A DNA stretch of 38,026 nt from Candidatus Micrarchaeia archaeon (GTDB lineage Archaea; Micrarchaeota; Micrarchaeia; Burarchaeales; JAVZCV01): NCBI GenBank assembly GCA_038874215.1, contig JAVZCV010000008.1, positions 1 through 38,026 on the forward strand, written 5' to 3'. How positions within the stretch are numbered: the stretch's first letter is position 1; each line of letters opens with the position of its first letter. The notes under the pieces are model-generated. The model was not told the DNA's origin. It saw nothing but the letters and a program-made list of their open reading frames with translations, and made no database searches. Position numbers and translations under genes: made by a program. Shown in pieces: positions 1 through 38,026 of this stretch.

Positions 1-269
1 TCAACTACTGCATCTCTTTTCGCAAGCCCAAGCCCAATCGCAACGGAAACGGATTTTTCTCCAACAAGGTTTATTGATTGTGCGCTCAGGAGTTCTCTCT
101 CAACCTCCTCCCTTTCTGATTTGCTCCCTTCGTAAAATGCGCAGTATTTTTCAAGATCAAGAACTCGCCCGTTTCCCTCAAACCTCTTTCCGAGCAATTC
201 CTTATCGCAAACCGCGACGATTTTTATCTGCTTTCCCTCAAACATTCTTGTATATACCCGCATCATCAT
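1..269 (-). CDS. DUF424-family conserved archaeal protein (runs off the window edge)
   Basis: Not in the ORF track. Manual minus-strand translation from ATG at 269: MMMRVYTRMFEGKQIKIVAVCDKELLGKRFEG...FYEG...AQSINLVGEKSVSVAIGLG. Matches the VAVCD-ELLGK / FYxG / NLVG pattern of DUF424. GTGAG RBS just upstream. Confidence 0.85.
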   Translation of the reverse strand, partial: MMMRVYTRMFEGKQIKIVAVCDKELLGKRFEGNGRVLDLEKYCAFYEGSKSEREEVERELLSAQSINLVGEKSVSVAIGLGLAKRDAVV

Positions 270-293
270 TAACTCACTATCCCATTTAGCCGC

Positions 294-1817
294 TCAGCCC
301 TTAACATCTGTGGCATGCATGAAGAGGAAGGCGCATGAGAAGAGCCAGCTATACCATGTGAGCCAGAACATGCTTATAACGTCTGAACGGAGGAAAGAAA
401 CGAAGGCAACTATCAAGAGGATGAGAGCGAGGCCTGTTTCGTATTTCGTTGATTTCAGTGCGTCAATGAGGTTCATTCTGCGCCCACGCTGTTCCGCTGT
501 CATAACGAACCTCGTGGGAAGCCTAAGAATACCGACGACAAGGGCGCGGACACGGACGATTGCAGCAGCGAAATTAAGGAAGAATGCGAGCAGGCCTGAG
601 CGGAAAGAGCCGAAGTAGAGCTTCGCTCCAAGCACTACGAGGAATATGATTGCGAATATGTAGGTTATCGCCATTATTTTTGCGTATTCTGGCAGTATAA
701 CCTGCGAGTAGAGACTTCTAAGACTTATATCGTAGAAGACGAATGCGAGAGTCATAAATGTGTAGAATACGAAGAGATAGGAGAGATAGACATAACCGAA
801 AGTCTGGCTCAGATAGTGAAGGTTCCTCTCAAAATCAAGCCTCCTGAAATTCCTCAGGTAATCCCCGATTATCCAGCTGTTCCCTATTGTATAGCGCCAT
901 TGCTGTGCAAGGAATGTGCTGAAGCTCTCTATCGCCTTTCCGAGCGCATAGCGCTTTGGCACGAAAACCCCGCCCATGCCCATCATGTCTGCTTTGAATG
1001 CAAAGGCGAGGTCCTCGGTTGGGGAATCTGGGAAGCCACCCACTTTCTTCCAAACAGAACGTCGCACAAGCCCGCACGAGCCGCAGAACATCGTGCTTTT
1101 CGTTAGGCTCCTAACAGGTTGCATGAACTTATAGAAAAACAGGTAGTAGACATTCACAGCATTCGCGAAGAAACTGCCTGGCTCAAACTCTTTCAGCGTC
1201 TGCACAAAACCGACATCCTTCTCTAGATATGGGAGGGTTTCAAGCAGAAAATTCGGGTCTGTCAGCCTCTCATCTGCGTCAAAAATCGCAATTACCTCTT
1301 CTTTTCTCCCCTTCAAAAATTTGTTTAACACATAGCTCTTCAACCTGATTGGATTTTCCATGAAGATGTAGTTGAAGCCTATTCTATTGCAGAACTGCTC
1401 AAGCTCTTTGGAGGGTTTGTCAGAGTTGTCAATAAGATGGAACGAAATTCTGTCCGAAGGATAGTTAAGGCTTTTCAGGGAAGCGAGGTTCTCCTTTACC
1501 ATCTCCTCGTCTTCATTTCTGCACGGGACAACAACAACTACTCTGGGCAGCCTGCCCTTAATCTTGCGGGGTACGAACTTATCAAGCCCGTAAGAGCGGA
1601 TGTAGTAGTAGCAGCCCACGATATTGAAAATCGTATTTATGGTGAGCAGGAATATGAACAAAGCGGAAAGTAGCTTCTCACCCGGTGTCGTTGTTATGAA
1701 AAAAAGTAGCGTGAAACCGTAGATGAGGCCTCCGAAGGATATCAGCAATATTAAGAAGGTGAGTGCCCACCGCACCAGCAAATCCCTTTGCATAAAACCA
1801 CGGCCCAACCCCTGCAT
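294..1817 (-). CDS. Processive GT2 glycosyltransferase (cellulose synthase/BcsA-like), multi-TM
   Basis: Two N-terminal TMs; VVVPCRNE, IDNS, FDAD (DxD), VQT, FCGS, TED and QQWRY (QxxRW variant) motifs; several C-terminal TMs. Start may be ATG 1793. Confidence 0.88.
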   Translation of the reverse strand: MQGLGRGFMQRDLLVRWALTFLILLISFGGLIYGFTLLFFITTTPGEKLLSALFIFLLTINTIFNIVGCYYYIRSYGLDKFVPRKIKGRLPRVVVVVPCRNEDEEMVKENLASLKSLNYPSDRISFHLIDNSDKPSKELEQFCNRIGFNYIFMENPIRLKSYVLNKFLKGRKEEVIAIFDADERLTDPNFLLETLPYLEKDVGFVQTLKEFEPGSFFANAVNVYYLFFYKFMQPVRSLTKSTMFCGSCGLVRRSVWKKVGGFPDSPTEDLAFAFKADMMGMGGVFVPKRYALGKAIESFSTFLAQQWRYTIGNSWIIGDYLRNFRRLDFERNLHYLSQTFGYVYLSYLFVFYTFMTLAFVFYDISLRSLYSQVILPEYAKIMAITYIFAIIFLVVLGAKLYFGSFRSGLLAFFLNFAAAIVRVRALVVGILRLPTRFVMTAEQRGRRMNLIDALKSTKYETGLALILLIVAFVSFLRSDVISMFWLTWYSWLFSCAFLFMHATDVKG

Positions 1818-1882
1818 GGCTCTAATATTTCTTTGTGTATATGTATATAAGGATATGCTAACCTCCGAATGCTGTTGGGTTT

Positions 1883-2512
1883 CTATGAGCCGAATATTTT
1901 CCTAAGCTCCTCTTCGCTTTTGTATCCCTCGTATCTTGCCCCTCGGTAGAAGAAGACGGGCACTCTGACGACCCCGAATTCAGAGCGCAATGCTCGGACA
2001 GCGGCATTATCAACATTCACATCAAAATGGTATATTATTGCGTTGGGAGGCTTTGAGCGCATGAGAGGAATGCCGAGGTCCGTCGCCTCAGTATAGTTTT
2101 CGTTTGAATAGAAATAGATTATTGGCTCAATTGAAACGTTGCAGCGCTCCCTCATCCTTTGGAGGAGAAGATAGTTGCGCGCCTGCATAAGAGCATAGTT
2201 TGATTTCAAGGAGAGGACATCAGAGTCCATTTTGCCCTTCTTTTTTTCAAGGAGGTCTATCTTCCACCCGAATTCATCTGTTTGGGCGCTCATGCGTGCA
2301 AGCTCTTCTTCGTATAAGCGGCAGGACAGGTTGCCCCCTATTAGCGTGAGTATCTCAAGAGAGTAATCCTCTGTTTTCATGCGCTCAAGCATGCTCTCCA
2401 TATCCGTGCTCGTCCTATAGCCCATGTTCCATCCTAAAAGAAAAGCGATTATGAAGAGAAGTGAGGAGACGAAAAGGGCTGTTATTATGGGCATGCTTAT
2501 CTTCCTCGCCAT
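1883..2512 (-). CDS. Membrane-anchored hypothetical protein with a thioredoxin-like C-terminus (no CxxC)
   Basis: N-terminal TM, helical stalk, then IIYFYS...HFDVN...LRSEFGVVRVPVFFYRGARYEG resembling a Trx fold. Overlaps the upstream GT2 gene. Confidence 0.65.
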   Translation of the reverse strand: MARKISMPIITALFVSSLLFIIAFLLGWNMGYRTSTDMESMLERMKTEDYSLEILTLIGGNLSCRLYEEELARMSAQTDEFGWKIDLLEKKKGKMDSDVLSLKSNYALMQARNYLLLQRMRERCNVSIEPIIYFYSNENYTEATDLGIPLMRSKPPNAIIYHFDVNVDNAAVRALRSEFGVVRVPVFFYRGARYEGYKSEEELRKIFGS

Positions 2513-3657
2513 TTATTCTCAACCCCCATGACAGCATTTTTTACATACGAGATTATGGAGAGAATCCAGAAAAAAACCATGAAAATATGTATGATAGCGC
2601 CTGAAATTAAAAACCAGAGTATGCCCCTCTCGCCTACGCTTCTCATGCTCATGCCCCCAAGAATGACATTTGTGCAGATGGCGAGGAGGGAGACAAACGC
2701 AAGCGGAACAGAGTCAAAGGGAAACGGGTTGTATGTGAAAATTGGCTTAAAGAAAACGATGTTGCGCATGAAAACAGTAATCCCGAGTGTTATTATCGCT
2801 GCTATGACGCCGTATATCAGCGCAAAATCGCCATATTTTGGGGATAGCATGCCGGCATATTTTATAGTGTTCTGAATATAGCCGATGTACCATCTTCGTC
2901 TCTGTTTGTAAAGAGCAGCCAGATTCTCTGGCACATGGGTATGGACTACTGCTTTAAGCGAACACCGTATCTTGTATCCTGCTTTCTGTATGCGGAGCGC
3001 GATTTCGTGGTCCTCTGTAAGCGTATTTTCATCAAAGCCGCCCAGCCTTCTCAGAACCTCTGCACGGTATATGCTGAATGGCCCTGGTGTCACATATATA
3101 CTATCAAGAAGGGAGAGCAGCTTTTTCGGTAGCGCAACCGAGATGTATTCAAACCATTGTAGCTTTTGGATTGCGGTCGTTGGCTCTGCAACCTTCAGAG
3201 TAGGTATAACGGCGGCAACCTTCTGGTCCTCAAAATAACCCAACATATGCTGCGGTGCATCTTTTGAGACAAACGAATCCGCATCAAGAACCGCTATGAG
3301 CTCGCCTTTTGCCACTTTTATTCCCTCATTTAGGGCATGCGCTTTGCCCATGTTTTTTCTGAGTTTTATTAGGCGGGCTCCTACGTTGGAATAGCCTGCT
3401 ACTACACCTGCGGTTCTATCAGTGCTCCCATCATCTACAACGATTATTTCCATAGGATAGTCCGTTTCAAGAAGGGAATTTATGCACCTGCCTATTCTTT
3501 TCTCTTCGTTGTGCGCTGGTATGATAACGCTTAATGAGTAGGCCTTTTTGGGTTGCGGGTCATCAAGCCCGTTCTCCTGCTCAATGTATGTAAAAATGAG
3601 TATGAATGAGAAGAAAACTGCGAGGAATGCGAGCACGTATGCAAGAAAGCCGAACAT
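2497..3657 (-). CDS. GT2 glycosyltransferase (PgaC/IcaA-like, processive)
   Basis: IIPAHNEE, VVDDGSTD, GKAHALN, LDAD, TEDHE and QRRRW motifs; TMs at both ends. Confidence 0.92.
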   Translation of the reverse strand: MFGFLAYVLAFLAVFFSFILIFTYIEQENGLDDPQPKKAYSLSVIIPAHNEEKRIGRCINSLLETDYPMEIIVVDDGSTDRTAGVVAGYSNVGARLIKLRKNMGKAHALNEGIKVAKGELIAVLDADSFVSKDAPQHMLGYFEDQKVAAVIPTLKVAEPTTAIQKLQWFEYISVALPKKLLSLLDSIYVTPGPFSIYRAEVLRRLGGFDENTLTEDHEIALRIQKAGYKIRCSLKAVVHTHVPENLAALYKQRRRWYIGYIQNTIKYAGMLSPKYGDFALIYGVIAAIITLGITVFMRNIVFFKPIFTYNPFPFDSVPLAFVSLLAICTNVILGGMSMRSVGERGILWFLISGAIIHIFMVFFWILSIISYVKNAVMGVENKWRGR

Positions 3658-3659
3658 TT

Positions 3660-5045
3660 TTACCCGTATCTTTTTCTGAACACATGAATAAAACCATTAT
3701 CATAAACCCTGTCTGCTTCTTCGATTGGCAAAAAGCGCTTTTTGTATGTGCCTTCTCTCCAATCGTAAGAGATATCATCAAGAACAAACAGGGTGATGTT
3801 GTATTTTTCAAGCACAGAGATGTTTGTTGAGTTGTAGAAATAATCTTGTGCGAGGAACTTCTCTTCATCCGCATACTCCACATAGAGGTCTGCGAGAACT
3901 GGCCTCCTGCCGAAAAGCGTCTCTATATGGCTGTATATGGGATTTATCGCTAAACGGCTTTCGGATGGTGTGTTTTCGTTTATAAAACGCATCGGTGAGA
4001 GGCACATGTGGTTCGCAACGCCCCAGACACACCAGTGCGTGCTTCCCGAGTAGATGATTGGGATGAATACAAAATTGCCAAGAGGAAAGAGCATTACGGC
4101 AAGCCAAACATATTTTGAACGAATGTAGTCCTGAAAAATTGAAGGAAAGAGGGATGCAAGAAGAAGCGTGAGAGCGATGTCAACTCGGAATGAGATGTAT
4201 GCGTATATCAGGACAAGTAGCAGAAGGAGAGCTGTTTGAATTCTGTATTTAGTTAAGAAACCGTATGCGCATGCAATTATAAGCGGTATGAGGAACTGGA
4301 ACTGGTACTGCATACCGTTAAACCCATACGTAGAGAGATAGCCCCATCGTGTAGGGACTATTTCGTTTGGCATCCCATACCGCAAAATTATGGGAAGCAT
4401 GAAAATTGATGAGAGGAGCAGAGCAGGAATCAGGATGTAGGCGTATGTTACTATCTCCTCTTTTTTTATCTCAAAGCGCCGATATGCGTAGAGAAAGAAC
4501 GGGAATAAGAATGCGGTAAGCGGATGGAAGGCAAAGGCTAACGAAATGGAGATGGTGGAGATTACGCGCCTTTTATCAATGAATATAATTCCGATATTGA
4601 GAAGCGTTAGGGCGATTATGTGGAGGGAGATTGCGGTTGCAGTCATTGGAACGAAGCATTCAGACAAGAATATGAGGGATGCGAGTATGCGCTCCCTCCT
4701 TCCATACTTGAAGAAAAGGGCGTATGTGCTTGCGGCGAAAAAGAAAACGGAGAGTATATGGAGCCAGTTGTGCATCGCCATATAATCCGTGCAGAAAAGT
4801 GCGTCGGTGATTCGTGCAATGCTAGCCCCGAATTCAAAGAATGCAGGAGGGTATGTAAACCATCTTCCAAGATAGCTGAGCTCGTCAAAATAGAGGGTTG
4901 TACCTCTTTCAAATGTCATTTGTGCGTGCCTCGTGTAAAAAGAACCCCAAACATCAGAATAACCGAATAGGAGGTTGAGCAGGAGCACGTATGCTGTGAT
5001 ACAGACTGCAAACGCTAACGCTTCCTTCTCAATATCAGATAGCAT
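3660..5045 (-). CDS. Polytopic membrane protein, probable GT-C-type glycosyltransferase
   Basis: About 10 hydrophobic segments; D-x(3-4)-FY and YPP in the first loop, FHP motif, soluble C-terminal domain (LEKYNITLFV) typical of archaeal GT-C-like proteins. Confidence 0.55.
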   Translation of the reverse strand: MLSDIEKEALAFAVCITAYVLLLNLLFGYSDVWGSFYTRHAQMTFERGTTLYFDELSYLGRWFTYPPAFFEFGASIARITDALFCTDYMAMHNWLHILSVFFFAASTYALFFKYGRRERILASLIFLSECFVPMTATAISLHIIALTLLNIGIIFIDKRRVISTISISLAFAFHPLTAFLFPFFLYAYRRFEIKKEEIVTYAYILIPALLLSSIFMLPIILRYGMPNEIVPTRWGYLSTYGFNGMQYQFQFLIPLIIACAYGFLTKYRIQTALLLLLVLIYAYISFRVDIALTLLLASLFPSIFQDYIRSKYVWLAVMLFPLGNFVFIPIIYSGSTHWCVWGVANHMCLSPMRFINENTPSESRLAINPIYSHIETLFGRRPVLADLYVEYADEEKFLAQDYFYNSTNISVLEKYNITLFVLDDISYDWREGTYKKRFLPIEEADRVYDNGFIHVFRKRYG

Positions 5046-5836
5046 AAAACCACCATTGAGGCCGATGAAACAAGGGAAACTACTGTTGAGGGAAAAAACT
5101 GTGAAAGATGGAAGTTTAGAGTTAAGGAGGAGATGGTGAAAACAAGGGAGAAAAATAGGAGCTCAATGAAGCATGAAGAAAGAAGAAATGCGAAGAGGAG
5201 AGATAAGAGAACGAGCAGAATTTCAAAGCCCGAATTGCTTCTATCCGCTTTTACATGCTCTGTTGCCTGAAAACCTAAAAAATCAACGCGCACGTTATGC
5301 TCCCCGCAAGAGATCGGATATCTTTCAGTAAAGTTGAAGGGACCGCTTATGTAGTATGCTGGCTCGGCAATCTTTTTCCCATCAACAGAGATGAGCGCTC
5401 GCTCATATCCTCTTGTGTGACCTTCTCCCCACATGTTTATGAAAAGCGTTCTGTTCGCATAGAAAAAAGAGAAAAAGACGTTTGCAACGCCACTCCCGTT
5501 TAGCGGAATAAAGGATATTCGCCGCTCCCCGCATGTTAGATTGAAGATTCGTGGGCTGCAGTTGAAAAAAAGCATGTTTTCGCCTTTTTTGAGAGTTATT
5601 GGAACGGTTCCGCATGCATCAAGGATACACGTTTCGTTATGGCTTGAAAACACAGAGGCGTGGGAACTTCCGTACTCTTTCAGGTATATCTCATGTGGTT
5701 CCGGGATTTTGAACCAGTTGAAGTTCACGAGCGTGAAAAGTTCATAGTGCTTGTAGAAAGCATAGGAGAAGAGTAGCACGATTGAAAGTGCTACGAGCTT
5801 TTCGTCAATTTCTACTGATGCGATTCTGAACTTCAT
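5015..5836 (-). CDS. Hypothetical membrane protein with an extracellular beta-rich domain
   Basis: 273-aa ORF with N-terminal TM, a Cys- and N-x-S/T-containing soluble part and 3 C-terminal TMs. Overlaps both neighbours. Confidence 0.6.
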   Translation of the reverse strand: MKFRIASVEIDEKLVALSIVLLFSYAFYKHYELFTLVNFNWFKIPEPHEIYLKEYGSSHASVFSSHNETCILDACGTVPITLKKGENMLFFNCSPRIFNLTCGERRISFIPLNGSGVANVFFSFFYANRTLFINMWGEGHTRGYERALISVDGKKIAEPAYYISGPFNFTERYPISCGEHNVRVDFLGFQATEHVKADRSNSGFEILLVLLSLLFAFLLSSCFIELLFFSLVFTISSLTLNFHLSQFFPSTVVSLVSSASMVVLCYLILRRKR

Positions 5837-7041
5837 GGATTTACCTTTTTATCCATAAACTCTCGTAGGAGAGATGTTGCATACGAGCCAGCTGGAAGAG
5901 AGAATAAAAACGTATTCCCATGAAAAGCAAAATCCTTCACTGGAACGAGCAACGCTCTTTTTGTTCCTTTTGAGCTGAGCTCGGGATAGGAACGAATTTT
6001 GAAGTCTTCTTTTTTTATCCCCTCTTCTTCTAAAAGCTCTTTTTCTGCCTCTGTTAATTCCGACTGGTATCCTATCACGTTGCCAAGTATAAAGTCTTCC
6101 CCCTTAACATTCTCGTCGGGGAAGCCATAGAAATTTTTCCCGCACGCCAAATCTCCTTTTTCTATCTCAAATCCTTCCTTTATTCTTTTGCTTAGGATTA
6201 GGTTGAAAAGGTAGGCTTGGTATGCATGGACAAACATTAGGGCAATACTGCGCGGTATTCTCCTCATGGCGTTTACATAGTCACGGGGGTGTTTTGCGAG
6301 ATGCGTGAGCATAGCACGCTCGTATTTCAGATGTTTGGGGAAATTTTTGAGGGCTTCTTTGTAATCCTGCTTCTCTGCAAGCATTGTCCTCGCCGCCACC
6401 GCTTCTTCATTTGTCTCACTGCCAACCCAAGTGAGGTATGATAACACTGCTGACTCAAAATCGTTTTTAACGATATGTTTGCCGATGAGGTGCGTGTTCC
6501 CTCTCACGCTGCCAAACCTTTGTATTCCAAAGTAATTCGGTATCAAGCCGCCGAGTTCCCCCCATATTTTTTTAACGGTTTCCTCTGCGTTTTTATCAGC
6601 GCCCGTAATCCTTATAATAAACTTGTTTCCGAGCAGCTCGCCCATTTCTATCTTTTTCTTCGCCTGCCCGATGAAGCGCGTTTTTATATCTTTTATCGCT
6701 GGCAGTTCTGTAAGCTTATAAGCCGATATGAGTTGTGTTGTTATCGCAACTCTGTCCTTTGTACCTGCAAAAGAAAAGCGCTTTGGACTCACTCCAGCTT
6801 TTTTTGCAATTGCGGCTATTGCGCCCGAAGTATCCCAGTTTTTCTTTTCAAGCACGAAGATGGAGAAATCCCCATCCTCTTCGTAGCGCAGCTCGGTATC
6901 AAGCGTGATGATGCTGCCATTCGGCGCTATCTCGTTGACTACAAAATCTTCGGGTATGCTTTTTATATTGCCCCCTATTCCATGCGCCTTGGAAAAATGC
7001 GCAAGAGCTGCAATGTGCTCGCACGCACCTTGCAATTCCAT
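5833..7041 (-). CDS. truD: tRNA pseudouridine(13) synthase TruD
   Basis: PEDFVVNE, FAGTKDRVAITTQ (catalytic Asp), GNKF, PNYFGIQRFG, HAYQAYLFN and FSLPAGSYAT motifs. Start taken at ATG 7041. Confidence 0.96.
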   Translation of the reverse strand: MELQGACEHIAALAHFSKAHGIGGNIKSIPEDFVVNEIAPNGSIITLDTELRYEEDGDFSIFVLEKKNWDTSGAIAAIAKKAGVSPKRFSFAGTKDRVAITTQLISAYKLTELPAIKDIKTRFIGQAKKKIEMGELLGNKFIIRITGADKNAEETVKKIWGELGGLIPNYFGIQRFGSVRGNTHLIGKHIVKNDFESAVLSYLTWVGSETNEEAVAARTMLAEKQDYKEALKNFPKHLKYERAMLTHLAKHPRDYVNAMRRIPRSIALMFVHAYQAYLFNLILSKRIKEGFEIEKGDLACGKNFYGFPDENVKGEDFILGNVIGYQSELTEAEKELLEEEGIKKEDFKIRSYPELSSKGTKRALLVPVKDFAFHGNTFLFSLPAGSYATSLLREFMDKKVNP

Positions 7042-7112
7042 GAGGAGAATAAGATAGGAATAAATAAATATACAACAACGGTATATCATACCTCAACGGT
7101 TGAGGTATAATC

Positions 7113-7676
7113 ATGAAATTTGAAGAGGTAGAAGGTGCGCTTGAGAAAATTGAGGGTAAGCCCATAGTCCTATTCACTGTAAGCTCAAAGCACTATGCGG
7201 AATTCAATTTCTATCTTCTCAAGATATTTGTGGAAAAAAAAGGGTATGGCGGCATATACGTTACAATAAATATGCCGTATAAGGTACTGATCAAAAAGCT
7301 TGAGAAGCATGGGATACCGACTGGGAATATACAATTCATAGATGTGATAACGAAATTCGTTGCATGGGATACTGTTGACACTCCGAACTGCCATTTTATA
7401 AGCAACCCCACCGACCTAACGGGAATAGGAATCAGCATAGACCATGCGGCGGAGAATTTTAAGGACAAGGATACAATACTGTTCCTTGATTCCCTCTCTA
7501 CGTTGTTTATATACAACCATGCGCATGATGTCACGCGCTTCATGCATTTTTTGATAAGCAAATTGAGGATACACAACATAGGGGCAGTTTTCATAACGGT
7601 AGAGGAGGATATTGACAGCGGGGTTATGAGCACAATATTCCAGCTTTGTGATAGGATAATTCCTGTAGAATTCTAG
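7113..7676 (+). CDS. Degenerate KaiC/RecA-fold protein lacking Walker A
   Basis: GIYVT, IQFID, PTDLTGIGI, LFLDSLSTLFIYN and QLCD motifs; no GxxGxGKT. Confidence 0.75.
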   Translation: MKFEEVEGALEKIEGKPIVLFTVSSKHYAEFNFYLLKIFVEKKGYGGIYVTINMPYKVLIKKLEKHGIPTGNIQFIDVITKFVAWDTVDTPNCHFISNPTDLTGIGISIDHAAENFKDKDTILFLDSLSTLFIYNHAHDVTRFMHFLISKLRIHNIGAVFITVEEDIDSGVMSTIFQLCDRIIPVEF

Positions 7677-7730
7677 CTTTTGCTTGCGAGGATATGCTTT
7701 TTTTAATTTTATAGACTAAACGGGCTACGC

Positions 7731-9743
7731 ATGCAACTCATCATATGCGAAAAGCCGAAAGTTGCGGAGAAAGTTGCACGAGCACTATCGGAAGGGGCGA
7801 TTGCAAAGAAGAGGTTCGGAAGGGCATCATATTTTGTTTTTTCTCGCAAAGGCAAGGAGGTGGTGGTTGCACCTTCCGTTGGGCATGTTTTTACATTGGT
7901 GGAAAAAACAAAGGGAGGGAATTACCCTGTTTTTGATGTTGAGTGGGCTCCAACATATATGCTTGGGAACGCAACCTATTCCAAGGATTATGTCAATATG
8001 CTTGCGCACTTGGCGAAGAGGGCGGAGGAATACATTAATTCGTGCGACTACGATATTGAGGGCTCGCTCATAGGCTATAACATAATGCGGTTTCTTTGCG
8101 GTGAAGGAAAAAGGACGCGCATGAGGTTCTCAATGCTCACATCCGAGGAACTCGTTAAAGCGTATGAAAACCGTGGCGAGCTTGACGTTTTGAATGCGGT
8201 TGCGGGTGAAACAAGGCATTACATAGACTGGTTTTATGGGATAAATTGGAGCAGGGCGCTCATGTCTGCCCTTCAAAGCGCAGGGATAAAAAAGGTTTTG
8301 AGCATAGGAAGGGTTCAGGGCCCTACGCTAAAAATCTTAACACAGAGGGAGCGTGAAATAGCGGCGTTTGTGCCTACTCCATATTGGCAGGTTGTAGCCG
8401 TTTGTAGAGGCGTTGAGTTTCTACACGAAAAAGAAAAATTTGAAAGGAAGGAGGATGCGGTTGAAGTAAAAAACAGGAGTAAAAATCCTGGGAAGATTTT
8501 TGAAGTAAAAGGTGAAAGAGCAAGGGTCCCTCCTCTGCCGCCCTTTGACCTTACGAGCCTGCAAGTTGAGGCATACAGATGCTTTGGCTTTTCCCCAGAA
8601 CATACTCTTGAATTGGCACAGTCCCTCTACGAGAATTCTGCAATCTCTTATCCGAGAACTGCATCGCAGAAATTACCACGGGAGCTTGGGCTTGCAAACA
8701 TAATAGGGAGGCTTTCTGAAAACCCAGAATATGCGCCCCATGCAAAATCGCTTATTGCTAATAACCGCTTCATACCGCGTGAAGGCAAGAAAACCGACCC
8801 AGCCCATCCAGCCATATTCCCCACAGGAATATTTTTTAAGATGGGAGACAGGGAAAAAAAGCTCTACGATTTGATAGTGAGGAGATTTCTCGCATGCTTT
8901 GCGGAGGAAGCGGTTGTTGAGAAGCAGAAGGTTGGTTTATCGCTGGGGGGCGAGAGGTATTTTGCGGGGGGCTCCCGAATTGTTGAGAAGGGCTGGATTG
9001 ATTTCTATGCGCCTTACGCAAGCATAGAAGAGAAGGTGCTGCCCACATTCAAAGAGGGAGAAAGAGCAGATGCAGAGAAGGTTGTGATAAAGTCTAAAAA
9101 GACGAGGCCGCCAGCAAGATACACGAAAGCGAGCATAATACAGGCGCTTGAGAGCAGAGGTCTTGGAACAAAAGCGACAAGAGCGCAGATTGTTGAGACG
9201 CTTTTCAAAAGGGGTTATGTTGAAGGTAGGAGCATTTGCGTAACAAAACTCGGGATTGCAGTATGCACGACGCTTGAAAAGTACTGCCCCGAGCTACTTG
9301 ATGAAAAGTTCACGCGTGAGTTGGAGGAGAAGATGGATCGCATTCAGACAGGGGAGATTAGAAGGGAGGAGGTTATTGGGGAGGGAAAACGCACCCTTAC
9401 TATGATGTTGGCAAAGTTTAAAGAGGTGGAAAGGGCTGTTGGGCTTGATCTCGCCGCGGGTATTGAAGGCAAGAAGGAAATAGGAAGATGCAAATCGTGC
9501 GGGGCAGGGCTTGTAGTTATAAACACAAGAAAGGGTAGCGTTTTTGTTGGTTGCACGAATTATCCGAAATGCAGGAATACGTACCCCCTTCCCCAAAAGT
9601 CCATATTCAAGGAAACCGGTAAAACATGTGAGGTATGCAAAACTCCTGTTCTTCTCGTTATAAGGGGAAAAACCAAGTTTGAGATGTGCCTTGACCCTAT
9701 GTGTGAAAAAAAGAAAAAGTGGGGTTGGAAGAACTCGCAATGA
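7731..9743 (+). CDS. topA: Type IA DNA topoisomerase with C-terminal Zn ribbons
   Basis: TOPRIM ICEKP and DYDIEG, SIGRVQGPTL, catalytic SYPRT, AHPAI, GLGTKATR; CKSC...GCTNYPKC and CEVC ribbons. Confidence 0.97.
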   Translation: MQLIICEKPKVAEKVARALSEGAIAKKRFGRASYFVFSRKGKEVVVAPSVGHVFTLVEKTKGGNYPVFDVEWAPTYMLGNATYSKDYVNMLAHLAKRAEEYINSCDYDIEGSLIGYNIMRFLCGEGKRTRMRFSMLTSEELVKAYENRGELDVLNAVAGETRHYIDWFYGINWSRALMSALQSAGIKKVLSIGRVQGPTLKILTQREREIAAFVPTPYWQVVAVCRGVEFLHEKEKFERKEDAVEVKNRSKNPGKIFEVKGERARVPPLPPFDLTSLQVEAYRCFGFSPEHTLELAQSLYENSAISYPRTASQKLPRELGLANIIGRLSENPEYAPHAKSLIANNRFIPREGKKTDPAHPAIFPTGIFFKMGDREKKLYDLIVRRFLACFAEEAVVEKQKVGLSLGGERYFAGGSRIVEKGWIDFYAPYASIEEKVLPTFKEGERADAEKVVIKSKKTRPPARYTKASIIQALESRGLGTKATRAQIVETLFKRGYVEGRSICVTKLGIAVCTTLEKYCPELLDEKFTRELEEKMDRIQTGEIRREEVIGEGKRTLTMMLAKFKEVERAVGLDLAAGIEGKKEIGRCKSCGAGLVVINTRKGSVFVGCTNYPKCRNTYPLPQKSIFKETGKTCEVCKTPVLLVIRGKTKFEMCLDPMCEKKKKWGWKNSQ

Positions 9744-9781
9744 TAGAAAGGGTTTTATCATTACAAAGGGTAATGCTCTGC

Positions 9782-10537
9782 ATGAGGATAGAGATAGACA
9801 TAACGAAAAGCGTCTATGAAAATGCAGCGTATTATTATGATATGGCAAAAAAATTCAGGAAAAAAGCGGAGGGGGCAGAGAGGGCGATTAGAGAAACTGA
9901 GGAGGAGTTGCAGAAGGAGGAAGCCCAATTTGAAAAAAGGAAAGCAGGGAAGCCACAGGAAAAAAGCTGGTATGAGAAATTCAGGTTCTGCTTTACGCAT
10001 TCAGGAAAACTCGTAATCGGGGGCAGGGATGCATCCCAAAACGAGGAGGTTGTTGCGAGATATTTTGAGAGGGAGGACCTTTTCTTTCACGCAGATGTTC
10101 AAGGGGGCAGTGTTGTCGTATTGAAAAATGGCAGGGAAGCAGATGAAAGCGAAAAAGAGCAGGCGGCAAGATTCGCAGCGGTTTATTCAAAAGCTTGGAG
10201 CGCGGGATATGGGAGTGTTGATGTTTATTGCGCTGAATACGGTTCAGTGAGCAAGCATGCGCATGGAATGAGTGTTGGGAAGGGGGGTTTCGTTGTGAAA
10301 GGCAGGCGAGAGTGGTTCAAGAATGTGGAACTCTGGGTTCTGATAGGTAGAAGAAAGGAGACGGGCAGGGTAGAGTGCGGTTTTTCAGATGAGCTCTTTG
10401 AGCGTTTTTATAGAATAGTACCAGGCAACACTAAAAAAGAAAAAATGGCGAAGGAGCTTGCGGAAAGGCTCGGTTGCTCTTTGGACGAACTCTTGTCCAC
10501 TCTCCCGGCTGGCGATTGCGCCGTCATAGGGGATTGA
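9782..10537 (+). CDS. Short NFACT/RqcH-related protein (coiled coil + NFACT-R/DUF814 domain)
   Basis: ENAAYYYDMAKK, WYEKFR, GGRDASQNE, FFHADVQG and YSKAW motifs. Start placed at ATG 9782 to avoid overlap with topA. Confidence 0.88.
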   Translation: MRIEIDITKSVYENAAYYYDMAKKFRKKAEGAERAIRETEEELQKEEAQFEKRKAGKPQEKSWYEKFRFCFTHSGKLVIGGRDASQNEEVVARYFEREDLFFHADVQGGSVVVLKNGREADESEKEQAARFAAVYSKAWSAGYGSVDVYCAEYGSVSKHAHGMSVGKGGFVVKGRREWFKNVELWVLIGRRKETGRVECGFSDELFERFYRIVPGNTKKEKMAKELAERLGCSLDELLSTLPAGDCAVIGD

Positions 10538-12733
<2,196 letters not shown>

Positions 12734-12765
12734 GTGGTTTTCTGTTTTACCTTGAATATGAGGAA

Positions 12766-13335
12766 TTGTACGAGATAGCCGTTTCTGTTGGTGCGATGGT
12801 CGTTGCATTCATAATAAGGGACTTTGTCCTCTACCAAACCTTCATACCCCTCCATATACTCATAATATTGCTGGGGGTTGGCTCTGGGTTCATCCTCCAC
12901 GAGCTTGGGCATAAATACGTCGCCATGCATTACGGTTCTTATGCCGCATACCGCATGTGGCCGACTGGTCTCATGTTCATGCTTTTTTCGGCTCTACTTG
13001 GGTTTATATTCGCTGCGCCTGGCGCAGTATATATCTACGCACCATACATGGGCAGAAAACAGTATGGGCTTATTTCTATCGCTGGGCCTATGACGAATGC
13101 TCTCCTTGCATTCGTTTTTATCTTGGCTTTCATCGCTACTCCAATAACCTTGCTGAAGTTCGTTTTCATCCAGTGTGCATTCATAAACGTATCTCTTGGC
13201 CTCTTCAACATGATACCAATATTTCCGCTTGACGGCAGCAAAGTTATCGCATGGAGCGTCGGCGCATGGGCGGGAGGGATAGGCATACTTGGTATTCTTT
13301 TCATGCTTACTATGGGCATAATGGCTTTAGCGTAG
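12766..13335 (+). CDS. Site-2 protease (M50 family) membrane zinc metalloprotease
   Basis: HELGH, AAPGAV, AGP and FNMIPIFPLDG motifs. The true start may be CTG at 12742. Confidence 0.93.
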   Translation: MYEIAVSVGAMVVAFIIRDFVLYQTFIPLHILIILLGVGSGFILHELGHKYVAMHYGSYAAYRMWPTGLMFMLFSALLGFIFAAPGAVYIYAPYMGRKQYGLISIAGPMTNALLAFVFILAFIATPITLLKFVFIQCAFINVSLGLFNMIPIFPLDGSKVIAWSVGAWAGGIGILGILFMLTMGIMALA

Positions 13336-13382
13336 TTAGCGCATGTTTATATATCTCAACGGGGATATATATTGTGATAGAA

Positions 13383-13649
13383 ATGAAACGCGCACAGATT
13401 TCTGCGGAATTGATAATTGTTATTGCCGCTGTGCTTGCTGTCGCACTGATTCTCGTAGTGCAGCTTCAGAAGACCGCAAAAGAGGGGAAGAAGGAAATAG
13501 AGAAGGAAAGCACAAAAATTTTCAACGAGATAAGAAGCACGGGAAGTTCTGCGAAGTCGGATACGAAGAAGCAGAGCGGTGAAAGCTGCACTGCTGACAG
13601 CGAGTGCGAATCTGGCTACTGCGACCCATACGATAGAAGGTGCTCGTAG
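13383..13649 (+). CDS. Class III signal peptide (prepilin-like) protein with Cys-rich tail
   Basis: MKRA/QISAELIIVIAAVLAVALILV processing motif; C-terminus GESCTADSECESGYCDPYDRRCS. Start ATG 13383. Confidence 0.85.
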   Translation: MKRAQISAELIIVIAAVLAVALILVVQLQKTAKEGKKEIEKESTKIFNEIRSTGSSAKSDTKKQSGESCTADSECESGYCDPYDRRCS

Positions 13650-14048
13650 GTGCCGCTGAATGTAGGGCAGGTTTCTCTTGAGTTTTTGATAGTGGTAGCT
13701 ACATTCTTTGCTTTTCTCGCAATCATTATACCTGCCGTATTAGTTTTTATGGAAGCCGCCATCCTAAAATTAGACTATTATGCGCTCAATGCGAATGCGG
13801 ATAGAATTGAAGGGATTGCGAACAGCCTTTGCATTTTAGGGGATGGAAGCTCGGCAGTAGTTGAATTTGATAGGAGCGTGGAGGTTAGGGCGCAGGGCAA
13901 GGAGATAACGCTATCAACTAAGTCCTCTGGCAGAGAATTGATTGCAAGCAGGCGGGTAGGGTGTGAATTTTTCCCAAGCCATATAGAAAGTAGTAAGGTT
14001 GTGATTGAAAAAAAGGGGATAGTGTTAAATATAAGAGATAGCAAATAA
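13650..14048 (+). CDS. Class III signal peptide prepilin-like protein
   Basis: G/QVSLEFLIVVATFFAFLAIII with +5 Glu. Abuts the previous gene. Confidence 0.8.
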   Translation: MPLNVGQVSLEFLIVVATFFAFLAIIIPAVLVFMEAAILKLDYYALNANADRIEGIANSLCILGDGSSAVVEFDRSVEVRAQGKEITLSTKSSGRELIASRRVGCEFFPSHIESSKVVIEKKGIVLNIRDSK

Positions 14049-14063
14049 GTGTTGGTGATACGC

Positions 14064-14303
14064 ATGATACCATTTAAGCCTGAAGGAATGTCAAACGATG
14101 ATGTTTTGCCTATTTGGCTTGGCGGGATATGGGGGGGCATAATAGCGTCGTTGTTGATAACAATAATCAGCATGGTATTACCCGCGGGACTTGCGATTTC
14201 GCTTGTAACCCTTACGTTCACCATGGCGGGCTTTGCAACGGCGCTTAGCATCCAGGATATAGCGAGAGAGAAGAAAAAGGGCAGGAAGTCATCTAACCAA
14301 TGA
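14064..14303 (+). CDS. Small two-TM hypothetical protein
   Basis: GGTGA RBS at 14054-14058 before ATG 14064; two hydrophobic helices and a basic tail. Confidence 0.55.
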   Translation: MIPFKPEGMSNDDVLPIWLGGIWGGIIASLLITIISMVLPAGLAISLVTLTFTMAGFATALSIQDIAREKKKGRKSSNQ

Positions 14304-14693
14304 TATTGACATTTTTTCGTATCCTCCCTTTTTTGCTATTATTCTTGTTGATGTTATCTTTGACTTTATGTGATTTGATTGTAAAATTGACCCGCAGTTG
14401 GCTGATATGGAATATCTCTCTGAAGATATGATGATGCATGCATTAAGGTCTTTGGCGATTTCCTCAACTATTTCGTGGAGGTGCTGCGTAGAATAAGGGT
14501 CTCCGTCAGCAAAGCCGCCGATATGTTTCGCAGAACCATTTATTTCAAGAGCCTCAAATATATCTTGGGTAAGCTGATGATCATAGATTGCGCTTTGGTT
14601 GCTCTTGGGGGAAATTGAAAGGGCATCTATGAGTAGCACCGCGATGGTAAGGGCTACGAGAGCCTCGGCAACCAGCAGAAAACCCTTACCCAT
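14289..14693 (-). CDS. Prepilin-like protein (class III signal peptide)
   Basis: MGKG/FLLVAEALVALTIAVLL. Start ATG 14693 overlaps the upstream stop. Confidence 0.75.
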   Translation of the reverse strand: MGKGFLLVAEALVALTIAVLLIDALSISPKSNQSAIYDHQLTQDIFEALEINGSAKHIGGFADGDPYSTQHLHEIVEEIAKDLNACIIISSERYSISANCGSILQSNHIKSKITSTRIIAKKGGYEKMSISLVR

Positions 14694-15096
14694 AAACGCA
14701 TAGCGTGATTGCTTCAATTTTTTCATCAACAACAACCACCCTCCTAACGCAGGTTTTTTCTTTATCGGTAGTGATTATCTCGCCTTTCCTAAACACATCA
14801 ATTCTATATCCCGAGGTTTTTTCTATCCCAGAAATACGAGCTTTTGAGAGGTTTCTGCTGTCAATTTCATGCTGAAAAACTATGTCGCCGTTTGAGAATG
14901 CGAGCGCATCCTTAACGAGGTAATCTGCTATTGCAAGAGCCTCGTGATAGCGCTTTATTTCCTTATTCGCATATATGCGGGCATGCCAAATCTTCTCTAC
15001 CGCAGTGTATGTAATTAGGAATGCAACGAGCACTACGAGAGTTGCAAAGACAGCGTCTGTTGTTAAAACCTGCCCTTTTTTATCGCACTTATACAT
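14686..15096 (-). CDS. Prepilin-like protein (class III signal peptide)
   Basis: KKG/QVLTTDAVFATLVVLVAFLI. Start ATG 15096 after a GGAGG RBS. Confidence 0.8.
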   Translation of the reverse strand: MYKCDKKGQVLTTDAVFATLVVLVAFLITYTAVEKIWHARIYANKEIKRYHEALAIADYLVKDALAFSNGDIVFQHEIDSRNLSKARISGIEKTSGYRIDVFRKGEIITTDKEKTCVRRVVVVDEKIEAITLCVYG

Positions 15097-15382
15097 AATA
15101 TCTTCCTCTCCTTCTCCCGAATACCTGCGCACTGGCATTTCCTGAGTAGACCGTTCCGTTTGCGAATGGAAAACCGCTGTTTATTTTCGCATGCGAACCG
15201 TCAACCTCAATATATGTTGCGAGCGCTGCCCTTTCCCATGCCAAAAGGTTTTCCTCTTCTTTTACTATTAGTGCGTCTGTTTTCTTTTTGAAATCCGCAC
15301 AGAAAATGAGAAAAGCGAATAGAAATGATAAGAATGCAGAAAAAACGATGAGCGCTTCTATTGAGATTGTGCCCTTTTTCAT
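15089..15382 (-). CDS. Prepilin-like protein (class III signal peptide)
   Basis: MKKG/TISIEALIVFSAFLSFL with +5 Glu. Confidence 0.78.
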   Translation of the reverse strand: MKKGTISIEALIVFSAFLSFLFAFLIFCADFKKKTDALIVKEEENLLAWERAALATYIEVDGSHAKINSGFPFANGTVYSGNASAQVFGRRRGRYYV

Positions 15383-15384
15383 TC

Positions 15385-16014
15385 CTACCAAGGTTCCACC
15401 TCAGTAGCTTCTGGGAGTATAATCACGTATGATATTTCATTTTCTGGGTCATAGGCTGTTGCTCCGAGAACCCATTCCCCAGATACGGAGTATCGCATGA
15501 GAACGGGATCTTTCGTAAGAACAAGCGAGCCGCGTGAAATCCGCATCTTTCTTTTTTTAGCATCCGCATCAACAAACGAAGCGCATCTTCTGTATAAGCG
15601 CTTTGTGCCCGCATCAAACGCATATTCCGAAAAATCCCAGCATGTTGAACATTTTGCAGGAGCTCTCCTTTTTTGCGTTTCTTTTACCATCTCCTCAATA
15701 ACATGCTCATTAACGACGCCGCACCACAAATCCAAACCATATTCCTTTTCTACTATTTTCTCGTAATCGGCAAGCCTTTCCGAAGCGCCCCAAACAGCCT
15801 CTTCCCTATCAGATGAGAAGGAATACCTAAGCGTATCTGCAAAACCATGCTGTATCTCTTTTTCAAGATAGTTTTTCTTTTCAATTGCCAGAATCCTCTG
15901 CTCGTATTCTCCATGTATTTTCGCCGATGCGACAGAAAACTCAACAGCAGAAAAGAGTGATAGCGATAGCACAAGTATTATTAGGGAGGACAAAAAGCCC
16001 TTTGAGAAACGCAT
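15385..16014 (-). CDS. Prepilin-like/minor pilin candidate
   Basis: SKG/FLSSLIILVLSLSLF N-terminus; first gene of the four-gene minus-strand run. Confidence 0.65.
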   Translation of the reverse strand: MRFSKGFLSSLIILVLSLSLFSAVEFSVASAKIHGEYEQRILAIEKKNYLEKEIQHGFADTLRYSFSSDREEAVWGASERLADYEKIVEKEYGLDLWCGVVNEHVIEEMVKETQKRRAPAKCSTCWDFSEYAFDAGTKRLYRRCASFVDADAKKRKMRISRGSLVLTKDPVLMRYSVSGEWVLGATAYDPENEISYVIILPEATEVEPW

Positions 16015-16066
16015 AATAGTAAAATGGTATTGGTATTAATAAGAGTGCTGAAATCAGTGTGAGAAG

Positions 16067-17926
16067 ATGTTCCGCCCATGTATGTTTTTCGCACTGTTTC
16101 TGGTGTGCGGGCTTTTCGCCGAAAGCATGCACTCCGATATCGTACAGAAGATTGGCATATACGTAGAGGAGGAAGAAAGGCAGAATTTAAGCTTTGAGGA
16201 TGTGTTTGGTGGTGTGGTGGTTGGCGTTGATGGCAAAGAATCTTTTCTCCTTCAGAGATTTAACGATGGCTATGAGTTGGTTTTAGACGAAAAAACTGCA
16301 ACGGAGATTTTTGAAGAAACGAATAGGCAATATTACAGGAATTCTGTTAAAGAAATTCATGAGGAAGTGGAGAGGTTTGAGATGAGCAGAGAGCCCGAAG
16401 AAGGCGAGTGCAAGCTATATCTTGGCATAGACCGCTTTCCATGCAAGGACATTGAAACTTGTGAGGTGGCATGCTACACTCCTCTTTGCAAGGCTGCAAA
16501 GCAGAACACAGGTTTCATTTCGGCTATGCTGGAATTTTCAGAGGATATTTCTGAAATTGATGGCGAAATTGGCACTTTCATCTCGGATTTGGCGCAGTAC
16601 GAGATAAGCGATTACAGCCAGGAAAAGATGCCGCGGAAGGAAACGATGGAGAATATAATCGCACATGTGGATGATATAAAGTATAACAAGCTGTTTGCGA
16701 GCGTGAGCAGTGGCGGATACTTCTTTTGCAGAAGAATAAACTACAACATCACGCCGCTCAATAGGATAATAGCCTTGCTTGAAGAACTGCGCACGCACAA
16801 ACCCACGATTGAGGATGGGAAAGATCGGGCTTTGAATTTAATAAATGAAACGAAAAAGCGCCTGCTTGCTTATGAAAACAAGCAGCAGTCTATTGAGAAA
16901 GAGATTGCCTCCCTCAGAATGAACGCAAGCGCCATCGTGAGCGAGGCTGATGAGAGACTCACTTCTCTATCAACAGTTGTGGTATCGGCGGAATTGGAAG
17001 CAAGGATGGAGGAGATAAAACGGATAGGAACGGAGATAAACCAGTCAAACATAACGGTTGGTAAGGAAAAATTGGCTGTTCTTAAAGAAAAAGAGATGGA
17101 ATTTCTATCTTTGGCAGACGCATTGGAAAGGAAATACGAGCGCGTTCTATCGCTTAGCAGCAATCTCTCTGCAAAGCTTATCGGCGCTGAGAGTGAATTG
17201 CGTGGTAAAAAAACGCAAATTTCTGGATTATTCATAAAAAAACAGAAGATTGACGAAAGGCTCAGGGCACCAGTGCCGTCCGAAACGTTGGGTGCGTTAG
17301 AAGGAGAGATGCTTTCGCTATATTCCGAAATAGACACACTTTATTCAGAAGCAGAAGAAAAGAGCGGTAACGCCGTGCCATATTTTGCTTTTGTTTTCAT
17401 ACTGCTTTCATTTGCGGCGCTCATATACGCACATAAAAGAGGGTATACTTCAATGGTTTTTGGGCTAATTGGGGCAGCGCTCATGGTAAAGAAAGACGGG
17501 GGGGTGAGTGCAACGGAAACGGTTAGTAGAGGGGAGGCTGTTTCTGGCGATAGTGCCACTGGTTTAGAGCATAAAGAAAGTGAAGGAATACAAGAGAAGA
17601 GAGGCTTCTCTTTCCCAAACATCCACCTGCATTTATTCAGAAAAGCTGAAAAAACAGAGATACCCGAGCTTAAAGTCAGAACTCTTTTTAAGAAAGGAGA
17701 CGCATACTATGCTGTTATTGGGAGCGTCATAAGAGACCAGTCTGGGATGCTCGTCCCAGATGGAACAACCGTCAGTTTCTCAATAGACCACGGCAAGATA
17801 ACGGAGAGTGCGAAGACTGTCAAGGGGAGGGTGTATGCGAAGATGGGGTTTGCGAAAAAGCCAGAGAGTGCGATAGTGACGATAACGTGCGGGAAAGTTG
17901 TGAAAAAGCTGAAGCTTGTTTTCTGA
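16067..17926 (+). CDS. Large secreted/membrane-anchored coiled-coil protein with Cys-rich N-domain and C-terminal Ig-like domain
   Basis: Signal peptide; CKLYLGIDRFPC...C...C...C cluster; long E/K/L heptad region; TM YFAFVFILLSFAALIYA; C-terminal IRDQSGMLVPDGTTVSFS resembling invasin/Big_1. Confidence 0.7.
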   Translation: MFRPCMFFALFLVCGLFAESMHSDIVQKIGIYVEEEERQNLSFEDVFGGVVVGVDGKESFLLQRFNDGYELVLDEKTATEIFEETNRQYYRNSVKEIHEEVERFEMSREPEEGECKLYLGIDRFPCKDIETCEVACYTPLCKAAKQNTGFISAMLEFSEDISEIDGEIGTFISDLAQYEISDYSQEKMPRKETMENIIAHVDDIKYNKLFASVSSGGYFFCRRINYNITPLNRIIALLEELRTHKPTIEDGKDRALNLINETKKRLLAYENKQQSIEKEIASLRMNASAIVSEADERLTSLSTVVVSAELEARMEEIKRIGTEINQSNITVGKEKLAVLKEKEMEFLSLADALERKYERVLSLSSNLSAKLIGAESELRGKKTQISGLFIKKQKIDERLRAPVPSETLGALEGEMLSLYSEIDTLYSEAEEKSGNAVPYFAFVFILLSFAALIYAHKRGYTSMVFGLIGAALMVKKDGGVSATETVSRGEAVSGDSATGLEHKESEGIQEKRGFSFPNIHLHLFRKAEKTEIPELKVRTLFKKGDAYYAVIGSVIRDQSGMLVPDGTTVSFSIDHGKITESAKTVKGRVYAKMGFAKKPESAIVTITCGKVVKKLKLVF

Positions 17927-18619
17927 TTAAATCGGTCTCGGTCTTACCGAAATTCCCTTTGTGGTTATTTCCATCGGAAGCTCCCCTGTGAGGTGAAGGG
18001 TGCCGCGCATCTTTACTATTTCAAGAGTCCTTACCAGCTTTTTGCCCTTCTCCTTTATCCTTAGTGTTATCAACCCATCTGCAAGCACGTCTATTATGCT
18101 TGGTTTTTGTTCGTATGGCGCATCTGAAAGCAGAAGGAGCGTACAGCCTTTCTTGAGTATTTCGTCAACCAGCTTTGATATGTAAAGTCGCTTCTCATAA
18201 TCCCCTCGGAACATAAGCGAGAATGTTGAAACTGTGTCAACCACGAACCTCTTCGCATTAACCGACCTTATCATATTCGTTATCGCTATGCTCTCCTGCC
18301 TTGCATACTGCTGGACTTCAAGCGGTGTGAAGAAATCAACGCGGAGCCTGTTCTGCCTCTCAAGCTTCTCAAAATCCCAGCCGAACTCAAGCATGTTCTC
18401 TTTTATCCTTTCGGGTTTCTCATCAAGGGAGAGATAAACACCTGGCTCCCCGTACTCAACAGCGCCCATATACAAAAATTGTGCCGCGAGTATTGACTTG
18501 CCCGTTCCCACAGTGCCCACTATGTGCATGCATCTGCTTCCTATTAGACCGCCGTTTAGCGCCCTGTCAAGCCCGGGTATGCCCGTTTTTACCCTAATCA
18601 TCCCAAAACCCATTACCAT
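17927..18619 (-). CDS. Single-domain KaiC-like/RAD55 ATPase
   Basis: KTGIPGLD, GTVGTGKS (Walker A), SLDE, FVVDTVS, LADG and LEIVKMRG motifs. Confidence 0.92.
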   Translation of the reverse strand: MVMGFGMIRVKTGIPGLDRALNGGLIGSRCMHIVGTVGTGKSILAAQFLYMGAVEYGEPGVYLSLDEKPERIKENMLEFGWDFEKLERQNRLRVDFFTPLEVQQYARQESIAITNMIRSVNAKRFVVDTVSTFSLMFRGDYEKRLYISKLVDEILKKGCTLLLLSDAPYEQKPSIIDVLADGLITLRIKEKGKKLVRTLEIVKMRGTLHLTGELPMEITTKGISVRPRPI

Positions 18620-20406
18620 TTTATTATCTGCGTGACAGTAGCTCCCTTCTCTATGAGCTCAAGAAGCCTCTCTTCATCCTCATAATAGTTTGCAACTACC
18701 GAGCTCACGTTGTTTATATCATCTATTTTGTTCTTCTGGAGCCATGAGAGAACCTTCATTTTTCTTTCAATGTCTTTTTCAATTTCCTTCTCAGTCATTC
18801 CAGTGCTCATTGAAACATCGTTGAAAACACGCACGCTGGGGTTTACCTTCACAAACGTATCTAAACGCGCATCCCAGTGGTAAACGGGGTTGAGCTCAAC
18901 GCCCATCTCGCTAACAGAAGGCGCTATCTCAACTATCTGCGAGGTTCTTCGCCTGTTCAGCCTTCTGTCCCTGAACTGCGTTATAAATAACTGCATTCCC
19001 TGCAATTCGCTCGGCGGTATTGCTATCGGCTCCTCAAGCAGGCGCCTGAACGCAGCCCCCGCATTGTCGGAGTGGAATGTTCCGTAGACAGAATGGCCCG
19101 TGTGTATTGCTTCAAACATGACCACTGCGTGGTCTCTTGTCCTTATTTCTCCTACTACCATGCGGTCTGGCCTCATCCTCAGGCTGTTTACCATTAGCTG
19201 GAGCATCGTTATTTCGCCTTTTCCCTCTGGGTTGGGAAGCCTGCTGACAAGAGGAATCCACTGCACGAAGTCCGCGAGGCATATCTCCCTCGTATCTTCT
19301 ATTGATATTATCCTGTGGTTTGGCTGGACGAATGAAAGTATCGCATTGAGCATACTCGTCTTACCGCTTGCCGTCCCTCCTATTATCAGCGTATTTATCT
19401 CGTGCTGTACCGCAAGCCAAATGAATGCTGCCATCTCAATGCTCATGTTCCCATTCTCAATCATGTGGACTATTGTCCATGGCACGCGCGCAAAACGCCT
19501 TATTGTAAGCGTGTTTCCCATGGGGCTGACAGAGAAGAGCGTCGCATTCACCCTGTCTCCCGTGACGAGGTGCGCATCAAGGAGAGGGGAGAGCATTGAA
19601 ATCTGCCTCCCGACACGCCTTCCTATTGCTTCTGCCATCTCGCGGGTTTTTCTCTCATCGCCTATTATCAGGTTTGTCTTGAGCCACCCATATTTTCTAT
19701 GGTAGAGCCAGACGGGCGTATGTGCGTTGTTTATCGCTATGTCCTCAACCCACTTGTCAGACATAACGAGGTCTATGTCGCCAAGGCCAAGCATGTTCAC
19801 TATGAGTATATCCGCAAGCAAATCCCTGTCTGCCTTGTTTATGCCTGGAAATGCGAGCGATATCATCTCTCTCGCTCCTTCTGTGAAGCGTGCCTCTATT
19901 TCGGCATACTTGCGCACGTCTGTGAGTTCCTCAACTTTCATGCCAGGCAGCCTTGCAAGCTCTACTTTTATTGAATCTAGAACCGCTGCGGTTGCGCTCG
20001 CTATTTCTGGCCTGTGGAGGAGGTATAGGAGGGTGTATTCCCCTCGTGCCTTTACTATCTCAACATATGCTGGGATTGATTTGAGCGAGAGCTCGTATGA
20101 GTCCATAACTTCAAGGATTAGCTTCTTCTTCGCAGTGCTCGGCTCTACTGAAGGCAGCTGCTTTGCAGTCAGTTTTGGTGATTCAAGGGGAGTAGTGCCT
20201 GGTTCAAGGGCGGCGATTCCGTGCGCCTGCAATCCTCCTGCCCATCTTTCTATGTGCTCCCTTGTTATCTCCCTCATGTGCTTTTCCTGAATCTCCTCAA
20301 GAGTCATTGAGCCCTTCCCGCTTTTCCCGATGCTCTCCACAACCTTGTCAACTACTGTCATCACCAGCCTGGTCACGTCTGGTGGGGGCTGCCTTTCTTT
20401 TTCCAT
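18613..20406 (-). CDS. Type II/IV secretion (type IV pilus assembly) ATPase, FlaI/TadA-like
   Basis: VEDIAIN, GDRVNAT, TIRRF, GGTASGKT, ISIEDTRE, LRMRPDRMVVGEIR and TGHSVYGTFH (His box). Confidence 0.95.
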   Translation of the reverse strand: MEKERQPPPDVTRLVMTVVDKVVESIGKSGKGSMTLEEIQEKHMREITREHIERWAGGLQAHGIAALEPGTTPLESPKLTAKQLPSVEPSTAKKKLILEVMDSYELSLKSIPAYVEIVKARGEYTLLYLLHRPEIASATAAVLDSIKVELARLPGMKVEELTDVRKYAEIEARFTEGAREMISLAFPGINKADRDLLADILIVNMLGLGDIDLVMSDKWVEDIAINNAHTPVWLYHRKYGWLKTNLIIGDERKTREMAEAIGRRVGRQISMLSPLLDAHLVTGDRVNATLFSVSPMGNTLTIRRFARVPWTIVHMIENGNMSIEMAAFIWLAVQHEINTLIIGGTASGKTSMLNAILSFVQPNHRIISIEDTREICLADFVQWIPLVSRLPNPEGKGEITMLQLMVNSLRMRPDRMVVGEIRTRDHAVVMFEAIHTGHSVYGTFHSDNAGAAFRRLLEEPIAIPPSELQGMQLFITQFRDRRLNRRRTSQIVEIAPSVSEMGVELNPVYHWDARLDTFVKVNPSVRVFNDVSMSTGMTEKEIEKDIERKMKVLSWLQKNKIDDINNVSSVVANYYEDEERLLELIEKGATVTQIIKW

Positions 20407-20438
20407 GATTTTGTTTATTCCAACCCGCTTTTAAATCT

Positions 20439-21077
20439 TTAGAGTTCCATTGTACGGGCAACAAGCGAGTTTGTGATTGGCAGAATGTAGAAGCTTAGGG
20501 CAAAGCCTGCGAGCGCTCCTGTAATCGCCCTTACTAGATTAGTACTCTCATAATGCCCTATTATTGGGATGGAGAATCCGATCGCTGAGATAAACTGCAA
20601 TGAACCGTCAATCGCAAGTGGGATAACTGCGAGGAAAAGGAGCATTTTGCTTGGTATCTGTGTGGAATTGGGACCACTAAGCAACGCAAATGCAAATGCC
20701 CCTATGAGCATTGCAATATAAAGCGACATGTCTCTTGCACATACGGGAAACTTGTATCCGACAGTGCCGTTTTTTTCAATGCGAGTTATTTTGCTATCGC
20801 CCGAAACAAATTTTCCCGCCTGCTCAATGCAATCATCCAGATAAAGCGCACTATTTTTTTCAAAAAGGCAGAAGGAGCGCGACGCCTTCTGGTGGCATGT
20901 AGGGGCAAAGGCAGAATACATTATATCTGCGAGAGGACTGCCCTGCATTGCGAGGTATGGCGTTATGAGAATAGTGATATCAAAAACAAGCATTATTGCG
21001 GTGTAAAAAAGGAAGGGAACGTAGAGGATATACCCTCTATGCAATTTTAAAAATCTGGCAACATCTCTCTCGTTCAT
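20439..21077 (-). CDS. DUF2085-family membrane protein
   Basis: CHQKASRSF...PVCARD, IDGSLQ and ESTNLVRAITG motifs. Confidence 0.85.
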   Translation of the reverse strand: MNERDVARFLKLHRGYILYVPFLFYTAIMLVFDITILITPYLAMQGSPLADIMYSAFAPTCHQKASRSFCLFEKNSALYLDDCIEQAGKFVSGDSKITRIEKNGTVGYKFPVCARDMSLYIAMLIGAFAFALLSGPNSTQIPSKMLLFLAVIPLAIDGSLQFISAIGFSIPIIGHYESTNLVRAITGALAGFALSFYILPITNSLVARTMEL

Positions 21078-21091
21078 GTTAGTCTTTTGGC

Positions 21092-21844
21092 CTATATGTT
21101 TAAAAAGTTCGCAAGGAATAGGCGGATTGGGTGGGGCGGCTCGTACTCTACATTGGCAAGTTCGGCTGCGAATTTTCTTACCGCTATGCTGTAGCGTGAA
21201 TAGGGCTTGTGCCTGACAGCAGGCCTTCCCGATTCAACTGAATCAATAACGCTTTCATCATAGGGGAGGGCACAGAGAGCCTTTGATTCAAGCCAGTTTT
21301 CAGCATCCGCTATTATGCGCTCGGAGTTGCCCCTTACTTTGTTTATCACTATGCCAAGCACGTCAAGCCCGTGCTTCTCTGCAAGCTTTTTTGTTTTCAG
21401 GGTATTGGAGTATGAAGTTAGCTCGGGCGTTGTTATCAGGACGATTTTGTCTGCTATTTTCAGGCTTTCAATAGTGTTCTCCCCAAGCGTGCCGGGCGCA
21501 TCAACAAGAACGAGATCGGCGATATCATCAAGCACATACGTCAGGTTTGAAATTTCGCGCGGATTGACTAGGGAAACTGCATCAACAGACATGCTTGAAG
21601 GTATGACCTTCACCCCAACGGGATGCTCAAATATTGCCTCTGAAATTGTCGCCTCCTGTGATAGAACATCGTGAAGGGTTTTCTCTGGGAATGGCGGGCC
21701 GAGTATGCACCCGAGATCGCCATTTGTAAGATTGGCATCAACAACTATTGTATTCACGCCAAAATCGGAAAGCGCAAGCCCGAGGTTGGCAACGAAGTTG
21801 CTTTTGCCAACGCCACCTTTTCCAGATGCAACGGTTATTATCAT
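21092..21844 (-). CDS. minD: MinD/ParA-family ATPase
   Basis: Deviant Walker A SGKGGVGKS; VDANL, LVDAP, TPE and GIVINK motifs. Start ATG 21844. Confidence 0.88.
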   Translation of the reverse strand: MIITVASGKGGVGKSNFVANLGLALSDFGVNTIVVDANLTNGDLGCILGPPFPEKTLHDVLSQEATISEAIFEHPVGVKVIPSSMSVDAVSLVNPREISNLTYVLDDIADLVLVDAPGTLGENTIESLKIADKIVLITTPELTSYSNTLKTKKLAEKHGLDVLGIVINKVRGNSERIIADAENWLESKALCALPYDESVIDSVESGRPAVRHKPYSRYSIAVRKFAAELANVEYEPPHPIRLFLANFLNI

Positions 21845-21861
21845 ACAACCACCCAGAATGC

Positions 21862-22407
21862 TTATTCCCACGTGCGACCGTTTCTCTTATAGAGGAATTT
21901 GATGTAGTTCATCTCGCGCTCTATGCTTCTCGCAATATCCTCGTGCGTTTTCTCCCGAACCTGGGGCACCCCTATCTTTTGATTGTATACCTTCATGAGG
22001 TATTCCCTCCTCTCCTCAGCCGTCATCCTGTCAAAATCGTAGGATTCGTCCATAAGGACATTCGTGGAGCTGATGAGTATCTCGTTTGCGAGCGGTTCTG
22101 CGAAGCAGGGCTTTTCCTCTGGCTTTTCGGGCTTTTCTATCGGTGGGGGTGGGGGGGGCTCGGGCATGCTCTCTTCCCTTTTCCTCTTTTCAACCTCCTC
22201 TGGGCTCCAATATTTTGCTTTCTCCTCTTCAAGCGCAAGCCCTATGATATCTCCGTGCAGAGTGTAGCCCAAGCCCCGCAACTCTGAAAGAAAGGAGAGC
22301 CATTGCTCGTGATTCCATGCGCCCTTCTGCCTTTCAACAAATTCCCTAAGCTTTCCTGAATTTTTAAGCCTCGCCAATTCTTCGTTCTCTTTCTGGTCGC
22401 CCATCAA
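21862..22407 (-). CDS. Hypothetical protein with a polyproline linker
   Basis: 181-aa ORF co-oriented with minD; helical N-domain (FVERQKGAWNHEQWLSFL) and EPPPPPP linker. Confidence 0.65.
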   Translation of the reverse strand: MMGDQKENEELARLKNSGKLREFVERQKGAWNHEQWLSFLSELRGLGYTLHGDIIGLALEEEKAKYWSPEEVEKRKREESMPEPPPPPPIEKPEKPEEKPCFAEPLANEILISSTNVLMDESYDFDRMTAEERREYLMKVYNQKIGVPQVREKTHEDIARSIEREMNYIKFLYKRNGRTWE

Positions 22408-22473
22408 ATCACTTTTGCGAGTGATTCGTGTAGATTATACGCTTGAGGGTATTTAAGTTTTTTGTTGCACTCC

Positions 22474-23235
22474 TCATAAATCGCTCGTTCTCTTCCACGC
22501 TATTCCGTATTCCTCACATAAATTCTGAATTTTTTCCCTCTGTGCGCTTGTCAATCCCTTCCAGTCAATCAGGACAAAATCCACGTTCTCAACTGTTTTT
22601 TCAATTCCCTGAGAAAACGTTTCATAGTCAATATTGTCAACGTGGTATTGGGGGAGTATGTGGCCTACGGCGTAATCCTTATTCAATATGATTTTTGTGA
22701 AGGCTGGCGTGTAATGCGGACCTCCTACACCAAACGCCGTCGGGAACTCGTCTTCTGAATCAACAACATCTACTATTGCGCTTGCGACTATCTCAACCGC
22801 CGTTTTGTCGTTCCACTCGTTTTCGCTGCTTCCTATCTCAACAAAAAGTGAAGGCTTCTGGAATGTCGGCCCGTGGTGCGTGCATTCTGCGACAACCTGC
22901 CAGAAGAAATTCCTCTCTTTCGCATGCTTTACGAGAGAGTTCAGCGCAACTTTCAGCTTGCTTGCGGGAGCGATGCTCAGCGTCTTCGGCTCTCCTCCGT
23001 GCTCTGCAAGGTTCCAGTTGCCAGGAACATGGGCTGTGAGGCATGGCTTGCCAGAGACGCTCTTGTGCCTGCTTGCAAACAGGCAGATTTCGCAGTCTGG
23101 CGGCTCCTTCAAATGAAGAAGCGATTCCTCGTATTCCGCAAACCCGAACGCAATCCCGCATTCTTTCAGCTTCATCGCTATATTCGTCCCAGCAACATCC
23201 TGCTTTGAGAAGAGTATCAGGAATTTAGATGCCAT
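22474..23235 (-). CDS. dtdA: Archaeal D-aminoacyl-tRNA deacylase (DTD2/DtdA)
   Basis: FASRHKS, LTAHVPGN, ECTHHGP, FVEIGS, GGPHY, GHILP and IDWKG motifs. Confidence 0.94.
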   Translation of the reverse strand: MASKFLILFSKQDVAGTNIAMKLKECGIAFGFAEYEESLLHLKEPPDCEICLFASRHKSVSGKPCLTAHVPGNWNLAEHGGEPKTLSIAPASKLKVALNSLVKHAKERNFFWQVVAECTHHGPTFQKPSLFVEIGSSENEWNDKTAVEIVASAIVDVVDSEDEFPTAFGVGGPHYTPAFTKIILNKDYAVGHILPQYHVDNIDYETFSQGIEKTVENVDFVLIDWKGLTSAQREKIQNLCEEYGIAWKRTSDL

Positions 23236-23259
23236 GACTGAATTTTTTTGGAAAGTTTA

Positions 23260-25974
23260 TTATTTCTGCCAGTAGTGTTTTGTGCGTATGAACTGTTTCT
23301 GTGCTTCAAGAAGCGCTGCGAAGAATGTGCTGTCATCCCTGTGCGCATAGCGGAGTATTCTCGCCGCCGTATCGTTGCCAACCCCGTATGTGCTCAGAGC
23401 TATGACTGCTCTCTTCCCAGAAGCTTCTACGAGATGGGCTGAGCGGATGAGCTCCTTCCAGCGCTCCTTGTCTTTCTTGTCTATTTTCTCGTTTCTTTCT
23501 ATGGGCGCAACGAGGGGGCTTTTGCATTTTGGGCATGCAATGCGTGATGGCAGATTGCGCAGCTTTTCGTAGAATATTGAATTGCAGTATGTGCAGAACA
23601 TGCGGGCTGTCTTTTCAAGAAGCTCTTCTGCAAACATCCGCACTATCTCAGAGGAAGGCTCTATCGGGGAGATGAGCTCGCCGAAGCGCTCCGCCTTCGC
23701 TACAACCATGTCCCCAAAGGGGGTTGTCTTGCCAAAATTGGTTAGAAGCTCTATCCCCCTATCGATTTTCCCGAGAATTTCAGTAGTTCCGCGTACATCA
23801 AAATAGCTGTGGAGTACCGTCCTTACCGTCTCCTCATATACGAGAGTTTGCGAGAACTTTTCAACGAGGCTTTTCGTAACTTTTTTAGGCTCTGACATCA
23901 GCCCGAAAAGTTTTGCAACATGAACAAATTTATAGAGGAGAAGCCTGCTTTCAGCGATATATTTCCTGACGTCTTCATCAACGTTCTCTTTGCGGAACAG
24001 GGAGCGCACCATATCCTGCGTCAAGCGCCCCTTGAATTGCAAGAAGATTGAGTTCTGGTCTGCTGTGAAACGCGCACTCGTGCCAAGCAGGCGAGAAATC
24101 CTAACGGAAAAGAGGGCACCGAGTGTCTCGTTTATCCGAGAGCCGAAAAACGTATGTATTATTGCTGCATCGTCGCATACCTCCACTAAAATTCTCTTGT
24201 CTGTTGGTAGGGGGTCCTGTGATTCAACGAATTTTTTCGCGTTTGCAAACGTATCTGCGCTCGCATGGTATTCTGCTGCTATCGTGCTTATCTCCTCGCT
24301 GTTCGCCGGCGCTATTCTTCCTATCAAAGCCCCAACCTCTTGCGAAACCTCAAATGGTACGGGAAGCTCCTCCCCAAGCCACGCGGGTATCGCACCAGTT
24401 ATATCGTCTGACGGCTCAACTATGACGGACTCGCCGTGCATGTCCAAAACGCGCCACGGCGTTCCTTTTACTATGAAAACAGTTCCGATTTCAAGCGTAG
24501 CCGCAAAGTCCTCGTCAAGCAGGGAGACGAGCCTGTTTGAAACGGCATTCATAACTCTGAATTTTCTCTCGCTTGGTATCGTGCTCAGATTCTGGTAGTA
24601 ATACTCGCGGGTGTAAGCACGCCTTGATATCTCCGTTCCTTTCAAGAAGACGAGCCCCTCTGCCTCAAGCTGCTTTACAACCCCTAGGAATTTCTCGTAT
24701 GAAAGATTTCTGAAGATATAGGAGCGCTTGACGGTGCTGAAAACCCTTTCCAATGTAGTAGAGTTTTCTTCGAGTAGGATGCCCGCAATCTGGTGCGCGA
24801 GCACATCAAGCGGAAAATCCATGGCGCTTTCTTTTTCTACAAGCCCTTTTGATGCTCTCCTCGCTATGACGCAGGACTCAAGAAAATCAAAAACATCTCC
24901 CGCTATTATCGTGCCCTTCGGTGTCTTTTCCATTCTATGGCCGCTTCTCCCTACTCGCTGTATGAGCCGTGCGGCCTGCCGTGGAGACATGTACTGAACA
25001 ACGTGCTCCACATCTCCGATGTCTATGCCAAGTTCAAGGGATGACGTGGCTATAAGCCCTTTTATTTCGCTCTCCTTGAATTTTTTCTCTGTTTTAAGGC
25101 GCGCCTCTTTTGAAAGCGAGCCATGGTGAACATCAATGTGCTCATTCAGTATGCGGAGGCGCGAGGAAAGCACCTCGGCCATATATCTCGTATTTACGAA
25201 TGCAAGAGTCTTCTCTCTTTTTATCATTTCGTTGAGAAGAAAGAGCCTCGCCGTCGCATTCTCATCTAGGAAGAGCTCGTTTGATAAAGCAAGATCCTTT
25301 TCGGTTGCTTTCGGCATTACTACGGATATGTCCATCTGCCTGCTTCTATCGTAAGAGATTATTTCGCATTTGCCATGAGGGCATAAGAAGCGTGCAAGCT
25401 CCTCTGCATTTCCCACCGTTGCGCTTATGCCTATTCTCTGGAAATCGCCCGCCTTTTCCCGAAGCCTTTCAAGGGCTATTGAAAGCTGGGCACCCCTTTT
25501 ATCTGGAAAAAGCTCGTGTATCTCATCAACAATCACGTAGCGGACGTTTCGCAAATGGCTGCCCATTTTTGGGGCGGGAAGCATCGCTTGAAGGGTTTCG
25601 GGCGTTGTTATAAGAAGATGGTGGGGCTTCTTTGCCTGCCTCGTCCTTTCTGCCCTATCCGTATCCCCGTGCCGAACTGAAACGGAAATGCCAATGGCAG
25701 AGCACCACCAAGAAATCCGCTCAATCAAGTCCCTGTTAAGCGCTTTGAGAGGCGTTATGTAAAGGGTGCTTATGGGCTCATGCACTTCATTGATGAGCTT
25801 TTCAAATATTGGGAGAAGGGCTGCCTCTGTTTTTCCAAACCCTGTGGGTGCGATAATAAGCGCATTCCTTCCGCTGTAAATTGCGCTATAGCTTCGCGCC
25901 TGCAAATCTGTAAGGCTACCGAATCTTGCCTCTACTAATTCTGAAAGCCGCCTTCCCATGCGGGGTTGCATCAA
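23260..25974 (-). CDS. lhr: Lhr-like SF2 helicase with C-terminal Zn ribbon
   Basis: APTGFGKT, RHGDT, TTPE, DEIH, SAT, HHGSLS, LELGIDIG and QRVGRSGH motifs; CTYC...CPKC. Confidence 0.94.
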   Translation of the reverse strand: MMQPRMGRRLSELVEARFGSLTDLQARSYSAIYSGRNALIIAPTGFGKTEAALLPIFEKLINEVHEPISTLYITPLKALNRDLIERISWWCSAIGISVSVRHGDTDRAERTRQAKKPHHLLITTPETLQAMLPAPKMGSHLRNVRYVIVDEIHELFPDKRGAQLSIALERLREKAGDFQRIGISATVGNAEELARFLCPHGKCEIISYDRSRQMDISVVMPKATEKDLALSNELFLDENATARLFLLNEMIKREKTLAFVNTRYMAEVLSSRLRILNEHIDVHHGSLSKEARLKTEKKFKESEIKGLIATSSLELGIDIGDVEHVVQYMSPRQAARLIQRVGRSGHRMEKTPKGTIIAGDVFDFLESCVIARRASKGLVEKESAMDFPLDVLAHQIAGILLEENSTTLERVFSTVKRSYIFRNLSYEKFLGVVKQLEAEGLVFLKGTEISRRAYTREYYYQNLSTIPSERKFRVMNAVSNRLVSLLDEDFAATLEIGTVFIVKGTPWRVLDMHGESVIVEPSDDITGAIPAWLGEELPVPFEVSQEVGALIGRIAPANSEEISTIAAEYHASADTFANAKKFVESQDPLPTDKRILVEVCDDAAIIHTFFGSRINETLGALFSVRISRLLGTSARFTADQNSIFLQFKGRLTQDMVRSLFRKENVDEDVRKYIAESRLLLYKFVHVAKLFGLMSEPKKVTKSLVEKFSQTLVYEETVRTVLHSYFDVRGTTEILGKIDRGIELLTNFGKTTPFGDMVVAKAERFGELISPIEPSSEIVRMFAEELLEKTARMFCTYCNSIFYEKLRNLPSRIACPKCKSPLVAPIERNEKIDKKDKERWKELIRSAHLVEASGKRAVIALSTYGVGNDTAARILRYAHRDDSTFFAALLEAQKQFIRTKHYWQK

Positions 25975-26451
25975 CTAGTATTTGTACATCCTTTTAAGTA
26001 GTTTTATCGCCTCCCTCACCTTTGAGAATGCAGTCTCAAAGCTGCTTCGGTAGTTATGCTCGAGTGCTGCCTCAAGGTCGCCCTGCTCAGAGAAGGGTGA
26101 TGAAGAAAAACGATAATGGCCCTTTTCTCTTTCTAAAATGCCAGCCCTCTGCAACTGCAGAAGATGGTACCTCACCGTTTTCTCCTTTACACTGCCGTCT
26201 TTCTCCTGCATATACTTTATTATTGAGGACACATCCGGGTTCGCCTTCTTGGTGAACTGAAAGTAGAGGAGGGCATCCAAAAGCGCAATCATCGTTCTTC
26301 GGGACTCGCCTGGCGATATGAGCCCTATTGACATTGCGAGCCATCGGATAAGAGAGCGCCTTGTGAGCTTGACGTCTTTTGTAAGAAGCATGTCGCGGAG
26401 GAGAATCTCCTTTCTAATGAGTTCGGCTTCGGGCATTCTTCCTTTCTGCAT
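25975..26451 (-). CDS. Winged-helix HTH protein
   Basis: EKTVRYHLLQLQRAGILEREKGHYRF recognition helix and wing. Confidence 0.75.
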   Translation of the reverse strand: MQKGRMPEAELIRKEILLRDMLLTKDVKLTRRSLIRWLAMSIGLISPGESRRTMIALLDALLYFQFTKKANPDVSSIIKYMQEKDGSVKEKTVRYHLLQLQRAGILEREKGHYRFSSSPFSEQGDLEAALEHNYRSSFETAFSKVREAIKLLKRMYKY

Positions 26452-26548
26452 TGAAACCTATTTGCAGGCAAGTTTTATATGCCTTAATCTGCCTGCAATG
26501 TTAAATTAGTATTAAATATTGGTGGTGAGAAAGTTTTAGAGTGATTGT

Positions 26549-27355
26549 ATGAGAGCTAAGAAACAAACAAAAGCTTCAAAAGAGAGGAAAGTGGTGATTG
26601 AAGCGCCCGAGCCACCAAAGGAGAAAGAGGTCGCTGTGGAGGAGCAGGCTTTGATGCCGACGGGCATACCTGGGCTTGACGATATTGTTGGCGGTGGTTT
26701 TAGGAGAGGCAACGTGATAGCTGTTGGTGGCGGGCCCGGAACAGGAAAAACTACGTTTGCGTTGCAGTTCCTTGTGAACGGCATAAGAAAGTATGGAGAG
26801 CCCGGAATGTTCATAAGTTTTGAGGAGACGAAACATGAGTTATTGGGCAACATGTCATCCTATGACTGGAATCTTGAGGAGCTTGAAAAAGAGGGTAAGC
26901 TGATCTTTCTGAACTACATGCCGCACGATGTTGATAGGTTTATTAACGATGAGTTTGCGATAGAGAACACGATAAGGGAGCATGGTGTGAAGAGGCTTGC
27001 GGTTGATAGCATAAGCTCCCTCGCAACCATTTATGAGTCGGAAAAGGCTGAGCGAATCGGCTTCCTTAGGATGACGGATAGGATAAAAACATGGGGATGC
27101 ACAACCATCCTCGTGCTTAATACGAAGACAAACTATTATGGGGAGATAATCTCTCATGGCAGGATAGAGTTCCTTGCAGACGGACTGATATACCTGTATC
27201 GCATAAGAAAAGATGAGAAGGTAATGCGTGCTCTTGAAGTACTGAAGATGAGGGGGGCCAAAATCTCGGATGCAATGCATAGGTTTGAATTCACGAAGGG
27301 AGGAATCGCCGTGGTGGGGGAGAGTCCGTCCCGTGAGGTGAGCGAAGTTGAGTAA
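26549..27355 (+). CDS. Single-domain KaiC-like/RAD55 ATPase
   Basis: PTGIPGLD, GGPGTGKT, SFEE, LAVDSIS, FLADG and LEVLKMRG motifs. Confidence 0.93.
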   Translation: MRAKKQTKASKERKVVIEAPEPPKEKEVAVEEQALMPTGIPGLDDIVGGGFRRGNVIAVGGGPGTGKTTFALQFLVNGIRKYGEPGMFISFEETKHELLGNMSSYDWNLEELEKEGKLIFLNYMPHDVDRFINDEFAIENTIREHGVKRLAVDSISSLATIYESEKAERIGFLRMTDRIKTWGCTTILVLNTKTNYYGEIISHGRIEFLADGLIYLYRIRKDEKVMRALEVLKMRGAKISDAMHRFEFTKGGIAVVGESPSREVSEVE

Positions 27356-27713
27356 TTTTAGAATAAAGAGCAGCTTTTATCCGCTCAGCCTTACTGCATA
27401 CACAAAGTGCAATGTTGAGCTCACGTTGGAGATAGAGAACATAGGGAATTCGGATTTATGGACAGAATGCGATGTGCATGTTCCAGAAGCGCTTTCTCTC
27501 GCGCCCGACAGAAGCCTTCAGAAAGGGAGACTTAGGATAGGCATAATAAACCCTGGCGAGACCAGATATGGTAGGTGCAAGGTATACAGCAGTTCAAAAA
27601 GCTATCCTGATGTTTTCCCAGTAAAACTCGTTGTCTACGGGTTTGGGAAGGATGGCGCGATAGTTGCAAGAGAGGAAAAAACTGCGCACTTGAGATGCGA
27701 GAGGATAGGCTAG
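27348..27713 (+). CDS. Small beta-sandwich (Ig/CARDB-like) hypothetical protein
   Basis: LTLEIENIG...IGIINPGET pattern; no signal peptide; overlaps the KaiC-like gene. Confidence 0.65.
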   Translation: MSNFRIKSSFYPLSLTAYTKCNVELTLEIENIGNSDLWTECDVHVPEALSLAPDRSLQKGRLRIGIINPGETRYGRCKVYSSSKSYPDVFPVKLVVYGFGKDGAIVAREEKTAHLRCERIG

Positions 27714-28255
27714 GTGCGCTCTTTCTGCGCCTTTCTCGTCCTTGCATCGTCAACGACGGCGAGCCAGCTGTCTCCTATTTTGGTCAGATAATTACCGAAT
27801 GTTTTGCTTAGTGAAACTATCATTGGCCTGTATTTTCTCCTCTCGTCAACCACCATGGTTTCTCTTTCTACTTTCACCATTCCAACACGCTTCAGCCTTG
27901 GAAGGACGCGGTTGTAGAAGGTTGCTTTTGAAACGCCTCGGCTTTTTACAAATTCGCTTATCTCTGAGCCACGCACGCTCACGCGTTCATGAAGGAATTG
28001 CATGAAGGCGAGCGCTGTCTCGTGGTATTTTGCTTGGTATTTTTTCGGGAAGACGAAATTCACAACCTCGTCCAACCCCCAGAGGTTTCTCGTGGGGTTC
28101 TCTTCGTCATCTTGGAAGGCACGAAGCTCTTTGCCGTAATGTGGCGGGAGATAGAGGGATTCGGATGAGGGCACGCCTCTTGAAGCAATGCGCCTTTTCG
28201 CTTCTTCCCTAAGCTCTTCCGCTAGTTGCCCCTGCTCCTGCTTTCTTTCCTCCAT
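27710..28255 (-). CDS. Putative winged-helix HTH protein
   Basis: SKATFYNRVLPRLKRVGMVKVER; GGTG RBS upstream. Confidence 0.7.
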   Translation of the reverse strand: MEERKQEQGQLAEELREEAKRRIASRGVPSSESLYLPPHYGKELRAFQDDEENPTRNLWGLDEVVNFVFPKKYQAKYHETALAFMQFLHERVSVRGSEISEFVKSRGVSKATFYNRVLPRLKRVGMVKVERETMVVDERRKYRPMIVSLSKTFGNYLTKIGDSWLAVVDDARTRKAQKERT

Positions 28256-28271
28256 CTGGCCACCTATATCA

Positions 28272-29365
28272 TTTCAGTAAACCGTATATAAATTTGTTTC
28301 CGTTTTACGGCTTGGCACTATGGAAAAATATTTTAAGAAATTCTAATATTGTTTTATCAAAACAGCAAAAGAGATTTTTTTCTTTTTGGAAAAATTTTTT
28401 TCTATTTTCTCATATAGTTTTAGATAAATATTTTTCTAGATTTATTTTTGAATTTCTATATTATTTTTGGATAGGGATTTGGGCTCTGCCTGATGCCTTT
28501 GCATTATTCACGACTAGAACGTTCGTTACCATAACGCTATTTTTTCGTTCAAGCTCTATCTCATTTACGCATGCATTTTTCTGCGGGATTCTGTAATAAA
28601 TATTGCTGGGGAAACCCGAGCATATACCTATTAAAGCCCTGTTAAAGTCTCCGTGTGATACTGCGAGGACTGTTTTGTAGGTGGTTTTTGTGAACTCATT
28701 CAGGAATTTGGCTGCTCTCGCTTCTACTTCATGCCACGGCTCTACGCCTTCTGCTTGCTTCACGCTTTTTCCATTTTCCATAAAGCTGCTTGGCATAGCT
28801 TTCAGCGCATCTTCAAGCCGCATGCCTTCAAGAATACCATAATTTCTCTCATTGAGGAGGGGCGTTTTTATGTGCGGCAGGCCCGCATGCTCCCGCAGTA
28901 TTATGCTTGCCGTTTCTATTGAGCGAATTAATGTGCTTGAATAAACTGCATCAAGCCTTTCGTTTCTGAATCTTTGCGCAAGAAGGCGGCTTTGGCTGAT
29001 GCCTTTTTCAGTGAGTGGCGAATCCGTTTTACCCTGTATTCGGTTCTCAAAATTATAGAGGCTCTCGGCATGCCTTATGAGAAAAAGTTTCATGAAGTCC
29101 TATCAGCGTAAAAAAATTAAAAAAATGGCGCAAAGGTAGCCTGTTCATGAAAAATTTTGCTAAAAATTTGGATTTTGGTTAGTGTATGGGGTAGTTTGGC
29201 TTTAGAAAACAGCAGAAAAAGATTACTTTTTCAGTAAACCGCAAAATAAACGAACATTGCAACAGCATACCGCGGATTGATTTTTAGCGTTTTTTCACCA
29301 TTTTTTGCATATAACCCCGCTTCCGCCATCAATTTTTCCCAAATAACATCGTATCAATAAACCGC
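28272..29365. repeat. Dispersed short motifs shared by the two AT-rich intergenic regions flanking the histidine phosphatase gene
   Basis: TTTCAGTAAACCG at 28272-28284 and 29229-29241; variant TCAATAAACCG at 29354-29364; AAAACAGCA-x-GATT at about 28359-28376 and 29206-29224. Confidence 0.55.
28461..29093 (-). CDS. Histidine phosphatase (phosphoglycerate mutase family)
   Basis: LIRHAES, PLTEKG, YSSTLIRS, LNERNYG and VSHG motifs. Confidence 0.92.
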   Translation of the reverse strand: MKLFLIRHAESLYNFENRIQGKTDSPLTEKGISQSRLLAQRFRNERLDAVYSSTLIRSIETASIILREHAGLPHIKTPLLNERNYGILEGMRLEDALKAMPSSFMENGKSVKQAEGVEPWHEVEARAAKFLNEFTKTTYKTVLAVSHGDFNRALIGICSGFPSNIYYRIPQKNACVNEIELERKNSVMVTNVLVVNNAKASGRAQIPIQK

Positions 29366-29528
29366 GGTGTCGTTTTAGCGCTAATGAAATTTTATTTTGG
29401 TTTACTTTATAGGTAATAATGCTACTTTTTGGGTACACTTTGGCGATGTAGCGCATAAGTGGAAGGTTTTATAAATTCTTTTTCCATAATAATATTGCTT
29501 GTTATTACTTCTGGTTGGAGGTGAGTTA

Positions 29529-30413
29529 GTGTTTAACACTGAGGACCACGTAAACGCAGCTGCCGGAATAGTTAAAGAAGCCATAGTGGAACAGGGGAGG
29601 TTTAGAGCAGAGGGTACTGCAAGAAATCTTCTTTTGTATTCCATAGAAGTGCTTGGGGAAGCTGGGGGATGGTTCTATGGTGATGTAGTAAAGCTTCTTG
29701 AAGAAGCCTTGGGGGCTTTTAAAGGCGATGTTGAAATAGAAGGGAAGATAACTTTGGCGATAGAGAGATACTGGCAGGCATGTTATGAAGAATACGGCCT
29801 TTCTTATCCTCCTGGCAGCAGGGAACGCAAGGTATGGGAGGAATGGCAGAACAAGAGGCAGGAGGAAAGGGCACTTGAACGTGCGAGTAGGGGAATACCA
29901 TACATTTACGTAATTGCCATTTATCCACCGAAATCAGCTTTAAAATACGCTGTTGATAAGAGGGAGGTAAGCAGGGCGCATTTAAGATTAGATTTGGTTG
30001 AGGTGTGGCGAACGATGAAACTAATTATAGAGCCCGCAATCATGGCGGGGGGTATAGGATCAGCCCATCAGCTTGACGCTGTTGCAGAAGATCTGTGCAA
30101 GATAGCAAGATGGGCACGAAGGATAGGCGGGATATACTCCCCGGATTACGAAAGACTCGTAAACTCCGTAAACAAGCTTGAAGAAATGATTAGCACTCTT
30201 GAAGCTCTTGTTAATAAGAAGAGCAACAGAGGTGAAGGGTGGGGTATAGACAACGTGAACGAATATATTAAAAGCTCACGGAATTATCTTGTCGCAATTA
30301 GGGAGGCTATGCAAAGCATAGCCGTTATCGGAGAGAAAAAACTGCCGATAGGACAAAGGAATGGAGCAAGGCTGCGAAACAAACCCCGTCCTAATGGTTT
30401 AGCAAAAATATAA
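29529..30413 (+). CDS. Orphan hypothetical protein
   Basis: Long open frame with a strong GGAGGTGA RBS before GTG 29529; no recognisable motif. Confidence 0.65.
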   Translation: MFNTEDHVNAAAGIVKEAIVEQGRFRAEGTARNLLLYSIEVLGEAGGWFYGDVVKLLEEALGAFKGDVEIEGKITLAIERYWQACYEEYGLSYPPGSRERKVWEEWQNKRQEERALERASRGIPYIYVIAIYPPKSALKYAVDKREVSRAHLRLDLVEVWRTMKLIIEPAIMAGGIGSAHQLDAVAEDLCKIARWARRIGGIYSPDYERLVNSVNKLEEMISTLEALVNKKSNRGEGWGIDNVNEYIKSSRNYLVAIREAMQSIAVIGEKKLPIGQRNGARLRNKPRPNGLAKI

Positions 30414-30451
30414 TTAGATTTTCTAAAACTTTTTTTAAGAAGCGGGGGGGG

Positions 30452-31075
30452 CTACTTTTCCTCCCTCACATACTTGACGCGCCTTCCCTCTATTATGAAC
30501 TTTCCTTTTGAGAACATGTCAACGACTTTTGGGAGGCCAATGTGTTCCCGCTCAAGTATCTTGGCCGCAACCTCATCAGTCGTGTTACAGTCAGATATGT
30601 CAACAGCCTCCTGGTATATCACAGGACCCATATCAAGGCTCTCATCAACAAAATGTATCGTGTAGCCCGAAACCTTCGCCCCATACTCAAACGCATCTCT
30701 CTGCGCATGCGCGCCAGGGAAGGCGGGCATAAGCGAGGGATGGATGTTTATTATTTTACCGAAGTAATCGTGGAGGAATTCCTTTTCCTTTATTATTCTC
30801 ATGTAGCCCGCAAGGACTACGAGGTCAACCCGAAGTTCATCAAGCTTTTTCCTTATCGCCCTATCATGGTCAAGCCTATCAGCAAATTCCTTTGGGCTGA
30901 TTATGAAATATGGTATTTTGTGCTTTTTTGCCCGCTCTATCGCCTTTGCATTCGGGTTGTCTGTTATGAGGGCGACTATCTCTGCGTTAACCTCTCCCCT
31001 CTCAACACCATCTATTATTGATTGAAAGTCGGTCCCGCGCCCGCTTGCGAGGACGGCAACGCGTATTTTTGGCAT
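30452..31075 (-). CDS. purN: Phosphoribosylglycinamide formyltransferase
   Basis: LASGRGTD, LAGYMRI, INIHPSL and TIHFVDESLDMGP motifs. Confidence 0.96.
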   Translation of the reverse strand: MPKIRVAVLASGRGTDFQSIIDGVERGEVNAEIVALITDNPNAKAIERAKKHKIPYFIISPKEFADRLDHDRAIRKKLDELRVDLVVLAGYMRIIKEKEFLHDYFGKIINIHPSLMPAFPGAHAQRDAFEYGAKVSGYTIHFVDESLDMGPVIYQEAVDISDCNTTDEVAAKILEREHIGLPKVVDMFSKGKFIIEGRRVKYVREEK

Positions 31076-31095
31076 AAAGAGAGTTTGGCATTAAG

Positions 31096-31668
31096 TTATA
31101 AATTCGTATGCGAGGATCGCACATCTAGTATTCTTTTTTCTGTTATTATTTTATCAACAGGTACATCATGCTCCTCTCGCGGTATTCTGAAGACGACTTG
31201 GAACTCAAACGCAAGCCCTATGAAAGGGGCTTTTATTTTTTTGAGAAGCTTGTCAAAATAACCGTGGCCGTGCCCAAGCCGTGTTCCCTCAATATCAAAC
31301 GCAACTCCCGGCACTACTGCAAGCTCTATTTCTTCTGGCGAAACTTGGTGAATGTGCATCGGCTCGTATATTCCGTGAGCGCCCTTGCGGAGCTCGCGCA
31401 TGTTTTTCAAAAGCGAGAGTTTTAGCTCGCCTGTTTCCGTATCCGTTATCGGCACAACAACCCGCTTCCCGAGCGCAACCGCCCTCTCTATCATTTCGTG
31501 TGTCTGAACCTCCTCCTCGTAAGAGATGTACATGAGTATTGTTTTTGCGTGCTTGAATTCTGGAAGGCTAAAAAGGCGCTGCATTATCAGCTCGCTCTTC
31601 CTTCTCCTCTCTTCTAAGGAATGCGCCTGCCTCCTTTTCCTAATTTTTTCCCTTATCGCATGTTTCAT
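31096..31668 (-). CDS. fau: 5-formyltetrahydrofolate cyclo-ligase
   Basis: EVQT, GIYEP, VPGVAFD and RLGHGHGYFD motifs. Confidence 0.94.
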   Translation of the reverse strand: MKHAIREKIRKRRQAHSLEERRRKSELIMQRLFSLPEFKHAKTILMYISYEEEVQTHEMIERAVALGKRVVVPITDTETGELKLSLLKNMRELRKGAHGIYEPMHIHQVSPEEIELAVVPGVAFDIEGTRLGHGHGYFDKLLKKIKAPFIGLAFEFQVVFRIPREEHDVPVDKIITEKRILDVRSSHTNL

Positions 31669-31676
31669 ATTATCAT

Positions 31677-32927
31677 CTACTGCGCAACTCGTGGTTTATG
31701 CCCCTTCGCCTCGCAAAGCATGTAGATAGAGCCTGTCACAAGAACCATGTCGTCAGGGCGCGCTTCGGAGAGCGCATACTTTATTGAGTTTCTTACGTTT
31801 TCAACTATTTTTATTCTTTTGCAGAATGCGCTTGCGAGCCTTGCTATCTCCTTTGGCTCTGCCGCCCTATCAACAGACGGCCTATTAACTACCACGAGGT
31901 GTGCAAGCGGTGCGAGCTGTGCGAGAAAGCCGCCCATATCTTTATCCCTCATCATCCCTACAACGAGTATAAGTTTTTTATATTCAAAATCAGTGAGCGC
32001 TTTTCTCACTGCTTTTGCTGCGGGCGTGTTGTGCGCCCCGTCAAAAACGAGCATCGGCTTTTTTCTTACAATCTCAAGCCTCCCGTGCAGTTTTGTTTTC
32101 GCAAGCCCCTTTTCAACAGATTCTTTTGTTATTTTTGCGCCCGATGCCTCAACGGCGCATACGGCTGTTGCGGCATTCATTCTTTGGTGCTCGCCGAGAA
32201 GGTTAAGGTGGATGCGGTATTTTTCCCTGCCGAATATGAAAAATTCATCTGGCGATTCGCTTTCTTGTATTTTTACATCTCTGCCAACTATGAGAAGGGG
32301 TGAGTTTTTTTGCCTGCATATTTTCCTGAAAACATCAAGGACCGACCTCTTTTTTTCTGCTGTAACGAGCGGAATGCCTTTCTTTATTATTCCCGCCTTC
32401 TCCCATGCTATCTTTCTTATGCTTCTCCCGAGTATGTCGGTGTGGTCGTAATCAACATTCGTTATTACTGAGGCGCACGGCATTATGGTGTTGGTCGCAT
32501 CAAGCCTCCCGCCGAGGCCCGTCTCAACAACCGCATAATCAACAGATTTTTCAGCGAAATGCATGAAGGCGAGGGCCGTTGTTGCCTCAAACATCGTTAC
32601 TGGAATGTTTTGTTTTTTTATTTTTGAAAATATCCGAACAAAATCCACTTTGTCTATTCTCTTCCCATTAATCCTTATGCGCTCCCTGAAATCCGTGATG
32701 TGGGGCGACGTGTACGTGCCTACAGAATAGCCAGACTCTATGAGTATGGATGATATCATCTCAACCGTTGAGCCCTTCCCATTCGTGCCAGCAACATGTA
32801 TTGATTTGAAAGAACTCTGGGGATTCCCGAGTGAATCAAGAAGGTGCGCTATATTCTTCAAATTTAGGACGAATTTTTTTGGCGCAAGCGCATAAATCTC
32901 GTCAAGGGATTTCTCGTATTCTTTCAT
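31677..32927 (-). CDS. folC: Folylpolyglutamate synthase/dihydrofolate synthase
   Basis: IHVAGTNGKGS, YTSPH, ETGLGGRLDATN, DHT, DGAHN and TGSIY motifs. Confidence 0.96.
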   Translation of the reverse strand: MKEYEKSLDEIYALAPKKFVLNLKNIAHLLDSLGNPQSSFKSIHVAGTNGKGSTVEMISSILIESGYSVGTYTSPHITDFRERIRINGKRIDKVDFVRIFSKIKKQNIPVTMFEATTALAFMHFAEKSVDYAVVETGLGGRLDATNTIMPCASVITNVDYDHTDILGRSIRKIAWEKAGIIKKGIPLVTAEKKRSVLDVFRKICRQKNSPLLIVGRDVKIQESESPDEFFIFGREKYRIHLNLLGEHQRMNAATAVCAVEASGAKITKESVEKGLAKTKLHGRLEIVRKKPMLVFDGAHNTPAAKAVRKALTDFEYKKLILVVGMMRDKDMGGFLAQLAPLAHLVVVNRPSVDRAAEPKEIARLASAFCKRIKIVENVRNSIKYALSEARPDDMVLVTGSIYMLCEAKGHKPRVAQ

Positions 32928-33755
32928 TCAACCACGAGCCCGCGCGAGCTCAACAAGGTTTCTCATGAGCATCGCAACGGTCATAGGGCCTACTCCGCCT
33001 GGCACGGGCGTTATCGCATACGCTTTTTCCTTTACTGCCTCAAAATCAACATCCCCAACGAGCTTGCCTTCAAGCCTGTTTATCCCGACGTCTATAACAA
33101 CTGCGCCGCTTTTCACCATGTCCGCAGTTATAAACTTTGGTTTGCCTACGGCTGCTACGAGTATGTCTGCGTTTCTCGTGTGCGCTTCAAGGTTTCTCGT
33201 CTTGCTATGGCAAACCGTAACGGTTGCATTCCTTGCGAGAAGCATTAGGGAAACAGGCTTCCCAACGATGTTGCTCCTGCCTACAACAACCGCATTTTTT
33301 CCCTGTATCTCGTAGTTTATTGAGTCTAAGAGGGCAATTATTCCTCTTGGGGTGCACGGCTTTACTCCTTCCTCCCCGCGCAAAAGCCTTCCGAGGTTTA
33401 TTGGATGGATTCCATCAACATCTTTTGATGGGTTTATTGATGTTATGACTTTCTCTTCGTTTATATGCTCTGGGAGGGGAAGCTGCACGAGTATGCCATC
33501 AATTTTCTCATCCCCGTTTAGATGGCTTATTACAGACACCACTTCTTCCTCAGAAACATCTGCTGGAAGCTCTATCGTCTTGTGGAGCACGCCTATCCGC
33601 TCGCATGCCTTTTCCTTGTTTTTTACATATGTTCTTGATGCTGGGTCGTCGCCTACAAGCACAACTGCAAGCTGGGGCTTTCTTTTAAGCATGAAGGCCT
33701 CGTTTTTAACCTCTTCAAGGATTCTTTCCGAAAGCGCCTTCCCATCTATTATCAA
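32928..33755 (-). CDS. folD: Methylenetetrahydrofolate dehydrogenase/cyclohydrolase
   Basis: YVKNK, GILVQLP, KDVDG, PCTP, GRSNIVGKP and TPVPGGVGPMT motifs. Confidence 0.97.
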   Translation of the reverse strand: MIIDGKALSERILEEVKNEAFMLKRKPQLAVVLVGDDPASRTYVKNKEKACERIGVLHKTIELPADVSEEEVVSVISHLNGDEKIDGILVQLPLPEHINEEKVITSINPSKDVDGIHPINLGRLLRGEEGVKPCTPRGIIALLDSINYEIQGKNAVVVGRSNIVGKPVSLMLLARNATVTVCHSKTRNLEAHTRNADILVAAVGKPKFITADMVKSGAVVIDVGINRLEGKLVGDVDFEAVKEKAYAITPVPGGVGPMTVAMLMRNLVELARARG

Positions 33756-33764
33756 ATAGACACC

Positions 33765-35015
33765 TCATATTTTAAGCTCTGGGTAGAGTGGGAACTGGGC
33801 GCACAGCTCAAGCACTTCTTCCCTTACCGATTTTATTATGCTCTCGTCTGTTGGGTTTGAAAGCACGCGGGAGATCATTGTTGCTATCTCATGCATCTCA
33901 CCCTCCTTCATCCCGCGCGTTGTGAGTGCTGGCGTGCCGAGCCTTATGCCGCTCGCTATGAATGGGCTCTGGGTGTCAAATGGTATTGTGTTTTTGTTTA
34001 CTGTTATCCCCGCCCTTTCAAGAAGAAGTTGCGCATCCTTCCCCGTTATTCCCTTGTTTGTCAAATCAATGAGCACGAGGTGCGTGTCCGTCCCTCCCGA
34101 AACGAGCCTGCAACCATTCTCTATGAGGCCGTCCGCAAGCGCTCTGGCATTTTTTACTATCTGGTGCGCATACTCACGGAATTCTGGGGTCATCGCTTCC
34201 TTGAAGCAGACGGCTTTTGCGGCTATGCAGTGCTCAAAAGGCCCTCCCTGCATCCCAGGAAAAACTGCCTTGTCAACAGCCTTTGCGTGCTTCTCCTTGC
34301 AGAGGATAACAGCACCCCTTGGGCCTCTCAGCGTTTTGTGCGTAGTTGTAGTAACCACGTCTGCATAAGGGACGGGCGAGGGGTGGGCTCCGCCAACAAC
34401 CATTCCTGCTATGTGCGCTATGTCCGCCATCATGTATGCGCCCACTTCATCGCATATCTCCTTGAATGCCTTGAAATCTATCTTCCTTGGGTATGCCGTA
34501 TAGCCGCAGAGTATGAGCTTGGGTTTCTCCTCTCTTGCTTTTTTTAGTATTGCGTCGTAATCAAGCATCTCTGTTTCCTTGTCAACACCATATGGAATAA
34601 CCTTGTACCATTTGCCCGAGAAATTCACGGGACTGCCGTGCGTTAGATGGCCTCCGTGCGAAAGCTCCATTGCCATTATCTTGTCCCCTATTTCAAGAAG
34701 TGCGAAGAACGCCTCCATGTTTGCCTGCGAGCCAGCAAGCGGCTGGACGTTTGCATGCTCTGCTCCAAATAGCTTCTTTGCCCGCTCTATCGCAAGCGAC
34801 TCAACAACGTCTATGAATTCGTTGCCCCCGTAATAACGCTTCCCAGGATAGCCCTCTGCATACTTGTTATTCAAGACCGTCCCGAGAGCCTCAAGCACTG
34901 CAAGGCTTGGAAAGTTCTCTGACGGTATCATTTCAAGGCCGTTCCTCTGCCTTTCAAGCTCTTTAACGACGGCGCTGAATATTTCTGGGTCGCAGCGTGC
35001 AAGGTTCCCAAGCAT
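33765..35015 (-). CDS. glyA: Serine hydroxymethyltransferase (bacterial-type)
   Basis: [37 protein letters not shown] (PLP Lys) and SGIRLGTP motifs. Start ATG 35015. Confidence 0.97.
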
Positions 35016-35029
35016 ATGCCACCACCATC

Positions 35030-35326
35030 CTATGCACTTCCTGTGCATTTTCCAGAAGTGATGCAAACGAAGATTGCCCAGACCAAGAAAACTGGGGTGA
35101 GCATTAATATTCCGAGAAGGATGCTGCTCTCAACAAGCCCTTCCGTTGTGAGTTGAATGAACGGCTCCCCATTCAGGAATGCAACTAAATGGTCAACAGC
35201 AACCATTATTGAAACACCCCAGAGCATGAGTGCGAGCATGCCTATGCGGTATTTCCGAAGGTTTTTCAGCAGGAGGTATGCGGAAGAGGCTAGGAGCGCT
35301 GAGACGAGAGAAACAACAAGCCACAT
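35030..35326 (-). CDS. Small 3-TM hypothetical membrane protein
   Basis: GGTGA RBS; LMLWG...VDH motif; TTG start. Confidence 0.7.
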
Positions 35327-35335
35327 TTTCTCACC

Positions 35336-35668
35336 TCACAGCCTAACAGCAGGCATTTTCTCTGCAGCGATTATTTTTTCATACACGAAAACCAATATTG
35401 CCCAGAAAGCTATCAATGCGAGCGTCATCGGTATCCCGACTGTTGCCATCTCGTTGAGCATCACTGCAGTATCCTCTGCGCTCGCCATCGCAGTAAGGAA
35501 AGGCGGCCACGGAACGATTTCTCCGTGGGCGATGTGCTCCACGGTAAGAGCAAGGGAGCTGCCCCACACCATCGCATTGAGCCAATCTATGTGCCATTTC
35601 TCGGGAAATCTTTTTCTCAGCAGGGTTGTCATCAACCCTACAGAAGCTGCTACGAGATAACAAGCCAT
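35336..35668 (-). CDS. Small 3-TM hypothetical membrane protein
   Basis: MACYLV start; MVWG...VEHIAHGEIVPWPPFLTAM motif. Confidence 0.75.
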   Translation of the reverse strand: MACYLVAASVGLMTTLLRKRFPEKWHIDWLNAMVWGSSLALTVEHIAHGEIVPWPPFLTAMASAEDTAVMLNEMATVGIPMTLALIAFWAILVFVYEKIIAAEKMPAVRL

Positions 35669-35716
35669 GTACCCACCGCTAAACAAACGAATAAAAGTAA
35701 TAAAAATTCTCTGTTG

Positions 35717-36121
35717 CTATTCAAAGCGTATCGTCTCTTCAAGAGCCTTGTTTATCTTGTCCTCACTCTCGCTGCCGAAATAGTAGAGGTGGCTCTCGCA
35801 TTCGCACTCGCAGTCTGGGCAGTCAAAACCAGGGACGTGCCCTTCTGAAACCTCTGCGAGTTTTTTGACAAAATCGCATGCGCCCGCCTTAACATTCTCA
35901 AAAGTCTTAACCCCCACAACCTCTGCGTTTTCTATCAGGAAATCTATGGGCCAATGCTTCCTCCTTTTCATTTTTAGGTGCCTGTCTATGCGCTTCTCAA
36001 GGTCGTTTGGCGCATAGCCTACATAGACGTAGAGCCCTGGCTGGAAATTGGTTTTCTGCCTCCCTATCATTATCGTTTTGCTCTCATTAACCAATAGGTA
36101 GAGGAGATATGTTCCAGCCAT
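35717..36121 (-). CDS. GIY-YIG/Uri-superfamily nuclease (DUF123-like)
   Basis: GTYLL, GLYVYVG, RIDRH, HWPIDFL and GF-x-CPDC-x-C-x-CESHL motifs. Start overlaps the nth stop. Confidence 0.85.
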   Translation of the reverse strand: MAGTYLLYLLVNESKTIMIGRQKTNFQPGLYVYVGYAPNDLEKRIDRHLKMKRRKHWPIDFLIENAEVVGVKTFENVKAGACDFVKKLAEVSEGHVPGFDCPDCECECESHLYYFGSESEDKINKALEETIRFE

Positions 36122-36789
36122 CACGCACACCCTCTAACGCTCGTTGCAACTCCAACAACGAAATTTTTCTTCGCATAATCGCAGAAACGCGAAACCCTGC
36201 AGATGCCACAGCGGGGATTTCTTGGCAGGCAGATAGACTGGCCGAATTTAACGAGAAGGTCATTGAACTCACGCCAGTGTTTTTTTGGCAGTTTTTCAAT
36301 AAGCTCCATCTCTGTTTCCTCTGGCTTTTTTGTCTTAACAAGCCCGAGCCTATTTGATATTCTGTGAACATGGGTGTCAACAGCTATCGCATCCTTTCCA
36401 AACCCATATGCGAGGACGCAGTTTGCCGTCTTCCTCCCAACGCCAGGCAGGGATAAGAGCTCTTCAAAATTTTCTGGCGTTTTTCCTCCATATTTTTCTG
36501 AGATTATTTTTGATATTTCTTTTATTCTTCTCGCCTTAACCTTGTAAAAGCCGCTTGGCTTTATCAGTTTCTCTATTTCTTTCAAATCCGCATGAGCGAT
36601 TTCTAGGGGAGTTTGGTAAATAGAGAAAAGCCTTTCTGATGCGAGGGCTGTGTTTTCATCTCTCGTTCTTTGAGAGAGTACTGTGCTTATGAGAACGCGG
36701 AATGGGTCTCTGTGCATGACTACTGGCGAGAATATACCTACGTGTTCCCTTATGCAATCCACTAATTTTTCTATATCTTTTCCATCCAC
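36121..36789 (-). CDS. nth: Endonuclease III
   Basis: LSQRTRD, Hh[16 protein letters not shown] and the 4Fe-4S motif C-x6-C-x2-C-x5-C. Confidence 0.96.
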
Positions 36790-36799
36790 GCTCCCACGC

Positions 36800-37246
36800 T
36801 CATTTCAGTTTTTTCAGAACATCCTCAAAGGCATGGATATCGTTGAATGAGAGATACACCGATGCAAACCGTATGTATGCGACTTTGTCAAGTTTTTTCA
36901 GCTTGTTCATAACCATGTTGCCTATCACCCGGCTTTCTATCTCGTCCTTTTCAGAGCGCCTTAGTGCGCTCTCTATGCTATCAACGATTTTCTCTATCGT
37001 CTCTCTGCTTATAGGTCTTTTCTCGCATGCACGCAGGATGCCACGCATGAGCTTTTCCCTATCAAACCTCTCCCTGCGCCCATCCTTCTTTATTACCATT
37101 ATATCGGCAGTAACAACAGCTTCGTGCGTAGTAAACCGCTTCCCACACCGCAAACACTGCCTTCGTCGCCTTGTTATTTTCAGGTCATTGGTGTCCCGAG
37201 AGTCAACAACTTTCGTGTCAGCGTATGTGCAATAGGGACATCTCAT
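36800..37246 (-). CDS. nrdR: Transcriptional repressor NrdR
   Basis: MRCPYC...VVDSR...[15 protein letters not shown] Zn ribbon; ATP cone [27 protein letters not shown]. Confidence 0.96.
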
Positions 37247-37374
37247 CCGTATTTAAAACGATGAACTCTTTATTAAACCTTTTGATTTTTTTGGTAAAAA
37301 TGCGGTACGAAAATAGAACCTCGGCGCACCAAACCCGCCCAAACAAGAAATACGGGTTTTATAATTCGCATATT

Positions 37375-38026
37375 TTCACAGTTCCCTTTCCATCGGGACT
37401 GGTTTTCTAACTGATAAATGATGATTACTATGAAGCAGAAGAATATGCAAGTCACAGTTCCCTTTCCATCGGGACTGGTTTTCTAACTCAGTAAAGGATG
37501 ACCTTAAGTTGGAGGTCGTCCTTGATCTGTCACAGTTCCCTTTCCATCGGGACTGGTTTTCTAACTTTTACGTCGTTACAGCGCGACGTGACGAAGAACT
37601 TTGTCACAGTTCCCTTTCCATCGGGACTGGTTTTCTAACTAGAATGCCTGTTAAAACCTCAGGAGCTCCTGATGAGTCACAGTTCCCTTTCCATCGGGAC
37701 TGGTTTTCTAACTTGAGTTAGAGCTCGTCATCGATCTCGGTTTTGATGACCGGTCACAGTTCCCTTTCCATCGGGACTGGTTTTCTAACTGATAAATGAT
37801 GATTACTATGAAGCAGAAGAATATGCAAGTCACAGTTCCCTTTCCATCGGGACTGGTTTTCTAACAACCTATCACTTTTCTGACAATTTTAAATTTCAAT
37901 TTCACAAGTCACAGTTCCCTTTCCATCGGGACTGGTTTTCTAACGGTTGCGGGCTAACCCGAAACCACACCATGTGTGGAGGAGTCACAGTTCCCTTTCC
38001 ATCGGGACTGGTTTTCTAACAAACTG
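37375..38026 (-). CRISPR. CRISPR array with a 37-bp repeat, 9 repeats and 8 full spacers, truncated by the window end; probably transcribed on the - strand (trailer end shown)
   Basis: Repeat GTCACAGTTCCCTTTCCATCGGGACTGGTTTTCTAAC at 37375 (first base G>T), 37451, 37529, 37603, 37676, 37753, 37829, 37908 and 37984. Spacer lengths 39, 41, 37, 36, 40, 39, 42 and 39 nt. Strand inferred from the degenerate leftmost repeat and the GTT...GGGAACTGTGAC form of the reverse complement. Confidence 0.97.

Follow-up and report, generated by a model that had tools for sequence, protein, structure and literature searches.

Overlapping but diverged spacers in a CRISPR array of a Candidatus Micrarchaeia archaeon suggest repeated sampling of one site in related mobile elements

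Genomic location and architecture of the array

The analysis was done on a window of 38,026 nucleotides, by which we mean the whole stretch of DNA studied here (contig JAVZCV010000008.1 of assembly GCA_038874215.1, Candidatus Micrarchaeia archaeon, forward strand). The GC content of the window is 41–50%. A CRISPR array lies at its right end and is preceded by an intergenic region and by nrdR; the coordinates of these features, of each repeat and of each spacer are given in Table 1. Beyond nrdR, to the left, archaeal-type housekeeping genes are found, including those for endonuclease III and a DUF123 GIY-YIG protein. A folate one-carbon cluster is also present with SHMT, FolD, a Mur-ligase-type folylpolyglutamate synthase, 5-formyl-THF cyclo-ligase and a formyl transferase, and the window further encodes an Lhr-type helicase, an archaeal D-aminoacyl-tRNA deacylase, KaiC-like ATPases, a FlaI-like ATPase, Cdc48, NFACT, a topoisomerase and TruD. 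There are no tRNA genes in the window, and an atlas search with an unannotated protein of 619 aa gave no usable lead. A halophilic host had been considered on account of chance matches to Salinibacter phages and to Salinirubellus; it was rejected on the GC content and on the median pI of 38 ORFs, which is 7.9.

Table 1. Features of the CRISPR array and of its left flank (positions within the window)
Feature	Position	Strand	Remarks
nrdR	36800..37246	-	TIGR00244, 198.6 bits against a cut-off of 124.65; adjoins the array; not a cas gene
Intergenic region, nrdR start to repeat 1	37247..37374	.	128 nt, 36% GC; array leader or trailer
CRISPR array	37375..38020	.	9 repeats, 8 spacers
Repeat 1	37375..37411	.	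only variant copy, T for G at first base
Spacer 1	37412..37450	.	39 nt, identical to spacer 6
Repeat 2	37451..37487	.	0 mismatches
Spacer 2	37488..37528	.	41 nt; 12-pair hairpin, MFE -18.6 kcal/mol, z about -5
Spacer 2, part common to spacer 5	37504..37528	.	last 25 nt of spacer 2
Repeat 3	37529..37565	.	0 mismatches
Spacer 3	37566..37602	.	37 nt, 9-pair hairpin
Repeat 4	37603..37639	.	0 mismatches
Spacer 4	37640..37675	.	36 nt; perfect 14-nt palindrome at 37659-37672
Repeat 5	37676..37712	.	0 mismatches
Spacer 5	37713..37752	.	40 nt; 8-pair hairpin, MFE -12.8 kcal/mol
Spacer 5, part common to spacer 2	37713..37737	.	first 25 nt of spacer 5; 20/25 identical
Repeat 6	37753..37789	.	0 mismatches
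Spacer 6	37790..37828	.	39 nt, identical to spacer 1
Repeat 7	37829..37865	.	0 mismatches
Spacer 7	37866..37907	.	42 nt, 24% GC, unstructured
Repeat 8	37908..37944	.	0 mismatches
Spacer 8	37945..37983	.	39 nt, two short hairpins
Repeat 9	37984..38020	.	0 mismatches; then 6 nt to the window end

The region qualifies as a true CRISPR array, carried by an archaeal chromosome. It has regular, near-identical direct repeats of 37 nt, which is within the 23–50 nt class, and spacers of similar length (36–42 nt), and the repeats start at intervals of 73–79 nt. All copies of the repeat are identical except the leftmost, and in 100 shuffled controls no repeat matches were found. The original prediction spoke of seven spacers; the window holds eight, and seven is the number of distinct ones, as spacer 6 has the same sequence as spacer 1. 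The array is interrupted by the end of the window shortly after the ninth repeat and probably extends beyond it. The repeat folds as a stem of seven pairs with one bulge on either strand (-9.1 and -9.4 kcal/mol). Its comparison with Rfam gave no match at the gathering score and three at E up to 10, none of them a CRISPR repeat family; nothing resembling it was found in the phage and plasmid collections, and its core was absent from the literature in a full-text search. The repeat is thus undescribed, and the array is otherwise normal.

The window was searched for cas genes with Pfam (43 ORFs) and, on subsets of 22 ORFs, with NCBIfam and PADLOC, and none was found. The matches to Cas3 profiles were weak, below the cut-off and all on the Lhr-type helicase, and neither an RT-Cas1 nor a type III effector was present among the window ORFs scanned. 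The CRISPR type is therefore not assignable from the window.

Two directions of transcription were considered, and the evidence is divided between them. If the leader is on the left and the crRNA comes from the + strand, this agrees with the AT-rich left flank, with the presence of TTTATAAT at 37358-37365, 10 nt before repeat 1, and with the position of the repeat stem, which on the + strand ends 10 nt short of the repeat's 3′ terminus. If the leader is on the right, so that the left flank is the trailer and the crRNA comes from the - strand, the sole variant repeat is where it is expected, at the trailer end, and the - strand of the repeat is A-rich, a trait of archaeal repeats. On the opposite strand, TTTAATAAAG is found at 37277-37268 upstream of nrdR, and both this motif and TTTATAAT are putative archaeal TATA boxes. 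A promoter scan with models of bacterial type, which exclude archaeal promoters, gave no sites, and a terminator scan gave one terminator-like site, no more than in shuffled sequences.

The duplicate spacer is part of a longer exact recurrence, since the 112 nt that include repeat, spacer 1 and repeat are found twice (37376-37487 and 37754-37865). The identity of spacers 1 and 6 is a second sign of repeated sampling. It could have arisen by re-acquisition, by recombination within the array, or by an assembly join of population variants that share spacer 1. In the last case the array as written would be a chimera of two population variants with spacer 1 in common, and the spacer order and the duplicate would be artefacts. 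The exact recurrence agrees with such a join, as do the change after spacer 6 to spacers unrelated to spacers 2–5 and the stop of the contig or window inside the array. We nevertheless hold a chimera to be rather unlikely. Duplicated spacers within one array are also natural, making up 1–11% of the order inversions in the data sets of PMC4524480. A chimera, or a population consensus, may affect the order of the spacers and bears on spacers 1 and 6; the overlap of spacers 2 and 5 remains.

Overlap of spacer 2 and spacer 5

The original prediction reported that 37504-37528 and 37713-37737 are identical at 20 of 25 positions without gaps, and this was verified on the sequence. The common segment closes spacer 2 and opens spacer 5, and it is in the same orientation in both. 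The match fills the whole overlap, starting with the opening base of spacer 5 and stopping with the final base of spacer 2. Such an edge-to-edge match counts for homology, because homology requires that the full overlap matches and a chance match does not. When merged, the two spacers cover 56 nt of the target, and their protospacers start 16 nt apart.

The significance of the match was tested over all 21 pairs of the seven distinct spacers, in both orientations, by the best ungapped local score. With +1/-1 scoring the spacer 2/5 pair has a score of 15 and the next pair has 8, so it is the sole pair above background. Of 1000 mononucleotide-shuffled spacer sets one reached this score, and of 1000 dinucleotide-shuffled sets three did. 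With +1/-2 scoring (observed score 10) the result is weaker, as 56 of 1000 mononucleotide-shuffled and 35 of 1000 dinucleotide-shuffled sets reach the observed value; the outcome is therefore somewhat dependent on the score. A control with real fragments was also prepared, in which 600 sets of seven fragments with the same lengths were taken from the rest of the window, so that natural sequence features are kept. None of these 600 sets reaches the observed local score, and none reaches the observed whole-overlap identity statistic (7.29, against a control maximum of 7.17). The family-wise chance of the spacer 2/5 match is roughly 0.1–0.5%. Matches of 20/25 being frequent among shuffled spacer pairs, a result named beforehand as decisive against the prediction, was hence not observed.

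Coding potential of the common segment

The peptides KLEVVLD and ELELVID, which had been read from the common segment of spacers 2 and 5 and used as an argument that the + strand is coding, are correct translations of + frame 1. The complete peptides of this frame, SVKDDLKLEVVLD for spacer 2 and ELELVIDLGFDD for spacer 5, have no stops. The choice of the + strand is not established by this, since - frame 1 is likewise stop-free in both spacers (RSRTTSNLRSSFT for spacer 2 and RSSKPRSMTSSNS for spacer 5) and the BLOSUM62 sums over the common codons are 23 for + frame 1 and 22 for - frame 1. In + frame 1 the five differences fall at codon positions 1, 3, 1, 1 and 3; with the first position concerned in three of five, the third-position excess expected of diverged coding DNA is missing. 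The frame with the most third-position changes is - frame 3, but it is interrupted by a TAA inside spacer 5 and closes spacer 2 with a TGA, so that only the extreme end of a gene would suit it. Our impression is that the + frame peptide is more protein-like than the serine-/arginine-rich - frame.

Folding of the spacers

It was also predicted that the common segment is the 3′ arm of a hairpin in spacer 2 and the 5′ arm of a hairpin in spacer 5, and folding confirmed this exchange of arms. In spacer 2, positions 7-18 pair with 25-36, and none of 200 shuffles folds equally well; in spacer 5, positions 15-22 pair with 31-38. On the axis of the merged region the homologous arm is at positions 31-38. 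The merged region contains two alternative hairpins around a common central arm, and only one of them is visible in each spacer. The partner arm of each hairpin is absent from the other spacer, so neither hairpin is checkable in the second variant, and the persistence of structure despite divergence that the original prediction named does not follow from the two folds. All three arms keep the phase of + frame 1 and read GAT GAC, GTC GTC or GTC ATC, and GAT GAC. These are DD and VV/VI codons, and codon choice could therefore create the complementarity.

Taken together, the spacers have a stronger tendency to fold than host fragments, with a mean z of -1.80 against -0.22 (sd 1.06; 700 controls); among 20000 resampled sets of seven, one reaches this mean. 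A perfect stem of at least 6 pairs is present in three of the seven spacers and in 5.3% of the controls (91 of 20000 sets have as many). The excess rests largely on spacer 2, and the mean z of the five distinct spacers other than 2 and 5 is about -1.05. Four spacers have z of -1.9 or lower, and in each of them folding is better on the + strand than on the - strand, as G-U pairing in a + sense RNA would predict. Spacers 1/6 and 7 lack structure and have 24–28% GC, against 44–59% in the remaining spacers, and this contrast in GC and folding hints at more than one source. Two further features were discarded. The hexamer TGATGA is present in spacers 1/6, 4 and 5, which is unremarkable, as 528 of 3000 random fragment sets have a hexamer in common among three members. 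The weak Rfam matches on spacers 1/6 (a microRNA and a C/D-box family) have E of 0.76 or more and are far under the cut-offs.

Search for the target

No protospacer was found inside the window, where an exact match of 12 nt and one of 14 nt with a single mismatch were the best. The whole array was searched in distant mode, with E up to 10, against 50,697 phage records and 72,556 plasmids. The phage search gave 11 records, all with E of at least 2, which is the chance level, and the plasmid search gave two records with E of 0.6 and 7. No credible match of a spacer to a mobile element was thus obtained in the phage, plasmid or genome collections searched.

The genome contigs were scanned with an IUPAC pattern of 25 nt compatible with spacer 2 as well as spacer 5, and one exact match was found, on the contig of a Planctomycetota MAG. 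The scan did not return the array studied here, so its genome is absent from the species representatives with these spacers. The Planctomycetota match sits antisense in a gene for a Y-family polymerase, at the peptide motif IKDELQL. This 25-mer is a mosaic, having the state of spacer 2 at three of the five variable sites and that of spacer 5 at two, and it is 23/25 and 22/25 identical to them. The gene was rejected as a protospacer, since the flanks match at only 5/16 and 6/15 positions, no other spacer matches there, the GC content of the locus is 62%, and the polymerase frame corresponds to - frame 3 with the two stops mentioned above. The match is a chance or motif-level one and not a protospacer.

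At the protein level, a stop-free frame of 95 aa runs across the array (37434-37718, + strand) and contains the + frame peptides of spacers 2, 3 and 4. This frame gave one candidate among proteins of 52–167 aa and 47 candidates among proteins of 168–2000 aa, none of them at E up to 10, and nothing was found in PDB. For a match as short as 13 aa these are weak negatives; by our estimate, even a perfect 13-aa match in so large a protein set probably misses an E of 10.

Origin of the overlapping spacers

We consider it probable that spacers 2 and 5 were acquired separately, in the same orientation, from homologous sites which differ at 5 of 25 positions, most likely in diverged relatives of one mobile element, and that acquisition was non-uniform. 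Copying within the array is excluded, as the common segment is shifted by 16 nt in its register relative to the repeats. The original prediction had named two related invaders of about 80% identity. The part concerning two acquisitions from homologous sites about 80% identical agrees with the beyond-chance match and with the 16-nt shift; the separation into two invaders is less secure, since diverged copies in one element fit equally well.

A relative of the mobile element would have been sampled first, and when a diverged relative was met at another time, the same site would have been sampled again. The repeat sampling may have come about by two routes. In the first, which is priming, an older spacer with an imperfect match would draw further acquisition to the sequence around its target, as happens in type I systems; to our knowledge, priming is documented only for these. 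The second would be a local hot spot of acquisition. The pair has the same orientation, an overlap of 25 nt and five mismatches, and it is a single pair in which the older spacer is not distinguishable. The putative flanks, guessed for each site from the other spacer, are CC immediately upstream on the + strand for spacer 5 and CCG upstream on the - strand for spacer 2, with one case each. Several points count against the preferred reading. A typical escape mutant has far fewer than five mismatches in 25 nt, and, as no protospacer was found in the collections searched, the presumed homology of the source sites is read from only 25 nt of sequence. The weaker result of the +1/-2 scoring also counts against it, as does the finding of no cas gene in the 37 kb of the window.

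The expectation under uniform sampling was obtained by simulation, in which seven protospacers were placed uniformly on a single genome and overlaps of 20 nt or more were counted. Overlaps occurred in 58% of the simulations for a genome of 1 kb, 35% for 2 kb, 16% for 5 kb, 7.8% for 10 kb and 1.9% for 40 kb. An overlap is thus unusual for an ordinary virus, though not extreme, and the figures for 10 and 40 kb favour non-uniform acquisition or a small target. The prediction had offered a very small target genome or an acquisition hot spot as causes; a tiny genome is not required, in view of the value for 10 kb, and the overlap is accounted for equally by a hot spot or by priming.

Another source of both spacers would be one invader in which the same sequence is present in two diverged copies, for instance as paralogous genes or as internal or terminal repeats. 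The data show only that two sites of about 80% identity were sampled, and the merged region is itself repetitive, with GATGACC close to the start of spacer 2 and again close to the end of spacer 5, and with its complement in between, which yields the two alternative hairpins. Nothing speaks directly against one invader; yet a near-identical register at paralogous sites is no likelier than at the sites of relatives, unless both copies contain a hot spot. We regard this origin as unlikely and prefer two relatives to two copies in one element.

The array might also record repeated encounters with a very small and strongly folded RNA or single-stranded replicon, targeted at the RNA level by a type III system with crRNAs from the - strand, antisense to the + hairpins. 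The overlap, the duplicate and the hairpins would then occur together because the target is small and structured. With - strand crRNA and RNA targeting the targets would be + sense, which would fit the + frame and the + hairpins. Consistent with such a replicon are the folding of the spacer set beyond host fragments, the better folding of the + strand in all four strongly folded spacers, and the simulations, where an overlap is likely only below about 2 kb. Spacers that match Obelisk RNAs of about 1 kb, some of them from type III systems, are also on record (PMC13096302). Against it, the folding excess comes mostly from spacer 2, the low-GC, unstructured spacers 1/6 and 7 suggest multiple sources, and no cas gene or reverse transcriptase was found among the window ORFs and no target in the collections searched. 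Moreover, rod-like circles pair distant halves, and local hairpins of 12 pairs are not predicted for them. We therefore judge a small replicon very unlikely; should a tiny, structured one prove to be the target, the array would count as early evidence that archaea carry such elements.

It is hardly credible that unrelated spacers resemble each other here by chance: the stretch is only 25 nt long, the +1/-2 score is equalled in several per cent of shuffled sets and the 25-mer in the unrelated bacterial polymerase gene, with its dissimilar flanks, demonstrates that such short matches exist, but the +1/-1 shuffles, both statistics of the real-fragment control and the run of the match exactly between the spacer edges stand against it.

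Comparison with known systems

As a pattern, repeated sampling of one site in diverged relatives is a familiar immune record and an ordinary phenomenon. The preferred reading of spacers 2 and 5, with two acquisitions from relatives of one mobile element, may be compared first with the archaeal type I system of Sulfolobus solfataricus. In PMC3468723, overlapping spacers of 36–43 bp are taken from one element, with lengths set by an imprecise ruler from the PAM. The spacers of loci C, D and E are likewise variable in length and overlapping and can be tiled into contigs, and their size range is close to the 36–42 nt found here. The differences are that the Sulfolobus spacers came from one plasmid in many cells of a laboratory culture and are near-identical, whereas here one natural array is concerned and 5 of 25 positions differ; also, the PAM and the cas genes are known there. 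The same paper describes overlapping spacers as rare in natural Sulfolobus arrays, which counts against the reading preferred here.

Primed adaptation is set off by imperfectly matched targets (PMC5934681). For type I systems, new spacers from the same neighbourhood and strand are expected. Spacers 2 and 5 agree in orientation with this expectation, although a single pair provides no measure of clustering or strand bias. We suggest priming or a hot spot as the cause of the repeated sampling. The duplicated spacer has its parallel in the bacterial isolates treated in PMC4524480, where duplicated spacers occur as here; the present host is archaeal.

Overlapping spacers of a CRISPRome were tiled into viral contigs in the work of PMC6858448. 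Tens of thousands of spacers were used there, against seven distinct spacers and one tile of 56 nt in the present case. This tile, the duplicate spacer and the hairpin-rich spacers are specific queries for viromes and metatranscriptomes of the same habitat. Such queries could put a name to the mobile element of this uncultured archaeon, which is not a halophile, and tell whether the CRISPR system of the host primes.

Organization and sources of the spacers

The related spacers of the CRISPR array were found to be nested along it in the order 1, 2, ..., 5, 6, where spacers 1 and 6 are identical and enclose the diverged pair 2 and 5. The identity of spacers 1 and 6 extends into their flanking repeats as an exact recurrence of 112 nt (37376-37487 and 37754-37865). 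The GC content is 24–28% in spacers 1/6 and 7 (37412-37450, 37866-37907) as against 44–59% in the other five, and this split suggests that the spacers were derived from at least two different sources.

The first base right after the repeat is T in six of the eight spacers (five of the seven distinct ones), and this base may stem from the PAM or may represent a variable 38th position of the repeat. The ORF family scans detected no cas genes across the 37 kb adjoining the array (1-37374), and the array is either an orphan or has its cas genes past the end of the window.

The self-complementarity of the spacer set (37412-37983) was above that of host fragments, with a mean folding z of -1.80 vs -0.22, and this mean was matched by only one of 20000 resampled sets. 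The four structured spacers fold better on the + strand than on the - strand; spacer 4 carries a perfect palindrome whose core, GAGCTC, is also present in spacer 5.

Features of the array, of the neighbouring genes and of the matched planctomycete locus
Feature	Position	Strand	Details
Spacers 1 and 6	37412-37450; 37790-37828		identical
Spacers starting with T	starts 37412, 37488, 37566, 37640, 37713, 37790
Palindrome in spacer 4	37659-37672		14 nt, perfect, TCAGGAGCTCCTGA
NrdR regulator	36800-37246	-	full-length; TIGR00244, 198.6 bits
Folate one-carbon cluster	30452-35066	-	compact
KaiC-like and FlaI-like secretion ATPases	17927-20406	-	adjacent
619-aa protein	16067-17926	+	without Pfam or NCBIfam family
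Class III signal peptide protein	13251-13649	+	small; near the ATPases
Y-family (DinB-like) polymerase	L001 9598-10815	+	Planctomycetota MAG locus matched by the spacer pattern

Matched locus and neighbouring host genes

The match of the pattern fitting spacers 2 and 5 in L001, the Planctomycetota contig rejected as protospacer, spans the IKDELQL codons of the polymerase gene.

NrdR is a regulator found mainly in bacteria, and its gene lies here among genes that are otherwise archaeal-looking. The folate cluster comprises a formyl transferase, 5-formyl-THF cyclo-ligase, Mur-ligase-type folylpolyglutamate synthase, FolD and SHMT. The Atlas model of the 619-aa protein was poor (pTM 0.33), and its look-alikes were only faint and Ig-like (TM ≤0.28). 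The KaiC-like and FlaI-like ATPases, together with the class III signal peptide protein, resemble a module for a pilus or archaellum of archaeal type.
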